From positions 254,434 through 318,433 of the forward strand of contig NW_019217977.1 in assembly GCF_002571385.2 (NCBI RefSeq): a stretch of DNA of 64,000 nt, written 5' to 3'. Each line of letters starts with the position of its first letter. The stretch's first letter is position 1. This document shows positions 1-64,000 of the stretch, in pieces. The position numbers and the translations under genes were made by a program. The notes beneath the pieces are model-generated. The model saw nothing but the letters and a program-made list of their open reading frames with translations. It had not been told where the DNA came from and made no database searches. The stretch is from Stylophora pistillata (taxonomy: Eukaryota).

Positions 1-13001: not shown

Positions 13002-13505
13002 ATGGAGACACCAATTTATGTCGATGGAGCAACTTCGACCAGCGGAAAGAGTGTTTCGTTGAAACGGGTCATAAATCACAAAAAAGATCTTCAGAAGGAA
13101 ATTTCCGACTTGGAAAAACTTCAGAAGACCTTACTTCAACAGAGAAAAGATCTCGAATACATAAACGAGAATATCAGAGGCTGGGCTAAGAGCTTCGACA
13201 CCATTGAAAGAAATACTCAAGGTGTTCCCTTTGTGAGAAATGTCAAAGAAATTTGCGCGTCGATTGAAAACCTGTTGAATGATATTCATGGAGACTTTTA
13301 CTTCAGAATGCAGAATTTGATCACGGCAGATGTGCCATGTTTTCAGCAGGTTTATGAAGCCTTAGAGCTGTTGAAAAAACAAGTTTCGAAGATCATTAGG
13401 GATGATGCAGCCTACAAGGCGTCATTTATCGAAGAAATTCGACAGATCCTTGGACGCCTTACAGGCATCACTGATACTATGTTAGAAATTTATTTTGAAC
13501 AATAA
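13002..13505 (+). CDS. Uncharacterised helical protein, paralog B (167 aa)
   Basis: Intact ORF with QGVPFVRNVKEICA, DVPCF and FIEEIRQILGRLTG. Acceptor GCGCAG ends at 12996, 5 nt before the ATG. Upstream donor G|GTAAGC at 11881/2 and CCAAT near 11666. Confidence 0.85.
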   Translation: METPIYVDGATSTSGKSVSLKRVINHKKDLQKEISDLEKLQKTLLQQRKDLEYINENIRGWAKSFDTIERNTQGVPFVRNVKEICASIENLLNDIHGDFYFRMQNLITADVPCFQQVYEALELLKKQVSKIIRDDAAYKASFIEEIRQILGRLTGITDTMLEIYFEQ

Positions 13506-15762
13506 ATAAGAAAATAATTAAGGGAAGACCTTTGACGATTAAACTGAAAAACAAAATATTAAGATAATTTAGAAGCTTCAATCGCAGTTTCATTAGACTT
13601 TATTTTTGTATGCAAATGTTTTGGTTTAGAGTTTGTTTTCAAAACAGCCTTATGTAGCCTTATGTTTTTTCGTGGCGTACCTGTAAACTAGCTTTTAGCT
13701 AAGCGTTCTGACCACGTTAAATAAATTGATTGATTGATTGATTGTAGGAATAACGAGTTCATGCATTGTCATGCTATAAGAAATATTTAACTCCAGGTAA
13801 ATAAAGAAGTTGTTATCGATTTCTTCAAATAAAAGAGAGAATCCTTTGAATGCACGGAAAGGAATGTACTATATTTCATGCCTGGATATCGTACAACATG
13901 AATGAATGAAAATATCAGAATCTGAGGTCCATCGCTTTTACTCGTTCGTATTTTTATTTACCGCGAACGAATGAAGGTAAATTAAACATTTTTGTAAATG
14001 AAGAATGCATCTTTCTTTCAAAGAGCTGTGTAGAGAAATAGACAATGCAAAGAACTGAATAGAGAGCTACTTAGAAAATTATATAAATTGGCTTGAACGA
14101 TGACATATTTCTATTGTGTATGTACTTTTTGTTCCGGTAAAAGCTTCATTCATGCTGAGTTTGTAACCAAACATTCTTTATCTGTGTTATTCCCCAAATA
14201 ATTTGGCCGGCATGGTTGTTTTACCCCTGAATTAACCTATGTATAACTGTACTGGCCACCGCAAAGTATCTCGGAATATGACGAGTTCAAAACCCGGATC
14301 GTGAAAAAGTTAAAATGCTAGAAATTTTTTGTTGAAAAAGACGAAGATAAAGGAACTTAAGGTCATTCTTTCCACAAAGGATAATCCGCCAATACTGATG
14401 TAATGATTTTAGTTTTTGGTTCATTATACAAGAGCGCCTTTACTTTTTCAAAATCATTGAAGATAAGCAGAAAATAAGTGTAAAGGGTGTTTTTTCAATT
14501 ACATAAGAAGAATTTCTGAAAAAAATTACATAGAGCAGTTTTAGCCTAATAGAAGTGGTCACACCTGCATATAATTTTGGATGCAAATAAAAATTTTCCA
14601 CTCGAAGGAGACCGTTCGGTGCTGTCTTCCTTGAAACCTTTCAACGATATTCTTAAAAATGAAACTAAAATTTGTAAGTTACTCTCACATCTAGAATGGT
14701 TTTGGGCTCATTAATGAGAACCTTCTTATGAGGGAACCAATGTAGAAATATGGAATTTCGAAAACTACAGTACATATTATGTGATGAACTTGATCCGCAA
14801 ACTTCATGCATTGAAATGAATTTTAGCTATACATTTGCTTTTTTACTTATTCACTGCAAACAATGTCTGATTGTGAAATCGAAAAAGGAAAATAAAGCGA
14901 AGACGAGTCTATACACACCTGTTCACCGTTCGTCCAATCATCTTCAAGATTTACGCGATTTTTAACCAATCAAATCACTGATATTGTGAAACGCATGGTC
15001 ATGCGCATGAAGTTTGTACCCTTTGGGTGGGTCAGTTTTTTAGTGATAAATCATCGACAACGTTCGAAAGTGCTTTCCTGAAATATCATACCATTTCGCT
15101 CTGATTCCTTTTTCAAGGATCGTGACAATTACATTTCTCTTATACGAGCGAGGTAAGCCAGCAGACGTAATTTTTAAAAAGATTTTCATAACTATAAAAT
15201 AATGTACGCGCTGCGATTAAGCGTACATTGACAGATGACAGGAATAACACACTTTAACGTAAGGCTAAAGTCGGAATTATCTAACCCTCCATAAAAACAC
15301 TCGTTAGCACATATCTCATACGGGTTTGATCCTAAAGTAAGATTATTTTTATGGTCTTTTCACACGATTCATCCTTGAAAACAACACTTTATTAACTATC
15401 TTGTACGCATTTCGCCGTTTCACTAGGATCATATTTGTTTTAATTCATTCATAGACGCAAAAAGGAAAATAATTTTCGTCTATGCAAATTGTTTTGTCCC
15501 CAGACTTCCTCGAACATAAGTAAACAATTTCTTTCAAACATATCCCTCTTTGTATTTTTTTAGAGACGTTTCCTTTTCCGTGAAAATAGCCTCAAATAGA
15601 ATGAAGATTCCTATAGTTTATCAATATTTTAAACATTACTATGCAGGGGTTTCGAAATTTTTTTCCTGAAGCGGTTGTCAATGATTAATAGTTGGTCATG
15701 CCCGGAAAGGGGGGCCTAGGATGGTGAAGCGAAACCCAAACACATGTTCAATGGCTCGAGAC

Positions 15763-15832
15763 ACAACCTCGTTCCCAGGGCCTTTTCCCACCCCACCCCC
15801 AAATAAGAGAAAAAGCCATGGGAACGAGGTTG
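15763..15832. mobile_element. Short MITE
   Basis: CAACCTCGTTCCCAGGG...CATGGGAACGAGGTTG. Confidence 0.6.
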
Positions 15833-15962
15833 CTCGGGACAGACGGCGGTAAGATTTCCTTAAGGTAGCGGTTGACCGCCTAAAAAAAACCCTGTACGGG
15901 CACCAAGAATGTGGTTTGTAGAAAACCTGAATGTTTTATTTTATTTCTGAACATTTAGAGAC

Positions 15963-16457
15963 ATGACTAACGTAGGAAGCGATGGAATCCAAGAACTCAC
16001 GACGCGTGCCGAGAAGTTATCGATTACTTCTATTAACAAAGGCACCAAGCTGTTCAAAGCTCAAATCAGAGAACTGGATAAACAGTATGACACGATGCAA
16101 CAGCAACTAGAAGATCTACACTTTATCTTGGACGTTATCCTTAAATGGGACGAAGACTTCAAGAAAGTGGTACGATTTAGTCAGGGCGTGCCTCACATGA
16201 GGAGCACAAAGGAGATTTGCGCCAACATCAAGACGGCCATGATACCGAGCAGTGAGTTTGACCGCACGGTGCAGATTCTCATCAGAGATGGTGTGCCATG
16301 TTTCACGAGAGTGACAGGGCTTTTTGATAAGTTGAAATCTCGTCTCGATGAGAGGTCGCCAAACGCGAAGGTCTCTGAGGAGATTCGTCAACTGCTCGGA
16401 GAGTTAATCGGAACTTTGTGCACGATAATGAATTTCTTTTACGATCAAGAGGCGTAA
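15963..16457 (+). CDS. Uncharacterised helical protein, paralog C (164 aa)
   Basis: Intact ORF with QGVPHMRSTKEICA, GVPCF and SEEIRQLLGELIG. Acceptor ATTTAG ends at 15958. Upstream donor AG|GTAAGC at 15152/3 and CCAAT near 14966. Confidence 0.85.
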   Translation: MTNVGSDGIQELTTRAEKLSITSINKGTKLFKAQIRELDKQYDTMQQQLEDLHFILDVILKWDEDFKKVVRFSQGVPHMRSTKEICANIKTAMIPSSEFDRTVQILIRDGVPCFTRVTGLFDKLKSRLDERSPNAKVSEEIRQLLGELIGTLCTIMNFFYDQEA

Positions 16458-17597
16458 ACCTCTAATTAGAGGACATTGGGTCGAGAGACAGAATGGGAGG
16501 AGGGGGAGATTAGTGTTAAAATGTACCCCTCCCCCCTTGTTTTTGATCGAAAAATTGTTCAGTTCGTTTGACGTCATCGATTCTGACTGAAGATAAATTT
16601 TTTTGAGTCTTGAATCAAAGAAACAAAGCCAAATGTTTTCAAATTCTAACTTTATTAATTAATTCTCTCAACGGTGCTGTAAGTTCTGAAATGGATGAAA
16701 AATTTACAACACGTTCGATTTCATTCGTGTTGTTTGATTCATCGTTTCTTCTGTAGTAACGTCACAACAAGCGGCTGAAGAAACGTGTTTCCACGCAAGC
16801 TTCTTTTTTGGCTTGTCACGCAGATTGCGTTACACGCAAAAAAAATTACCCGCCTTTTGATCGACCTTAGCTAATTGATTGCCTGATAACGGCTCTGTGG
16901 GGAAGCGATCTGTTTAACAATACATCAATCAGTAGTTCAATTTATAGGTTCAAAATATCGGAAGAGAAGGAAAATTTTTAGAAATGAAATATTCATCTGA
17001 ATGCACTGCTGAAACATTTCTTTCTCCAGGAACTAAGTTATCTGTGTGCAACTTGGCAACGGGTAGTTTCTTACTCGTCACTTTGACTTTGGTGTTGGGA
17101 ATTTTGTCATGGTTACAATTACGCACGGACTGCTGCAATACAATCTCGCTTTGGCTGGTGGCGATGTCGAGCTCGCGTCCGGTCTAGCCGGCGGGTGCTA
17201 TTTTTCAATTGTTTACTCTGTTTGCGTATTGTTGTTATGTTTATTCTGTGCTTGGAAAAAATATACTCTAACTCCCTCGACACTCGTTTCTAATTAAAAT
17301 TCGACGGTGTACTTGAATCAAAGGGTCATATGTCAATGGATTTAAACAGAATTAAATTCTAGCCTATTCTGATATTTATAATATTATTTGAAAAGACGAC
17401 ATCCGCGTATGATTCACGAATTTGCGCAGTCAGCTGACAGCTTGACGAAATTAGCGTGGACAAAACATCGAAAACGCCTTGTTGTTTTTTTTTTATGTCT
17501 GAAATTTATGTAAAGTGCTTGTTCCGTGACGAACACGCTCACTTGGATTAACCCAACCCTCCGCGGATTGAAAGATAAAGAAGGCTAACAATTTAAC

Positions 17598-20171
17598 ATG
17601 GCGCTGAGTTATCACTTGTTGTTTAAAGTCCTCCTCGTCGGCGATCCCGACGTCGGCAGATGCGCCATCTTCCATCCACCGGCAGGTAACGCCTCGGTTT
17701 TGTCGGCTATGGGAGTGAATTTTCTCAAAAGGCAACTAGAAATCGGTGAGTAGTGTTCCTTCGGCGAGTACTTTTACGGTATTACGGATAACTGCTTGTC
17801 TGGCGTTCGCTCTTTATGCGCTACGATGCCGCAACTTACCCGAGTGTTGTTTTGAACCGGTAGTAGTGAGGGATTTAACGATACAGCTCGGCGACTATTT
17901 ATGGTTCAGTATACTCTAACGACGCTTTGAACTCCATGTTAGGGCGATATTTGCTTTGTGTTTGTAGAAATCGCAATACAACTTCGTTAACGAGTTGTCA
18001 ATATCATACCCTAGTAGTTCATAATTCCCCTGATAATTTTGTCATTCGTGTTTTTTTCCCGTCAAGCGAACAGCTGTTGTTATTAACTGACTTCTACGGA
18101 TAAGTCAGTTTTGTTTTTCTCAATCCACTTAAAATAATTGAGAAATGATCTGAAACTGTTATCGTTGGAAGAGGAATGCTTTTACTGGCGCGATACTTCC
18201 TAATTTGAAACATTGAAAAGCAAATATTTTACGTGCCTCGAAGGCATGATCTCGATTAAAAGCTGTCCTACTCGTATCTGACTCTTTCGACCGAGTTCAA
18301 TTAACTTTTCCTTTCAAACTTCAGATGGAAAACGAATAAAATTGCAGATATGGAATATTACAGGACAGGAAAGGTAAGAAGACATTGTGGAGTTAAACGC
18401 GCCACTTTGCTGTACGTCACGCGATTGCATGGTCACGCCATGTCAAGTTCTCGTTAACAGCTGCAGTCAAGTCTACGTTTTTGAACAAATTTCGTGCAAG
18501 GATTCTCATTAGCGTTATAGAAAGTTTCAAAATGCTCAAAGGAACACTTTCCGGTTGAAATGTTTCATTATCTTTCCTATTTAAAAACACTTCAGATTTT
18601 TCCCAACTGTAACACAGGAAGTCTATTATAATACAGAACGCGGAAGTCCACACCCTAGCAATAGCTACCTCCTCAGTGATACATTTCCGTTCGTAAACGA
18701 AATTTTTTAAATGTATTTTTGCCTGTGATACTCTCCCAGAAGCCCAAAAACGCTAATGAAAACGAGGCCTAGAAAAATGGTGAAATAAATGGAGTGTTGT
18801 GAAAACGCATCGTTCTTTAAAATGCTCAGCCTGCGAAGCAAGCCCTGGGGGAAAGGAGGTGGGATTGAGGGAGCGGAATGTGCGGAGCCCCAATCCCCCC
18901 TCCTTTCACCCAAGGCTTGCTTCGCAGGCTAAAAATGCTCGGTTCCGTTTATGAACAAGTGAAATCAGAGGCTCTTGAAAACGATGAGGAAAATAACGAA
19001 TCACGTATTAATTGTCGCCTCTATCAGCGTATCAGGCGTTTTGGTGAGAACGATGAAACGTAGAAGTGTTAATAAGGTGAGAGCCAAGCGAAGGACGCTT
19101 TTGTGGGCAGAATTTTGGTTGAGGGCCAAAATGCCAATTGGATTAGTGTCGTCGGCGTATGAAAGCTAATTCGCAGGAATGTCTCTTTCTCCGACCTTGA
19201 AAACCACAATCTCCCGTATGACGGTGTAGCAAAAAGATAAGTCACTATCCCCACCCACATACTGGGATTTTCAGTTGAGCGAAGCACGACGGACGTTAAA
19301 AGTTACATACAAAAATCCGGATATTTTTCAGGAATTTTAGGTTCAAACAAAATTTCTAGAGAACTTGAGGATCTTTGGAACAGTTAAGGATTTATAGACG
19401 ACAATTTTGGAAAAATGCAGCCAAATCTACGTGATTCGTAGATGCTTCTTTCATTGTTCCCAAAAGGGGTCCTTCCATACAAATACTACCGGTCAGAGAT
19501 TTCACGTTAAAGTTGTGTTTATGTCACGGGAAACTGGTCTCATTTCCAGTGGCAACGTGTTGTTTGACTTCTCTTATAGACGGGCTTCCGAATTTGACAG
19601 TTGGCGACGCACGGCTCTTGAGATTCGGTTACCGCTTGAAACGAGGAAGGTTACCCGTTGCAACACTTTTTCCGTGCCTCACTTATGCTCAACTAATAAT
19701 CATAGTGAGTTTCAATCGCTTTACATTGAAATCCAATTTTTTAGTACCCAGGCTGTCACTCCCAGCTACTATCACGGTACTCAAGGGTTCATCGTTGCTT
19801 TTGACGTCACCGATAAGAGTTCCTATGACAGAATCCTGGACTGGCTTCTTATTATTGAACAACACGCCAGCAAGCGAGGCTCTCAAAAGATGTTGGTTGC
19901 TAACAAGTGCCATTGTAAGGAGAGAAACCGCGTTATTACAGAAAAAGAGGGCGAAGCTCTCGCCAGAGAATTTGGTATGAGATATGTGGAAATCAACGAT
20001 CTGCAAGGCTCAGATATAGATGAGGTTCTAAAGCAGTTAATTCAAGACATCCTGAATAACAATGGCGCTCCAGGAAAAGTTGAAGATGGCCACAAAACGA
20101 ACATTTGTGAGTTGGACACGGAATATAACGGCACCAGAACTGGAGGAGAAAAGGAATCACTTCTCGGTTAG
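17598..20171 (+). CDS. Highly divergent Rab8/10/13-like protein, probable pseudo-GTPase (207 aa)
   Basis: Exons 17598-17745, 18325-18373 (49 nt) and 19745-20171 splice in frame at the same positions and phases as the next two Rab genes. Product: MALSYHLLFKVLLVGDPDVGRC...GKRIKLQIWNITGQE...YYHGTQGFIVAFDVT...LVANKCH...EINDL...KESLLG*. Confidence 0.8.
18828..18931. mobile_element. Short MITE
   Basis: AGCCTGCGAAGCAAGCC...GGCTTGCTTCGCAGGCT. Confidence 0.65.
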
Positions 20172-21342
20172 AGATTATAATCTCTTGCTTCTAGGTTAAC
20201 AAGTCTTCCGCGAATAGGACATTTTAAAAAAGATGTGGAAGTATTTCGCCTTAGAAAATCTTCGAAATTCTTCCATCAGATTTCGCGGGCAAAGCTTTTG
20301 TACGAAAACGAGATTTAATACAAGATTTTTCGAGAAGATACGTTTGCTAGCTAGGAATTTGCATATCCTATAACTTCAAGGTAGCCTCTTCTCGCAATTT
20401 ATCCACCCTCCCTTCTATTTCAAACAGTCAATCAAGGGCGAGATAGTTGTAGCTGCGCGTATAAACGTGCGAGCGTGTAGACACGCGAGGAAGGCGTCTC
20501 CTCGCTCGCCTTAGTACATCTAGCTAGTTCGTCAGAAAGAGTGCTGGCGCTTGGCGACCCGCGGGAGCATGAGAGAGACTGAAAAATCTATACGAGTTCT
20601 AAAATTTTTAAGTGAATTAATATATGAAAAATAACCTCGATGAGGGGTACATAGGCATTCACAGTATCTACCAAGGTTGGAATTTAGAAACTAACCACAT
20701 TTTTTCCCAACGATCGTCTTAGACATTTTTAATGTGACTTGGTCCATGTTGTAATTAAAATAAACTCAAGAGAATAGAATACGCCAATTTGGTAGGACTC
20801 AAACGCTCTTTCTCTGACTCGATATGTCTTTTCGCATGCACTCACAAAAATAAGGTTATTCGATAGTTTGAAGATCATTTTTGTTGAGTGCTCTTTGGTT
20901 AGTATTACTGTACCTCGATGTGGCAAACCTTGTCCTCAGAATGAGGTTCGGTGTGGCAGATCAAAGAATAATTCAGAGTGGAAGGAACTCCATTATCACC
21001 ACTTCATCGCCATGCACCCTTAGATAAATCCCTTGTGGACGGAAAAAGAAGACTTGAAAACAATAGCCTTTTATTTTTTTTTTTTTTCAAGTCCCAATTG
21101 ACAAATTTCAAATGGCGTAGGGCAGCCTGACACTCACAAACGCGCGAGAACAAAAAACTCGAAATAGTAAGGATTTTAACACGTAGTCACGTTAGACTTT
21201 TCATGTAATTTAATTTTTGACTTAATTTTAGTTTATTAGCTTCGCCGACAGGCAGGGACCCCGCAACAGCTTGCGCTAATGACTGCCACCCATCCCACCC
21301 CAGGGGAGGACATCCACCACACAGTGATGTCGTGCGTGGGAA

Positions 21343-21859
21343 NNNNNNNNNNNNNNNNNNNNNNNNNNNNNNNNNNNNNNNNNNNNNNNNNNNNNNNNNN
21401 NNNNNNNNNNNNNNNNNNNNNNNNNNNNNNNNNNNNNNNNNNNNNNNNNNNNNNNNNNNNNNNNNNNNNNNNNNNNNNNNNNNNNNNNNNNNNNNNNNNN
21501 NNNNNNNNNNNNNNNNNNNNNNNNNNNNNNNNNNNNNNNNNNNNNNNNNNNNNNNNNNNNNNNNNNNNNNNNNNNNNNNNNNNNNNNNNNNNNNNNNNNN
21601 NNNNNNNNNNNNNNNNNNNNNNNNNNNNNNNNNNNNNNNNNNNNNNNNNNNNNNNNNNNNNNNNNNNNNNNNNNNNNNNNNNNNNNNNNNNNNNNNNNNN
21701 NNNNNNNNNNNNNNNNNNNNNNNNNNNNNNNNNNNNNNNNNNNNNNNNNNNNNNNNNNNNNNNNNNNNNNNNNNNNNNNNNNNNNNNNNNNNNNNNNNNN
21801 NNNNNNNNNNNNNNNNNNNNNNNNNNNNNNNNNNNNNNNNNNNNNNNNNNNNNNNNNNN
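21343..21859. other. Assembly gap
   Basis: N run, with a partial SINE copy (21287-21342) running into it. Confidence 0.99.
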
Positions 21860-22394
21860 CATGGAGCTTGCTAAATCTCCCTTTGATCGCCTGGACTTGC
21901 TTTGTTACCAAACCTTCTCACTCTTAATGCTCGCTTTGCTTCCAGTGTCGGACTGTAAAAATCTCCATATTTGGTGAATCAGTGCCAGTTCAAGTGGACG
22001 GCGAAGCCTGGATGCAACCTCCGGGATATATCAAAATTGTCCACAAAAACCGAGCACAGATGTTGGTTAGAGACAGAGTAAGATTATACACTTTGTACTA
22101 AAGAGGCCCTTTCACTGTATGCGTAGCCGGAAGAATTGATCCTTAATTTCCTATGTTCCTCATTTCCAGTCGTTGTTAATCCTTTCCATCTTTAACCGTT
22201 CCCGCTCTTTCTTTGTTTATTATTATCCCTGTTACAATGTTTCTATCTTCCAATAATTACAATTTGCATTTTTCCCTGATATTATTAAGGCATTGGTGTG
22301 CCTGTTCCTCGTACGTACATACCTGCATACATACATAACTTTTTTCCGTTCGAATTTCAGAGTACCATGGTAGTGCTAGTTTCTCTGAACAAAC

Positions 22395-22592
22395 ACCCAC
22401 CCATCCCACCCCAGGGGAGGACATCCACCACACAGTAATCTTGTGCGTGGGAAATTAACGTCTCCTACTCCTAACCCTGCAGGTTATTCGTCTTATCCGA
22501 GAAGACTAGAATGTCTATCCATTTCCTGATATCATAGATAGGTAACACATTCTCCTCAGTAATTTTAAGACCTTGAGTGTTGGTCCGGCCGG
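22395..22592 (-). mobile_element. tRNA-derived SINE, partial (lacks tRNA-like head)
   Basis: Same family as 49148-49427, 56963-57244 and 59343-59622 (CCCACCCCAGGGGAGGACATCCA...CCGAGAAGACTAGAAT...TTTTAAGACCTTGAGTGTTGGTCCGGCCGGG). Confidence 0.8.
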
Positions 22593-22767
22593 GTCCTCTG
22601 TGTAGTTTCCCCCAATCGAGTCGCTTGAGAGCCGAGCGTTAGAAACCAAGGAAGGGCGAAGGGGTGAGTACTTCTCACCTCTCAGCGGCTTTCACACCCC
22701 CGTAGTTTTGTTCGAGTTTTTCTTTTTTTTTCTTTTTTTTTTTTTGTTTCAGATACCATTTTCTATG

Positions 22768-23085
22768 TTAAGGATCGGTCATTATTTGTCGCCATAGAAT
22801 TTTGGTTGTGTAAAGATAAAATGTACCTAGTTCTCCATAAGGCTCTGTAATATTCCAAGAGGAAAATAAAACAGTTACAGTTCTATGTTCCTTTGAATAT
22901 CCTTTTGACTCCCCCCTTCTATTGGCAGACAACTTTCTATAGTCCCCGCTTTATACTCTGTTGACGACAATTAAGCCCCCATTCTATCCCATTGAAAACC
23001 ACGTGATCCCACCACCTCACCCGGTCACCCTCCCCCCCCCTCGACCCTCCTTCACCCAGTTGATAAATAATGACTGGTTTCTTAA
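22768..23085. mobile_element. MITE-like element upstream of Rab gene 2
   Basis: Imperfect TIRs TTAAGGATCGGTCATTATTTGTC / GATAAATAATGACTGGTTTCTTAA. Confidence 0.5.
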
Positions 23086-23316
23086 TTCTTAAAAGGAGAA
23101 ATATAAAGAAACTTCAAAACCCGAAGAGATTACTTTTTTTAACTTTTGAGGAAACAATGTACGAAAATTAGAATAGCAGTTTTAAAGAATTTGAAGTATT
23201 TTTGGTAATCACATGTTTGCAGAACATTATTTTTTTTTCACGCACGTGATTTCACAGCAACTATGTATGTAACACAATCGGCGCCAGTTGTCACATCACA
23301 TGCTAGTTCCCAGAAA

Positions 23317-36500: not shown

Positions 36501-37096
36501 ACAAATTTTCACCGCAGACAAATATCCAAGCATATTTTTGCACCAAAACAAGGCTATTGTTTTATAAATCTGATACATAGATGTGTATATTTTAATACAT
36601 ATAACTACTATTTTTATAATGAAAATACCTTATACTTTCACATTTATGAATGAGTAGGCAATTTCAATGTTGAAATTTAGTTGTCTTAACAAAGTGTACT
36701 GTAGCAATGTTAAGTTACCAAACTGACATTAAAACAGTATGCAGAGCTCTTAAGTCTCACGCAAACAAATTCAACCTCACACTCTCACACTGAAACTATT
36801 ACTTTCTCATGCATTTTAGGTTTCTGATTTAAACTAATGATTTCAAAACAGCAAACTGCTGATTATAAAGGTTAATGAAATTATAATCCTACTAAATAAA
36901 AATTTAATCCTTGTTCCCTCGCATGCACCTTAAACACTTTTCACATAATGCATATCCTAGGCATATCCTAGGCTGTTCAGCATTAGTGCCTGGGCACCAG
37001 CACAAAATGGTGCTGTGTTCAGACACTGGGTACCTGATATATCAGTGCCCAATTCAATGCCTAAGTACTTTTATTGGGAGTGGGTCCGGTGCCTGA

Positions 37097-37314
37097 ATGG
37101 GCCATTTTACAGTTGTGTACTTAGTTGCCAAGCCTTTGATTCAGAGTGAGGCTAACGATGACCTTGTTGTGATAGAGACCTGTATCTAGTTAGCATGATA
37201 ACAAAGTGATTTACATTTGAAAGGCAGCAAGGTTTGTATCATAACAAGGTCATCCCTAGCCTCACTCCCATTCAAAGGCTTGGCAACCAAGCACACAACT
37301 GTAAAATGGACTAT
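37097..37314. mobile_element. MITE (long palindrome)
   Basis: AATGGGCCATTTTACAGTTGTGTACTTAGTTGCCAAGCCTTTGA...TCAAAGGCTTGGCAACCAAGCACACAACTGTAAAATGGACTATT. Confidence 0.75.
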
Positions 37315-37358
37315 TCTAAACTATCTGTTTGTGTTGTATATTAACTGATTTATAATCC

Positions 37359-37707
37359 NNNNNNNNNNNNNNNNNNNNNNNNNNNNNNNNNNNNNNNNNN
37401 NNNNNNNNNNNNNNNNNNNNNNNNNNNNNNNNNNNNNNNNNNNNNNNNNNNNNNNNNNNNNNNNNNNNNNNNNNNNNNNNNNNNNNNNNNNNNNNNNNNN
37501 NNNNNNNNNNNNNNNNNNNNNNNNNNNNNNNNNNNNNNNNNNNNNNNNNNNNNNNNNNNNNNNNNNNNNNNNNNNNNNNNNNNNNNNNNNNNNNNNNNNN
37601 NNNNNNNNNNNNNNNNNNNNNNNNNNNNNNNNNNNNNNNNNNNNNNNNNNNNNNNNNNNNNNNNNNNNNNNNNNNNNNNNNNNNNNNNNNNNNNNNNNNN
37701 NNNNNNT
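37359..37707. other. Assembly gap
   Basis: N run. Confidence 0.99.
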
Positions 37708-39024
37708 TAACCAAGCGCGAGGGTCGTACTGGGAGAATATCGGCCTGAGGTCTCGACTGTATGGACCGAGCGCAGCGAGGTCTGTACAAAAAAGACCGAG
37801 GGCCGATATTCTTCCAGTACGGTCCCAAGCAAGCTTGGTTAATAAAAGATATTTTACACGACTGAAGTTCAAAGGGACACCAGTGTGGTATCATTCGTGA
37901 CCATTTGGGACAGTGCCCGGTCCAATACTGAGAGAATATTGACCGACAATAGAGCATTTTGATTGGTTGATTTTAGTTATTGGCCCTCTGACTTCCCAAG
38001 TCATGTAATAAAATATATTAATGATGAAATTTGGCCCTTATACAGCATTACGTCTCTTTTTTGATGTGTGTATCTACATTTTCTCATTACCCTATTTTCC
38101 TATTTAAAATGGAAATAAGAAACAAAACAAAAGATATAATTTACCAAAACTACCAAAAAACCACACTTATTTCATGCGTCCTCTTATGTACAAGCCAGCT
38201 GTACCTTTACTGACCAAAATGATCAATTTGCCATTTATACTCTCACATTATCTTTGTGAACAAGATTATGTCTAGGAAACACTCTACACATAAATGAGTA
38301 CCAGTATTTAAAATTAAATAAACACTACCTACATAGTAAATAATAACAATTACATTTTCCTTTCTGACAATAAGCAAATGCTAAAAAACTATAACAAAGC
38401 CCCTTCACTGAAAATTACATTTATATTAATTAGTACTTCAAGTAATCAATAGCAATAATTAAAATAAAATTCCTTGTGTACCACCTTTTACCTTGGAATA
38501 AGTTTAATTACTACAACATTTTAAGTCACTGGCATGACTTGCAAATTAAAAAAAGTCCTTTTGTTTAAGTATTTAAATTAAAGAAGACCTTGAGATTCTA
38601 GTTCAACTGCCGTGATCGAGAGACCAAGATGGAATTTCTCCCTACAATTTCAGTATAGTATCGAGCAGACAAAGGACGAGAGTAAGAAAAACATCACTCA
38701 AGGGATCATTAGTTGATCCAAAACCAAATTCTCCAAACTAATATTATAAAAGTTGTATGGCAGAAAGTAAGGGGAGTTACCAATGAGATCTGGAAGTGAA
38801 AGCCTTATAAAAATAACTAAATCAAAGGTAACAAAAAACGACATGAAATCAAATAGAAGAATTGAAACTGCATGCATAAATAAAAAATTAAAGTATATAT
38901 TAACAAGGATTGTTTGAAATTTAAGAGTCTGCCAGGAAATGGTGACTTTTTAATATAGAGATTTCAGTGACTTCACTATTAAATAAGTTCTCTTTTGAGA
39001 CAGTGTTCAAGAGAATCAGTATCT

Positions 39025-41856
39025 CTACCAGATGTGACATTTGTTACGAGGGTTCATTTTGCTTCCTGGAGAACAATCGAAGGCTGCAGCAAAATCTTCG
39101 GAGTTAGACAATGAACCCAGGACTCTAAAGAACAAAATGAAAGTTTGTGTGCCTTTGAACTCAACTTGAAGATAGAATTTCTCCTAACACTATCAATACA
39201 ATATCATGCAGTCAAGTGATGAGAATAAAGAATAATATTAATAAGGGGATTATTAGTTTATCCAACACCAAATTCTCTGAACTAACATAAGAATTGAATG
39301 GCAGACAATAAGGAGAATTAATGAGGAGATATTGGTTGTAAAAGGGTTAATAAAAGAGAGCTATTTACTGCCAAGTCTAAAAAAAACTGAAACAAATGTG
39401 GTTGATTTCAGGTGAAAACATTCAAGACTTGAGGAACTGCAGTGCTAAAAATTTGAAGAATCTCCTTTAACCCTTCAACCCTAAGAGTGACCACCATCTA
39501 CTTTCTCCTAACTGTAATATGAGAGTGGTAAAAGGGGGGGGGGGTCAAGATCATGTCTCACGGAAAATAAATTGGTCCTTTCACAATTCATGGGAAATAA
39601 CTTCACTGTCGAAACTACAACCAAAAGCACGGTTCACAACAAATTAAATTCTTCTGTCTCATTCCACAGCATTGTCTGCCATTAATAGATAGTGGTATTT
39701 TCTATCTTAATCTGTTTTATATTTCATTCTTTATAAATAATGACACGGTTGATACATTATTGCTTTTAATAAAGACCATTATTATTATTTTGGAAAATCA
39801 TGGTTCACGGTGACTAATGAAATTATGATTCACAAGGAAAAAAAAAAACAAGCCGTTTCACATTTCACAGGAAAAAAATAGGCCATTCACAAATCATGAA
39901 AATACCCTTTACCACCCTCTAATGCTGCTGAATCAATAATTGAGATCATGAGATTAAAGGAAAATATAGCCAACCTACAAAGCTGTGATTGTTAAATTAT
40001 TTCTCCTCATCAGTACCAAAGAAAATGTATAAAGAACAGTATGGAGAATAAAAATACTGATATTAGGGTGTAATGGGTTAACATTCATACCTGAATTTAT
40101 CGGGTGAGTGAGAGTCAGAATCCAGCCTGACTATCGCAACCTGTTCTCTTATGTTCGCACACCAGCTCTGTGAAAAATATCCATACAAGTCAGTTATGAA
40201 ATATTTCTTTGACTTTTTAACCGCTGAGGGTGACTAATATCTAATTTCTCCTTACAGCATTATCACTGAATCAAATGTTAGGGTCTAGAGAAAAAAGGAA
40301 ACAATTGCTCAGTAAAATAAACTTGAGATTTCTAACAATACAAAAGGTAATATACAGAGAACTTCATAGTAAAATTAAATTAAATTGCCTCTGGAAATGG
40401 ATATCGCACTCATCGTTGCATGATTGGTGCAATAGTTTAATCTAATCTGGAATTCATGGGTCAAATAAAAAAAAGAATAAGAAAAAAAGAAAACAGCAAT
40501 AATATTGTTTGTTTGTATCCTGAGCACAAAACAAAAGATGGGAAACAAGATCACTTAGCCTTGTTTTCAACTCACAATTCCATGCTAAATACCTTGCTTC
40601 ATTAACCAATCAGAATGCCAGATTTCATTCAATTATACAATTCTATGAAGAATATACACACTGATATTAAAGCTTAAACATCTAGAAAATAGCAACAACA
40701 AGTCCTACGAACAACAATGTACCTGTGCAAATGCTGTGAAGAATGTTCGATCTGCTGTCATGTTAAGAAGAGGGAGAGGAGGTTCGACGCCTTCTTTCTT
40801 TTCCCATTCCTTATAAGCCTGTTCAAACAAGAATGCAAGTATATTATTGACAAAAGGTAATTGTTATTGATCTGAATGACAATAACCTGCCTCTATTTGT
40901 TAGTTTAAACTATAGTACAGCAATAGCCCATTTCCAAATTACCCTTGGCCTCTTTTTCAAAACAAGGCCTAGCTGGTGCTCAACCATTCTTGTGAAAATG
41001 AGTTTAATTTGCATGTGAATGAAAACTTATTATCATATGAAAGGATGAGCACCAGGACTCGTTTTGAAAATGAGGCCAAGGGTAATTCGGAAAAGGGCTA
41101 TTGAGAACTTAAATTTCTTCCATTAATTCAAACCCTGACTTAAATATTGAGGTCATGGGAATAATGGTTGAGACTGCAAACAATGTTCAACAAATTCTCC
41201 ATGTAAGTAACAAAAGAAATGTCTAGAGCTTTATTAGCATTTTAGGCAACTGATGGAGGCAGAAAAGTATTTTCATTGAAACCTAGACATGGTCAGATGG
41301 GCTCATCACATGCTAAGCCTTTGCACATCCTTTCTCAGATTTTCAGTGATGTCCTTTGTGTAGTATGTTGGTAGAAGCAAAGCTCTTTGTTAATAGTCTG
41401 GTTATCTGTAACTGATTTGTAACAAAGCATGAGAAGGCAATTGTCCCAAAAGATTCCTTAAACAAATTTTTTTCTACCCACATCCTGGTAAAAAGATATC
41501 TGAGAGAATCATTGAAGATTTCTTGAATCCACTTGATTATTCCAAATTGCCGCATTTGCAATAATTTCTGCACCAANTATAACATAGCATGATTTTTTTC
41601 TTGCAGTAACAAAATTATTTTCATTGGTTTGATTGAATTTCTTCCATCCCTAAAAGGTCAATAAGTTGGTCGGTTAGTCAGTCAATCAGTCATTCAAAAA
41701 AACCGGTTGGTCAATAAGTCAGTCAGCTGAGCAGTCAATTAGTCATTCAATCAGTTAGTAAGTCAACCAGTCAGCCAGTCAGTCTGTCAGTCAGTCATCA
41801 GTCCATCAATCAACCAGTCAATCAGTCAATCAGTCAGTCAGTCTGTCAGTCAGTCA

Positions 41857-41887
<31 letters not shown>

Positions 41888-42086
41888 TTTGGTCAGTCAG
41901 TCATCAGTCAATCAGTCAGTCTGTCAGTCAGTCATCAGTCCATCAATCAATCAGTCAGTCTGTCAGTCTGTCGGTCAGTCAGCTGGTCAGTCAGTCATCA
42001 GTCCATCAATCAACCAGTCAATCAGTCAGTCATCAGTCCATCAATCAACCAGTCAATCAGTCAGTCAGTCTGTCAGTCAGATGGTT

Positions 42087-42123
<37 letters not shown>

Positions 42124-45100
42124 TCAGTCCATCAATCAACCAGTCAATCAGTCGGTCAGTCAGATGGTCTGTCAGTCAGTCAGTCATCAGTCCATCAATC
42201 AACCAGTCAATCAGTCAGACATCAATCAACCAGTCAATCAGTCAATCAATCTGTCAGTTAGTCAGTCAGTTGGTCAATCAATCAATCAACCAGTCAGTCA
42301 GCCAGGCAGTCAATCAGTCACTCAAACCATAAGTCAGTTGGTTGGTCATTCAGAGCATCAGTCAGTCAGTCAGTCAGCCATTTATTCAGTCAGTCAGCCT
42401 GTTTGTCCAGTCATCTGCAAATCAATAAGTTAAAAAAAAAAATGCAACTCCAATACTACACAGCTATTGGCTAAGAGGTAGAAAACCATTTCACTTACAT
42501 TCTTATTAAAGTAAGAAAAGTTTGAATACTGCTGTATCATACATGCACTCCTCTTCTCATATTGTTCCACAGATTTTTGTGTCCACCACAGTGTCCCATA
42601 ATTTCCATATTTATCATACATGCGACCTATGTAAACAAATTCACAAATCAGCTGAATGGAGAATTCTTCAGGAAAGAAGTTGGTCAGACAATGTTCCTTG
42701 TTGGACAAAAGTTCCTTGAAGCTTAGAATTAACCCGAGATCATTCAGGATTTCATCAAAGGACTTTAAGGTAACTTTTTGTTTGCTAATCTGATGTTGGT
42801 GATATGTTGTTTTTCCACTTGATAATTAGTTTCATTTCCTTTCACTTCATTTCTTCATGATTAGGACATGACCTCACTATTGTAGAGTTTCTGAGGGGGG
42901 AGGAGATGGTGAACACTAGTGTCTTGCATATTATTTCAATGCTCTGCATAAAAAGAAAATACAAAAAAAATTGCATGTAAGCAATTGCTAAGTATTTTTA
43001 TACACAAACTCCTCTCTATACCTGAATTGTCAAAGGCATGAGTAAGTTCATGGCCCACCACTGCTCCAATTTCTCCAAAGTTCACAACCCTAACAGTAAA
43101 TGAACAGACAGAATGAAAAGGTTTTTAACATACGATGAAGACATGTCCACTGAAACCATAAAATTGATATTAAAAAATATAACCATCATGAGTTAATAAA
43201 AGCCATGATTATAAAATTGTGATCCTTTAATTATCAATAACAATTACAATTTTGTGTGACATCGTGATAAACATGGTAAATTCAACTTACTTTGGGAAGT
43301 TCCTGTTATAGTATGGAGCTTGCAAAATTCCTGCTGGGAATACTGCAAGGTAACAAGTGACAATAACCAGTCAAACACCTCTCAAATTTCTTTGACTCAC
43401 AGTTTACTTTTCACTCAACCTTTTGTACATAATTTATGATGAAGTAGTAAGAAAAGATGTAAAGATTACTGTAATGAAAGCAGTTACTGTAGCATAGCAA
43501 CAGCAATAAGGTTAATAATAAGGATGGTAAGAAATATAACAATTTACAATAACACCTTACTCTCAAGGCTCATACGAATGAAATCAATCTTATGCTCTCA
43601 CTCTGAAACTATTATTTCTCACACATTTAAGGTTTCTGATTTAAACTGTTGATGAAATGTCAAACTGCTGCTGTAGTTAAGTGCCTATCAAATTAATTAT
43701 CCTAATTAACTCCTTAATTCCTTTCCACTCCCTTCAAACACTTTCCAACAATGGAAAATTCTTGCTCAGAATAAAGGAATGCACATCTTAGCTACTTCAA
43801 TTTTTTTCCCAATTTTTTGCAAAGGGGGGGTATGCCCCCATACCTCCCAGGATGGTAATGCCCATTTCACTCTTTTCCAGCAAACAAATAATGCTAATAA
43901 TAATAATAATAGTAATTATTATAATAATAATACTAAAGAAGTCAAATAATAATAGAGGCCGAAATGAAGGAGTTGGTCGGAAACAAGAGTAAGGGAGTTC
44001 TTCAAAATATGCAGAAGGCTTTGATCTTGGGAACACTAAATATCTCTCGGTCATTTAAAGTTGTAACATGAACAATGAAAAATGCTTTCTATTTAATTCT
44101 TTGCCTTCAAAAATTCTGTGGATTATAAGAAAATTAGGAAGTGATCGTCACTGATTAACTCTTTCAAAGCTGAAATAAGTAATAGGTTTTTAAAGATTAA
44201 TTATAACGACTATTTTAGATTCGGATACCCGAAATACCTATTTTTTTTTTTTAATTTCTCGAGATTTTTTTTTCACTATTATAATAGTTAACGGGCTACG
44301 CTCATGCGTCCCGTAATACTATTCTTACTGTATATAGCATACAAAAGTTTTAAACTGCTGCATAATAATAATAATTTAAACATGTCTATACAGGATTGCT
44401 ACATCAGTTTTATAAAAACCTGCTATCAATGCAGGGCCTGTAAAAAAATAAAAAATATGGATAAAAACAGATTACAATAATATGAAATAGTTACACTAAA
44501 AAGAAGATCTGAAATAATGTTACAGAGAATAATGATGATGATGATAATTAAGACAACGAGAAAACTTAAGGCCAATGGTGTTGGTTATGATAACAATAAG
44601 CAGTGGAGTATGACTGTGTTTTCTCTGGGCAACTGACTAAACAAATAAACTTACCAATCTGGTTCCTGGATGGACTATAGTAAGCATTGACAGTTTGTGG
44701 TGTCATATACCACCTGTTACAGAAGAGATTAAGAAAGAACATAAGAAAAGTGGACCTTTCAACTCTCGTTAAAATTTAAAACTTAACTAAATAACTTTAT
44801 AATCTTTTTAATTATCTACTGTAAATAACTATCATCTACATAATTATGTAAATGTATGTGACTTTTAAATTTTTTAGTGTCCCCCATTAGCTTATAGCTA
44901 AAAACATAGACACTTAAATAAAGTTTTTCATTCATTCATTCATTCATTCATTAAGAGAAAAAGGAAAATTGATATGACAAAATAAACTGATCGTTGGATT
45001 CACAACAGATTTCTGAGTAGCTACATAACAGCTGAATAAATTTCTCTTCAAATTCTCCCACTCAAACTTTGACAGCCCAACCAAACAAAGAACACACCAA

Positions 45101-47967
45101 CGAAGCTGGACCTCCTTGCTCAGATGTTTGTTTCAAGAATTTGGTCTTTTCACATCCACCACTAAGCAGGTAAAGCTGAAAGAGTTCAGGGCCAAGTTGT
45201 TCAAAGCTGGGTTAAGATAACCCTGGGTTAGTGTGAAATCTAATCTTGAAAATTCACTACAATTATTTTGGTCTGCAATTTGACGATTGGATGCCTTTTA
45301 AAGAGTAGTATGAGAAATTATCTGAGAATGGTTTTTTACACATGGGGATGAAGAAACCTGGATAAAAATTTACGGTAACCCTGGGTTAACCCTAGTCAGC
45401 CTTTGAACAACTGGGCCCTGGCATACAGTTTATATTCCTCATACTGATGAAGAGTATCAATTCAAACACATAAAATAGGAATAAATTCATTATAAATGAA
45501 AAGGACTAGATTCATTAAAAAAATAAAGTAAGAATTGCCACAAGACTTAAAAGAAAAGGAAATATTATTAGATTTTGCAAGGAAGGAGCTACACTCCAAG
45601 ACACATCTGTTGGGACTCTAATACTGCCTCCCCTGCCCCTCTCAAAGTTGGTCTGGAAGATGGCATAGACAAATATTTCATGAAAAATTTTGGAAGGAGG
45701 TGAAAAAACATCATATGAATAGTTCTGGAGAAGTGTCCCAGCTAATTATGTGGGGAGTGTCGGTTCAATGTTTTGTGTACCCCCTCTACCCTTCCACTTC
45801 CCACCTCACCCTTTTCCCTCTCATTTATAGATTGAAATAAATAAAAAGTCAAGTAAAGTCTGTTTACAAGCCAAGTGGCCCCTTTGGAAAGCACTCAACT
45901 CCAGTTTCTGTAGCATGGAGTGACTAGGAGTATTTCTGGGATGCTAGTCCATCACAGGGTTACCCCCCCCCCTGCCTCCCCAAATAAATTTATCTCTACC
46001 TATTTTTAAAAACATCGGAGTGAAGAGAAGCCCTATGATGAGAGTAAAGTGTCTTGCACAAGAACACAACACAATGTCCCCAGCAAGGACTTGCATCTAC
46101 GCCACTCAATCTGGAGTCTAGTGCACTAAGCATGGGGCCACCATGCCTCTCTTTGGAAATTAATGACTAACCACTAATTTTGGAATCCTTTTCTTCAAAT
46201 ATTTCCATCTGTAAAGCATTGGGGATTTTAAAAATTTACCCAAAGCTAATTAGTGAGTCTTATTCATAGAATAAACATACTTATGCTTGTCAACAGGCTT
46301 GCGGAGCATATTCAGGGTCTTGGAGAGATGGAAGTCATCAGAGTTGCGTACGTTCTGAAAATAATTCTTAGGACTGAATTCAAGCTGAAAATGAAGAAAA
46401 TTCTTCAGATTATTATTATTTTCCAATAACAGGCTGATGAAATATACAATAATTTATAACATCATTTGTTGGAGTAAATATGTAAAGAAAAATGTCAAAC
46501 ATCAAAATCAGTGAACATACTTAAATGATGTCCTATCAGTAAAAAAAAAAAAAATCAAAACCATTTTTAATACAGCTTCCTCAAGTTCATTAATCAAATT
46601 ACCCTTTTTCAAACCTCCCAATAAAAAGACAAGAAAATGACCTCAAAATCCTTCACCATTTAAGAGACTTCTCTTTTCAAACATTTGACTTAGAAACTAT
46701 ACTGATGAGTATAGGGACACAAGTACCCTGTAACCAAATTGTAGATAGACCATTTTTTATCATCAACTGGAATTTCAGGTAAAAAATGAACTTGGATATA
46801 CAAGAATCTTTCAACCAAACTTTCATAAAACCAGAACCCAGTGCCTAGAATTTAAGTGCACAAGAATCCTGTACCTAGAATTAAATGAGAGCCTGTGATC
46901 AACACAAGCCAGCCCCAGTCTTTCATGCATTCATTCATTTCAGTGTAGCCCAAGGAAGATAGCTCACTTGCAGCATTGATCTAAGCATTGTTTTGCAAAT
47001 TCATGGTTTTCATGCCAACATTCCAACTCTCCCGTATCATCCAGGAGTCTCCCCTTTACAAAACCAGTCTCCTACTTTCCCGCATAGTTAACCAAATCTA
47101 CCTGATAAAAGCAATAAACCAGCTTTCAAAAGCTCTGCACCCCAAGATTTACTCAAATCAAAATGATTTTGGTTTAAATTTACAAACTCATCTTGCTATT
47201 TCTCAAAGCATTTTTTTTATGCAACCACATCTTGACATAAATAATTGTAAACAAAAGCAGTTTCTTCATTTTTTGGGAAGGGAAATTGATTTAATCTGGG
47301 GGGAGCATCAATTTTTTTTAGTTAGCGGTGGGGGTTGCTGCTGAGTTGATGCTGTGGTGGCATGGGAGAAAAATCTCCAGACTTTAAATCTGCACAGGTT
47401 GGCATCTATGAAGTCGTACTCAACTGCTCCTAGCTACTCACCCCCTTGTACTTCTCTTCAAGTTTTTGTGGATCCTTGATGTAGTCTGGAAATCCAATCA
47501 TGTCTACCACTGCATCCGCCTGGAAGTTTTTAAAAAGAAAACTTTGTTTCCTGTGTTTTGTCTCAAACAAGATGATTCCAACCTTAATTTCTTGACCAGC
47601 CAGAATATCATTTGCAATTTTTTAAATCATTGTAAGAAGTAATAAATCTTGGACTATCAATGATAATAAAATAATTATCAAAATAATTGCTTCACACATA
47701 TCTGTGGCTTTGATCATCATGATGAAGGCTAAATGAAACACTAAATCTAGTGAGGTATTCATTTACAAATGTGCCAGCAAAAGATTAATGTAGAATAGCT
47801 CTGGAAATCAGAATAATAAGTTGAGTTAAGGAAGAGTTATCTCGGATACCCAATTGACAGTTAGACACCTTGTCTTCAGCTGCCTTGCGTGTCTTTTCAT
47901 CCATCCACTCCAGATCTGGTAGACCTCTTTTAAATGCATCACGTACAGCATCGACCATCTGAGTGGC
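39025..47967 (-). CDS. M13 zinc metallopeptidase (endothelin-converting enzyme/neprilysin-like), 3' half only
   Basis: Exons 47967-47869, 47519-47442, 46384-46281, 44713-44655 (VNAYY), 43342-43291 (FPAGILQAP), 43089-43022 (GHELTHAFD), 42626-42499, 40818-40723, 40167-40091 (HSP..FR), 39124-39025 ([10 protein letters not shown]). All GT-AG and in phase. The ENIAD exon and the 5' half were not found. Confidence 0.93.
40923..41102. mobile_element. MITE
   Basis: AATAGCCCATTTCCAAATTACCCTTGGCCTC...GAGGCCAAGGGTAATTCGGAAAAGGGCTATT. Confidence 0.7.
41660..42430. repeat. Complex (CAGT/CAAT)n microsatellite in an M13 intron
   Basis: ~770 bp of CAGT/CAAT/CCAT tetramers; source of the spurious SQ-rich ORFs. 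Confidence 0.95.
45188..45418. mobile_element. MITE
   Basis: GGGCCAAGTTGTTCAAAGCTG...CAGCCTTTGAACAACTGGGCCC. Confidence 0.7.
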
Positions 47968-48089
47968 CTGTCATTGATTTGGAACAGACATATAAGCATA
48001 AACCTTAGTACTTACTAGAAGCTAAGGATCTGGCTTTAATCAAACAAGGTACACAGCAGTCTTCTACAAGGGTAACAGAGTGTGGGACA

Positions 48090-48510
48090 ACACTGAATTT
48101 TACCCTCATGGATAAAACTATATGTAGAGTCAATAAGTGTCAGTCAAACAGGCAATACTCAGATAGCTTTTATATGAACAGGTGTACAGAATAGAGGTCT
48201 GGCATTCTAGTACTCTGTAGTAGTCCTCCACAGGGAATATACAGTGTGATTTGACAACTTTATCCTTATAGATAAAACTGTAAGTAGAGTCAATTAAAGT
48301 CAGTCAAACAAGTAGCACCCAGATAGCTATTACTAAAATGAACAGGTGCAAAGAATAGAGGTCTGGCATTCTAGTACTCTGTAGTAGTCCTCCACAGGGA
48401 AAATACAGTGTGATTTGACAACTTTATCCTTATAGATAACACTGTACATAGAGTCAATAAAAGTCAGCCAAACAGGCAGTAATCAGACTGCTTTTACTTG
48501 AACAAGTGCA
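48090..48510. repeat. ~164-bp tandem repeat, ~2.5 copies
   Basis: AATAGAGGTCTGGCATTCTAGTACTCTGTAGTAGTCCTCCACAGGGAA at 48190 and 48354. Confidence 0.85.
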
Positions 48511-49147
48511 CGACATGTAGCAGCTTTTCACCCAACATCCAATTCTCTATGTGTTTTACAAGGCAAAATGAGAAAGAATCTAACTTTCCATCAGGGAACA
48601 ATAAGTGTTTTTCCTATGCAACCACTGCATTTCAATGATTTTTAGGAATTCTAAAGTCAAAAAATTTTGAACACAATTTCAATGGAATGGCAGGCTATTT
48701 AACCCGTAACACCCTTACATCAGTATGCGTATTCTCCATACTATTCTCTATTCTCTATACATTTCTTAAGATGCTTGCAAGGAGAATTTGTTGAACAATC
48801 AAAAGCCTCCTTGGAACCAATGGGTTAAAACAGCTTCAACAGGATGAGTTTTTTGAAAACATTCCTTAAAAAAAAATAATTGATTGAACAATCAGTATTA
48901 TCTGCTTTAATTATACCAAAAAAATTTATCTCAACTCTAAGGTCAAATCTATTTCTCACAAAANNNNNNNNNNNNNNNNNNNNNAGAGAAAGTGATAATC
49001 AAATTGGTAGACTTAAATGCTTTCATTTCAATTAACTTTCAGATCGTAATTGTAGTCGTAATCGTAATCAAAGGTTAATGTCTTTACATAGGGCATGGTT
49101 ACCCATATTGCCCGAGCCAGAGGCTCGTGTATGAAACACAAGACAAC

Positions 49148-49427
49148 AACCCACCCATCCCACCCCAGGGGAGGACATCCATCACACAGTAATCTCGTGC
49201 GTGGGAAATTAACATCTCCTACCCCTAACCCTGCAGGAGACAAGACCTCCATTTATTCGTCCCTATCCGAGAAGACTAGAATATCTAAACCATTTCTTGA
49301 TGTTATAGAAAGGCAGCATATTCTTCTCAGTTATTTTAAGACCTTGAGGGTTGGTCCTGCCAGGGCTCGAACCCTTGACTTCCCGCACATCATTCCAGTG
49401 CTGTATCCATTGAGCTAACCGGGAGGC
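49148..49427 (-). mobile_element. tRNA-derived SINE
   Basis: Reverse strand begins GCCTCCCGGTTAGCTCAATGGATA...GGTTCGAGCCC (A/B boxes); body shared with other copies in the window. Confidence 0.85.
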
Positions 49428-49462
49428 AGATGATGTTTGTTTTTTGTTCTTTTTTTTAATAG

Positions 49463-50569
49463 GTACAATGTTCTCAATGTTTTGGGTGGATTAGCAGCTA
49501 AAGAGACACGGGTCTCCATGTCCAAGGCAAGCATTGCTCTTTTATGCTGGTTTTTTTTTTTTTATTATTCTATATTTTCAATCAAATTTTAGTAACGTTG
49601 AATTTTTGAGAGGTACTTTTATTAGCTTTGTACATGTACCCAGTGGCTTTTACTCTTGACCCAGTGAAGAGCTCCAGGCACTTGGTTTGGCCAGAGTGTC
49701 CTTATATTGTGTTCTTGGGTAATACAGTCATGTTTATGTCATGGTGTCCATTCCAAGGGTTATAAATGAGTAACAGCAAACTGCTGAGGGTTTACCAGTT
49801 TGACTCTCTTCTTGTCCAGAAAGAGGGGCAATACTTCCTGCTCACCTCTATCTTTGGAAGGGTTTCGACCAATAGAAAGTTTGTCCTCACAAGTTTTCAC
49901 CTCTCAAAGTGAGTTTGCTTCACCATGTAAAAGAAGTTTGCCATTATGCCTTTCAAAGACTAATGTTGTCGCATCTTTTCAATTATCACAGCATAAGTTA
50001 CTTAATGTCTTGTCAAATCTGTGTACAAATGCTTCTAAAGACAGTTCCAACAACTACACTCTTTCCAAACTTGTTAAGGCAACAGGATGACGACACATCT
50101 ATGGTCATCTTGATACCACTTATGTTAACTGAACGTCATGTACTTAATATTGACTGTCACACATTTAACATTTCTGACAAATGAGTAGCTTAGGATTAGC
50201 CACACCCTCACCCATCTGTTTCTCCTTGGGGGGGGGAGGGGGGTTCAGCTACATGTAAGTTAACAATAACAATGATTTAATTTTAACACCCAATTATTTC
50301 TATATGTGCTTTCATAGGCAAATGCATTGGGAATCAAAGGAAACCTGAAAGGTGATGGCATGCTAAATGGTGGCATGCTTATAGTAACAGCTGGTGGAGA
50401 GAAAGTTCTTCTTGATCACAAACAGGCATCTCCAGGGGACCATGTTGCCAATGAAAAAATCCTTGATGTCCTTGGGATAAAATCTGAAGAGTCAAAGAAG
50501 GAGGAGACAGAATCTGCGTCAGCAGCCGCAGCTGATTGTGGATGTGCTGTGAAGGAAGGGGAATCATAA
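49463..50569 (+). CDS. PRXL2B: Peroxiredoxin-like 2B / FAM213B-like (SelU family), last two exons; probable selenoprotein
   Basis: Exon 49463-49526 (R)YNVLNVLGGLAAKETRVSMSK, GC-AG intron, then exon 50318-50569 ANALGIKGNLKGDGMLNGGMLIVTAGGEKVLLDHKQASPGDHVANEKILDVLGI. Matches the PRXL2B C-terminal half as I recall it. N-terminal exons are absent, beyond the gap at 48964-48984. Confidence 0.82.
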
Positions 50570-63707: not shown

Positions 63708-64000
63708 CGAAACTATGATGACAGGAATCATTATTTCTAAGTACCGTTTGAAAAATGGTCGGGATTAAATCCTACTGGTTAGAGGTACACCCGAAGAGCA
63801 CTAGTGACGAGTTTCTGAGTCGGGCGAATTATCGGAAAATTGTCAGCGGCCTAATTTAGTAACTCCATTTGCGATTTTTAACAACAGTGACAAGCGACGT
63901 GATGAACCAGAGTCGAACATTATTACATACCTTACATGTGAATAATTACGGTGGCTGCTTAGTAGGTTGGCTGGTTTGGGCCATAATAGCCTGAGACACA

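What the first reader, a model, noticed from the sequence alone, without database searches (positions are those of the whole stretch)
17598..20171. Intact Rab paralog with every nucleotide-binding motif altered: candidate pseudo-GTPase
Seen: a 207-aa spliced ORF with the same 49-nt middle exon and intron phases as its neighbours. G1 GDSGVGKT becomes GDPDVGRC (P-loop Lys and Mg-binding Ser/Thr lost). Switch I STIGIDF becomes SAMGVNF (G2 Thr lost, ~3-aa deletion). G3 DTAGQ becomes NITGQ. G4 NKCD becomes NKCH (guanine-specifying Asp lost). G5 SAL becomes NDL. There is no terminal Cys motif (ends KESLLG). Core strands (FKVLLVG, IKLQIW, FIVAFDVT, MLVANK) are retained. Established: these residues are needed for GTP/Mg binding and geranylgeranylation. 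Inference: the fold is maintained while nucleotide chemistry is lost, as expected for a soluble scaffold or GEF/effector decoy rather than a decaying pseudogene. The ORF track misses exons 1-2.
Basis: partly seen in the sequence, partly recalled or inferred. Interest (0 to 1): 0.76.

Follow-up and report, generated by a model that had tools for sequence, protein, structure and literature searches.

The report
Stony-coral Rab that lost GTP binding
This coral gene is a spliced, transcribed copy of a Rab8/Rab10-type trafficking switch that has lost its GTP-binding motifs and lipid-anchor cysteines, yet is kept under purifying selection across both major stony-coral lineages, so it likely works as a fixed protein-binding adaptor rather than as a switch.

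Summary
The three-exon gene gives a 207-aa protein identical to an NCBI coral protein labelled 'Rab-13-like'. Both introns are spliced in 5 of 8 RNA-labelled runs laid.

It is not a pseudogene. Orthologs occur in Pocillopora, Orbicella, Oculina, Desmophyllum, Montipora and Acropora, form one clade (100/100), keep exon structure and neighbours where loci were seen, and show dN/dS about 0.12-0.2.

Across 8 lineages only 3 of 19 nucleotide-contact positions are invariant (15 of 19 in 8 canonical Rabs), against 18 of 28 partner-face positions (20 of 28). The F/W/Y triad is kept, but switch II is rewritten (RFRT to S[ST]QA), which fits a new partner better than a simple decoy.

One correction: loss of the P-loop Lys and G2 Thr is lineage-specific. 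G3/G4/G5 damage, the switch I deletion and loss of a prenylation motif are family-wide. Long-tailed forms end in a [DE]xxxL[LI] motif.

Best reading: a coral-specific class-i pseudoGTPase adaptor; binding is untested. I found no paper on it. The scan noted other dead Rab-like genes (Asgard archaea, Naegleria) but not this family.

The parts
17598..17745 (+). Exon 1 (residues 1-49): conserved N-terminus and beta1, degenerate P-loop, switch I shortened by 3 residues
   Evidence: splice joint in 5 of 8 runs
17640..17663 (+). G1 GDPDVGRC (canonical GDSGVGKT)
   Evidence: sequence; Rab8 T22 kept in 0 of 8 lineages (Ser in 1), K21 in 4 of 8
17703..17723 (+). G2/RabF1 SAMGVNF; G2 Thr lost in this copy, triad Phe42 (Rab8 F45) kept
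18325..18373 (+). 49-nt exon 2: beta3, triad Trp59, G3 NITGQ (18354-18368)
19745..20171 (+). Exon 3 coding part: rewritten switch II (STQA), triad Tyr74, G4 NKCH (19902-19913), G5 NDL (19995-20003), tail, stop
20148..20165 (+). EKESLL: [DE]xxxL[LI] dileucine-like motif where canonical Rabs carry the prenylated cysteines
   Evidence: pattern in 21 of 26 family tails and 0 of 233 canonical Rab termini; function inferred
20172..21256 (+). 3' untranslated region covered by spliced contigs
   Evidence: contigs end at 21256 in X1, X11 and X5
23317..26517 (+). Tandem neighbour B: Rab8/10-like gene with intact G motifs and C-terminal CPPC, same exon layout
   Evidence: an orthologous gene follows the pseudo-Rab in L016, with its exon 1 in L011 and L012
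27742..31121 (+). Tandem neighbour C: Rab8/10-like gene with intact G motifs and C-terminal CC, same exon layout

Best explanation
The gene encodes a Rab8/Rab10-derived protein, conserved across stony corals, whose GTP-binding motifs and prenylation cysteines are lost while its fold and partner-binding face are kept, so it likely acts as a nucleotide-free, non-switching adaptor (a class-i pseudoGTPase). Shown: splicing and transcription, one clade across robust and complex corals, purifying selection, released constraint on the nucleotide pocket, and kept constraint on the N-terminus, beta2-beta3 and switch II surface. Inferred: it arose by tandem duplication of the neighbouring Rab gene; it binds no GTP or Mg; it is not prenylated or cycled by REP/GDI; it holds a dedicated partner on the rewritten interswitch/switch II face; and its output is set by expression, not by exchange factors. 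More speculative: in long-tailed forms the terminal [DE]xxxL[LI] motif would recruit it to clathrin adaptor coats in place of the lipid anchor.
For: Spliced contigs. Named orthologs in Pocillopora, Orbicella, Desmophyllum, Oculina, two Montipora and five Acropora species. A clade of 12 rows with support 100/100 and a stem of 1.49 changes per column, split into Acroporidae-side and robust-coral groups. Same exon sizes and upstream neighbour in L011 and L015, and a canonical Rab downstream in L011, L012 and L016; adjacent locus tags in Oculina. dN/dS 0.11-0.18 for window vs L011 or L015 over the G domain, and 0.118 on a 5-sequence tree of 105 exon-3 codons, log-likelihood -891.8 against -938.0 for the best of four fits with omega fixed at 1. 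Invariant columns, family vs canonical set, 8 rows each: nucleotide contacts 3 vs 15 of 19; partner face 18 vs 20 of 28; other positions 31 vs 37 of 125; Fisher p 0.0012 for face vs pocket. The AlphaFold2 model keeps six strands and five helices, and Rab8a is the best Foldseek match (E 1.7e-16). The hydrophobic triad and RabF1-F4 form the shared partner surface (PMC5902227, passages).
Against: No biochemical data. G1 Lys is kept in 4 of 8 lineages, G2 Thr in 5 of 8, Gln64 (Rab8 Q67) in 8 of 8 and G4 Asn in 7 of 8; P0041 has a complete GxxxxGKS, so weak nucleotide or phosphate binding is possible in some members. The position sets come from my recollection of Rab8 structures, and the face set was fixed after seeing the alignment, so the p value is descriptive. 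Part of the face (beta1, beta3) is also structural core. One close pair (L011 vs L013, whole exon 3 with tail) gave dN/dS 0.46-0.70 on 5 synonymous and 9 amino-acid differences, and dS to the window copy is above 1. The dileucine pattern is missing in 4 of 4 Acropora tails and in P0041, and the Montipora match may not be homologous. The tree links the family to neighbours B and C only weakly (69/83, long branches meet). No partner is identified.
Confidence: 0.68

Rival explanations
1. Natural dominant-negative decoy: it mimics nucleotide-free Rab8/10 and soaks up their exchange factors or the chaperone MSS4, damping the neighbouring canonical Rabs.
For: Triad F42/W59/Y74 plus K55, Q57, Q64 and E65 match Rab8 in 8 of 8 lineages. 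The model has low confidence at residues 24-37, and the pocket is disordered in Rab8:MSS4 (PMC6767298, passages). MSS4 is present in this genome. The gene sits beside canonical paralogs.
Against: D44, K46, I47, R69, F70 and T72 are invariant in the 8 canonical rows and changed in all 8 family rows. A decoy should keep these. The low confidence may only reflect a 19-row alignment.
Confidence: 0.17
2. Atypical nucleotide binder: it still holds a nucleotide (weakly, without Mg, or a non-guanine one) but does not cycle, like a class-ii pseudoGTPase.
For: G15 and Q67 are kept in 8 of 8 lineages, G66 and N121 in 7 of 8, K122 in 5 of 8, K21 in 4 of 8; P0041 keeps GKS and the G2 Thr.
Against: The pocket residues vary freely between orthologs (K/R/N at K21; H/R/W/N/D at D124). 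F33 is deleted and G5 is replaced or deleted in 8 of 8 lineages. A conserved ligand should fix the pocket.
Confidence: 0.12
3. Transcribed pseudogene or assembly artefact.
For: Two runs of one study show contigs through intron 2 without the spliced form. Database gene models differ at the 5' end in Pocillopora damicornis.
Against: The open frame and exon layout are kept across robust and complex corals; omega is about 0.12; of 5 coding variants seen in other samples, 3 are synonymous, 2 missense and none disrupts the frame.
Confidence: 0.03

Closest known systems
Rab8/Rab10/Rab13 subfamily (human Rab8a, PDB 2FU5, 4LHW; Pfam PF00071)
   Same: Best sequence and structure matches (E 2.9e-37; E 1.7e-16). 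Same fold, triad and beta2-beta3 strand. 35-41% identical to canonical Rab8/10-like rows. Same introns as its canonical neighbours.
   Different: G1-G5 degenerate, 3-residue deletion covering F33, RabF3 rewritten, no C-terminal prenylation motif.
Class-i pseudoGTPase domains: AAGAB psGD (PMC12490416, passages read), p190RhoGAP pG1/pG2 (PMC5593906, listing and start of abstract only), CENP-M (recalled)
   Same: G-protein fold with G motifs missing or altered; expected role as a protein-interaction module.
   Different: Those are biochemically proven, and AAGAB and p190RhoGAP are parts of larger proteins. AAGAB binds through a surface away from the switches, whereas this protein conserves the switch/interswitch face. 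This one is a stand-alone, clearly Rab8-derived, lineage-restricted gene beside canonical paralogs.
Non-prenylated Rab-like proteins such as RABL2 and IFT27 (recalled; RABL2 seen only in a search listing)
   Same: Rab-like fold without a geranylgeranylated tail.
   Different: As recalled, they are ancient and still bind GTP; this family comes from the Rab8/10 branch and has lost the motifs.

Membership tests
Canonical Rab GTPase (Rab8/10 subfamily) | Ras-family G domain with closest kin among Rab8/10 | tested here: met
   PF00071 114.5 bits, residues 10-169
Canonical Rab GTPase (Rab8/10 subfamily) | Intact G1-G5 motifs | tested here: not met
   All five altered in this copy; 3 of 19 pocket positions invariant in the family
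Canonical Rab GTPase (Rab8/10 subfamily) | C-terminal cysteine motif for geranylgeranylation | tested here: not met
   Cys in the last 5 residues in 1 of 26 family tails (a single Cys at -5 in P0041) against 208 of 233 canonical Rabs
Canonical Rab GTPase (Rab8/10 subfamily) | RabF motifs and hydrophobic triad | tested here: inconclusive
   Triad, RabF2 and part of RabF4 kept; RabF1 partly changed and RabF3 rewritten
Class-i pseudoGTPase | Small-GTPase fold | tested here: met
   Predicted model, mean pLDDT 69.3, pTM 0.68, Foldseek TM 0.68 to Rab8a; a prediction, not a solved structure
Class-i pseudoGTPase | G-motif residues missing or altered | tested here: met
Class-i pseudoGTPase | No nucleotide binding and no hydrolysis in vitro | not testable with these tools
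   Needs mant-nucleotide, thermal-shift and HPLC assays as used for AAGAB
Class-i pseudoGTPase | Functional gene under selection rather than a pseudogene | tested here: met
Dileucine sorting signal [DE]xxxL[LI] | Consensus match conserved in a flexible tail | tested here: inconclusive
   21 of 26 tails: 18 of 18 long-tailed, 3 of 3 Montipora-cluster, 0 of 4 Acropora-cluster, not P0041; tail pLDDT under 50; consensus recalled
Dileucine sorting signal [DE]xxxL[LI] | Binds AP-1/2/3 hemicomplexes | not testable with these tools
   No spliced coral adaptor subunits were at hand

The most novel reading that the evidence does not exclude
At the origin of stony corals a Rab8/10 duplicate gave up both its GTP switch and its lipid anchor and became a fixed bridge: a rewritten switch II face holds a coral-specific partner while a C-terminal dileucine signal docks it on clathrin adaptor coats, serving a trafficking route special to skeleton-building corals.
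Probability: 0.12. Interest if true: 0.85.

Novelty: new variant of a known kind. Interest (0 to 1): 0.6.

Why it matters
Proven pseudoGTPases are few, and AAGAB uses a surface away from the switches. Here a stand-alone Rab lost its nucleotide pocket but kept and rewrote the partner face, with working paralogs next door as controls, so the step from switch to adaptor can be studied directly. All named members found are stony corals, including Desmophyllum, which I recall as lacking algal symbionts. That makes it a candidate trafficking innovation of the whole order and not only of symbiosis. Databases label it Rab-13, Rab-8B or Rab-10, so coral expression studies may be reading it as an ordinary Rab.

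Tried and rejected
Complex prediction of residues 1-172 with the second exon only (85 aa) of this genome's MSS4 gene gave no verdict: scores 0.11 and 0.01 against a mark of 0.34, no controls folded, alignment not used, partner fold uncertain. It is no evidence either way.

The ESM Atlas returned only generic Rab clusters.

The search of 50%-identity representatives (best 150 of 42,897 hits) added no new lineage. A family-versus-canonical profile test over 466 scored proteins gave a clean gap, with 89 preferring the family profile by 50 bits or more and the rest at -24 or lower, so no intermediate form turned up. The searches were capped (8000 candidates, best 120-150 listed), so absence from sea anemones or corallimorpharians is not shown.

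In the own genome one copy matched at 100% and the next at 35% among 24 matches.

The 257-aa stop-to-stop frame at 19398-20171 is rejected as the main product: it lacks beta1-beta3, and the spliced form is in 5 of 8 runs. Alternative exon-3 acceptors were listed; the RNA joints support 19745. dN/dS for neighbour B was saturated and not used.

Literature: ten searches found no paper on this family, and six accession numbers were in 0 papers. PMC12775022 treats only Rab4, 5, 7 and 11 of this coral (sections 6 and 17 read; no hit for the accessions, Rab8 or Rab13 in its supplementary files, one of six unreadable). They could hold cell-type data or a mention.

Full report
Observation. Joining 17598-17745, 18325-18373 and 19745-20171 gives a 207-residue frame with GT..AG introns. 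The two downstream genes (B, 23317-26517; C, 27742-31121) have the same 49-nt middle exon and intron phases but intact G motifs and terminal cysteines. The product is identical to P0008, which NCBI names 'ras-related protein Rab-13-like' of Stylophora pistillata. The gene is therefore annotated, but as an ordinary Rab.

Expression. Of 24 runs listed, 19 hold exon 3, and I laid 8. Both junctions appear in X6, X10, X7, X11 and X5, and intron 2 also in X1. In X7 and X11 a single contig carries all three exons. X13 and X14, from one study, show contigs through intron 2 and no junction, which may be retained introns, an internal start or DNA. Contigs give no expression level or strand.

Distribution. 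Three word-indexed searches and three cluster look-ups found the same degenerate protein in Pocillopora verrucosa and P. damicornis, Orbicella faveolata, Desmophyllum pertusum, Oculina patagonica, two Montipora and five Acropora species, plus unnamed forms. In a 43-row tree the 12 family rows form a clade (100/100) on a stem of 1.49 changes per column. Eight robust-coral rows group at 99/97, and the Acroporidae rows group with P0041 at 80/54. That these two groups match the deepest split among stony corals is recalled. The link to neighbours B and C is weak (69/83, with a long-branch warning), so tandem origin rests mainly on position and shared introns. Metagenome loci L011 and L015 keep the 148 and 49 nt exons and the upstream gene; L011, L012 and L016 have a canonical Rab downstream. 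No member was found outside stony corals, although anemone Rab10 proteins are in the same database. The searches were capped, so absence is not proven.

Selection. Over the 171-codon G domain, dN/dS is 0.11-0.17 (window vs L011), 0.16-0.18 (window vs L015) and 0.20-0.24 (L011 vs L015, dS about 0.2) by three methods. The upstream gene gives 0.05-0.09, so the constraint is real but looser. On 105 exon-3 codons from five sequences omega is 0.118, and fixing it at 1 costs 46 log-likelihood units at the best of four kappa values. One close pair with the tail included gave 0.46-0.70 on 14 differences.

What is constrained. Using Rab8 numbering from P0316 and one row for each of 8 lineages, the nucleotide-contact positions are invariant at 3 of 19, against 15 of 19 in 8 canonical Rab8/10-like rows. 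Partner-face positions are invariant at 18 of 28 against 20 of 28, and the remaining positions at 31 against 37 of 125. The position lists are from my knowledge of Rab8, and the face list was fixed after seeing the alignment. Family-wide damage: F33 is deleted in 8 of 8, G5 is replaced or deleted in 8 of 8, the DTAG motif is altered in 8 of 8, and NKxD is broken in 8 of 8 (Asp lost in 7, Lys in 3). K21 survives in 4 of 8 and T40 in 5 of 8, and P0041 has a full GxxxxGKS. That is the stronger argument that no nucleotide is selected for.

The partner face. Y5, F9, K10, G42, F45, K55, K58, Q60, W62, Q67, E68, Y77 and Y78 match Rab8 in 8 of 8 lineages. A review states that the switch and interswitch regions (RabF1-F4), with a hydrophobic triad, contact almost all Rab partners (PMC5902227, passages). 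Next to these residues the family has its own invariant ones: D6H, I47K, R69S, R71Q, T72A and A76S. A decoy for Rab8 regulators should keep I47, R69 and F70. Fixing new residues points to a different, dedicated partner. This is inference, and no partner was identified.

Tail. None of 26 tails has a recognised prenylation motif; one has a single Cys at -5. A [DE]xxxL[LI] pattern near the end is present in 18 of 18 long-tailed forms while the three inner residues vary (KES, KEM, KKF, GDF, EEL), and in 3 Montipora-cluster rows. It is absent from 4 Acropora-cluster rows and P0041; 0 of 233 canonical Rabs end so. These rows are related, so this counts as one or two events. The consensus as an adaptor-binding signal is recalled.

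Structure. AlphaFold2 on a 19-row alignment gave mean pLDDT 69.3 and pTM 0.68, six strands and five helices, a short helix 1, and low confidence at residues 24-37 and 173-207. Foldseek ranks Rab8a first. The low-confidence stretch is also the least conserved (1 of 13 columns invariant).

Comparison with what is known. It fails membership of the canonical Rabs on motifs and prenylation. It meets the sequence and fold criteria of a class-i pseudoGTPase as applied to AAGAB (PMC12490416, passages); the biochemical criterion could not be tested. Papers seen: PMC12775022 (abstract, sections 6 and 17, term search, supplements searched), PMC5902227, PMC6767298, PMC12490416 and PMC13393502 (passages), PMC13236570 (abstract and outline), others as listings only. 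Ten searches found no description of this family. The scan's own notes show no look-alike sequence but several other dead Rab-like genes in Asgard archaea and Naegleria, so the kind recurs while this family seems undescribed.

Verdict. A real, conserved, mislabelled pseudo-Rab family of stony corals, and a new variant of a known kind. The adaptor reading is given 0.68, decoy 0.17, atypical binder 0.12, pseudogene 0.03. Interest 0.6.

Noticed in passing
window 10042-10596 (-), 12978-13505 (+), 15951-16457 (+); L011:838-1329, L015:904-1446 and 6551-7035: Three paralogous 165-185 aa open frames without introns and without a Pfam family over cut-off. The first and third have 85-87% identical orthologs next to the pseudo-Rab in other corals; dN/dS 0.05-0.09 for the third. 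The Atlas gave only a weak spectrin-like lead.
   Followed up: partly
window 23317-26517; L016:3371-4877; P0048: Neighbour B is a fast-evolving Rab with intact G motifs but the triad tyrosine (Rab8 Y77) replaced by cysteine in the window, in Oculina and in L016: the reverse pattern to the pseudo-Rab.
   Followed up: partly
window 18574-20742: Runs X13 and X14 have long contigs starting inside intron 2 and running through exon 3 without exons 1-2; possibly an internal start or intron retention in that study. A 257-aa database protein (P0038) matches this unspliced frame.
   Followed up: no
window 27742-31121 and 33222-33572; P0263: One database model (PFX23835.1) fuses neighbour C to the next open frame and drops its CC end; RNA contigs cover 30705-31500 continuously, so the fusion looks like a gene-model error.
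   Followed up: partly
G000 loci L003, L006, L008: Several other Rab genes of this genome lie in single open frames without introns, two of them side by side on contig C1.
   Followed up: no
window 969-1322, 7386-7751, 8733-9086: Exon-like frames resembling a myeloid leukemia factor (MLF) gene; recognised from memory only.
   Followed up: no
window 58358-61459 (-): Frames with an RHGDR motif, resembling a histidine acid phosphatase; recognised from memory only.
   Followed up: no
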